Shown: piece after piece, positions 1-64,000 of the stretch
How the letters are laid out: every line of letters begins with the position of its first letter
How positions within the stretch are numbered: the stretch's first letter is position 1
DNA from: Trichodelitschia bisporula
Taxonomy: Eukaryota
Direction of reading: 5' to 3'
Length of the DNA: 64,000 nucleotides
Assembly (NCBI GenBank): GCA_010356995.1
Contig: ML996687.1
Span: 745,803-809,802, forward strand
Notes under the pieces: model-generated
Told to the model about the DNA's origin: nothing
The model's input: the letters and a program-made list of their open reading frames with translations, nothing else
Databases searched by the model: none
Translations under genes and position numbers: made by a program

Positions 1-402
1 CGCGCTCAAGGCGCTTCATGTCGCCATAGAGCTGAGTGTACTTCTTCTGCACAAAGTCGATCCGCTCGAGGGCATCGACGCTAGCCGCCTGTTGTGCGAT
101 GTCGCGGTTGGCCTTCTTGACTTCACGCTCTACTCGTAGGAGCTGGTTAGGTACGTTACGACAAAGCGGGGATACGCTTAAACCAGGGACACTTGCGCAC
201 CTATCTCAGCATCCTGTTCGCGATCGCCCGCGGCATCCCGCTCGAGACGAGCCACGGTCTGCTCTAGCAGCTTGTTGGTATCAACAGGTTCCGCCGCCTT
301 TTTTCCTTTACCCCGTTTGGCGGCGGCAGTCGTGGGGTTTGCACCCGCAGTAGCAGCAGTAGGTGCCATGGGTGTCGTGGCCGAGACGTTCTTCCGTGGC
401 AT
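1..402 (-). CDS. Taxilin-family coiled-coil protein, 5' part (runs off the left edge)
   Basis: MPRKNVS...LLEQTVARLERDAAGDREQDAEI, then GT-AG intron 130-200, then EREVKKANRDIAQQ...QKKYTQLYGDMKRLER. Resembles the N-terminus of fungal taxilin-like proteins; the true start could lie further upstream. Confidence 0.6.
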
Positions 403-1558
403 GATAGGTGGGGCAATCTCGCGGTATGCGGTGACGGCACCGTGACGGACAGAGGTGCCTTAGAACGCAACTCAATTGCGGGAACGCGTGCACTTCCAAT
501 TCAACCGGAGAAGTCGCTGGAGTATGGTGGAGGCGTCGTGATCGGGTACCGGGGGCGACCGTGTTTGAGAGTTGGAGCGAGGGGACGGTGCGGGCGCTTC
601 AGGTGCGTGCGCGACCGCTTCGGCGAAGGTTGGCGGAACAGGCACTAAAGAACATGAAGGCGCGCCAGAGGCGCAAGCTGCTGGGTGTGGTGGTTCCTGT
701 ATATGCTGTGTAAGGATGGGAGAGAACTTTGCGGTTAGTGTGGAGGGAATGCTGGCGGTTGTGGTTGCATGTCTCTTTGATGGCACGGGAATTGGGAAGA
801 CCCTACTGTGTTCTTGGCTTTAGGCAGGGTGCGCAGCCATCTCAAGGACCGGTCGCCACATGGCCAATGATAGGGCTTGAGCAGCGGGCAAAGTAAATAC
901 AGATTGCGAAGTCATCTCATCATCAGCTCCTTTTCTTCTCTTGATCCATCAAACAACATCGTTTCCATTGTCAACTCTTCATGTCTCCTTTGCCCTGAAC
1001 ATGACAGCGAATGAAGATCCGTCGAATCTTGAGATCTTGGATTCCAGCGAATCGAAACCGTGCACCTTGCAGCATCAAGGTCCGTGTTCGAAGTGTACGA
1101 TGTGTGTCCTATCGTTTCGGACTTCTTCATGACAACAGCTCCGCCACAACTATCTGCTTCGTAACGGCATTACGGAGTATTGCTCTCCGCAACTTCGCCA
1201 AGTGCATTACATCAGGCCCCATCTGACCACCTTCCATTTTGGTTTATTGCTTCCACTTCAAACCCCACATAACGTGGGACAGATGCAGTGAGGTTGTCAT
1301 TTCGAACTTGGCGACTTCCCTCCAGTAGAGAGGCTTTGCCGATGGTTCCCCTGTTGCCTTTAGACAGGCTTTCTTCGCCCTTCGCCCGGTTTCGTTACGC
1401 CAGAAATTTGCTAGCTTCGGAGCCGGCATGTCACGAGGAAACGCAATCCCGGGCTAATGAAATCGAAGTGACTTTTTCCTATGACGCCGCCGCTGCTGTC
1501 ATTGATCCTCTTTGTCTTTGAAGCTGCTGTGGTCATTTTGTCCCTGGATCGTGTCGTC

Positions 1559-4500
1559 ATGCTCCGCACCAGCCGGCCTCTATGGCCGTTGCAAAGAGTC
1601 ATACCATCTCCTCGTTCTTCGGCCTCCCTCGCCCGGCGGAGCTACGCGTCAGCCGTTGACCTCAGCAACTACCCAAAGCCTGGCGACAAGCTCTACGGTT
1701 TTACGGTCAAGAGAACTGAACAGGTCCCGGAGTTCGAATTGGCAGCTATACAGCTGCAACACGACAAGACGGGCGCAGAGTACCTCCATATTGGCCGCGA
1801 TGACTCCAACAATGTCTTCTCCATTGGCTTCAAGACAAATCCACCAGATGCTACGGGTGTTCCCCACATCTTGGAGCACACAACTCTCTGTGGGAGTGAG
1901 AAGTGGGTTTATCCCGTTGCAATCTGCAGTAACAATAACTGACCATAGTCCAGGTACCCCGTTCGCGACCCCTTCTTCAAGATGCTTCCTCGCTCTCTAT
2001 CCAACTTCATGAACGCCTTCACCTCCGCCGATCACACCACATACCCTTTCGCAACTACCAATGCTCAAGACTTCCGAAATCTTATGTCCGTGTATCTGGA
2101 TGCCACACTTCACCCACTCCTCAATCGTCTCGATTTCACCCAGGAAGGGTGGCGCATCGGTCCTGAAAACCCACTCGCCGTTGGGCCCGATGGTCAATCT
2201 GAATCACCTTTGGTGTTCAAGGGAGTTGTGTACAATGAGATGAAGGGTCAGATGTCAGACGCCAGCTATCTCTACTACATCCGCTTTCACGAACACCTCG
2301 TCCCTGCCCTCAACAACTCTGGCGGCGATCCACCCAGGATTACTGACCTCACCTACGATCAGCTGAAGGCATTCCATGCTGAGCACTACCACCCTAGCAA
2401 CTCAAAGATCCTGACCTATGGCGACCTGCCGCTGGAAGATCACCTGAAGAAGCTGAGTGAGGTGTTGGCGAAGTTTGAACACGCATCTGTGGACGGCGAC
2501 ATCAAACTACCGATAGATCTCTCGGAGCCGCAGTCGGTGACCGTACCTGGACCTCTGGACCCTCTTATCCCTGCAGATGCTCAATACAAAACTTCCGTTA
2601 CGTGGAGCATGGGGAATTCGATGGACATGGTTGAGCGATTTTCCCTAAGCGTATTATCCTCCTTGCTCTTGGACGGCTATGGCTCGCCATTCTATCAAGG
2701 CCTGATCGAAGCCGGTCTTGGCTCAGATTTTACCCCAAACACTGGTTTCAACGCAATGGGGAAGGCATCGACTTTCTCTGTTGGTCTTACTGGAGTCAAA
2801 AAAGACGCGGTTAAAGAAGTCAGGAAACGAATTGATGATATCATTCTGGAGACCTGCGAAAGGGGCTTCGATAAGATCAAAGTCGACGGCATACTCCATC
2901 AGTTGGAGCTCGGATTGAAGCACAAGACTGCTAACTTCGGAATGGGTCTCATGCAGAGACTGAAGCCGGACTGGTTCAACGGAATCGACCCGTTCGATTC
3001 TCTCGCTTTCCAGCGTACGCTGGACGGATTCAAAGAGCGGTATGCAAAGGGACGTTATCTTGAGGAGTTGCTGGAAACGTACCTACTCAATGACCGGGTT
3101 TTGATTTTCACCATGGAGCCATCGGCGTCTTACGGCGAGGCTCTTGCAGCTGAAGAAACTGCCAGGCTCGATTCGAAGATTCATGAGGTCAGCAGTCAGT
3201 TCTCTTCGCCCGAGGAGGCAAAACGCCACCTTGAGAAGCAAGAGCTCGAGCTTCTTGACGCCCAAGAGAATGCTAGACAGCAAGACCTCAGCTGTCTTCC
3301 CACAGTCCACGTAAGCGACATCCCTCGCGTCAAGCCCACGAAGGAGGTTCGGTTTTCGTCTTTGGATAATGTCAAGGTGCAGTGGCGGGAGGCTCCGACC
3401 AATGGTCTGACTTACTTCCGGGCGGTTCACAAGCTTGATGGCATTCCGGATGAGCTCCGTGAGCTAATACCGCTTTTCACGGACTCTATCATGCGCCTGG
3501 GCACCAGGAATATGACCATGGAGAAGCTTGAGGAACTCATCAAGCTAAAGACTGGTGGGATTTCCGTCAGCTACCATTCGTCCACGTCCCCACACAATTT
3601 ACGCCAGTATGAGGAAGGCTTTGTTTTGTCCGGTCGTGCCTTTGACCGCAACGTTCCGGCAATGTACGATCTCCTGAGGATGCTGATCCTGGAAACGGAC
3701 TTCGACAGCCCTGAGGCGGAGAAAAAGATTCTCCAGCTCTTGCAGTCCTCAGCTCACAGTGCCATGGATACCGTTGCCGAGGCGGGTCATGCTTATGCGC
3801 GTCGCTATGCTATGGCAGGCCTAAGTCCGGAGGGCCAACTGCGCGAGCAGACATCGGGCCTGACTAACGTCAAGCTCACCACATTGCTGGCCACGCGGAC
3901 GGAGACTGGGGCGTTGCGGGATGTCATTCAAAAGCTTCGAGCGATTCAGTCTTTCGCCATATCTAACACCCAGTCCTTGCGTGTTGCACTCAATTGCGAT
4001 GCTGACAGCTCAAAAAGCAATCGGGCGATGCTCTCGGAGTTCCTGGGCACCCTTCCCAGTAATGTCAACATCCCATCAAGCCAAAAGTCCGGCCATAAAT
4101 TCCCCCGCAACGCCAAAACCTTCTTCCCGTTACCCTATCAGGTCTACTACTCCTCTGTTGTGGTCCCCACCGTTCCTTACGTCAACAGCGCCGGGGCGTC
4201 CCTGCAGGTCCTTTCTCAGCTCTTGACTCACAAGCATCTTCACCATGAGATCCGTGAAAAGGGCGGTGCGTATGGCGGAGGAGCGTTCTCTCTTGGACTC
4301 AACGGCATTTTCGGCATGATGAGCTACCGGGACCCAAATCCTCAGAATACCCTCAATATCATGAGCGAGGCGGGAACATGGGCGCGCGACCGTAACTGGA
4401 CCGAGAGGGATCTTGAAGAAGCGAAGTTGAGTGTCTTTCAAGCTCTCGATGCACCAGAAAGCGTCAGCCAAGAGGGCATGACGCAGTTCCTTTCCGGCGT

Positions 4501-4732
4501 CGACCCTGAGATGCAGCAGCGCCGACGGGAACAGCTGCTTGACGTTACAGCTAAGGATGTTAAGAAGGCTGCCAACGAGTTCCTTGTCAAGGGCGCTAAG
4601 GATGCCAGCACTGCTCTCTTGGGCGCGCCGAAAGAGTGGACCGGCGAACAAAGCGGCTGGATCGTCAAGGACCTGGGCATGGAGACTGCTCAGCTTGCCG
4701 ATCCTGCATCGGATATCGCTGCTGAGACGTGA
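1559..4732 (+). CDS. CYM1: Mitochondrial presequence protease (pitrilysin-like M16C metallopeptidase)
   Basis: Arg-rich presequence [13 protein letters not shown]; inverted zinc motif HILEH; intron 1903-1953 restores [15 protein letters not shown]; also NAFT and [10 protein letters not shown] motifs. Confidence 0.95.
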
Positions 4733-5511
4733 TTAAGTGAGTTGGTACGTTGACCTTGTATTATAATGTGTACTTCACTCCTATAGATCCGCAGCACGGC
4801 ATAACGAAGTTACGACTGCCATGATCGACGATTGCCCTTCTCTTTTGCCACTCTGGGACGTGCGCATCATGGGATCTGGAACAAACGTTTATTTTGCGCT
4901 GCAATATGAAGCCAATGGTGCCTATGCCAGGTTATACATAGCTTCACGGCATCTGCAAAGGCTCTCCGCCCTGTCTCGGAAGTGTCCCGTGCCGAAATGC
5001 AGCACGGTCCTAAGCAACAGCCGCTGCACATGTATCCCAATTATATCCACCGCAACTGGCGTTGCTGGTTGGTTAGAGTGCGAAGTGCTTGTGGTACTAT
5101 TCAACAGTGACGGTAAGTCAGGTCTTATCTCCCTGTGAGTTACCACAGTACGACAGGACGTCCTACTCCATTTTCGCGCCTCTGAACAGATTACTCTCTC
5201 CAACCTCGAATACCCCACAGTTGGAAGATCAGAAGCTTGGTGCAAGATCAATACACCCCTCCAGTGCATGAACTATGACTGCGTGCAGTCGTTGGGGCAG
5301 AGCTGGAGTTGGGTCTTTCACTTTCAGAACCGCTTAAGACAAAGCTCTGTCTATGTGGACTATGTTTGAAAGGACAATCGGAAGTGAGAATCAATAGCTA
5401 GATTAGGCATGTCCAAAGTGCAAAGGAATTCATAATGGCACCACCTAGTGCCAGTCGTGGCGCGCGTTCACCTTGACCCTATCTGATGCCCGATGCGATA
5501 GCACGTGAAAA

Positions 5512-5525
5512 ACGCGTGGACGCGT
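5512..5525. promoter_or_regulatory. Two tandem MCB elements (ACGCGT) upstream of the Pol delta subunit gene
   Basis: ACGCGT at 5512-5517 and 5520-5525, ~80 bp before the ATG at 5601; further CGCG cores nearby. MCB/MBF control of replication genes is established in fungi. Confidence 0.65.
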
Positions 5526-5600
5526 AGAGTGGTTTTCCCCAGACCCTGGCCCAAATTCGACTCTCCAACTTCGCCGCGTCCAACCCCGCAATCACCAAAG

Positions 5601-7259
5601 ATGGCGGATCAGAGCATATATTTGCAGGATCCTTCGTGAGTCAATGTAGTCGGTCTATGCGACTGTGCTAATGCAATATAGCGACCATGAATTCCCAGTC
5701 TCGACCCGTGTTGCCTCGACCTACAATCCGCTACACACCTTTGAACTCCCCAAAGGCGAGGAGAAGGGATACTCGCAGCAATTCGCCGACATGTACTTTC
5801 TGCGCCTGGTTGCCCTGAAGCCGACGGTGGAGAAGATCGCAGCGGAGGCGTGGGCTGAGTTTGAGGTGAAGCCGGCTCTCGATATGTGCTTAAGGAGAGC
5901 TGCTGATGGGACACTTTCAAGTTAGCAGGAGAGAAAGCGCGACAGGTCGAGCGGGTGCTTGACGTGCGACAAGGAGAGCTGTGTTGGATGGTAGGCACCG
6001 TGTTCATGGAACTGCCGTTGAAGCCCAATGTCCTGGACGACCTCGTGAAAGAGGTGAGCAAGTGCGCCGCCGCAGAGGGCGCCCCGCTGACACTGGCGTA
6101 GCACTGGATAGCCGCGCCGCCCGCTAGGGAAAAGTACATATCCTACGACGACAAAGACAAGGCCTTCCTCGAGGACGAATCTGGTCGGCTGCGGTTGACT
6201 GGCGCACACTTGAAGTCCCATCTTCTGGTTACCGGCTGCATCGTCGCTGTCATGGGATCCGAGAATGCGGCCGGCGAATTCGAAGTCGTGGACATCAAAT
6301 TCCCCGATCTACCTGCACAACCGGAGCGATGGGCACGAGATCTGGGCGCAAAAAAGAAGAAACCGCCGCTATGTGGGAAGCTGGGTATCGTGAGCGGGCT
6401 GGGCGTCAACGTCGACTCCGGCGACACTCTGCTGCATGATCTCTTGGTTGAGTATCTCCTCGGCGACATTCCGTCCCCTGCCGATGTTTCGCAAATATCG
6501 CGGCTCATTATTGTGGGCAACTCCATGGATCATGCCTCTCCGATCATGAGCCGCGAGGATTTCGATGCCGCCAAAAGGACGAAGAAGTTCGGTCAGGATA
6601 TCCACGATCCTGTTCCGAGCGAACTGCTTGATGATTTCCTGGCCCAGCTCCTCCCCACCATACCTATCACGATTCTCCCTGGCGAAACAGACCCTGCAAA
6701 TGTTACCTTTCCCCAGCAACCACTTCATCCCGCACTGTTCCCTACCAGCCGTGCGTACATAAATCCACCTACGGAAAACGATCCCACCCCGAACTGGCTT
6801 GATAGCGTGTCCAATCCCTGGGAAGGAGACGTGGACGGATGGCGGTTCCTCGCTACTTCCGGTCAGCCCATTGACGATGTGTTCCGCTACTTGCCCGGCG
6901 ATGATCGGTTGGTGATGATGGAACATGTGCTTCGGTGGCGGAACGCTGCACCAACTGCTCCAGATACATTGTGTAAGTTTGCTGAGGATCCCTTCTTCTT
7001 GGTGATTCCTTTGCTAACTTGAATCTTAGGGAGTTATCCGTTCCAGGACAAGGACCCTTTCGTAATCAAGGAATGCCCGCACGTCTATCTCGTGGGCAAC
7101 CAGCCGCGTTTCGAAACTGCCATCATCCAAGGTCCGGCTGGGCAAACGGTGAAGCTAATATCCGTGCCCAAGTTCAAAGAAACTGGAATGCTGGTTCTGT
7201 TGGACATGGAGACTCTGGAAGCAGAGTGCGTAAAGTTTGAAGTACCGGAGCCGAAGTAA
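5601..7259 (+). CDS. POL31: DNA polymerase delta small (B) subunit, multi-exon
   Basis: Exons encode YSQQFADMYFLRL, FLEDESGRLRL, PGETDPANVTFPQQPLH, APTAPDTL, YPFQDKDPFVIKECPHVYLVGNQP; stop TAA 7257-7259. Confidence 0.93.
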
Positions 7260-7913
7260 TGCTTGGAGGGATGCACGGAACAATGTTCATGACAAAATCG
7301 TAATTCAGAGCTGCTCTGAGGTTATCTTGCCGTATTTGGTCGGATGAGCGTGGCGTCGCACAGGTTAGATCGCATTTAGATGCCACATCTTGTGTACTCC
7401 TTACCGGATGAATGGCGCACAACCTTTTTGGAACGACTCACTGCACAAGGTGTGACTATCTGTCCCCGCAAGGCCAGGCGTGAATTATATATAAAAACAT
7501 TCTTTTCCGTAGCAAAAGCCATACTTTGAATCCGCTCTTTGTATAAACGCATATGATGCCGCCAGGATCAGCCCCTGCCGTGCGAGGCTGATGAGGCTCT
7601 CGTGGCTTGTCGGCACTCTCTCGGGGTTGCTAGTGTCGCAGCACCAAAACGGCAGGCAACGCGGTCCACCACCCGCAAACCCCTCCCTTAACCGCCACCG
7701 TGCGACTTTCACCCATCTCCCTGGCGTCCATCTCCGATCACCATCCGCACGTCCTCCCTGAATATATCCGCGTGCACTCGATACTAGATGCGCGCCGGCA
7801 TTCCCGTCCTGTAAACGACACCTTTCAACTCCGCCTCCCTTGCGCGGCACCCCGCGTCCCCTACTCCGCATCGGCGACTCACCCGACGCCACTAGCGCAC
7901 CTGCGCTCGAAGC

Positions 7914-10020
<2,107 letters not shown>

Positions 10021-11260
10021 TGAATGGTACATACGAAGTGCGCGTCTAAGTAAGCACTGGAAGGTGGCAAGAGACGGACGGAGACGTGTAACATAAGGGA
10101 TTCATGTGGATATGTTTTTGCCAGCGCCGTACCACTCTTCATGTACCATATCTGCACCCGTTGGATCGTCAATCAGGGGCGCTCCACGCGGTGGAAAACC
10201 CTGCAAGCAGCACCCAGCATAGCGAATGGCGTTACGAAATCCAAACCTAGCTCAGCCTCATCCTACATAGCACCAACCCCTCACCGTTCAACGCAGCGCA
10301 ACCTCCAACCCCAACCTCCACCCAGCCACACAAGGCTGACCTCGGCACCCGCGTGCCTCACGCCAAGCCCCCCTCCCCTTTGCGCACAGCAGCGTACAGC
10401 ACCACCAGCATTACATCAATGTCGTGCAGCCCAGTGCAGCCCATCGCAATCCCTCCATTGTCGGGGGCGAAGGAAGCGGCGACGCAGACGCATCGACCCC
10501 GCGCATCGGTCACAGCACTGCGAGCGGGCATCACCGCGCAGGGCCCGCGTGCTTAACGGCCCCGGCGCACCCAATGGACCGCCAACCAATTGCGCGGCGA
10601 ACGCCGGCTGCCAACCCCACGATTTGCGGGCCGGTCGCGGGTGCGTCCACGTCACGTCATAGAGGATTGGCGGGCGCGCGCTTAGTCTCGTGCGACGGCG
10701 GGCGATTGCCGAATGGGGAGTGTGGTGTTGGGTCCGGGCGCACGGCTAAGGGCGTCGCAAGGCTGGCGCGCAAGGAGCGAGGTCGTTGAAACGTTGACCA
10801 CGTTGATCTTTTTTACCCCGCATGCGGGGGGAGGGGGAGGGGGGATATTTGTCAAAAGGGGGGCAAGGGCGGGCAGCACGAATGCAAATTGTTTTTTAGG
10901 AAACAGAGCCAATGGAATTGATGTAGGAAAAATGCTAACGGTTTGTGAAGTCTTCATTCCTCCTGTGGGAAACGGGGTCGCCGACGGCCATACGCGATGC
11001 GAGAGAGTAGGCGCTGGGTGACGGAGGTGGGGCAGCCTTGTACCTGGGCCATCGCAATGCATGGCCAGCCGCGCCCAAAGAAAAAGACCAGAGGAAAGAA
11101 GGAGAGAAGGAGAAGAGAACAAAATGACGAAAGGCGAAGGAGCGAATTGGCTCAAGAGCAAGCGACTAAAGCAGGCGCGCCTCCAACCCAAGAATCTATA
11201 CCAAAAATGTGTGCCAATTTGACGCCTCCTCCCAGAAACACCACGCTGCATCTCCACCGC

Positions 11261-12513
11261 CTAACAAAACCGACGCAAGGCTGACAGAAAATTCTCTTCG
11301 AAATCGGGCGGCGCGTCTAAGCTCTGTACGACTTGCCACAGACGGCCCAGCTCCTCAGAATTCGTATCCGTGAAGTGCCCCGGATCCAAGAGCAAGATGA
11401 TGTCAATCGGCGTGACATCTCTCGGGTCGCTGTTCTGGATGAGCACGCTGTAGAGGTTCCCCGGGTACATGATCGGGTGTCGGCTTCGCTCTCCATATAC
11501 GGCGTCATTTCGGCGAATGATGATGCCGTTGAGGATATAGAGCAGGGTCGATGCTGCCACACGCCCAGCCCCTAGCTTCAGATTCCTGCGACGACTCTCG
11601 TATTCCCTGCGCAACGCTTCAAGGTATCCTTGAATTCTACGTGCACATGCCTGCTCGTCGCAAGAGCTTGCATTCGGCCCGCGCAGGATGTACTCGTCCA
11701 AAGCGTGGAAGCTTTTTTCGGCCCCTTTCCGAACTTTCTCGAACCGAATCTCAGCTCGAACCGAAGGTGAAAGAATAGATCGTAGGTTGCTAGCAAACTC
11801 GGCGTCCGCCCCTTCATACTCGTCGATGAAGGTTATCACATTCAGGAGGGCCGCGTCCGAGATGCTGTCGTCCTCCTCGTCCTGTTCAAGAGGCAGGAAA
11901 ACCGTCAGATACTTTTTTACCTCCGTCCGCGTTGGAGCCTGGCGGTATTGGATATCGTCCGCGAATTTGTCGACGCCACGCGGATTCCGGATAACTTTGT
12001 TGGGTGTTATCTGTTCCGATCTGGAGCTCCTCCGCAATGAGACCTGCGTGCATTTATCGTCAATCAACAGCTCTGGGTTTCGGCGCGGGTTGTCTGCCAG
12101 GTACGAGCGGGTCAGTTGGTCCCAAGTCCAGTATTTGTGCTAAAGTTGGTACGTCAGACAAGGGGTGCTTAATAAAGTTCGGGAAGGAATGTTACCGTGC
12201 AGGCTTTGCCAGCCGCGTCGTTTCCACAACTGCACTCCAGGAGCCATTTTCCTTCAAGATCCTCGAGGATGTCGACATACACGCTCTCTCGAAGGGATAG
12301 TTGGAAATGCAGATGAGCTCCGTCCATCTTTTTAACATTTTTGAAGCTGATATAAGTTCCCTTAAATCCGGCGTCAGCCACGGTGACGGCACTCTCATCC
12401 CGACCAGTGTCGATCGAATATGTGAGTGGGGGCAATTCATCTTCCACGCCGCGGCTGATGACTTGCGGTCGACGTCGGCCAGACGATTCCATGGCACGAG
12501 TGGTGGGAGCCAT
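11261..12513 (-). CDS. SWIM-type zinc finger protein of unknown function (2 exons)
   Basis: Splicing out intron 12140-12195 joins two ORFs in frame and creates CSCGNDAAGKACTH (CxC-x8-CxH); an alternative in-frame ATG lies at 12567. Confidence 0.6.
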
Positions 12514-13775
12514 TGTCGGTTCTACTAGCCGCAGGTCCTCAAAGGCGTCTCTGGTGGGGGAGTACATCAGTGAGGGCGAAGGAGCAAAGGGATATATCAG
12601 AATCAGGAACAAGAGGCGTAGTAAATGCGGATCGATGAGCTAGGTGATATGTTCAGGGATGCATCCGGTACGGCTCACAGCCTTTTATGCCACTGCGGGC
12701 CGTCACTGCCCAACTCTCAGGCCATGGTGGAGGTTTAGCACACTGAAGACATTGGATCCACATTTGATGCCTGCGAATGGAATAAAAAGCCTCCCCTGTG
12801 ACCAGTCAAATGAGGTAGTTCTGGAGTACAAGCCGTTGGCTAAGTGATAGTTGGGGGACGGATGAGAGAGGCTCGTTGATGAGCGACTGCGGCACAGTGA
12901 GGTGGCTCGGCCGTGTCGGCCTCATTCAAAGATGTTGTAGCCAGAGTTGGGAAGATGGTGGTGAGGGATAAGGTACCTTGGGGAAGGGGGGTGGGGGCCC
13001 ATCAGATGATGGACCGGCTATGCTCGCTTCCCGGCATACAGGCAATTGCCCTTGTAGGGAAACCGTTGAAGAGATTGGGGGGCATTTCGATTGCGTATCT
13101 ACAACACACTGGCCCAATGCTTGAAGACAAGAATGTCGGTATAATGATCAGCCGCGGCGTTGTATGCGGGCTAAGGATGGGCACTTCGGCGCAGCATGCG
13201 TTCACTCTGAGTTGGTTCCCGTTTGACCATGCCCGAATGGGCCGAGTTGGAGCTAGGATGGGCGGAGAGGGGAAGGGAGGCGTGAGAGGGGCGTTGGCCG
13301 CAACACACGCATGACGTCGGGCTTGGATGCCCGGTCCCAGGTCGTGGGGCTCTACGGCAAGCTCGAGCACAGGTTCCTACAGCCAGGAACAGGCAGTTGG
13401 CCGAAGCAGGAGGCGAGGAGATGGGATCTCTCGGGTTACACAGATGCTAATCAACAAGGGCCGAAGGTGGAAGGGGGGGGTTAGAGGGAAGACGGGAAGA
13501 CGGGGAGACGGTGCGAGGTCATGAGTAGAGGAACAGTAAGTCAAGGTCGAAGATGGAGCCGGTATGGGGCTCTGGGGAAGATTGAGGCAGTACAGAAGAG
13601 GCACGGGGCTCGGTGATACAGTGGGTTGGTGACACTGAGCGAAAAGGACTGGACGGGATTGGCGAAATGTTAGTGGATGAGCAGAAATTGTGAGAGGTCG
13701 AAAGGAGAGGGATGGGGGCACGGTAGAGGTAGGAAAGGCAGAGTAAGCGGAGACGAAGGAGAGGGAGGAAGTGAG

Positions 13776-13846
13776 AGAGGTGGAGAGGTGAGAGGTGGAG
13801 AGGTGGAGAGGTGGAGAGGTGAGAGGTGGAGAGGTGAGAGGTGAGA
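13776..13846. repeat. Tandem purine-rich minisatellite (AGGTGGAG/AGGTGAG units)
   Basis: About 8 mixed 7- and 8-bp units, read directly. Confidence 0.85.
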
Positions 13847-16800
13847 AGATGGGTCGAAGTTCGCCTTGCCGGCGTGTAACCCGGCCCGAGAATCTGGTCG
13901 GCTTGCTCGGGGGCGAGTTGCCAAGCCTCTCGCCAACGCGCATCCATATCCAATAATTCGCGCCAAATGCGCGCTTCCATTGGCGCAGCCCATGTGGCGC
14001 CGCAACCGCGGCCAAGTCCCATCCCTCCCCCCTGCAAAACACCACACCTCACTTCTCTTCCCCCTCCCACGCACACCTCCCCCCACCTACACTCTCACCT
14101 CCAACCCTCTACCCTTTTTCAAATCGGCCTCTCCGACCTACTGCCTGGCCCCCAACACTAACATCTCAATAACAGATGGCAGACGCCAATGGAGGCAGCC
14201 ACATTGCTGCTAATTCTGCCCTCAGTCACATCTATCCACAACTGCATCAGCAAACAGAATGCCTCATTCAATGGGCTGACTTAGCCACCACCCCTCCCGT
14301 TGTAAACTGTCGCCGAACCTTGCGCCGAACGCTTCTTTCTCCTGCATTCCAGCACCTTGAGGTCTCCGAGCAAGCCTCAAGGCCTCCTCCCCCACCTCCG
14401 CCGCCTCTCCCGTCCCATGTTTGCGGCGACCTCGCGCAGAAGTCCGTCATGTGAGCTGGATGCAATGCGTTCTACGCCCATTCTTGTGTCTTCGCCGCAA
14501 AGTCTAATGCTCCGCAACGGCGTGGTCAAACAGAGTCAGACCGGAGCGAGCACGCGAGCATGGAGCTGTCGATACATCGATCTGCCTTGGGCCTGTCCAG
14601 CATATAGCGGAGCGGAGCTCACGCTTCAAGCATGCTGAGCGGGGCAATTTGAAATGCTCAGTCTCCATGATCCCAACACCGTTTTCGGCGAAGCAACAAC
14701 TCCATGAGGCCTCATCAGTAACTGTCTCAGCACATGCAGTTTCCGGGGTTGCCTGTCACCACGCCGCCACGGCCCTGTCTTAATCACATCGCTACCGATG
14801 CATGTCGAATTCCGCTCAAGCCTCTGGTAAGCCGAAGGCAGAGGGGCGTCGATCTCAAGACGGTTTGCGCGCCTGTTGTCCAAGAAGAAACGCCATCGGG
14901 CCAAAAATCGTGCGTCGCAGCCTCATTTTGGATCCTCTAGGCTCTGGGTTGGCCGCGACCTCGCGTCTGCCGCCTGCAAGTTCCGCGGCTTTACCGCCTT
15001 CTCCCCGGGGTTGGCGTGCAGTCGGCCATGCATTTGCTGGCCCTAAAGCCTCCGTCCGTTTGGCCCATCTTCCGTGATGTGGCTGCGCGCAACCATGACA
15101 CCCGCGCATCGCGGTCCATCCTTCCCGCCGACCACGTCGACCACCAGCCCCTGCAGCGCCTCAAAGCATGCAAATTGAGCAAAATGTGCCTGCTTTGCAT
15201 CGAATTTGGGCCATGTTGTGGCCGCCTTCAGTCTGCCTTTGGCTGCTGCGCCGCATCCGTGGACGCTCACACCCTTTGCGAGCCTTTACCTGTGACCCCA
15301 ACCATAGGTTCAGCAGGTGAAAGAAGCAGCCACACGGATATGTGTTCCGCTTCTTAACCTCGATTCAGTCAATTTTAGCGCCTGAAGATTCTCTATTCGC
15401 TCGCAGTCCGCGCAACCCCCGGCTACTTTTACCCCGGGCGGGAGCGCTGGCGGCTAGTGAAACGGGCCTTCGCCACGCAACCACCAAACCACCACACCCC
15501 GTTCATCTCATCTGCGCACTCGCGTTCGCCCACAGTCACCTGAATCCAATCGATGCTCACGAAAATTAAATTCTCATTCTTTCAAAGGCATTCCTAAATT
15601 AATGGCGTTGACACTGGCAGTCCTCCACGCTGTGCAGTTTCCTCGTTAGCGTTCGCTTCCACTATGCCGCTTCATGCTTTGGTTCTTTCGGTTCGGCAAT
15701 GCAATGTTTTCTCTCCTGGATTTCATGCAGAGCACGCTGTGCCGCTTTCCGCTCGCATCAGAGGGGACACGGTCGCATCGGCCCCCAGCTTCAGAACCGG
15801 ATGCCATTCGTCAAGGAGGATGAAGCCTTACAAACTGATGCCTCAATGACTCGGCCGCTATCGCTCGCTTCTGGTACGTGAAGATGTCTAGCAATATGCT
15901 CGCTGACATGCAACACCTTGACCCGCCTGAGGGCATGAGCAGATACAGATAGCCCGGCGCAGGGATCCACGCCCAAAAGTGATCAATTTACCTCACCGCA
16001 GACAACCGGTGCATCGCCGTGTGGAGATCTCGCCAGAGTTGGCAGGCATCCCAATTCTTACTGCACTCAGCAATCTCAACCCCATCAACCGCTCCCTTCG
16101 TACCGTTCATCCGCCTCTCCTTTTCTCCATATCAAGACGCCAATCGAAACTGCCCATGATCTTGTGGCATCCTCGGCACTCGAGTTGTAGCCAAGTCACC
16201 GTCCTCAAACTGAATTGCCGTTCTGAGGCCCCTCCATTCCCGATTCGGTCATTTGGCACATATCCCAAGTAGATCAGCTTTCCGACCAAGTCTATCCTGG
16301 ATGCTGCTGTGCACAACGGGCCCCTGAATATGGCACTGTCGAAATCGTCCTCCTGCATAGCCGGTGCAGCTTTTCGTCATGCTAGCGTCCCAAGGTTCGA
16401 GCCCTCCCGCCGTCTCTCTTGCCGCAAGGCATCTCCCCGCTTGCTGGATTCCAAATTAGACGCAGGTAGCGCCCCAAGCGGAGCGGAAGGCAAGAACCGA
16501 GAACCGCGGTGTCGCCATTGGCCTTCGATCCGACGGTTGCGACCGTACCGTCATCTCGCCAAGAAGTTGTCATACTTTTTCCAGTTGGTTGCTTTCTGAA
16601 GCTGGAGGGCGGCCTAGGGTAGGGGTCCATTTCTGTGCGGCGACCTTGTTCCCCGCTTCCTCACTGCGGCCGCCAGTCACTGACCGGTTAGGGAGTGCTT
16701 CCCCCGGCTCCCCCCCCCCTCCCTCCCTCCCTCCTCCCTAACACTTCGACAGCCAAAGACAAGACACATCCCCCACCCATGAAGCCATCCCGAGATTAGG

Positions 16801-17737
16801 TCGGCTCGGCACGTTATCAGCATCAGCTGCACTACCCATGCTGGCCCTCTGTCAGCAGTATGGGGCCAAAGCCTTGTGATTCTGGGTCATGCAAGGTAGG
16901 GGGTTGTGCGTGGGCGGAGATGGATCCTGTGACCGTTATTTGCTGCTGCAATGGCGTGTTTCTTGACACCCGGACGCCATTGCGCCATGAAAGTGCTTCG
17001 GCATTTGCCTTCCTCTCATCTAGACATCTTCGCCTCGTTGCGTAAATCCGTTAGGGCGGCCGCCTTATGTTCAGTTTGACGACGCCGCTTCCGCCGAACT
17101 GGCCATCGTAGGCGAAGCCTAACGCCACCGGTTTACCAATGTGAAGACTTGCATGTCCTTGCTGCTGCCGAATTGTCAGGGTTCTAAACATGGTTCATCG
17201 CTGCCCGGAGGCCTTGTATTTTCTTCCCCGCGGTGCTTTAGACCACAGTAGATCAGGAATCAATCCTGTCCATTACTTTCAGATGTAAATCGGAGACTAA
17301 GCTTCCACGAGCCTAGGCACGAGCCTATGCACGAGTACAGCTCGACTCGACGTAGCGCCAGCACATCTCCCCCCTCTCTCAACCCTTTCACTTCATTATT
17401 CTTCCTGTCACACACCGCCTTAGCAGGCGGCATGAGCAATGCTAGTCATAGATTGGCACTTTTGGCTCTGCGGATGTGTTAAGGGAACAGATGGCAAGTC
17501 TCCATGCGTAACACAGAAGACATGCCGTAAGTGTGTGCTATCACACATCTTCAACTCGGCCAACCCTGCAGCTGTTACGGCCCAAGGGGCCATTGCATGA
17601 AAAGAAGTCAAACAATCGAATCATTCCAGATGAAGCTAGATGAGCGTCAGCCGAAATGCAGCTTCCAGTCCGGTCAACCTAATTATTGAACCCTTCCACA
17701 AACTCCGTAAGGGAACGCCAGTATGGCCCTCGTGTTA

Positions 17738-18883
17738 TCATGAACGTCCCAACCCTATATCCTCGATATCCTCTAGCTCTTCCTCGGTCTTGACCTTCAC
17801 ATCCTTCTCTTCCTTCACAGCCACCGCTCGTCTCAGAACCGTCCTTCTCCCCGTCACAACCTCCTCATCCTCATCCTCCTCCTTAACAACTTCAACCTTC
17901 TCCTTCTTAATCCTCTCTTTTTTCACCCCTACAGCAGATGGACAAAGTCCCTGCTCCGCAAGCTTACAGCCCCCGCACCTCGGCCCAACAGGCAAGCAAA
18001 CCGTCTGCCCAAACCCAACGAGCAACGCATTAATCTCATGCCACTTCTCCCGGGGCAACCACGCCTGCAGCGCCTTCCGAGTCTCCTCCGGCGTGCGCGT
18101 CCGATGCCACCCCCACCGATTCGTAATCCGATGTACATGGACGTCGACGCCAACGCCCTCGTCGCGGCCCCACGCCGCCGACATGCACAAGTACGCCATC
18201 TTGGGCCCCACTCCGGGAAGGCTAATCAAGCCCTCGATCGTGGGTGGGATGTCGCCGCCCCAGCGGTCGCGCAGCAGCACCGCCGTCGCTTTGATGTATT
18301 TCGCCTTGGTGGCATGGAAGCCGACTTTGCAGATTAGCTCGTCGATGCGGGTTTCAGGTGTTGCGAGGACGGATTCTAGGGTTAGGCCGCCCGGGAGCGA
18401 GGACTTGAGGGTTTGGATGGCGACGGCGGTGACGGTGTCTTTGGTTTGTGAGGAGAGCATCAGGGAGGTTAGGGTTTGGTAGCGCTGGACTTCTACTGGC
18501 GCCGCCCGGTCGGCGAGCACGGCGCAGCCCATTGTGTCTACTGGCGCAATTGTCGTGGCCCGCATGGCTTGCGTGAGCTTGTAGACTTCCTCCCAGTGTG
18601 GGGGTGGGGCGGTGGGGGTCGAAGGCGGAGAAGAGGTGCGGGATTTCTTTACGGCGGGGAGTTTTGAGGGAGGAGCTCGCTTGCGCTTGCGTGGTGGAGG
18701 TGAGGCAGAGGGACTGGATGGCTCGTGGAGGGAGGACAGGTCGTCGTCGCTGCTTGTGGAGGGGGGTGGTTTGAGACTAGGGGCGGCAGCGGGTCGTGCG
18801 GTGCTGGAACGGGTTACGCGGGTTGTGGTCGTTATAGTGCTTGCCACCCGCGTGGTGTCGCGTGAAATACGAGAGGTGCGCAT
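17738..18883 (-). CDS. NTH1: Endonuclease III-like DNA glycosylase/AP lyase (HhH-GPD, 4Fe-4S)
   Basis: [17 protein letters not shown], Hh[18 protein letters not shown], FeS cluster [19 protein letters not shown]; intronless. Confidence 0.95.
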
Positions 18884-19209
18884 TGCGGGTGAACTGTGAA
18901 GAGGTGGAGTTGGTGGTGTGGGTGTATGGGGAGCGCTGATGGGCGAGGCATGAAGTCGAAGTCGCGAGCGTGTGGGGATCAGCGCACAGGCCACATCTGG
19001 ACCGCCACGAGGCTTGGGACTGTCGCCACAGCGGACCTCCATGCGGGATACATCACTCAGTACGGCTGCGAAAGCATCGCTCAAGAAGCAAGTGAAGTGG
19101 GAGATATGAAGACAGGATGTGGAATTGAGAGGGAGTCTCGACAGTCGCATATACAGGAGATCCCAGCCGGCGATCTCAGCCTCGCGCACCCTGCATCCAG
19201 CACCCAGCC

Positions 19210-20460
19210 TTACGCAGTTGCGCCGGTAAGCTGCACCTGGTAGCTCAACCCACGATTCGCCTCTGTCGGGATCTTGAAGGCATCGTACGGGATCAGGTTC
19301 TTGGGCGTGTTAACCACCACCAAACTCGCCTCCTCTCCCGGCGCCAGCGAAACCTTCCCATTCCCATTTTCAAAATCCACGTACCGAGTGGCACCTCCTT
19401 GCCCGCGGACCGCAAAGGTTGCAGTAAAGGCCATATCAGCCGTGATTTTAGCCGTTATGGCGCCGCTGCCCTTTAGTGGTATGATGTTGGCCCCCATGTA
19501 CCGAGGCTGGCGTGCTGCCTTACCCTTGTAGCTCCCAGAACTGCCTTCCACATTGGCCTGGTTGAGGCGGCCGCGAGTGCTCATGAAAACCTCTTTAATC
19601 TGCTTGTGGCCAATGTCTCCGTTGGCCATGCGCGCCCAGTACCTGCCGACGATCGTCTGTACTGGAGTCGTGGTAACACGCGCGAGGGCGAAGAGCGGAT
19701 CGTCGTTGCTCTTGGGCTTGTACTTCCGGATCATGTCGCGCACCGCCGTCTGCCCGAGCCCGGGGTAATTGTCCGGGTTATAGGTGAGGTATGCGAAGAA
19801 GGGCCAAGCCTGGTATTGATTCCCCGTAGCCGCCGAGCCGTCGACTATGACTTGGTACGAGCCGCCGATGACCCTGATGAGATCGACAATGGTGCGGCCT
19901 TCCTTTTGCCCAAATTTCGCTCGGGACTTTTCGCAGGCCGGACTGGTCATGTAAAGATCCGCGATGTACTGCGCGAGCGTCTCCCACCAAGCACCTGTCC
20001 GCGTCTGATCAACCCAAAGCCTTTCGTGATACGTGAGCGCGTGTCCGTATTCATGAACCGTGACCTTGGGGTCGGGGAGGGATCCTTTGAGAACTTTGAG
20101 GTAGCTCATTCCGGAGCGCGCATCGGAGAACATCTGACCAGCCGCTGATCCCAAGCTGCTGACTCCATAGATGTTCATCTTGTAGTATGGACCGGCGTTG
20201 GACGCCGTATTGTATGACAGTCCTGACGAGCGCCATCCTATCGTCTCCACGAGGCAGTTGTATGCCGCCTCCAATTCCTTGATGGCTGCATCGGCTTGAG
20301 AATCGGAGGCACCATAGACGCGAAAATGTGGTGAATCCTTAAATTGGCTGCCGCCGCCACCGATTCCGGGGTTGGCCTCGAAGATGGCCGGCGGTGTCTG
20401 CGCGACGACTGCGCAAGCACAGCAGGCTATGGCGATCACAAAACTGAGAAGTCGGGCCAT
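19210..20460 (-). CDS. Secreted putative zinc metalloprotease-like protein (DUF6055-like), intronless
   Basis: Hydrophobic signal peptide [25 protein letters not shown] followed ~20 aa later by WWE (gluzincin-like arrangement). Family label is from recall. Confidence 0.75.
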
Positions 20461-22037
20461 TGCCGTTAACGCAGAAGAGGAAGGGATTCCATCACGACAT
20501 GTACCCTACCGCAAATTCTTTCATATCCGCAGCTCTTCGCCTATGAGGTGCTTAAAATTGGCAAGTACGGATTATATTGCCTGTTAAGTAAAAGGTGTGA
20601 GAGATGTCGGCTGGGTCACAGCACCCTAGTCATGCGACAGACCAGATTAGCCGAACCTGCGCTCAAGTTGATATTCCTGTCATTCAGTCAGCCTACTGGA
20701 AGGATATTACAGTAGAACGCGTATCTGGGTACTTGTTCAGTGGCCATCTCGGCATCCTGGACCATTCCGACAGGTTGTATCATTTACTCGGTAGTGCAGT
20801 CAGCCGAGCCCTACACATCTAACCATCCATCTAACAAGGGCGTCAGGGGCGTAGAAGATAGTTAAGGTATTTATGCACCAATGACAGATATGATATACAA
20901 GCCAAAAGTATGACATCCGTTCACCTTTGCAGCCTTCTAAAATAAGAATTTGTGCGTGATTCAAATGCGATATTGTGGCGGGTGTATATGTGGCGCAAGT
21001 TGCGTTTCACGTCACTGTGATGCCAGTGTCGAGAGACATGAACTAGAGGCAGTACCGCCAAACTGCAGACAAAGGTCAGAGAGACTTTTAAAGGTCGGGA
21101 CTGCAATTCAAGAAATAGTTGTATCTCGGACCCAGGAGCGAACTGGTGCGGGTTGGTGTATATCATTGAGAGGATCTTCATGGACTGGACCGAGAACTTG
21201 TCGGCACATCCATACGCCACGGATTTTGTACCGGGCACTGGAGATAACGGCTAGTTCTAGTTCATCGAGTGGCGATCCTCGGTTCGCTGTGTCATATGCT
21301 TCCAAATGATCTTTCAATCCCGATTCTCTTCAACATCAAAAAGCTGGGATGTTGACGTCCGCCCTGGCGGTTACCAACAGCCAGACCGACAGCCTATAGA
21401 TAGTAAGAACGATTCCTGCCCAGAGCACGAATTATCATGAGCACGGGAAGGTTAGATATCCGTCCCAACCTGGTCTTCTCATACCCAGACCGATAAGATA
21501 CGCTTGAAGCAACACCGAACTGAACTGATCCTCCGATGGTAAAGTGAACTTCAAGAGAATCCGATTTGAGGCCAGTATACTCAACACATGAACAACCGAA
21601 ACGTGGGGGTAGCGAGTTCTGAAGGTGTGGGGGAGTGGGCAGCATTACTACTTTGAGAATCACCTGCAGCTGAGTTAATGGCTCTCTGATTAGCTTACAG
21701 CAAGAAGAACTGTCGCTCTTTGCGAGATTTATGTCGAGGGGGAGGGCCTCGCATTGAGGAATCCCACGCACCACAGCCCTCAAATGATCGGCCAGTATTC
21801 AAAATCCATGGCCGAGAACCAAAGTGTCTGACACCGGGTTTGAAAGATGAATAGAATTTAATGGAAAATGCTCGATACTTGGCCTGAAGCGGAATACCGT
21901 TTGGCTTTGTCAGTCTTCGTGAAGGCTTTTAATAGAGGGCGGACTGTATGGCTGATCAAGTGCGCCTCCACAACAGGTTCCCTTGATCAAAAGAGGCGTG
22001 GCCTTGGAAACCTGAAAGCCTGGGAGCAGCCCGGTTG

Positions 22038-22514
22038 TCAGGCTGCAGCAGTAAATGCACCAGAGGGCGGCAAGTTGATAGAGGAGCTCATATCCTTCCC
22101 TACAGCCATATCCTCCGTGCTGAGCAGACCCCCAGGCAGTAGGTAAATGATATCCTCCCGGCGACCAGACTCTTCGCCCGCTCCGTACTGCGCTTTGTCG
22201 AGATGGTAACCAACGACAAGTCGGCATCTGCCACACCGCTGGAGATAGCGTTTCTCGAAGCCATCGGTTCGACGCACTACTACGGGCTTGCGGTCCATAA
22301 TAGTATTGAGTAGCATGACGTACTCGGTCGACGATTCGTCTCCTCGGGGCTCGGAAGGAGGTGGCAGGGGTAAGATGAAGGAAGCATCAACGGCGGAGCG
22401 GCGTTGGAGAGAGGTCAGCGGGTTCAAGCTGGCAAACAAGAGAAAAGAACAGAGGCAGTGATATGTATGCACGCCACGCGGGGGTGCCGTTTCTGCAGTC
22501 ATGGGTGCTGACAT
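22038..22514 (-). CDS. STEEP1/CXorf56-like zinc-binding protein
   Basis: HTYHCLC ... RRSAVD ... VRRTDGFEKRYLQRCGRCRLVVGY pattern typical of the family. Confidence 0.75.
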   Translation of the reverse strand: MSAPMTAETAPPRGVHTYHCLCSFLLFASLNPLTSLQRRSAVDASFILPLPPPSEPRGDESSTEYVMLLNTIMDRKPVVVRRTDGFEKRYLQRCGRCRLVVGYHLDKAQYGAGEESGRREDIIYLLPGGLLSTEDMAVGKDMSSSINLPPSGAFTAAA

Positions 22515-24036
22515 GTTCTAGGCGGACGTGGGATTCGAGAATCAAGCAATGGAAAACGAGAAGCGGGAAGGCCGGTACTGGGAAGTGCTGATAGAGTTGA
22601 GCCCAGGAAGAAGTAATTGAAGATCGTGGAGGGGAGTGGGGGCGGGGGTGCTGCGCGTCCCCGGATTTGCAGCTCCCACGGGGTTGATGGCGCAACAAAC
22701 GGCGCAGGGCGGGGGTGCTGGGTTTCCAGCAGGTACCGGACGAACGGTGGGGGCGCCTTGAGGTTTGGTGACTTCGAGGATAACGTCGGTGGACGAGGTC
22801 GAGTAGTCACGAGCACCTTGCCGTCCCGTCTTTCAATCGTTGATTCTCGACGCGAGACTGCGGATAATCGCGCGGTTGTGGGGGGTGAGTAAGAGAGACG
22901 TGAATCGAATTGAGATGATTGACAGGAAAGTAAAGCGGATTTCAGCGGGCGGTGAAGGTGGGCGAGTGGAGCAATGGACAGCGAGAGATGGAGAGGAAAC
23001 GAAGCGTGGGAGAATCGCCACCCGCGTCTCATGTGGGGTGCATTTGATGCCTGAGGACTTTTAATTTCCTGGATCGAGATGCCAAGTGCTGTCGTGGAGC
23101 AACGTCGATCTGCATCTGAACTTCAACATGACCAACATCAGCTCTTGTGCGCTCTTTGTCGCCCTCGATTTTGAATACATAGCAAGTCGCGCTATGGAGC
23201 ATGTCTTTGACGCTAGTTGTTTCGTTGTTGTTGCTCCTTACCTCGTGACTATCTGAGTAGGAGACGCTGAGCATCGCACCGATGCAGCTTTCATGCGTCC
23301 CAGTCATCTAAGGTTACCTCCGTATCTCACTTTGTCTTCGCTCAAAGCTTCATCCCGCCCTCGACTTCCCGTTATCTCACCAGCCTTGATGAGCAATTGG
23401 GTAATGCACTTAATAACCTATGAAAGGCCACACGGCTTACTCCCTCTTTGAGTTTTCACGATGTTCATCACATGCAGGGATGGAACGTCACCTGGCTGAG
23501 GCTGAAGGAAGGACGAAGGAAGCAATTGACCAATTGCCTGGTATGTAAATGGACTTGACCAGCCTCAGCCGTGTACGTTGCATCGTGGGGCCTGTCACAT
23601 CTTGGTGTACTTCTTCCCGTATGTGGCATAATGTGGAAGCAGAACAAGCTTCTCTACGTTGCTTTACGATGTGACCCCGCATTCTTCATTCCGTTGTCTC
23701 TCCTCCCTCATCCTGCATAGTCCCCACGTCTCATTGCTTCCTGCCGTACCGTACCCCCTTTCCCTCCCTCTCCCCCGCCCCCCTAAAACCCCACACACAT
23801 CTCTTCCACCAACGTCCCCATCACCACCACCGCCACCACCACCACCACCAACACTATCCCATGACCGACATGGCTCGCTCCGAAAACCCTCACTCGCCTG
23901 GTGGCGACCGCGAGCCCGGGTGGCCTTCCCCTTGGCCGGCGGGTCTTGGCTGAACCCTGGGGTGGGTGATGGGCGTTGGTGGGGCGTCTCGCTTTCCGGC
24001 GCGGGGTCCCAAAAACTGCTGCGGGACTTCGAGGGC

Positions 24037-24043
24037 TGACTCA
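24037..24043. promoter_or_regulatory. Gcn4/CpcA recognition element TGACTCA upstream of asparagine synthetase
   Basis: Perfect TGACTCA ~170 bp upstream of the ATG at 24209; asparagine synthetase is an established cross-pathway-control target. Confidence 0.7.
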
Positions 24044-24208
24044 ATCAAAGAAACCACCACCAAGAAGATTTATCGCCGCAGCCCGCGAAGTCGGAGAACA
24101 TCTCTTCTATAAGATTGTTCGCCTCCCCTTCAGTCCGTCTTCTCTTCTCTTCATTGTCCGTCTACTCCCCCGTCTTTCCACACTACATCTCTTCGACAAT
24201 CGCCCACT

Positions 24209-26404
24209 ATGTGTGGAATTTTTGCTTGCCATTGGTACGCTCCCCGCGTTATCTTCCCTCTTTACGATATGCGTCACTCGCCGCACCGAAATATTTTTCT
24301 TCGCCATTTGCGTATATACTGACGACTCTTTAGTCACCCCAATGTGCGCGCATTCAAGCCGACAGCCCTCAAGATGGGCAAGGCGTAAGTTTTCTGATTC
24401 TGGAAGGTTCTGCCTTTGCGCAATTGCTGATGGTCGCGATAGAATCCGCCACCGCGGGCCGGACTGGAGTGAGTCGAATTCCACTTACAAACGAACAAGT
24501 CTAAAGTTGCTTGATATCCAGGCGGCAACATCATTTCCAACAACACGAGTACGCATCCTGCTTCCCCAGTGCGTCAAATGTACTGACAATACTGTGTAGT
24601 TCTCGTCCATGAACGCTTGAGCATCGTGGGCATCGGTAAGCCTTCGTTCTTGTCCCGTCAACAACAGTCAAATTGACGCATACTTAGATACTGGCGCACA
24701 GCCTTTGGTCAACGATGAGGGCACCATTGCGCTGGCCGTCAATGGAGAAATATACAACCACAGGGTTCTGCGCAAGCAGTCCAAAGTGCAGTACAACTAC
24801 AAGACGCACTCGGACTGCGAGGTTATAATCCCGCTGGTATGTTGCCTGGAACTGCGATTTACACAGCTGCTGAGAGTTGGGCAGTATATGGAGCACGGAA
24901 TCGATGCTCCCAAGTACCTGGACGGCATGTTCTCGTGGGTGCTGCACGATAAGATCTTGGATCGTGTTGTTGCTGCCCGCGACCCCATCGGCATCACCAC
25001 GTTCTATATGGGCAGGTCGAGCACCACTCCTGGAGCTGTCTTCTTCGCATCCGAGCTCAAGTGCTTGCACCCGGTTTGCGACAACATCATTTCTTTCCCT
25101 CCCGGTCACGTCTACGACTCGTCCACCGACAAGCTCACGCGCTACTACACCCCAAAGTGGCTGATGGAGCCGAGCAATGTGCCTTCCACCCCGATCGACT
25201 ACAAGCTGATCAGGGAGACCTTTGAGCGGTCCGTGCGGAAGCGCTTGATGGCTGAGGTGCCGTTTGGCGTTCTCCTTTCCGGCGGCTTGGACTCCAGCTT
25301 GGTGGCATCCATTGCGCAGCGTGAGATCCGAAGGCTCAACAAGGCTGTTGAAGCCAACGGCTCTGCTGGGATCACTGACGGCAAGCCGTCGAGCGACCAT
25401 CTGGTTGGTATCGATTCCGAAAACCACTTGACCACCGTGCAAGTACTCCCGGAGCTCAACTCCTTCTCCATCGGCCTGAAAGATTCTCCCGACACCAAGG
25501 CTGCGCAGGAGGTGGCCAATTTCCTCGGCACCAAGCATCACAGCTTCACCTTTACCGTTGAGGATGGTCTCAATGCTCTTTCCGATGTCATCTTCCATCT
25601 TGAAACCTATGACGTCACTACCATTCGCGCATCGACTCCGATGTACCTGTTGAGCCGCAAGATCAAGGCCATGGGTGTGAAGATGGTGCTCAGTGGTGAA
25701 GGCAGCGACGAAATATTTGGGGGTTACCTGTACTTCCACGCTGCACCGGACAAGAAGGCCTTCCACGAGGAGACTGTGCGTCGCGTCAAGAACCTTCACC
25801 TGGCAGACTGCCTGCGCGCCAACAAGTCGACCTCGGCTTGGGGTGTGGAGGCCCGCGTGCCCTTCTTGGACAAGCAATTCCTCGAAGTCGCCATGAACGT
25901 CGATCCGGCAGAGAAGATGATCACTAAGGAGCGCATCGAGAAGTACATTCTCCGCAAGGCGTTTGATACCACCGATGAGCCCGGTACCGCACCTTATCTA
26001 CCGGATAAGATCCTCTGGCGGCAGAAGGAGCAGTTCAGCGACGGCGTGGGCTACGGCTGGATCGATGGTCTCAAGGACACTGCTGAGCTTATGGTGAGTG
26101 ACGAAGATATGAAGAACCCCAAGCCCCACTGGGGAGACGATATTCCGGACACCAAGGAGGCGTAAGTATTTTGCACCACAGTCTTAACCAGATTCTCACT
26201 TAAATAGGTACTGGTATCGCTGCATGTTTGACGAGCACTTCCCTCCATACTGCGCGTCGACCGTGATGCGCTGGACGCCGACTTGGTCAAAGCAGACTGA
26301 TCCCAGCGGACGGTATGTACAGCCAATGCTCTGTTCAGTTTGGGTTCTAACACGTTTTCAGGGCGATTGCAATTCACGAGAACAAGTATGACGAGACGGC
26401 ATAA
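24209..26404 (+). CDS. ASN1: Glutamine-dependent asparagine synthetase, multi-exon
   Basis: Ntn N-terminus [63 protein letters not shown]; several 5' micro-exons; ends ...HENKYDETA* at 26404. Confidence 0.96.
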
Positions 26405-27147
26405 TCTTGGTTACTCACAACTGGAGAATCCCCCGTGGTTGGGGGCTGTGACGAATCAGCCGCCGTTCTCTGCATTCCTGATGTTAGAACCTCAACCGCA
26501 GAAGCGTGTTGCGTCTTTACTGACTACGCGGTTGTTCATCCATCAGAATGACTGCATGACATTTACCGATGGGAGATCCTCCGGATATGGAGATAGACAT
26601 GTTGTACTACGCTGCGAGTGCAGATTTTTGTGGAGAATAGGTGTACGGGAAGGTGCAAGTGGTGTTTCCGGCAGCTCGGGCTCATTTTGGGCTGAAGGAA
26701 TTCCTGTTCGCTTTAGAACGCGTCTAACGTAGCTATCTTTGAATGGTTTGATACATCCTCTGATGTAGGATGAAGTGAGTGAATGGACCCCGGATGTTCG
26801 CGACACGACGAGCTTGTTAAGGACTGGTCGGAGAGGAAAGATGCAAATGGCTACTATGCCAGTACGCTGTGAAACTCATTTTCATGCACGTTCGAAGTGG
26901 TGTTCTTGAGCGGGGTAATGTCTGCAGCAATTGTGAGCGAAAAAGTCACCGCCTGTCTCTCGGCCCCGGACACCGCTGAAGAGTGGCAGCCGTTTTTGGC
27001 AGCTGTTGAAGCTCCTCAAGATGCAACTGGCCTCGCCCGGCAAACGACAACGCCCTCATTGAAGAACCTTCTTTACGGTCTTCACTCACAACCCGTGCAT
27101 CATCATTCATCGAACTCTTATCATCAAGACACACTGACTAGGACTGA

Positions 27148-28104
27148 TGCAGTACCCCTTTCGCAGGAAATCGATTCCTAAGTGAGAACCACATCTCTTC
27201 ATCCGTGTCGACAAACGGGTTTGACGGCTTCTTTCTCTCGAAGCTGTTTACATTTGTCGTCGGCGCTTAACGCAGGGAGATCCCCATACATTCCGACGCC
27301 CTCGCACGACTATCGCCGACTCTTACAGCATTGATGAACGGCTCGGAAAACGGAGGGACCATGAAGGAGGCTACAACTCGCATGGCTGTCATGGAAGATG
27401 TGACAGTAGAGGACATGCTTCGGATCTGCCAGTTCGCGTACACGGGGGACTATTCAGTTCCGCAACCAACCAAGGTCCAGGGGCCATTCCATGCGGAGAA
27501 TGACGCACCTCCTTCTCTGATTGCAATGTAAAAGTTGCCAGCAGATCCCACTTTCGCAAGACCGAATGCGAAGAAAGGACCAGTCGAAGTCGGAGCCACT
27601 GGAGGGCCCCGAACTGAGCCCTCCCTGATACGCTTCCAAAACGCCTACACGAATGCTACGTTTCCTAAGCCGGTACGAGTTGAGAAGTTCCAAAAGTCGT
27701 GCAAACCATCTGGAAACCAAGTCGATAGCGAGGACTTTACCGACATATTTCTCGCTCACGCACATCTGTACGTCTTTGGCGACGTGTACGGTATCGAAGA
27801 GCTTCAAAACCTGAGTTTGGGAAAACTGCACCAGACTCTCATCCACTTCATTCCATATTTGGCGCGCACTGGAGATATTATCCAGCTCATTTGATACATT
27901 TTCGACAATACGAGATCCGACCCCAACGAAAGGCTACGCTGCCTCATGACTGGGTTCGTCGTCGCGCAGGGAGAAGCCATCAAACAAGAACCAGAGTTTC
28001 TGTCGATGCTTGAGGAAGGTGGGCCTTTTGTGCGGGCGTTATGGCTCGAGGAGAGGCAGAAATGGGGGGCGCCGAGCGTCATAACTAGGTTCACAAAGTC
28101 ATGA
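27148..28104 (+). pseudogene. BTB/POZ-domain protein pseudogene, copy 1
   Basis: Single frame FDGFFLSKLFTFVVG*..IHSDALARLSP..EDMLRICQFAYTGDYSVP..FLAHAHLYVFGDVYGIEELQNLSLGKLHQTL..; in-frame stops at 27268, 27529 and 27892; no start codon found. Confidence 0.8.
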
Positions 28105-28454
28105 TGATCTTAGAGCTTTCGAATCCTGATTCTTACGGTATCAGCGTCCTGTCCTGTGACGAAGCGAGTGAAAATCTGAATGAAGTTCGTAATTCACAAT
28201 GCTTTGTCCATTCCGCGATGCCACGACTGGTGTCATGCTGCCAATATACACATGCACGACTGCCTTGCCACCTTGCCAGATATCGTAGATCCGTCGTGAG
28301 GTGAACCGCGTTTGTCGACGCGCCTCACGTTCTTTCAATATTTCCTGATCTTGCCTTCCAACCTCCCTATTCTCCACTTCAAGCATACGGTCAGCAAACC
28401 CATCACCACCACAGTTCTTCCCAAGTCAATCCTCCTCCTCCGCCATCGAGCAAC

Positions 28455-29296
28455 ATGGAGAATGCCCAGTCCCCTTTTCAGTCCGTTGTCAGTGAAAGCC
28501 GATACGACTTTGATACCTTCTTCCTTACGGAACAATTCACCTTCATCGTTGGCAAAACACGCCACCCATAAGTGTACATTCAGGTGCCCTTGCACGACTC
28601 TCCCCCGTACTGAGGAACCTGATTTATGGCTCGCCTGCCGGGTTGCGAATGGAGGAGACAATGTCCAGGAAAGTGGAGATGCCGGACGTAACTACGGAAG
28701 ACATGCTTCGACTCTGTCAGTTTGCTTACATGAGTGATTATTCGATTCCCTCCCTCGATAATGAGATGGATGAGCCGTAGAAGGAAACGCAGGCGCAGGC
28801 TAATGAGGCCTCGAGCATGTGGACGAGAAAGAAGCAGGGCAGAAGACGGAGGGTGAGATGGAACCAGACACTGCGGACCCTCTAGAGTACGGAGGGCCTC
28901 TGATGACTCTCCCCCGGCTGTCCTTCAGCAACTTTGCAGGCCGATACGCAATTAGCTCCCAGTCCCCCCCGATTGGCAGCATTTACAATGGCGTTATGAG
29001 CAAGTTCAAGAGGGAGAATTTCCGGACTCCAGGACTTGGCATTGTCCAAGTTGCACAGCACCCTTCTTCAGTTCTCCCCATATAAGGCTCGTATCGACGA
29101 CCTCACCAATCTCATCCGATACATGTACGATAATACCCCAGATGGAGTGAATGACAGGCTTCGAGAGCTCGTCGTGGGATACATGATCCTTCAAGCAAAG
29201 CTCATCACCCGGGAGGAAGAGTTCCTTCTCTTGTTGGAGGAGGGCGGGCAATTTGTAGGAGAGTTCTGGATGTTAGAATGCTCTATCAGCGACTGA
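28455..29296 (+). pseudogene. BTB/POZ-domain protein pseudogene, copy 2
   Basis: FDTFFLTEQFTFIVG, frameshift near 28560, then VHSGALARLSP..EDMLRLCQFAYMSDYSIP; TAG at ~28778; internal deletion before LQDLALSKLHSTL..LIRYMYDNT..EFLLLLEEGGQFV. Confidence 0.8.
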
Positions 29297-30182
29297 AGGC
29301 CAATGCGAAGAGGTTTATCACCAGGGCAATAAGAGGACAAAGGCTCACGGGCGGATATCAAGACGATCGAGTGTCAGATAGCGTTTTTGATTTCATGCAA
29401 CTCCGGGTCAAGCGGTGTTTGATACCTCAATGGGTTCCCTCATGTTGAACTAGCAACGTGTGAGTCGACATCAAGGGGCACCATGTGTCTTCTCGTACTC
29501 TTTAAGGATCGGCGCTTAAATGAGGAATACTTCCGCGCCCCCGGCCATGCCGGTCCCTCGTGCTATCACGTGACTGGAGCCTTGGCGAATTCTCTTACTA
29601 TTTCATCTCGGCCGAGTCTCCACGAAATTTTCCTCCACGCGCATCGCGAGCAGCATAAACAATCGCCACTTTATGCTGCGAAGCAATTCTGCCTTCACTG
29701 GTAGTTGATGCGTGTAGATTAATCCGTCTCGTATCTCCCGCTCTAGATTTCAAGTGAAAGTGTGGGTCGTTAACGTCGGAACATTTCAGTATCTCTCTAC
29801 CGTGCGGGAAGTTTTTAGGTGTATATTTGGTCAGGGCAGCGATGATGCAGCATGCCTTCGAGCCAGTATCAGGCCTATCTTCAGTTTCTAGGTATCAGGC
29901 CCTTTGAACATGGCATTTCATGTGACCGGCATAGCTGTGCAATTTTCCACTAAAGCTTGCATAACTGTACGTTGGCCGCCACTCTATCTTCTCCAATCCT
30001 ACAGCATCATAGCGAAGGTCGATTTGAGTTGGCTGAGTAAGGTGCTATCAAGGCTGTTGATAGTGTGACATGTAGCATTTTCGCCCTCCCCGATGACTAT
30101 TTGAGCTCGAGTTTTGCCCAACCTCCAAAGAAACCATGGCCCGATGCCATAACGCCATGCCCTCGCCGAAAGTCGTTCAACT

Positions 30183-30689
30183 CTAACTCAGCAAAACCAG
30201 TATCACCGAATCGCCTCTCAGGAACCTGACTCAGTTAGGAGTGGTAGGAAGAACGGTGGTCGGTGGAACACGCACATCTTGCTGATGAACCGGTCCTTGT
30301 TGACCGACCGACCCTTCTTGCCATCAGCCAGCCGGGGAACCTCCGTCCACATCTCCTTCACATTCTCTAGGACCATATTGCAATGTCTATCGAAAGCCTT
30401 GACGCGCGCAAGAAGCTTCCGGTTGTTACGGCATGAAATGAGGACCTGGGTATGCGACCGCACGGCAGTTTGCAGAATCGACAACGGGCCGGAGGTAAAC
30501 TCGTACTCCTCAAGTTGGGCGATTTCGTATTCCCTGTTGATGTTCGCGTTAGTTGTGCTATTAGAGGGGTACAAGGGGTATCGCGTACGTGAGTTCAGCG
30601 CGCGGCTTGTTGAGCAACTCCCTAAGACACGTTAATCCTGAATCTATCCCCTTACGCAAGCAGACTTACTGAACTTTTGCGTCGGCCAT
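30183..30689 (-). CDS. SMD2: Small nuclear ribonucleoprotein Sm D2
   Basis: [59 protein letters not shown]; multi-exon. Confidence 0.96.
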
Positions 30690-31359
30690 CTTGAAGCGTG
30701 TTGACGGTTCGGCCTTCAATGTATTGGTTATGCCTTGTGAATGTCAGACCCCAAGTTACCGTTAATGGTGGAGCGGATCAACCAAGACGCCGCAGATCGC
30801 GAGGATGCGCCAAGCCCGATACATTTTGCGCTCAGACACCCGCCGTCAGTTCCGCAGCAAAGAGCGCATTTGCTACATCCATACACTCCAGGTAAATCGC
30901 TTCCACCACTTCAGATTTCACATGTCATTTGTGGTCCTGGGTCTGTCATAGGCGATTGACGGTTTTCCAATCGTGAGATGATGTATGGCTCATAAGGCGT
31001 GCATTCCAGTTGGCTCCTACCACTGATAATTGACCAAGAAAGACCTCTATGAAGGGATTTTCTTATCGCATCTTATCCATAGCTTCCCGTTACGTCTGCC
31101 TGCCCTACTCCTCTCTTGCTAAAGCAGTGGGGCTCGACTGCTGTCCTATGTCAGACTCCAGCGTGCCTGCCCCGCACCCAGCTCGCGCCACGGTTGTGGC
31201 GGTGGCCGGAGGTTATGTCACGCCCCCGCCGTCCCAAATTGTCGTAGAAGCCGACCGAATACCAACTTTATTCTTAACACTGTCAACTACGTTGTAACCC
31301 CTCTCTCGTGGATCAAATTTACTCCTTGACCCGACTACTTACACCAATCCTACATCAAC

Positions 31360-31996
31360 ATGTCCTCATCCCCTACCCCCTCGGAACGCGAACGCTCTGA
31401 CAAGGAAGCCCGTGAGAAGGAGCAGGCCGAGCAGGCTGCCTTGCCGTACAAGTGGACCCAAACTATCAAAGACGTCGATGTTACGGTTCCAGTAGAAGGG
31501 AAATTCAAAGGACGCGACTTGGTGGTCGTCATCGAGCGGACAAAGCTGAAGGTAGCAATCAAGGGAGGACAAGTCTTTATCGATGTACGTCATCTACACT
31601 GGACATCAGCTGAAAGAGGTGAGTTACAGAGGTGACTAACTTAAGCAGGGTGAACTCCCAAAGCCAGTTCGCGTAGACGAATGCACGTGGACCCTCGAAC
31701 CAGTCAAGGACGACAAGGAAATCAGCATTCATCTGGAGAAAGCGAATCAGATGGAATGGTGGGCGCACGTCGTAACGTCCGCACCGGCTATCGATGTCAG
31801 CAAGATCCAACCCGAGAACAGTAGTCTGAGCGACCTGGATGGCGAGACTCGGCAGATGGTAGAAAAGATGATGTTCGACCAGCGGCAGAAGGAAATGGGC
31901 AAGCCTACAAGCGATGAGCAGAAAAAGCTGGACATACTCAAGAAGTTCCAGGAGCAGCATCCTGAAATGGACTTCTCGCAGGCAAAGATTGGCTGA
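31360..31996 (+). CDS. nudC: Nuclear movement protein NudC (CS domain)
   Basis: [49 protein letters not shown]; intron 31585-31648. Confidence 0.95.
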
Positions 31997-32388
31997 GAGC
32001 CCTTTCTACCGAAACCAAACCCGTATTATTCATCCGTTAGGCCATAGGCTTTTGATATCAAGAAGAAGTTCCGGCCGTAAATGTGGAGTATTTACTATGC
32101 CGCACCTCACGAACAGCTTCCATGAGGTGCGAAGGGCTTGGAAAATGCTGACGGCAGGGTATTACGGCGTACATAACTTGAAAGCAGAGAGCATTCTCAG
32201 AGTAGATCTTGTCCTCAAGCCCTTGCTATTCACAGCTTTCCGAAGGCTTCTGCTGACCATCAACATGCTTATTCGGCAGTGAAATATCGAAGCGGACTTA
32301 ACATGCCAGCAAACATGGTGGAATCATAGATTAGGATGCCCAAACTGCCGCATGAAACAGACTCATGAGTGCCCATAACATCAACAGT

Positions 32389-33390
32389 CTAGTCCTTGTC
32401 CGCAATCGCTTGAAGCCGCTCATCTATCTCATCTTCAGTGAGCGCCCTGAACTCCGTGCCCGTCCCTTCTTTGCCATCTGTCCGCGGCCCACCGACAATG
32501 CCAATCTCCAGCTCTCCTTTTTTGAAGTCGACGCTGAGGACTGAGCTCAATGTCGTGATACCGAGCTCCACAACCTCCTCCCAGCTGCCTTCCGCAGCAT
32601 CCTTGTTCTTCAACTTACGCTCCAGGAAATTCAGAGCTTCCTGCATCTTGGGTCCAGTTGCCGTTGCTTTGTACCCGGAGTAGTAGCCAGCGGGATCGCA
32701 TTTGTACAGCTGCGGCCCGAGCTCGGAATCGACAGAGATCAGGGTGGTGGCAACGCCGAGAGGGCGCATATATGCCTAATGAGAAGTTAGAGCATGCCAA
32801 AGGGATGCCCTGGCAACAGGGGTAAAACCTACCCGCTGGGTGTACACCTGGCTGATGTTGGCCAGCCGCTTCGCCAGCACGTCGCACGGCATTTCGTAGC
32901 CATACTTGTAGCGGAACTCAGCTGCTTCACCCCTCGCACGGTTGACGGATGCGCGGGCATCTGCAATGGAGCCCGTCATGACGCAACCAACGGACGGCGA
33001 AAGTCTGTAGACATAGGAGACGGACGACGGTTCAATCAGTTTATCCTGTTCATCTCAGTTATAGTCCAGCCAGGGAATGTGATGAGCCTCCCAACGTACC
33101 GGAACCTTTTTTTGTGACAGCACAACGGCGCAGTTCTTTCCCCGAATACCCACCGATGTGATGTTGGCGGCGGTGATGGCTTTGAAGGCGTATTCTGGAA
33201 GGAGAGATGCTGTCAGCCTTCTGCATATGTCACGAAATTCGGTGGAGCGCCCTAGCAACTAACCGACTTGGTAGAGACGACCTTGGTCGGAAAAGATGGT
33301 AATGTGCCTGTCGTATCCCGCGCTTCCTATACATGCCCGTATTAGTCCTGGTAGAAGCTCTCCTAGCTTGGTCGGCTGCTTACCGGACAT
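32389..33390 (-). CDS. SCL1: 20S proteasome subunit alpha 1 (PSMA6/Scl1)
   Basis: [59 protein letters not shown]; multi-exon. Confidence 0.95.
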
Positions 33391-33794
33391 GTTGGCGGAG
33401 ACAACAGGGTAAACTCAAGCGCTTAAGTGTCAGGGGATTCAAAGCACCAGCTCCAGAATACGTCCGAGAAAGAGTTAATGACGATGTGAACTGCAGCGAT
33501 GAATGTTGATGGTGACCTGCGGTACAGCTCCACGCGTTGCTTCCACACCTAGTGCCAAGCCTGCGTCGTTCGGAATCCGGGGCTGGAAACTCCGGGGGAA
33601 GTTGCGACTTGTAACAGGGTTGGTTGGCACGACTTTCTCATGATGACCTAGGAGCGTCGACGCGACTCTACGCATGCACCCCCGACGTCGTCTTCCTTGC
33701 CGCTCAAACACGTATTCTCCGTCAACTCTAGTTCTGTGCATACAAGCACAACACCATTTCTCCCTCATCAGCGCACACCTCTTTCGTCTGCGCC

Positions 33795-35330
33795 ATGTCG
33801 ACAATACCTACCAAGCGGTCGGCACCCACCGACATCCAAGAGCAAATCGCCCAAGCGCGTCAGCGCGCCGCAGAAGCCAAAGTGCGGATTGAATCTCGTC
33901 GAGCGGCAGGTGGCCCACCACCTTCCACTTCTTCTGCACCTCAAGACGGCGCCTCCTCTGCCAGCCGTCTTGCCGCACTGAAAGCGCGCGTTGCCGCCGC
34001 AACTGCCAAAACCGCCCCATCGCCGGCGCAGCCCCCGCCTCCCGCGCCATCGTCCGCATACTCACAACCCGTCGAGTTCGACGACCTTGCACGAGCCGGA
34101 AATGCCCGTGGCGGACTGGCCGTCGGCCTCCACCCCGCGTTGCTTGGTGATCTGCCCGACACGCGGGGCAAAGCTGCGCAGAAACCGAAGCCGAAGAACA
34201 AGCAAGCCGAACAGACGAAGTCCAATCCATATATCAGTGATGAGAAGGCACCCCCATCACGGCCGTACCGCCAGCTCCATTTCACCCACAACATGCATGC
34301 GCGCCCGGCCATGGCAGCTGCCAATGAAGCTCGCCGTAAAGCCGCCTTAGAGGCCATGAAGAAACGCATCCAAGCACAGGCAGCCCGCGCAGGACTGGAT
34401 GAGAGCGCCGAAATTCAAGCGCTTGCTGTGCCGGCCCCTCCAGACGTTGAGTTCTGGGACGAAGCGCTCCAAACCGGAATCGAAGGCAACGAGATGATAT
34501 CGCGGCTGGTTGTGCACCCAATCCTGATTGAGCCACCACAGGCAAAGTTCACTGATGTGGGCCCGCAACCTCTCAAGCTCACAAAAAGGGAGCAGAAGAA
34601 ACAGCGGCGCATTCGGCGAGCCGAGGAGCACAAGGAGGAGCAAGCGAAAATCCGGTTGGGCCTGGTACCGACTCCGGCGCCAAAGATCAAGCATAGTAAC
34701 GTCATGCGGGTATATGGTGAAATGGCAGTCAAGGATCCTACTGCTGTCGAAGCCATGGTCAACAAGCAGGTCGCGGAGCGCAAGAACGCGCATGATCAGT
34801 CCAATGTCGAGCGTCAGCTATCCAAAGAGGAGAGAGCCCAAAAACTCCAGCAGAAAGCCGATGAGAACGCGGCGCGTGGCTTACAGATATGCGTTTTCAA
34901 GGTTGCCCTTGGGAAGGAGAAGCTCTTGGGGAAGCATCGGTACCTGATTGACAAGAACGCAAAAGAGTGGCACGACGTAACCGGTTGCGTTATTGTTGCG
35001 CCGAGCATGACCATTGTCCTCCTAGAAGGTGGAGAGCACTCTACGCGCCAGTATACCAAACTGATGTTGAGGCGAATCAAATGGCAAGCAATTCTCGAGG
35101 GTAACGGCCAGGTTCAACAGGGAGACGATACTGAACATGAAAAGGGGAAGGGCAAGACGGAGGACACTGAAGACAACACGTGTACGCTGATTTATCAAGG
35201 ATTGATTCGCGACAGGAAGTTCAAGAAGTGGGGAAGCATTAGGGAGGTTGAGTCGGACAGCCAGGCAAAGGATGCTCTCACAAAGGCTAAGATGGAGAAT
35301 TTCTGGACCCTAGCGAAGTCCACTCACTGA
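33795..35330 (+). CDS. PRP3: U4/U6 snRNP protein Prp3, intronless
   Basis: GGLAVGLHP, PDVEFWD, HPILIEPP, LTKREQKKQRR..KIRLGL..PKIKHSNVMRV, KDPTAVE, EGG..YTKLMLRRIKW. Confidence 0.92.
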   Translation: MSTIPTKRSAPTDIQEQIAQARQRAAEAKVRIESRRAAGGPPPSTSSAPQDGASSASRLAALKARVAAATAKTAPSPAQPPPPAPSSAYSQPVEFDDLARAGNARGGLAVGLHPALLGDLPDTRGKAAQKPKPKNKQAEQTKSNPYISDEKAPPSRPYRQLHFTHNMHARPAMAAANEARRKAALEAMKKRIQAQAARAGLDESAEIQALAVPAPPDVEFWDEALQTGIEGNEMISRLVVHPILIEPPQAKFTDVGPQPLKLTKREQKKQRRIRRAEEHKEEQAKIRLGLVPTPAPKIKHSNVMRVYGEMAVKDPTAVEAMVNKQVAERKNAHDQSNVERQLSKEERAQKLQQKADENAARGLQICVFKVALGKEKLLGKHRYLIDKNAKEWHDVTGCVIVAPSMTIVLLEGGEHSTRQYTKLMLRRIKWQAILEGNGQVQQGDDTEHEKGKGKTEDTEDNTCTLIYQGLIRDRKFKKWGSIREVESDSQAKDALTKAKMENFWTLAKSTH

Positions 35331-35789
35331 TGGGTACGTTTTTAGGTCGTCTAGGCATCCGAAGCGTCCAGATCGTTTTTATTCATGTTGTCTGCATAAT
35401 TGACTCGAGCATTTAAGGCGCATAGAGGGTGAAATGCATGGGATGGTGTATCAGATTTATCAGGCACAAACAGAATTGTATCATAGGGGTGTAGGAATGA
35501 AGTAGACATGGAGCTTGAAGTTCACCACTCTTGCCTGAATTGTGCAGCCCGTGCGAAGTCACGACTTTTCCATCTGCGGTCAGAAAAGTGGCTGATGCTT
35601 TCAGACGTGGCGGCGCGGCGCGGCAATACGCATGGCCGACGCGCTTCTCGGGCGGTAAGGCTAGAACTAGACGCGCTCCGACGCCATGTCGACGTTCCGG
35701 TCACAACTTCCCCCGCCATTTACTACCTCAACCAGCGCCTAACAGACCCTATCGCAGATACCCAAGTCGTATGCTCACTCATAACTACC

Positions 35790-37464
35790 ATGGTGGTACA
35801 CCCTTCACGCCAGGCCTACGTTGAGGAGGCCGAGGCACAGGTTGGTACCCATCACCTACCCATCAGAGCCCACCAACTGACTTATCTGACTGTTCAGGAT
35901 ACGAATATGGGAGGGATCGACTTGGCAAATATTCGTTAGCATTCACCAGTGATCAATCTGGGAAGTGACTCGCTAAATATCTGCAGCTGTCGATCATGAC
36001 TACTACGTCGACTCCGGGTCCGGCGTGGCCCCCGAAAAGGCCTCCGCTATCCTCGCACAGTTCGAGCGCAAACGATTTGCCGCTGGCATAGCTGTACCTA
36101 CCGACGATGTGAAAGTCCGCGCTCGGTTACGGGATCTGGGTGAACCCATCACACTGTTCGGAGAAGACACAGCCGATCGGAGAGATCGTTTGCGCGAACT
36201 CTTGACCCGCCAGGCCGAAGGGGGCGAGGGAGGCGATGATGCCGAAATGGGGGGAACGAGCCAAGATCGAGGAGATGAAGGCGATGCCGAGGAAGAATAT
36301 TATACCCAGGGCAGCGATGCTCTTTTGGCAGCTCGAAAAGATATTGCGCGGTACTCCTTGCCCAAGGCACAACAGCGCATAGCATACCAAAAGGCGGAAT
36401 CTACTATCCCCTTGCGCACCCACGTCAAGTACCGGAAAGCCGTAAAGGAGCGTCTGCAAGGCTTTGACCTCTATGGATCGCAAATCGCCTCAGATAGACC
36501 TTTGGCAACTGTCCGGTTTTCGCCAAACGGTCAGCTGCTTGCCGTAGGCACCTGGGGAGGCACGGTAAAACTCCTCGACGTGCCAAATCTGGAGGAGAAG
36601 GCAATTCTTCGCGGTCACAACGACATTGTCAGCGGCATCGCTTGGGTTCCAGGGGCAACCATTCCAGAATCGGGCGTGTCCCCTGGCACTGTAAATCTGG
36701 CATCTGGTGGTGGCGAAGGGTCTGTCCATCTTTGGTCTCTGGAGCAAGATACACCACTTGCGACCCTTGTCGGGCATGACGGCCGTGTTGCACATGTAGA
36801 CATACATCCTTCACGTCGGTTCCTTGCCTCCGCATCTCACGACTCGACATGGAGATTATGGGATCTAGAAACACAGACGGAACTCTTACTGCAAGAAGGC
36901 CACTCGCGTGAGGCGCATTCAGTGTCTATCAATACAGATGGCTCTTTGCTGGCGTCAGGTGGATACGACAGCATTGGACGCATCTGGGATCTGCGTACTG
37001 GGCGCATGATCATGTACCTTGACTCTCATATCCAGCCTATCTACACATTGGCGTGGGGTGCAGATGGATACCGCGTCTTGTCAGGCTCAGGCGATGGTTT
37101 TGTCAAATGTTGGGATGTGCGCGCAATCAAGGAGACGGCAACGATTGGTGCACACAGTGGCGGCGTGACGGACATGGCATGGTTTCGCGGTACAGATGGT
37201 CCAGCGATGCAATCTGCCCCTCTCCGCGATGACGAGAAGGATGAATTCGTCCCCAAAAAGGCAGGGACATTCATGGTAAGTTGCGGGTTTAACAAGACGG
37301 TCAAGGTGTGGTCTGCGGATGAATGGGCGCCGGTCAAGACATTGACGGCGCACTCGTCGGTTGTTACTGGGGTGGATACCAGTGCAGACTCAAAGTGGAT
37401 CGCTAGCTGTGGCAGAGACCGGACCGTCAAACTGTGGGCCAGAGACGATGGAGAAGGCATATAA
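35790..37464 (+). CDS. PRP4: U4/U6 snRNP WD40 protein Prp4
   Basis: PTDDVKVRARLRDLGEPITLFGE..RRDRLR (Prp4/SFM motif), ARYSLPKA, WD40 repeats (LLLQEGHSR, GRIWDLRTGR); two short 5' introns. Confidence 0.94.
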
Positions 37465-37756
37465 TTTGTGTCTTAATAAATACCACCGAACCTTGCGAAC
37501 ATGTCCCCAAGCTAAACAGTTGTGTCGCGTAGACTTTGTAAATTTGTTAGCGGAGCGTGCAGAGGTAAGGCGACGAGGCCGTTCGTTCTAGCTCAAGGTC
37601 GAAGAAAGCATGTGGTCCAAGCTCCATGCCCCCTGTCCTGCCAAGAGTTCGGCAAAAATTCACAAGCACACTTAAGGTTTTGCAACTCCCAGGCTCTCTT
37701 TCCCTTCATCTTCGCGCATCAACAATCTCCACACTCTTCACCATCGGCCACCTGAG

Positions 37757-37926
37757 GTATGTGTACTGCCGCCACGATGGCTTCTCACCTTTCAGTGAGC
37801 CGGGGAGCGCAATCATCGCCTCGTGCTGTGATACGCACTTTCCTACGCAACAAAAGATGAAGAAACCTCCGTGTGCAGGTACTCTTCATCTAGGCTCCTG
37901 AAGGCTAACTCGACACCCATCTGTAG
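37757..37926 (+). other. 5'UTR intron of RPS22 containing a predicted three-way RNA junction
   Basis: GTATGT donor at 37757, CTAAC at 37905-37909, TAG at 37924-37926, 47 nt before the ATG; internal complementary stems. Confidence 0.7.
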
Positions 37927-37973
37927 ATACCTCATTTGCAAGGGCTTGCCACTGAGAATCTCTTAACGTCAAA

Positions 37974-38602
37974 ATGGTCCGCACCTCTGTCCTCAACGAT
38001 GCGCTTAATGCCATCAACAACGCCGAGAAGTCTGGCAAGCGTCAGGTGATGATCCGCCCTTCGTCGAAGGTCATCATCAAGTTCCTGTCGGTCATGCAGC
38101 GTCACGGTAAGCGGAGACATTTCATTTCTGCTTGCGTCTTTCCTTCCGGGTTGATAACTAGGTGGCGGTCTCGCATTTCTACGACCTTTGCCCTTTAAGT
38201 ATCCGGTACAGCACTTGCGAAGACCTTACACGTTCTCTGATTTTGATGAAGATGAACATTTAATCTTTGCGACATACTGACTCTTGAGGCAGGCTACATT
38301 GGCGAGTTCGAAGAGGTTGATGACCACCGCAACGGCAAGATCGTCATCCAGCTCAACGGCCGGTACGTTTGAGAAGTATTAGGTGGATTGGCATATGCTA
38401 ACATCGTTCCAGCCTGAACAAGACCGGTGTCATCAGCCCTCGCTACAACGTCCAGCTTAACGACTTGGAGAAGTGGGTTGTCAAGCTGCTGCCGTCGCGT
38501 CAGTTCGGATTCATCGTCCTGACTACCAGCGCTGGCATCATGGACCATGAGGAAGCCCGGAGAAAGCATGTCGCTGGCAAGATTCTGGGTTTCTTCTACT
38601 AG
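37974..38602 (+). CDS. RPS22: 40S ribosomal protein uS8 (S22/S15A)
   Basis: [64 protein letters not shown]; introns 38107-38292 and 38363-38412. Confidence 0.97.
38144..38277 (+). ncRNA. snR44: Intronic box H/ACA snoRNA, snR44 homolog
   Basis: Hairpin 1 closed by CCGG/CCGG with guide halves GAUAACU and UUUAA (complementary to 18S UUAAA-UC-AGUUAUC); H box ACAGCA at 38208-38213; second hairpin with CUUACA/UUUAA; ACA box at 38272-38274. Yeast snR44 is also hosted in an RPS22 intron. Confidence 0.8.
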
Positions 38603-39054
38603 GAGACGCTTGTGAATGGGGGTTTCAGGATTGGCAATGGCATCATGAATAGTGTGGATGGTTGTTACCGTCTTGACTGCGATCAGCCAAGAGCATCAAC
38701 TGTCAAATGTCAAACATGATTTCTCCCTGAAGCTATCTACACGTGAGACGGACACCAGATCTCGCAGTAATTCCCCAACGTGATCCATGCATGTTCCCAT
38801 ATTCCCTAAAATATCCATACTTCCCCCTATCCCCCGGATTGTATCCACTTCTTTCTCTCCCGCACTCCTACCCGTAGTAACCCTGGTCTGTACCTTTTGC
38901 TTGGCACCCTCATGCACAGCCAGGGCCCGTGACGACCTCCGCTGACGAAACCCCCCACCCGGCCACCGCAAGGCAGCTCGACGAGAACGTGTTTCCACAT
39001 CCTCACCTTTGCACGCCGCTGCCATCCGTTGCCACTGCCTTCTCCTCTGCTATA

Positions 39055-40478
39055 ATGTCGGAGCGGCCAATCGGTATAGCTCTGCCCCCCTCCAACCGCC
39101 TTTAGCTTTGCGCTCGAGCTAATCACTCTGGGGTAGTTCTCGATGGCGGAACGGGCTTCCTAAAGGCCGGTTACGCCGGCCAGGTACATATACTGTGATG
39201 TTAGCAAGACGGAGACATGCTTATACAGGGCAGAACTTTCCCGACCACCAGTACCCGTCAATTGTAGGGCGACCCATATTGCGGTCCGAGGAGCGCGATG
39301 GGGATATCGTCGTCAAAGATATCATGTGCGGTGACGATGCCGCGGCGGCGCGATCGATGCTGCAGATCACCTACCCCGTATGTGCCTTTCAATCATACCA
39401 ATAATCGGACCACATTGGTTAACAGCGGGTAGATGGAGAATGGCATTGTTAAGCGCTGGGACGACATGCAGCTGCTCTGGGACTACACCTTCTACGAAAA
39501 GATGCGCATCGACCCCACGGGACGCAAAATCCTCCTTACTGAGCCACCGATGAATCCCCTGAGGAACCGCGAACAAATGTGTGAGGTTATGTTCGAACGG
39601 TACGGCTTCGGCGGCGTCTACGTTGCTATCCAGGCCGTGTTGGCGCTCTACGCACAAGGCCTTAGCTCTGGTGTCGTGGTGGACTCGGGCGATGGAGTCA
39701 CCCACATCGTGCCCGTGTATGAATCTACAGTCCTCAACCACCTCACGCGGCGGCTGGACGTAGCTGGCCGACATGTGACGCGCAACTTGATCGCGTTGCT
39801 GTTGCGGCGCGGCTACGCCCTCAATCGTACAGCAGATTTTGAGACGGTGCGTCAGATTAAAGAGAAGCTGTGCTACGTATCCTACGACTTGGAGCTCGAC
39901 CAGCGTCTCAGCGAAGACACGACTGTGCTCGTTGAGTCGTACACTCTGCCGGATGGCCGCGTCATCCGCGTTGGAAGCGAGCGGTTTGAGGCACCTGAAT
40001 GCTTGTTCCAGCCGCACCTGGTGGATGTTGAGCAGCCGGGTATTGCCGAGTTCCTTTTCAACACGATCCAAGCGGCGGATGTCGATGTGCGGAGTAGCTT
40101 GTACAAGGCTATCGTGCTCAGCGGTGGTAGTAGCATGTACCCGGGGCTTCCGAGCCGTATGGAGAAGGAGCTGAAGCAGCTATGGCTCACCCGTGTGCTT
40201 CATGGAAACCCGGAGAGGCTGAATGTCCGTTCTCTTGTGATGCAGATGGCAATGCTGACGAGCTACAGAAATTCAAGGTGCGCATAGAAGATCCTCCTCG
40301 TCGGAGGCACATGGTGTTTCTGGGTGGCGCCGTGCTGGCCAACATCGTAAGTGGGCGTACGCCTCTGGATCCCAGGTCTAACACCGTCTAGATGGCGGAC
40401 AAGCACAACATGTGGATATCGAAGGATGAATGGGAAGAGCAGGGGCCGCGTGCGCTCGAGAAGCTAGGCCCAAGATGA
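39055..40478 (+). CDS. ARP2: Actin-related protein 2
   Basis: [73 protein letters not shown]; multi-exon. Confidence 0.96.
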
Positions 40479-40879
40479 GCGTAGAACACTAAGCACAGCC
40501 ATCGTCACCTTGGTTGGCACAACCTTCGGGACTCAACGTGCTGGGAAGCTGTGGCCTCGCCGTCAAAAAGCTTATGCTCTAGGTTGTCGGCTCCCCGTAG
40601 CTGTTCGAGGTCAATGCTATCGAAAAATTCACCATACATTTTTGCTTGCTTCATGCTGCAGATGCCTAGTATCAATCTTTAGCTTATGCTCCGAACTGAA
40701 TGACGCCACAGCCTGTATATAAATACATTTCAACACGCATACATGCTCTACCTCAGCAAGCAACCACCACTCCAGCACCCTTGGTATCCCAATGCATGTG
40801 CAAGTCAAGTTTAAGTCTCCAACCTCAACCACTAGCCGGCGTCGCTTCGAGTGACACAACTGTTCCCCTGACGGATGAT

Positions 40880-42670
40880 TTAGCTAGAATCATCATCCAC
40901 CCTCGCACGCTTCGAATCCCGCCCCTCTGGCTCCTGCACGCCATACCGCTTCGTCCCTGCCTTGCCGCCCGTCACGTCACTAATCATCTGTCCGATGTTA
41001 AACGGGTCGTCCTCACCGGCCGGCTTCTTGCCGCGTCCGTCATCCTTTTCAAACAGCACCGGACCATCTCGCACCTCGGCATCTGCCGCACCCCGGAAGC
41101 CCTCGAAGCGCTTCGTCTTCTGCAGCCGCTCCACCGTCTCACCTGCGCCCTCACCATCATCGTCGTCCTGTGCCTTTGGTCTGTAGATGGAGCTGAGAGC
41201 ATCCTGCGCGGCAAAGAGCGGCTTGTCGTATGGCTGGTCCTCGTTGAAGCCGGCCGCGAAGCCGCTGGACTGGTTGAAGAGGCGTGAATCGTACATGGAC
41301 TCGCCCGAGGCCGTTGGTTTCGCCAGTCCCAGGGCAATCTTTTCAGAGATGTCACGACCTTGCTCGCGTGCCATGACTTGTACGCGTCGCTCCGCGCCCA
41401 TACGCTGCTGCCGGTATTCGCGCTCGTGTTCGCGCTTGCGTTCGCGGCGGGCACGCTCGCGCTCGCGATAGGCTGCTTCGTCCTCGTCGGATGAGGCGCT
41501 GCGGGAAGAGTTGCTGACACTGCGGCTGCGACTCCGGGATTCACGGTCGCGACGCGTCTTGCCAGCCGCATTATCTTCGCGTGCCTTTTGTGCCAGCATG
41601 CGTAGATGCTCTTCTTTCTGCTGCTTCTCTTTCTCTGCAAGTTTGTGCTGCATGAGGGCGCGCTGCTTGACCTCCTCGCGTGCATGTCTGTCAGCCGTAT
41701 ACAAGGCTTCCGCGAACGAGCTGAACTTGTCATTGATGGTGACGTCCTGCAACCCCCTCCCATCGGCAGCCAACCGTTTATCCAGTGGAACCGTGTAGCC
41801 CTTTGGATTCTTCCAGTTGCTAATGGGCGGCGGAATTTTCCAGGCTTCCTGATCTTCTGCCGTGAGCTTCCGCGGCGGTGAGTGCATCACGGGCGGCGGA
41901 GGGGATGGCGGCCCTCTGGGGATCTTCTTATGCTTGAACTTCGGCGGCTCCATCGGGTCTTGTTGTCGGGAAACGATCTTGACGATACGGTCTTGCTTCT
42001 TCGAGTAGTCTCCCATCTGGTTTTGAGAAGGAGTGTACCGGACGTAGGTTGGGGCTTCGCGCGTGAGGCCTTTGACATTCTTGGGCCTTTGAGCAGCTGC
42101 ATGGAGACTATTAGCATTTCCAGACATTGGAGCATTATATGATGCCAATAACGTACCTACTGCTCCCTGGACCAGCAATGCGAGCGCCGTTTGAGTCTTT
42201 TCCTTCGTTGCCTGCACTTCTTCCTCGGACGGCCGCTCGAGCGAAATCTCGCCGACATCAGCACGTTGCCTTAACGGAATCAAGTCCTTGAAGCTGGAGT
42301 GTATGATGCGGCTATCGCTGTGGCCCCTCCGCGCGATCGCGTCATACTTGACTTTACCCTCGGCATCGACTTGGATGGCGAGCGCGTTGGCCGATGAAGT
42401 CGACTTCCGGCCCATGTCCAACGGGTACTGCGCGACGGCAATCTCGGGAAATGCGCCGCCATCGCCAAAGTCCTCGGGCTCGCGGGGTCGCCATCCTGCT
42501 CGTTGGCCATAGGGTGGTGGGCCCGTTCTCCGGAGTGTGATTTGGGAATCGAGACTGCTTGCGGCGACGATGCGCGGGCCGCGTGAGCGGGTGTGGGCGG
42601 GAAGCTCTTCTTCCTCGTCCGTGTATTTAGGTTTCGGAAGAGCTTTCGAGAGGGAGGCTATGGTGGCCAT
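40880..42670 (-). CDS. PRP45: Pre-mRNA splicing factor Prp45/SKIP (SNW domain)
   Basis: DFGDGGAFPEIAVAQYPLDMG, DPMEPPKFKHKK, SNWKNPKGYTVPLDKRL, RDISEKIALG; 60-nt intron 42097-42156. Confidence 0.96.
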   Translation of the reverse strand: MATIASLSKALPKPKYTDEEEELPAHTRSRGPRIVAASSLDSQITLRRTGPPPYGQRAGWRPREPEDFGDGGAFPEIAVAQYPLDMGRKSTSSANALAIQVDAEGKVKYDAIARRGHSDSRIIHSSFKDLIPLRQRADVGEISLERPSEEEVQATKEKTQTALALLVQGAVGTLLASYNAPMSGNANSLHAAAQRPKNVKGLTREAPTYVRYTPSQNQMGDYSKKQDRIVKIVSRQQDPMEPPKFKHKKIPRGPPSPPPPVMHSPPRKLTAEDQEAWKIPPPISNWKNPKGYTVPLDKRLAADGRGLQDVTINDKFSSFAEALYTADRHAREEVKQRALMQHKLAEKEKQQKEEHLRMLAQKAREDNAAGKTRRDRESRSRSRSVSNSSRSASSDEDEAAYRERERARRERKREHEREYRQQRMGAERRVQVMAREQGRDISEKIALGLAKPTASGESMYDSRLFNQSSGFAAGFNEDQPYDKPLFAAQDALSSIYRPKAQDDDDGEGAGETVERLQKTKRFEGFRGAADAEVRDGPVLFEKDDGRGKKPAGEDDPFNIGQMISDVTGGKAGTKRYGVQEPEGRDSKRARVDDDSS

Positions 42671-42985
42671 GGTTGACGGTTGTGGTGGTTTGTGGTTGAA
42701 GAAGCTCGATGGCTCGAGGCGCGGACACAGGTTATCCATTTGCCTCCAAGTCACGTGACTTTAACCTCATCGGGCCGCGGGCACAAGATATCATTCACCG
42801 TATTCATCGTCCTTCAAAAGGAGAGATGGGACGCAAAAACAAAGGGCGTCTAAGCTTAAGCAGTCGAGTTTCCCGTCAACCGGCATATCTATAGTACATG
42901 ACATCAAACTTCATAACCCGTATTTCTCCAGGAGCACCCCGCCGAAAAGCAAGCGGAGAAAAGTGCAAAGGAATCCTGCTGCCTT

Positions 42986-46536
<3,551 letters not shown>

Positions 46537-46895
46537 TCACACAAAGAGAATACACGCAATTGCTCCACCTAGCACGTGAAAAAGTCCCAATAATCTCCCC
46601 CCTCCTTTTGCCTATCAATTCTCCTCTTTTCACTGTCTTCTTTCTTTAAGAAAAGGGCTTCGGGAGTCTTTGGTCTTGTTATTGTTATCGGCTGAGCGGT
46701 CGCGCCGCTACTTGACAAAAGGGAAGTGGGGGAGGGGATCGGTGCGCGAGTTTGAAGTGCAAGAGAAAGAGAAAGAGAAAGAGGAACGTGTGTGTGAACA
46801 AGTCGCGGAGAGAGAGAAAGGAAAAAATAAAGAGGGGCCCAATCCTGCAAGCGCCAGAAATTGCGGGGGGAACCGTTGCAAGTGTGCAGCCCGCA

Positions 46896-47561
46896 ATGCT
46901 CTGTCACGCACAGCTTCCTGTCGACCAACAGCCTCATGGCGTCAAGCGTCGAAATCCTGACGATCTCGAAGCTGACCCTCAACGCCTAACGAAACGGTTC
47001 AACTTGCTGAACATCGGTTTGTCCCGCTCTCATCTTGCCATTGTCCCGCTCCCCGCTCATCTGCTCCCTCAAGATGCCCACTCACGCTCCTCCAACCCCG
47101 CCAATGCTCCCCGATCTCACGACCACAACGATGAAGAATGGATGGATGTTGAGGACACAAAGCATCGCGTCTTTATCCACGACCTTGACAAGGAGCTCGA
47201 GGAGGAGGTAGAATCCGACTCTGAGCGCCCCATCTTCATCCCCGATATCGAGAAACATCTCAATCGCCTTCCCAAGCATGTATTGGTTGGCGATGATGCC
47301 AAAGCCGCTGCAAAGATGCAAATGGTGCTGTATCGCCTATCACCGTCCTTGACCGTCCCGGAAGAGTACGACAGCGCGCGCAAAGCTATACTTGAAGCCC
47401 GGGCCAGGGCGAGAGATAGGCAAGCTCTCACAATTCCTGGCCCTCCCGCAGGCATGCCGACCGCACGTTTTCCGAACAAGGCACACGGCCACAGCCTGCA
47501 GCACGGCGGTCCCTGGGGGCAGGATCAGGATCCAGATCCGGATGCCATGGATATGGACTAG
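46896..47561 (+). CDS. Hypothetical fungal protein
   Basis: Protein-like motifs GVKRR..QRLTKRFNLLNI, MDVEDTKHRVFIHDLD, QMVLYR..SLTVPEEYDSARKAILEARARAR; possible in-frame intron ~47017-47073. Confidence 0.7.
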   Translation: MLCHAQLPVDQQPHGVKRRNPDDLEADPQRLTKRFNLLNIGLSRSHLAIVPLPAHLLPQDAHSRSSNPANAPRSHDHNDEEWMDVEDTKHRVFIHDLDKELEEEVESDSERPIFIPDIEKHLNRLPKHVLVGDDAKAAAKMQMVLYRLSPSLTVPEEYDSARKAILEARARARDRQALTIPGPPAGMPTARFPNKAHGHSLQHGGPWGQDQDPDPDAMDMD

Positions 47562-48121
47562 TCCGGCCACTTCTCATTCCTTTCGAATCCTGTGCGGAGT
47601 TATGGCAAGGCTTATGTACAGGCTGGAGGCTACTGGAGGGGTTGGGCTTTCATGGCACATGTGCCTTCGGATCTGAGGAGTTAGGGCGTTCGAACGTGTA
47701 CGACCACGGCAATGATGATGTAGAGAATCGTATACATACCAATGGACTACGAGGTCCTTATTTCACCTGAGCACGAGACTCACTCCGGATGCTCTACCAC
47801 AAGTGTGCCCCCATCACAAATGTGAGGCTTCGTGCTCAATAGGATACAAGGTCGGAGCGATGGATTGACCTTAAAATACGTCATCTGCTCTCCAGTCAAG
47901 ATCAAAGAGCAATACTTGCGGAACAATTCAGCTTGCATGGCGATGAAAAACATAATTGCATGGCTCATTTTATCATCCATGTCATACCCATTGAAGGTGA
48001 TAGCCCCCTCCTCATCCCCATGCGTCATGCGATGCCCTCTCTAGACGCCAATGGTAATGCATTCTTACGGTACCTGCCTCGCATTTGAGAAGCAGTACTG
48101 TTCGCGCTACTCCGCCCACCA

Positions 48122-49431
48122 TCAATGCACCATATTCGCAGCATAGAAGTCCTGGACGAGAGTAAGCAAGAGAGGGTGGGTTGCTACGAAACGGGGTCAC
48201 GTACCGCGTGATTCGCCTGGATCATGGTGGCAATGCGCTCCACCTCCTCGGCCAGACTTTGCACATTAGCATCCCACTTGCGCACGTCCAATCCAACCAC
48301 AGCGTCGCCCTGGCCCTTGCTCCGCTCCCCGCTGCCCTCACCACGGAAGAAGATGAAGCGGTCAATTTGGTCGATGTAGCCTGCCAGACGGCCCTGCTCC
48401 ATCATCTGCGCTGCATAGCTCTCGGCGCGGTCGGCATCAATGCCGAGCAATTCGCCTAACTGATCAATTCCAATGTTGGCGTAGAGCTTGGAAACGCCCA
48501 GCAGGTTGTGCTCCAGCACCGCCTTATCCAGCACCGTTGACCCGTCCGATGTGCGTGCAAGCTGATGCGGACGCAGATTCTTCGCAAAGGCAGCGACCTC
48601 AGCTGGCGCCAACAGTCGATCGAGGAACATCTTCTCTAGAATTCCGAACTCTTCCACCTGTGTGGCGCGGTCATCCTTGTACAGGCGCCCCAGCGTGCGG
48701 GCGCGCAGTGGGCCTGCCGGGCCGAGGACGGCACATATGATGGCAGCACTGAGGGCTTGAAGACGCTCGTCCTCGTCAATGTTGGTATCGAAGCTGAAGG
48801 TGTGGTAAGCAGTGCTCGCCTCCAGGAATGAGCGCTCTGAATCGAAGATGCGGGCCTGCGAAAGCTGGAAGTTAAGCTTAACTTCTTTGTCCGTGATGTC
48901 GTGGATTATGTTCTTGATTCGATTGAGACACCCCGTTGCTGATGTCGCATCGTCTTCTTCAAGGTAACAACGCACAATGCGGATCCATATCTTGCCCTTG
49001 TCGTTGACCGATATGGCCCGCTGTGTACTGTCTAGCGTGACGGTTTGAAGTACTTTGGCGGACGCTGAAAATTCCTCCTTCTCCTCAAACGCGTCGGCCA
49101 AAATGAGCTTGATGGAGGTGTCGGGATCCTCGTACGATACCACTTTGGACGCTATGCGTTGGAGCGCATGCTGGCCCACCGCGATCCTGACGTCCGGATC
49201 TTGGATCGTGCGAAATTTCTCAACGAACACTTGGAGGAGCGGCCGAGAGGTGACCAGCCCCACTGAGTCCCCCAGAAGTGAGTCCAGGTAGGCGGTGAGG
49301 TTTGGTACGATGGTATCCGGGCTGGATGTCGAGATGATGCCGTCGAGTAGCTCCGTATATAGAGAGGACTTGGAGGCTGCCGAGGATGATTCCAGTTCTT
49401 CGATGGCAGACCTTATTCGTGGAGTAGCCAT
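48122..49431 (-). CDS. CSN4: COP9 signalosome subunit 4 (PCI domain)
   Basis: CAVLGPAGPLRARTLGRLYKDDR, LEKMFLDRLL, HQLARTSDGSTVLDKAVLEHNLL, GYIDQID; last intron gives C-terminus DFYAANMVH*. Confidence 0.93.
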
Positions 49432-49659
49432 TGCGGTCAGAGACTCTCAGGCTTGAGAACACTCCCAATATGAGTGAAGCCGCTTGTGTGGTAGGAGGTA
49501 GTGATGCCACACCACAGGTTGTCCACACAAGGCGGAGGTTGCGGCGTCTCAGAGCTTCTATCGATAAGGGTGCTTGGCATGTGCAAGGTGGACCTATGGG
49601 GGGCTAACCGGTCTCGGATTAGCGCCCATGAGCCGCCTACGACTAATGTCCCATCCATG

Positions 49660-50540
49660 GCTTGAATTTTAAACGATAATATAATGTACTTCAATGCTCA
49701 ATGAGTCATTAAGGGAACCCGTGTATGAAATGAATGGTTAAAACCAAATAAACCGTTGACCGCTATTACACCGTAGCCACCAGTAAACGCACGATCAACG
49801 GTGATCGCAAAAAAACGCTCAATGAAGGGTTGTAGGCTATAAGCGGTAGTCACCACACAAGCGTACATTCAACAGTGAGAGCAGAAAAGACGTAGCAGAG
49901 CCATATTCTTGCGATTCACGCTATATATACCACTTACGCATACATACAGCTTCCTTGCCTATATCCGCAGCAGCAGCAGCTTCCTTACTATTACGGTCCT
50001 GGCAAGCTTCCCTCGATGCTTTTGTTGATGCGGTTGTGGTATTGATTTTAAAGGAAGAGTAACTGAGAGCTTGATGAGCTTAATGAACTTGATGAGCTTG
50101 AAGAGCTTGAGGGCTTGATGAGCTTGATGAGCTTGATGAGCTTGAAGTGAATGACTTGACGATGAAGGAGAGAGAGCGAGAGCTCTGAGACCAACCTATG
50201 TATGATGTAGGATCACGCCATCGCTGTCTGAGTTACCTAAGCTGCTGCTGTAACGGCAGGCACAACAATCTACGTACCTAAACGGTCGATAAACGCTTCG
50301 CAACGGCTGGCATAACGATCTACATACCTAAACTGTTAATAAACGCTTCTAACGGTGAACAACCGTGCATACAATGTTTCTGCTGCAGCACGTTCAAGTC
50401 ATTTAAACGTTCTGCTAAGATACCATAGATACATAGATTTTTAATTTAACAGTACAATCTCAGCCACGTTGCTCAAAAGTAACCGTTAACTTAATATACA
50501 CATGGATACATATTTAAGTAAGAAAAACTAATGCTCAACC
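49660..50540. mobile_element. AT-rich degenerate repeat/transposon relic
   Basis: Visibly more AT-rich than flanks, no ORFs, recurring AACGG/CCGTT motifs, a ~50-bp direct repeat diverged mostly by transitions, and an internal 9-mer array. Confidence 0.4.
50066..50147. repeat. Tandem 9-bp repeat (CTTGATGAG)n, ~8-9 copies
   Basis: Read directly; variants CTTAATGAA and CTTGAAGAG. Confidence 0.9.
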
Positions 50541-50809
50541 GTACCACAGAGGGGGGCTCTCCGCGAAGGTGAGCCTCACTTTGTTCACTTCTCCGCATTC
50601 TGCAAACAGCCATTCTTCGCTCTACGTACATAGTACTTCCACATCCCCCTCCATTTATGCGTTCTATCCCCTTTCGATCTCACGCCGACTCGCGCCCTCA
50701 CACCGCGTCTGCGCACCCTACCTCTACTTCCGCTCCGGACTCGGCCACGCTGTCGTCATTCCTCACAGCTTCTAGCGCCAGACACCCCTTCAATCCTACG
50801 TCGCGCAAT

Positions 50810-52082
50810 ATGGCGTCAACCTCGAACGGCTACAAAATGGAGGAAGACACGAAAGTGAAGATGGAACCCAATACCGATGGGACTCCTTTTGTCTTGCAAG
50901 ATGGTGAAGATGAGGACACCGGTGAGATGATCATCCGCCCGAACGTGCCGCAGGGCTGGCTGGTACGCGTACCTAAGGATCTCTGGACTGGCTTGTCGGA
51001 ACTTAAGGACGACGAAGAAATCGAAATTGGTAAATTGAAAGTGTGGCAAATGCCGTCGGGGGAGCAGAAGGTGGGCTGCCATTGATCTTGATGAGAGGTA
51101 TTAACTCCGAAACAGCTGCGCTTGGAGATGAAGAAAGACATCAAGGGTTGGGATCTGATACCTAAAGAGTACGATATGAATGTCACGAACCAAAAAACCA
51201 GGAACATGTTCGTCTTCTCAGAAAAGAACATGACCGGCTATCGGCCACACGTCTTTGGACGCGGTCGGCAAGATCGGCAGAGAGCACAAGGCTCTTCGAA
51301 AGGCGTGGATTCGAAAGGTGGCCCGGTGAAAGTGGACAAAACACGCGGAAAAGGCCGAAGCATTCCCAGTACGCACACCGTGCTATAGTCATGCTATGAG
51401 TGACTAACAGTCGTAGAACACACCGAGCTCGCCGCCATGCCAAACCATGAGGCTCATTGCACTCCGCGAGACACCGAAGAGTACAGGCAAATACAGGCCA
51501 AGAAGGCGGCAATCGAGAAGGAGAAGAAGGCCGAGTTGCGGCTGGCTGTTGACATGTCTGCCAGCAAATTGCACAACACCGGCATGGGCATCGGCTCTAA
51601 CTTCGATACCTTCATCGTATGTACCCTCGGCTTAGCTCTGCTACTTATGCTGACCTCTGCAGAAAACTGGCGCGGAAAAGAAGGCGCGTCCGCAAGAAAA
51701 CAAAGCGGCGCGCATCCCTAAGGAAGACCTCATCGACTTGCTGGCGCAGAAGTTCCAGGAATTCAAGTTCTGGGGGTTGAAGGAGCTTAAGCATGCTACG
51801 CGACAACCAGAAGCCTATCTGCGTGAGGTTCTTAGTGAGATTGCCGTGATGGTAAAGACGGGGCCGGCAGCGAACACATGGACGTTGAGACCCCTGAATG
51901 CGGAGCAGGTGGAGCTGGCTAAACACTTGCGCAACGAGCCATTAGAAGCGTTCAAGACCGAGGATATGCCGCATGTCAAGCAGGAAGAGATTGCACCATA
52001 TGTGGAGGGTAGTGGAGGCATGAGCACGGCGGACAATTCGGACGACGAAGACGATGACGACGAGATGGAGGATGTGGTATAA
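50810..52082 (+). CDS. TFG2: Transcription initiation factor TFIIF beta subunit (RAP30)
   Basis: WLVRVPK, IPKEYDM..NMFVFSEK, KAARIPKEDLIDLL..FKFWGLKELKHATRQPEAYLREVL..WTLRP; three introns. Confidence 0.9.
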
Positions 52083-53822
52083 CAACCTGTACGAATACCG
52101 GATGTAAGAAGAAGGGCGTGCGGTTGTGCTTTTGCAGAATGGGTGGTTTGCTGTTTAACTCTACCACAGGACGAAGGGTGGTGGGGTTTGATGATGAGCG
52201 AATGGAGGTGGCGCCTTGGCCCACGCCTCACTGGCGGGGAGTGCGGGGGTGGTGAGGGCTTCAAAGGTTGGGGAAGGGGCATGCTTTTGGGCTGTGTGGC
52301 TGTGGCGGGGCACTGCCTTATGTACGACGTGCCCAAAAGGCACTCCGATCTCCGCCTGTCATGAATGACATGACGCAGTTACGCAGGGCCTGTGTTTCAT
52401 GGCACAAGGCTACCCAGCATGAAATAGGGACAGATAAATTGGGACGGGGGAGACGGAGGAGGAGACGGGGTGCATAGCACATAATATAAACCTTTCCGAT
52501 AAGCAAAGACAGAAGGGAGGAATTGATGTGCTCTGATAGAGTAGGATAAGGAAAGCGTAGATGAGGCGTGTTGCCAAGGATTGCAGATGTATATGATACT
52601 GTACACACTCAACAGAGAGAGAGGATACAGTATGTAGGTGTGCGTATACGAGTATGTGAGGAAGGGAGCAGGAGGGAAAGAGAGTGAGAACGTGTTAAGC
52701 AGTCGAGTGTGAAGGTGTAAAGCGTGCGAGCGTTAGAGAAAGAAGTCATGTTTTAGCAGCTTTCTTGAGGAGCGTAGGTTGAGCATAAGCTACAGTGTTT
52801 CAAGTCTCTTCTCTGCCTCTTTCCCGCTGACAATTACACCTCCTCTTCCTCCTCTGCGTAGTATGCAATCTTATCTCTATGCAAAGCCATCCTAGTGGAG
52901 TGTCTCCTTCTATCTAGTCTCTTTACTCTCTTCCTCTCCCTCTCCCTCTCCACCTATCTCTCTGCTGCTCCTTACACGCTGAGCTCCATTACTTCTCTTC
53001 CCCTCTCGTGCTCTCTCTTTCTTTCTCTCTTTCTCTCTTTCTCTCTGAATCTCTGAACCTCTAAATCTTCTCCCACCCGCCAGCTGGCTTTGGTTGTTTC
53101 GATATCATACACCAAAGCTTGTCGAATCACTTGATCCCTCTTGCTCTCCAGACGCATCCTCTATCATCTGTTTTCGTCCGTCTTCCTCTACGGGTATCCG
53201 TCATCCATCGCCATCTCCAGAAAATAATCCGTCAAACCCTCTGATATCACCACCATACTACTGCTTCCCACCGCCTTCACCTCCGCCTCAGCGCCCCTCT
53301 CCCCCCATTCATTCACCCACTGCGTCAGCCCTTTCACCCACGCAAGCACGTCCCTCCTCCCACCATCCACCCCTACCCACCCCTACCCACCCCACCCTCC
53401 TCCCTTCACTTCCGATCCTCTCCACCTACCAAAACACCGCTCACCACTCAGAAACTCTCCACCTGCCCCCCCCCCCCCACACGGTTGCATCTTGCCTTCC
53501 GACACTCTGCAAGCCACTCACTTCCCCCTCTCCCCCCAGAAAAGACTCCAACTCCAAAAAAAACACGCCCCCCACTCCCATTTGCGTCACTCAAACACTT
53601 TCGCCAACTATGGACGGGAATTGAAACTCCTCCATAATCGCCTTTTCATCTTTTCGAAGACTTGTTTGCACTTCGCTTTAGCATGGGACTTGCGCGCATC
53701 GCCCCGAAGCCCGCCCACCACCAGTCCACTCCGCCGTGTCCGCTGCCTCCGCAGTCGCCGCCGAGTGTCTGCTCACAGACGGTGTTGCAACATCATCACA
53801 AGCCCTCGTTGCTCCTGCGCGT

Positions 53823-55307
53823 ATGGATACTCCCATGACTGACGCTATGAACGTCCCCCGAGCTTCTCCTGCGGCGTCCGCCCGCTCGGCGGCGTTATCG
53901 CAGCATCAACAAGCACACAACTCTCAGCAGCAGGAGCACCACCCCCCACACTCTCACAATACATCTTCGCAACGACCGACATTTGTTCATCCTGCCGCAG
54001 CGGGCCTAGTGCCACCCTCTACACAATCCTCTCAACGTCGTCCTCCCCCGAGCCCGCGATTCCAGCCGCAATCTGCATATCAAACACCCACCGCCACCCC
54101 TTCCGTAATCACATCGAATCTGCGCGCACAGCCTTCGTCGCATTTCACCCAGCAATCGCACGTCCTGCCTTCATCGACTTCGGTCCCTTCCTCTGTACAC
54201 AACTCGCCCGACCGTTCGGCCTATGCACCTACAGCTTCCTCCATCTCATCTCCTGCTCGTATCAAAGTTCGCAGCTTATCGCACATTCAGAGCTTCGTTT
54301 TCGATGATAATAGCCCACTCTCACGGTCTGTCACTCGGATCCCGGGAGGTGATGTCGCTCCACAATATGAGATATCGGACATGCCTGTTACTGACATCAT
54401 CGAAATGGTGGCGGGACTGTTGACGAAGATTACAACAACGAACGACCGGCAACATGAACACCTTCACAAGCACATTCCACCACCCGAAGGCACCGCGGGT
54501 CTCAGCCAGCAGACAACGAGTGTTCTGGCGTTTCATGGCAAAAATGTCCCGAGCATTTCCATTCTCAGTTATCTCAGCCGCATCCACAAGTACTGCCCAA
54601 CCACATATGAGGTTTTCCTAAGCCTGTTGGTGTATTTTGACCGTATGACGGAGCGCGTCAATTCTGGACCACTGGAGAGTCTACGCCAGGCCAGCCAACA
54701 GTCCCTAGAACGACATGCCTCGACGAGCGATGGAAGTCGGCACAGCTCTGTTTCTTCCGCCACACTCGGTCATCATAGCTCTCCTCTGGCTATTACTAGC
54801 GCGCACGCTACCACGCCTCCTCCATCAGGTTCATTGGGAAAGCCGGCGGAGCCGTCAGCTGGAACTCGAGAACTGCATCCCCCATCCCCTCCGATACCTG
54901 AGACGCCGTTGGATCCCGATGGTTACAACTTGTCGCATTTCTTCGTCGTAGACAGCTTCAATATCCACCGGCTCGTTATCGCTGGAGTTACATGTGCCAG
55001 CAAGTTCTTTTCAGACATCTTTTACACTAACTCGCGATACGCCAAGGTAGGTTCACCTTTCGACGGACCTGAATCGGTATGCTAATGCTAGTTTTCGCAG
55101 GTTGGTGGTCTCCCACTTCCTGAACTCAATCATCTGGAGCTCCAGTTCCTGCTGCTGAATGACTTTCGCCTTGCGGTCCCCCTTGAGGAAATGGAGGCAT
55201 ACGGAACAATGCTCGTTGAGTTCTATGCCAGGGAGGTTCTGGCCAATCAACATGTCATGCAGCCAGCGCATTCAACCGGCGGTGGCCAACCTTCCGTCGT
55301 GTCATGA
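53823..55307 (+). CDS. Pho85-type cyclin (Pcl6/7/Pho80 family)
   Basis: FHGKNVPSISILSYLSRIHKYCP, NIHRLVIAGVTCASKFFSDIFYTNSRYAKVGGLPLPELNHLELQFL; intron 55047-55100. Confidence 0.9.
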
Positions 55308-56104
55308 TTTGATCTTGTTTGACATGCGGCCACTTCTGCGCCGCTGGATGTACGACATTTGAAATGGGTGTAACGGATGCTTTTGCCAGGGTTGGCGCCC
55401 GAGCTGTGTGAGATAAGGACATCACCTAGAGATACCGGATGGGACGAACAGGATTGACAGCTTGATGGTGCTGAAGTCATACGGCCGTTTGCGGAAGGGA
55501 AGACGAACACTATCGTATTCACGCATGGATCAGGGTTCATTTTTTCAGGGCCGGGCTCGGGATGCGTTTGTGGTCCTTTTTTTCTTTTTTTTTCTTTGGC
55601 TGAGGGTAGGTTCGCTGCAGTGGTTAGACTTCACTCCGTTTCTCTTCGCTTATCCTCGGTAACTTGTAGAAAGCTTCGGCTGGGACATAGACTTCCTTTT
55701 TCGCTCCTATCCTACCTGTCCTGTTGAGTCTTGGGCCGAACTGTCGCCTTGTTGGCAGCATCTTGACTCCCGGAATATTTTCCCTTTGATGGCCCGTTTC
55801 CTTATGCAGGATATACCCTTGTTCTCGTGCTCGGGCAGTAAATCAACGAAGGGCAGTTTGAAGGTTCTACAGTAGCATGTGGTAGCATGTCAGTGGCTCG
55901 CTAGAGTACTACCTTCTCACTCGATTTGCTGAGGTAAGAGAAAAGTACATCGATGGGTGACAGAATCAGGAGCTGAGGTATCTGTGGGCAGGAATCGTTA
56001 GGGAGCACAGTTGGAGGCGTCAATGATGAGTTTGCTTAATGTATAGGACAACATAGAAGTCATTGATTGACATGCATTGGAATTCTTAGCGACAGCGAGC
56101 TATC

Positions 56105-56614
56105 CTACGCCTGGATATCCCATTTAGACATATCATTGATGCGCCGAGCCGCGACAGGGATGAGCTCCCGCAAGGTCCGTTGAATGATGTGCTGAAGCTC
56201 TTTTATCTGATCCCGCTCTTGACGCTCGATGTTGTTCCTCTCTTCCAGCAACTTGACGAGGATTTTGAGTTCAGTATCGACACGTTTGGTCCTGGGTAAG
56301 TTAGTCAGCCGAAACCAAAGGCTTTGGCCGTGATTATGAGGCTGTCCCAGAAGCCGTACTCGGATTTTTCATAGGCTTCCATGGCCTCCTTGATGCGCTT
56401 GCGCATATCGGCTACGCGTACCAGATGGGTCTGAATTACTTCTGTCTGCTTTTCGATGAGGCGGCTGCGCGACTAAGAATCGTTAATCATGTAGCATGAG
56501 GACAGCAAGGTCGGAAAGACGTGCTGTCTGCAGCATCGTGTTGATGCTTTGAGCAAAAGGGACTTCTTGACTATCGGAACGGGCAAGTGAGGGGGTGTCA
56601 TACGAAGGCGCCAT
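56105..56614 (-). CDS. Small coiled-coil protein (129 aa, 3 exons, first intron GC-AG)
   Basis: Exons 56525-56614, 56360-56472 and 56105-56291 total 390 nt and read through in frame; both introns have branch-point-like motifs (GATTAAC, GACTAAC). Confidence 0.65.
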
Positions 56615-57068
56615 GGTTAGGAATGGCACGAGGAAGTCACAATCCGTTGCAGAGTGAAAGTAAGATGGGCCGAGGTTACTTGACCACAAAAGTGAGGAGG
56701 CGAGTGGTTTGTGAAAATATTTCTCGTATCAGTTGAGGTCGGTTGATGTTGCGGCGGTGCTGACACAAGTTGCGACGGGCGTGCTTTCCTCATTCGCAAG
56801 GCTGAATCACGAGTGGGAAGGAAAAGTCAACGTCATTTTGCCCTGTCAAGGGGCCACTCATTGCTACCGACGCTAGTCTGATCTCAGAGGAGCTGACTGG
56901 ATGAGGAAGCAACGATGGAAGTTGCTATATTGAGTTAGCGACGGTAAGTTCCGCCAACGTGCTCGGAAAAGCTTTGTTCCGCCAAGACTGCAACTCCAAC
57001 ATTTTCTTGGAGACCTCACAACGGCACAACGAGGTCGCAAAGCAGCTAGTACCCCCCCCGCTTTCACG

Positions 57069-58182
57069 ATGGGACTTGCTGGCCCCAAGAAGTAAGGCCC
57101 CGCTGATGTCTCGAGTTACTGCCCCGTGCTGACGTAGATCCGCAGGCGCACTAGAATTTCTCACGACCCGAATAATAACACCTGGTCACGCAGCACCGAC
57201 CGCTTCGGCCACAAAATCCTTACAGCCCAAGGCTGGACGCCCGGTAGCACTCTAGGTGTGCACAATGCCTCACACTCATCACACTACACCTCAGCTAGCG
57301 CATCGCACATCCGCGTCACAATAAAGGACGACAATTTAGGCTTAGGAGCCTCGACTGTAACGAATGCCCACACCTTTGGGCTCGATCTATTCCAAGGTGT
57401 GCTAGGTCGGCTCAATGGCAAGGGTGAGGAGGAACTTGCACAGGATTTGGCGAAACGGAGGGATGCATTGTTGAGGCAGGTTGTTACTAAGAAGATGGGC
57501 AATCTTACCTTCGTCAGTGGAGGATTTTTGGTTGGGGATCGCATTGAGAAGATTGTCGTCAAGAGCCAAGAGAATTCGAAGAAGAGGAAAAGAGATAATA
57601 ATGAGGCTGAAGAAGAGATTACGGATACCCGTGGATCCGACGAGAAATCTGACAACGAATCTGGGAATGAGCTGCCGCGCAAGGAGTCCAGGAAGAGGAA
57701 CGAAAGGGAAAAGAAGGAGAAAAAAACGAAGAAGGCAAAGAGGAAAAGGGAAAGTGGGAAGCACAAAAAGAGGAAGACCGACCGGATCTTGACGGTCACG
57801 AGCACCGCTACATCTGCAGATGAATCCGACGAGGCTTCACCCGGCGACTCCAAGGCTGCGAAGAGAGCACGCAAATCTGAGAAGAAGGCGCAAAGGGAAG
57901 CAAAAAAAGCCGAGAAAGAAAGGCGTCGACAGGAAAGCGCCAAGAGAAAGGTATCCAGGAAGTCCGATAAGGATGTCGAGCACTCGGTGGAATCGGACTC
58001 GACGGCAACTCCTACTCCACCAGTACTTCTGGGACGGAATTTGGTGCGACGACGCTTCATTCAACAGAAGAAGCTGTCGAGCATGGACCAGCAATCACTT
58101 AAGGAGGTAAGGCTCATGCTTTCCGTTGATAGGAATGGCCACTGATTCGGGTCAGATTTTTATGATCAAGGCTCCTACGTAA
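57069..58182 (+). CDS. PXR1: G-patch ribosome biogenesis protein Pxr1/Gno1 (PinX1)
   Basis: MGLAGPKKRTRISHDPNNNTWS..FGHKILTAQGWTPG..LG, KDDNLGLGA, Lys-rich tail, VRRRFIQQKK..EIFMIK; two introns. Confidence 0.92.
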
Positions 58183-60870
58183 GTTGAGCTGAAGTCATAA
58201 CTCATCTCGCTATCCACCACCTTCGGCTGAGTCGTCGCCACGATAGTACCGCGGACCCATCTCTCAATTAGGAGGACTGAAAGGCGCCCATCCGGGTTGA
58301 AGCTCCGAGCGGTGAATGACTTGGCTGGGAATTCGCCTTTGGTGCACTGTTTCTGGCCAATCCAATGCGAACGCGATTAGGGCGTGAAGGTGTCGCATAG
58401 TACCGGAACCGAAATACAATGAAGTCTCCGGGCAACTGTATGCCATATGCCGCGTGGTTCGACAGCAGAGATTTTGCTCCGAATTAGGGGAGGTGGCTAG
58501 CCTTGATGCTTTACGCATGTAGATGCGTCACTGAATAGAAGATCGCCATGGTTTGGTAATTTGGCTGTTTTATGCTGTAATCAATCACAAGTATCTACAA
58601 CTACATTATTTGTAACAAGAGGGTTCGTTATGCTGAACGTGGTTTGTATTCTGTGCTGCGGTGAATGGTGGAACTAGGAGGTCGGAGTAGGGCCGAGAGT
58701 GGGTTTTCTCGAAGGGTGGGTAACGCCACGGAACAGATTCAGATCTCTTCAGCATGCATCAGCATCCTGGCGGTCAAGCCTGGGAGTTCCTTGCAAGGCT
58801 AAGCGCCCAGCGCCCAAGCGGAAAGCAGGTTGCACAGCTTGTGGGTTTGCGCTGTGGGGCGGCGGGCTGAAGACTCCGACCCCCACGGGTCACGGGCAGA
58901 CATGTGGAGCCGAGTGGGCAAAGAGCCCCCTGCCTGTCACTCCATCTAGCTTTTGTGCACAAACAATCAAAATCCCCACTCTTTCAGCCGATCATAACTC
59001 CTTTACTACAGTATGTCCTCTGATGACCGAAGTCCGTAGTTCTTCCTAGCATTCAGCTCCGTTAACTTCATGCACCGTAACGGAGCGCTGCAGCCTGTGA
59101 TGGACGTCTTAGCGCATGTGTGCGTTGAGATAAGATTTACTAGGTGGTGTAGCTAGAGGCGGGCGAGGTTGCGATGAGCATAATCATTGGTAGGCCTCGC
59201 GACAATCCAAGACTGCGTGTCCGAGCTAAGAATAAAGCCGGCTTGCCTGCCTCGCCCACGTCGTCTGTAGTCTGGCTCTCTAAGCGGCGCACATTGCGGG
59301 ACCGAACCAGTAGCGGCCCCGGCCTTTGTGCATCTTTTAGCTGCGGCTTGGGTTAGGCCGGGAGACAGGTGCAATGCGGACTGCAGCAGGCGTGAAGGCG
59401 TGGCACGGCCAGAGATGTGGGCGAGGTGGGGGGGGACAGTGGTAATGGCAGAGCAGGTGGAAGAGAGAAGAAAGGACCAGAAGGTCAGAGTAAGCAACAA
59501 AGTACGGATGTAGCTGTGAAAAGATAGCTGAATTGGCAGAAGGGAAGAGGGGTTTTGGGGGGGGGGGGAGAGGGGAAATTCTTGGCTGCAGGCGGGGAAG
59601 CACGTCTGGGGCTGATTAGCGACGAGATGTGCACTTCAGATTTGCGGGGGAAGAGCCACTCAGCGGCACAAGGAGGACAAGGGCACCCTGGCCTCCGCAT
59701 TTGGACCAACATAGCGGGGCGCGGGGTTGGGATGGTGGTGCGGTGGGACAGACGGATTTTTGGGGTGTGCGCGAGTTGCGAGATGCGACGTAGAGTACTG
59801 TAATCCGTATGCTGCCTGTGGGTTGTGTTTGATGCATGGAGAGTAGAAAGCGGAGAGAGCCTACTTAAAGACCGACGAAGGTTGCCACTCGCAACTGCCC
59901 TCTTCCCTTTCCCCTTCTCTTCTCTCCCTCTCACTCTCTCTCACTCCCTCTGCTCTCTCATCTCGTCTTCTCTTCGCCGTCCGGGTTTTCGAGAAGCGCG
60001 TGTGTGAGAGATCGCAAGGCAGGGCGAGACGAGAAGGGAGAGGATTGTCGGGTTGTTAGCCCTCTCCCGCCTGTTGTATTGTTTTCCCCCTGTCTCTCTT
60101 CTCCCTCCCCTCCCTCTTCCTCTCTCACACGGCCACTCCACCAGTCTCGACCCCTCCCAACCCCGCAGTTTGGCTGACGTACATCACGCCAACCGTTGTG
60201 TACGCAGTACCGTACCGTACAACTCACCGTCGCGCCTCTCTTTCCATCCTAACCTCCCCCCCCCCCTGGCGTTCTTGCCCTCGTCGCTCAAACAAAAAGT
60301 TCCTTTTGGAAGGAACGGCCGACACGCTCCCCGCCTTTGTCTCTCTCTTCTTCTTTCCCCTCTTCTCCTCTCACTCCACATTGCTCCTTATATTTTCTTC
60401 TCCTCAACCTCTCCTCTCGGACCTTCCCCACTACCCGTCCAACCCCCCCGCTACTCTAGGACGAGGAAAAGGAACAAGGGGAAACGAAAAGAGGAAAGAA
60501 GCACACCGCCACCAGCTTCCCTCCATCAATCCTCACTCCCCGCACCAATCCCCACCCCGGTCAATCGCCAATCGTCCCTACCTAATCGTCTCCCCCCAAT
60601 CTCTCTTCGCTGGGTTGGTACTTGCGTCACAACCTTTCCATACAAAAGTCCAGACCTGCTCATCGCTCCTTCCCACCCTCAACCTCCAGCTCTCTTTCCC
60701 CACCAAAGCAGATCTCGTGCTTCTGACACCTCGTACCACCACCACCATCTCCCCCCCACCCCTCAAAAAACCTACCCCACTCCACTTCAAGTCCCCACTG
60801 GTCCATACTCCCGCAAAAGTGTGCAGTGGAACCGCTCAAACGCTCCGGCCTCTCCCACCTTCAACAACCC

Positions 60871-60871
<1 letters not shown>

Positions 60872-60946
<75 letters not shown>
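60872..60946. repeat. 75-nt poly(C) homopolymer
   Basis: Counted directly. Confidence 0.9.
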
Positions 60947-60947
<1 letters not shown>

Positions 60948-61156
60948 CTCCTACCATAAATCGTTACCCCTCCCTAGGTACCACCACCCGTCACCCCGAG
61001 CTCTTCACCTCTCCATATATTTCCACCATCCACGCCTTCGCCTTTACTCACTTCCTCAACTTTCGTCCATACCCTCCCCCCACCCCAGTTCTCACTCACT
61101 CGTCCTTAACCTCTACCAACAAACCCCGCGAAAAGCTCCCCCTCAAGCCCCCCACA

Positions 61157-62095
61157 ATGTCAGCTCCTAATCCCAGTAACGGACGCAGCTCTCCGCCGTC
61201 TTCCGGCACTGGCTCTCGTCGTCGTTCGTCAATCACAGGCCAGTTTGTCGACCTATTCGGCCCCGGCCGTTCCGCAGGCACAGCTCCCACCTCGGCTGGC
61301 CCGCCATTCCCCAGCTCTGCTACTGCTGCAGCTGCCCAGGCTCAGCGTCGGCGCTTGTCGCTCTCGACTGTCGGCCTGGCCGCCGCTTCTCCATCTCAGC
61401 CTTCACCTTCCATCTTCAATCAGGCAGCGCCCTTCGCCACTACCCGCCGTGACAGTTCCTCTTCGACGTCTCCAGGACCCTCAGGTCCCGCGTCAAATGC
61501 CGGCTCCTCCTACTCGCCCGTTGATGAGAACCCATTTGAGGAAGGCGACGCTCCGATACCTTCGACGCCATTTGCGCGCCGCATGAGCTTCGGGGCTCGC
61601 GCCATGCGTGACAACATGCAGCAGCGTAGCTCGACTGGGGCCGTAACGTCGCCTGGTTCTGCTGCTGGGAGAGGTTTGTCCCACTCGCCTCCATCTCCAG
61701 TGTATTCCCCGAGCACGTCCCCACTCCTCGCTCCGCTTTCGTCATCCATCACTTCCTATTTTGCCTTGCCTTTTGACGCTTGCCCTTCGCCACCTCTCAC
61801 TCCGTTCCGAGCTCTCCCACCGCAGGCTAATCCGTTGCGCCGTCGATCAGGCCAAGGTTTCGACTTTGCCGAAAACATGCGCTCCCGTGCCGAGCGCTCG
61901 TCCATGTCTGCCGCGTCCGCCCATGCCGCAGCTGTCTCCGCTGCCTCGGCTCCTAAGCCTTCAACTCCCCCTGCCGTTCACCATCGCGCTAAGAGCGATG
62001 CGGCCATGGAGCGTCCCAAGCCGACCAAGCGGCAGCCTGTCAAGCCAGATGCCTTCCAGGAGCGAATTCTGAAGGGTGACTTCTACATGGATTAA
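61157..62095 (+). CDS. Disordered Ser/Pro-rich fungal protein of unknown function
   Basis: RRRSS, RRRLS, RRDSS and RRMSFGA motifs, C-terminal PDAFQERILKGDFYMD; probable in-frame intron 61674-61850. Confidence 0.75.
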   Translation: MSAPNPSNGRSSPPSSGTGSRRRSSITGQFVDLFGPGRSAGTAPTSAGPPFPSSATAAAAQAQRRRLSLSTVGLAAASPSQPSPSIFNQAAPFATTRRDSSSSTSPGPSGPASNAGSSYSPVDENPFEEGDAPIPSTPFARRMSFGARAMRDNMQQRSSTGAVTSPGSAAGRGLSHSPPSPVYSPSTSPLLAPLSSSITSYFALPFDACPSPPLTPFRALPPQANPLRRRSGQGFDFAENMRSRAERSSMSAASAHAAAVSAASAPKPSTPPAVHHRAKSDAAMERPKPTKRQPVKPDAFQERILKGDFYMD

Positions 62096-62984
62096 GGAGA
62101 TGGGACTTTCTTCCTGGCACCTCGTCGCATGGGATTTGTACCTCGTCTAGGCCGTCCGACTTGTATCCTGCGTTTCAATTCCCTTCCCTTTCGTGTATTT
62201 GACCTACAGCTTTGTCGCGGGGACGAGCCTTGCCAAAAGTCGCCGAAGAGCGACGTGCTTGTATCATATGCTTTGAAGCTTGAGGTAACGCTTCCTCTTT
62301 GTACATGTCCCTCGTTACACTGCGGGCCGAGATGATTTTGTACCACACGGGGGACGTCCCGTCTCTTCATGCGGTGCAGATTATGACGACGCTGCCTCTA
62401 CTTACGATAGGACGGCGATTTGAGGGAATGAAAACAACAGCGAATGGTTTATGTCCAATGTTGATGCCTTCCATGAAGTTGGGGTAGGCGCTCATGGACT
62501 AATGCTGGAGTTGTGGTTGTCATTTTCAGACTGATCTGTATGCTCGAGCATGACGTCGGCATGGAGTGAAAGAAGTCTAGTCTACACCTGTGCGCCCTGG
62601 GTCCGGGTTTCGCGGTTCGCTTTTCTCTTCTGTTGCTTTGTCTTATCTACATCACCTTTGCTTCACTTTGCTTCATATGAGTATATGTTATGATAGTCAC
62701 GGGAACGGTCACATAGGGATGGTGCTTCAGCTTTTGCTGGATTTTGAGGGTCCCCTTGTTTGTCATGAAAGGCCACACTGGACACTATAACAGTTTTAAA
62801 ACCCGTACGCCTGCAATTCATTCCATGTTCGCTACTTCTTCCACTTCATCTATGTTGCTGACTCTGCTCCGACCAAGCTGCTGAGGAAATGAACGGTGTC
62901 AAAGAATCCCAACCACGCTTCTCGGCGTCCCATAGTATGGCCACTTTCGCCGACGACCCTCCTCTGCAGAACGGCCCAGACAGC

Positions 62985-64000
62985 TCAGCTAAAGTCCTCT
63001 GCCGATTCCCGGAGGGTGTCTTCTATTCTTCCAATCATTGTTTCCTGGTGAAGGATTAGTCATTGGGAGAGTAATATAATATTTTTAGACCTACCTTCCA
63101 GTAGTCTAAGGGGCTCAGATTGGCTGATGGTTGTTAGTAAATGCTGTAAGCGAAGAATAAGCTATACGCACCGAATGCGTTGACCTTCTGCTGGTACCTA
63201 GCGGGTGGTTAGCAAGGATGAACAAGATCGTCGTGCAAACACCTACATGTCAGGGTCACCCGCCTCGATCGCTTCCTTCAGTTCTTGGAGCAGTGCGTAC
63301 TCCCGTGTCGTGAGGAAGGTCTTATCGATCTCAGCGTACCGCTGGAATGCCTGGCCGGCGCCGATGATGTCGTTGGTGGCCAGGTGGCAGACTCTCTCAT
63401 CAGCATCGCATCCCGCACTCGAGACGAGGGCCTTACCACCAGCCTTGAATAAGTGATCCTTGACACTGAACCGTAGCAAGTTATTTGCAATATTTGACTT
63501 CGCCACGTCCTCAAACACTGCAATAGCATCGTAGTACTCCTTTGCGATAGCCGACAGCTCCGCATATTTGAGCAAGCTCTTGTTCGCCGTGGCCTCCTGG
63601 TTCTCATCACGGTAAAAAGTGCCTGCCTGCTGGTACGCTGTGCGCGCACGCTCTGTCTCCCCAAGTTCTTCGTACAGCTTCGCCAGCGTCTCAAACTGCG
63701 CCGCCGCCCGCCGCGCATTCTTCCCCTCGCGGAACGCCGCGACCGACGCCTCGAGCACACGCGCTGCCTCTACGGGTGCCGTCTGCCGGTAGCACTTGAA
63801 GGCCTCGTTGAGCGCATTCGCCGCGTCGATGTGCTGCTTGATCTCGGTGCGCACGGCTGCCTCTCGCTCGTACGTCTGCCCCGCTTTCGCGAGGTCTCGG
63901 TCCATCTTGAAGGCATTGGCTGTGTGAGATGGCTCGCGTTAGCATTCAGTCGAGGTTACTCGTAGGTTTCACCGTTGCGGGATCTAGCTGCTTACTCACC
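62985..64000 (-). CDS. SEC17: Alpha-SNAP vesicle-fusion protein, 3' part (runs off the right edge)
   Basis: ANAFKM..AGQTYER, AANALNEAFKCYR, ATANKSLLKYA, NNLLRFSVKDHLFKAG, DKTFLTTREY, acidic C-terminus ..AEDFS*; several micro-exons. Confidence 0.9.

Follow-up and report, generated by a model that had tools for sequence, protein, structure and literature searches.

Why does the uS8 (RPS22) gene of Trichodelitschia bisporula carry a 170-nt intron ahead of its start codon, and does the RNA structure drawn in that intron serve the gene? The gene lies on the plus strand, as do all features described below unless stated otherwise, of a 64,000-nt stretch of contig ML996687.1 (hereafter the window; positions count from its first letter). 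Its coding region (37974–38602, ATG at 37974) consists of exons 37974–38106, 38293–38362, and 38413–38602, and Pfam Ribosomal_S8 matches the first and third of these. Most of the documented cases in which a eukaryotic ribosomal protein regulates itself through an intron of its own gene come from Saccharomyces cerevisiae. A preliminary description, made from the letters alone, had proposed that the leader intron folds into a three-way junction that serves either as a uS8-binding splicing switch or as a nuclease target, and had pointed to the uS8-binding junction of 18S rRNA for comparison. Our analysis bore out the intron, its splicing, and a conserved structure, and found in it loops that match the yeast regulatory core; the likeness to 18S rRNA and the nuclease target gained no support. 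We consider it likely, from sequence comparison and the argument developed below, that this leader is the Pezizomycotina version of the yeast uS8 (RPS22) splicing autoregulator.

The leader intron (37757–37926) starts with GTATGT at 37757, contains the branch-point motif CTAAC (37905–37909, branch A at 37908), and ends in TAG, with the 3′ splice-site AG at 37925–37926; it lies entirely within the 5′ UTR. Splicing was assessed on contigs—not reads—of two public runs, X1 and X2, from one sample of one study, whose status as RNA is a guess and which we used as RNA evidence because they carry GT..AG joints. One X2 contig skips 170 nt (37754>37925, shorter side 31 nt) with GT..AG ends once the cut is moved by +2, and is thereby joined exactly at the predicted ends, 37757 and 37926. 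Contigs of X1/X2 join the coding exons in the same manner at 38105>38292 (186 nt skipped) and 38361>38412 (50 nt skipped), both with GT..AG ends. The leader intron had been called about three times as long as is typical, which is true against the 50-nt third intron, a comparison confined to the RPS22 gene. To place it among relatives, metagenome contigs were scanned with exon 1, and the best 80 of 180 confirmed fungal RPS22 loci were analysed. Nearly all of these 80 have a long leader intron, with lengths of 100–314 nt (5′ splice sites picked automatically, a few of the picks wrong). Two intronless, cDNA-like relatives (L017 and L022) join ...CACGAG|AUACCUCAG..., as predicted for the relative L012.

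The unspliced form was also present. An X1 contig of 165 nt (37749–37912) runs uninterrupted from exon 1 across the 5′ splice site into the leader intron, at a depth of 973 versus 7,698 for the spliced coding contig of the same run, and no X1/X2 contig of this single sample lies inside either coding intron. These contigs give a weak hint that the leader intron is selectively retained. Three ATGs lie within it in the window, and at least one ATG was present in 63 of 64 leader introns from loci among the best 80 of 180.

Further downstream, the first coding intron (38107–38292) harbors an snR44-like H/ACA snoRNA at 38144–38277 (Rfam RF01262), which accounts for the intron's length of 186 nt. The copy in the window falls short of the gathering score of 33 (30.7 bits, E 8.5e-4); 15 of 19 related loci have RF01262 in the corresponding place with a score that reaches or exceeds gathering. 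According to the available text of Hooks 2016, snR44 is conserved in Saccharomycotina and Pezizomycotina. With a leader intron followed by an snR44 intron, the layout of the gene matches that of yeast RPS22B. Could the leader intron, like its neighbor, give rise to a stable, trans-acting non-coding RNA, whether of snoRNA type or of another, with the junction as its mature fold? The yeast 5′ UTR intron was in fact detected as ‘maintained’ after splicing (Hooks 2016, available text). Nevertheless, we judge this reading very improbable. Rfam has no family that matches the leader intron or hairpin P4 (see below) in a search of 37400–38800 with E up to 10, the best match on the intron being sR47 on the minus strand (12.4 bits, E 6.2); nothing reached gathering score on the leader intron in 20 sources, and reading of the sequence revealed neither C/D nor H/ACA boxes. 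Moreover, the sole intron-bearing contig includes exon 1 sequence and therefore represents unspliced RNA, not an excised product, and a trans-acting RNA leaves P4 unexplained.

As to the surroundings of the gene, a protein with PRP4 (PF08799) and WD40 domains is encoded upstream (37464 being the last and 35977 the first position, plus strand), ends ~290 nt before the RPS22 leader intron, and looks by its domains like the U4/U6 snRNP splicing factor Prp4. Downstream, 39433–40287 (plus strand) encodes an actin-family domain (PF00022, E 7.5e-72), probably that of an actin-related protein with further exons upstream.

We then return to the fold of the leader intron. All coordinates given in the preliminary description agreed with the sequence, and the minimum free energy (MFE) structure computed by RNAfold for the 170 nt is the three-way junction that it had drawn: a closing helix (P1) of GAGCC (37797–37801) and GGCTC (37893–37897), a first hairpin (P2, 37802–37843), and a second (P3, 37855–37891) whose stem pairs AGATGAAGA (37855–37863) with TCTTCATCT (37883–37891) and is extended by ACCT (37865–37868) and AGGT (37877–37880). 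The MFE structure also lengthens the closing helix, pairing CCUUUCAG (37788–37795) with CUGAAGG (37898–37904). The 5′ strand of P1 (37788–37801) thus reads CCUUUCAG, U, GAGCC, and its 3′ strand (37893–37904) reads GGCUC followed by CUGAAGG; both are supported by the MFE fold and by covariation. So lengthened, the junction, which had been placed a few nucleotides before the branch point, ends directly at the base before CTAAC. Each hairpin of the MFE structure is interrupted by a small internal loop. In P2, A37811 stands opposite A37833-C37834 between the flanks GC/GC and AUCA/UGAU (strands GCAAUCA, 37809–37815, and UGAUACGC, 37829–37836), and in P3, A37864 stands opposite A37881-C37882 between AAGA/UCUU and ACCU/AGGU. 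At −53 kcal/mol (z −2.51), the fold is matched in stability by 1 of 200 dinucleotide shuffles, so that thermodynamics alone provides modest evidence; the evidential weight for the junction comes from conservation.

The leader introns of the related loci share a series of sequence blocks—CCUUCAG..AGCC, GCAAUC...GAUACGC, GAGCUGAAGAACCCU...AGGGCACUCUUUGCGCUC, and GGCU.CUGRAGG-CUAAC. A covariance model (R1; 140 positions, 39 pairs) was built by transferring the fold of one relative (L009) onto a MAFFT seed of 20 sequences, and was searched against the window and the best 80 of 180 loci (358 kb, both strands, E ≤ 1). R1 matched 66 of the 81 sources, once per source, on the plus strand only and always just upstream of the uS8 ATG. 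Full-length matches numbered 56 (E ≤ 5.2e-8), the window scored 74.3 bits (E 2e-16), and in related loci the match terminates with GGCTAAC or a close variant. Among the 15 sources in which R1 had no match are the two intronless cDNA-like contigs, two loci cut off upstream (L037, L043), four AT-rich or yeast-like loci (L055, L065, L066, L075), and seven loci with both intron and P4 in which R1 recognizes no junction (L002, L025, L026, L041, L042, L045, L071).

In the R1-derived alignment (54 distinct rows), 87.5% of cells were paired versus 76.5 ± 0.5% after shuffling, a value that none of 500 shuffles reached. Double changes occurred in 31 of the 39 junction pairs (22.1 when shuffled) and amounted to 225 cells (79.7 when shuffled), and sliding the partners by 1–3 columns left 42–53% of cells paired, at most 52.7%. 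Because this alignment is biased towards the structure of the model, we also counted the raw MAFFT seed, in which 84.9% of cells were paired versus 78.0% and double-change cells numbered 56 versus 26.2 (0 of 500 shuffles in either case). Both alignments show the junction conserved with compensatory changes: it is real and under selection as RNA. Most of the covariation sits in P2 (double changes in 14 of 14 pairs, helices 2 and 3), and P1 contributes 10 of 11 pairs with 86.5% of cells paired (helix 1; both counts from the R1-derived alignment), including a swap of CCUUCAG/CUGRAGG for CUCGCGA/UCGUGGG in L060 and L072. The core of P3 (AGA/UCU and CCC/GGG) is nearly invariant, with GCACUCU or GUACUCU in ~50 of 54 rows.

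RNAalifold was also run on the raw MAFFT seed and gave a poor consensus of 18 pairs, in which AGCC took as its partner the GGCU within GGCUAAC and not the one further upstream; this AGCC/GGCU(AAC) pairing may be a competing fold. A further observation concerns the relative L073, whose leader intron (~1596–1770) repeats the 3′ half of P3 several times in tandem (GGCAMUCUUCAUGCUCAAAG-like units), suggesting that the junction element can undergo local duplication.

The most widely conserved part of the leader is a hairpin that the preliminary description had missed and that lies mostly outside the intron. This hairpin, P4 (37925–37961; motif, covariation, and MFE), places the 3′ splice-site AG itself in its basal helix: the leader reads AG|AUACCUCA...UGAGAAUCU across the splice site, the layout is AG|AU-AC-CUCA ... 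UGAG-A-AUCU with A37929-C37930 opposite A37957, and in the MFE structure the AG at 37925–37926 is paired with CU at 37960–37961. The motif AGATACC-N10-40-AGAATCT occurs once in the window versus 0.01 expected, and in its exact form in 65 of the best 80 of 180 RPS22 loci versus none of 47 other loci. Variants in nine further loci are in part compensatory, such as AGGU/ACCU in L029 and AGU-AC-CUU.../...AAG-A-ACU in L068, L070, and L074. In the raw MAFFT alignment of 51 distinct sequences, 77.5% of P4 cells were paired versus 67.4% when shuffled (0 of 500), with 87 double-change cells versus 41.4. This covariation is mostly that of the apical stem; the basal pairs are almost invariant and therefore provide little evidence on their pairing. 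P4 is no more stable than its shuffles (−7.3 kcal/mol, z −0.27; matched by 61 of 200), as might be expected of a helix that depends on a protein for its stability. The last two nucleotides of exon 1 are AG in at least 56 of 64 sequences, so that P4 persists in the spliced mRNA. The cDNA-like contig L017 has the P4 motif twice (11–47 and 373–406), once before the ATG and once near the 5′ end, and the second motif may be an assembly artefact or a repeat.

What do these three hairpins have in common? All three have, in the window, a 1×2 internal loop, A opposite AC, beside an A-U pair: GC|A|AUCA / UGAU|AC|GC in P2, GA|A|ACCU / AGGU|AC|UC in P3, and GAG|A|AUCU / AGAU|AC|CUC in P4. Among the relatives, most rows with a P2 read GAUAC or GACAC on its 3′ strand, and P3 is mostly GGG-CAC-UCU opposite AGA-A-CCC. 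In our reading of the sequences, the three loops are one motif, A or AA opposite (Y)AC with flanks of the GAU/AUC type.

It is this motif that ties the leader to yeast. The 5′ UTR intron of S. cerevisiae RPS22B suffices for repression by Rps22 (Roy 2020, available text) and, according to the available text of Granas 2026 (PMC13232506), contains a conserved predicted structure required for regulation. It carries AAGAAUCAAAG and CUUUGAUACCA, whose ‘central stem’ is UCAA/UUGA (Supplementary Table 2, available part). Repression is lost when either strand of this stem is mutated and returns in the double mutant (12,152 induced versus 175,605 uninduced, compared with 16,116 versus 127,790 for the wild type); the ‘larger bulge’ ACCA that follows UUGAU is equally needed, as its deletion or permutation to CAAC or CACA abolishes regulation (induced/uninduced ~0.7–0.85 versus 0.126 for the wild type; Granas 2026, PMC13232506, available text). 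Set beside AAGAAUCAAAG / CUUUGAUACCA, P4 of the window reads GAGAAUCU / AGAUACCUC. The yeast core, AAUCAAAG / CUUUGAU-ACCA, has counterparts in GAUACC/AGAAUC of P4 and GAUACG/GCAAUC of P2, so that it and P4 are one module, to which P2 also conforms once its closing pair is flipped. What the two introns share, ...G-A-AUC... / ...GAU-AC-C..., is thus what yeast requires for Rps22-dependent repression. The authors of the yeast study drew ACCA as a one-sided bulge, and its equivalence to the A/AC loop is proposed here from the letters of the two strands.

The two systems are alike in gene family (uS8), in an intron that lies wholly in the 5′ UTR and is structured, and in the snR44 host intron that comes next; they differ in build. 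The yeast intron is 557 nt long with a 180-nt structure in its middle, known as the ‘Hooks structure’ and reported as conserved only in Saccharomycetaceae, whereas the introns of the Pezizomycotina type (100–314 nt) have a compact junction abutting the branch site and an extra module across the 3′ splice site, and their three-way architecture differs from what the yeast papers describe. The available text of Hooks 2016 gives the RPS22B 5′ UTR structure as conserved in ‘Saccharomycetaceae except L. lactis’, and that of a 2022 Nature paper on RPS22B gives the intron as conserved throughout Saccharomycetaceae. R1 finds no match in the AT-rich or yeast-like loci named above, so the architecture is not common to yeasts and only the loop module is. 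One of these loci, the yeast-like L055, has a TACTAAC branch site, a leader intron of 406 nt, and snR44 at 87 bits in the next intron, and its MFE structure contains a ~170-nt domain closed by UGG-A-AUCAGUA / UACUGAU-AC-CCA. The yeast leader also has AAGAUACCAC in exon 1, 12 nt before the 5′ splice site, and GUGGUAAGAUCU at the start of the intron (PMC13232506); judged by eye from the first 617 characters of the printed leader, which stop short of the 3′ end of the intron, these two could pair into a helix resembling P4 around the 5′ splice site. A literature search whose coverage left out most subscription journals returned no report on a Pezizomycotina RPS22 leader element, and the terms RPS22, S22, uS8, and S15a are absent from the main texts of Li & Breaker 2017 and of the 2021 ‘17 conserved structural RNAs in fungi’.

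A junction of this geometry may also be read as a constitutive splicing ‘zipper’ that shortens the distance between 5′ splice site and branch point and confers no protein-specific regulation. P1, which starts 31 nt past the 5′ splice site and reaches as far as the branch site, encloses ~117 of the 170 nt; a zipper stem is suspected in the yeast intron as well (Granas 2026, PMC13232506, available text). A zipper, however, needs pairing and not sequence, yet the unpaired loop nucleotides and the cores of P3 and P4 are nearly invariant; the matching loop in yeast is required for Rps22-dependent repression (same source); and P4 hides the 3′ splice site instead of exposing it. We therefore consider a mere zipper unlikely.

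Quite unlikely, too, is that the structure is the target of another factor—an Rnt1-like RNase III or a nuclear RNA-binding protein—that brings about degradation of the unspliced RNA or the excised intron independently of uS8. The precedent is the Rnt1 cut site in the conserved structure of the yeast intron, removal of which raises the mRNA ~4-fold (Danin-Kreiselman 2003, as cited in the available text of Granas 2026, PMC13232506). This AGNN/Rnt1 arm of yeast has no evident counterpart in introns of the window type: none of 53 predicted apical loops of P3 (the only apices examined) is an AGNN tetraloop, the Rnt1-type signal, so that the nuclease target put forward in the preliminary description gained no support. 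Apical loops vary in both sequence and length, and it is the internal loops that are conserved. Each of the three rival readings fits the invariant loops, the yeast mutant data, or P4 less well than does autoregulation by uS8.

How, then, might uS8 act through this leader? The structures with their covariation, the splice sites, the unspliced form, and the match of the loop module to the yeast core come from the data above; the binding of uS8, the direction of its effect, and the fate of the unspliced RNA we infer by analogy with yeast, and any mimicry of rRNA by the leader structure would likewise be supposition. The pre-mRNA would fold the intronic junction, with P1 ending at the branch site, together with a weak P4 whose basal helix takes in the 3′ splice-site AG. 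Whenever uS8 outnumbers the 40S subunits being assembled, its free molecules would bind the loops of P2, P3, and P4 and thereby stabilize both P1, right beside the branch site, and P4, with the AG concealed in it. So stabilized, the two helices would make the branch site and the 3′ splice site harder to use, with retention of the intron as the outcome. A retained intron carries upstream AUGs, and intron-retaining transcripts would therefore be unproductive. P4 would re-form in the spliced mRNA, possibly adding a translational layer.

A wider proposal we advance more tentatively, rating it somewhat short of even: the A/(Y)AC loop with GAU/AUC flanks may be the module by which uS8 is recognized in eukaryotes, one that predates the split between budding yeasts and Pezizomycotina and was tripled in the latter. 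There, the junction would clamp the branch site and P4 the 3′ splice site, and, with P4 in the mRNA, uS8 could repress translation too. If tripled in this way, the module would form a two-layer sensor of free uS8, acting on splicing and on translation. If it is common to yeast, the circuit would date back hundreds of millions of years and would not be a peculiarity of Saccharomycetaceae. For the yeast system, the authors state in the available text that they have no confident model of how Rps22 binds RPS22B (Granas 2026, PMC13232506); given a common module, the alignment of dozens of divergent fungal leaders would inform this problem, as it separates the invariant nucleotides (the loop and its flanks) from positions that need only pair.

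Several other yeast ribosomal protein genes are splicing autoregulators—RPL30, RPS14B, RPS9A/B, RPL7B, RPL18B, and RPL28 (Granas 2026, PMC13232506; Hooks 2016; available texts of both). There, as proposed here, splicing is inhibited when free protein in excess binds a structured part of its own pre-mRNA; the proteins and motifs are different. RPL30 acts at the 5′ splice site, unlike sites of the window type, which flank the branch point and cover the 3′ splice site. The leader would represent a compact element of ~200 nt that acts at the branch point and the 3′ splice site.

The bacterial ortholog offers a second comparison. S8 (uS8) binds helix 21 of E. coli 16S rRNA and an operator in the spc-operon mRNA. 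Here, too, the protein represses its own expression through an irregular helix, the difference being that the bacterial system is one of translational repression, not splicing control. The core of the bacterial site, which we take to be A595-A596-G597 / C643-U644 with the pair U598-A640, bulged U641-A642, and G597 paired with C643, was verified in its letters in the E. coli 16S sequence. The 3′ strand of P2, UGAUAC(U), is identical to E. coli 638–643(644), and its 5′ strand AA-UCA resembles AAGUCA at 595–600. This match of six to seven bases may be due to chance. Compared with E. coli 16S, the 5′ strand of the fungal motif has no counterpart of G597, and hence the G597-C643 pair cannot form; P2 matches the bacterial-type S8 site in its 3′ strand UGAUAC and departs from it in the 5′ strand. 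A functional likeness may still exist.

In fungal 18S rRNA, the corresponding stretch showed no likeness in the pieces compared. Fungal 18S pieces, which are contaminants in bacterial assemblies, contain no GAUAC at the stretch that matches E. coli 635–650 by its flanks, and the Rfam eukaryotic SSU consensus annotates no pairs at the helix 21/ES6 stretch. Elsewhere in one fungal-type 18S piece (L127, ~1135–1235), AGAUACC occurs in the apical loop of h24 and GAGAAAUC forms a two-pair GAAA mini-hairpin 83 nt apart from it; the two resemble the strands of P4 and are unpaired with each other in the Rfam consensus. Eukaryotic 18S rDNA pieces of this sort were met in many assemblies titled as bacteria or bacterial MAGs (L082–L127), and they look like contamination.
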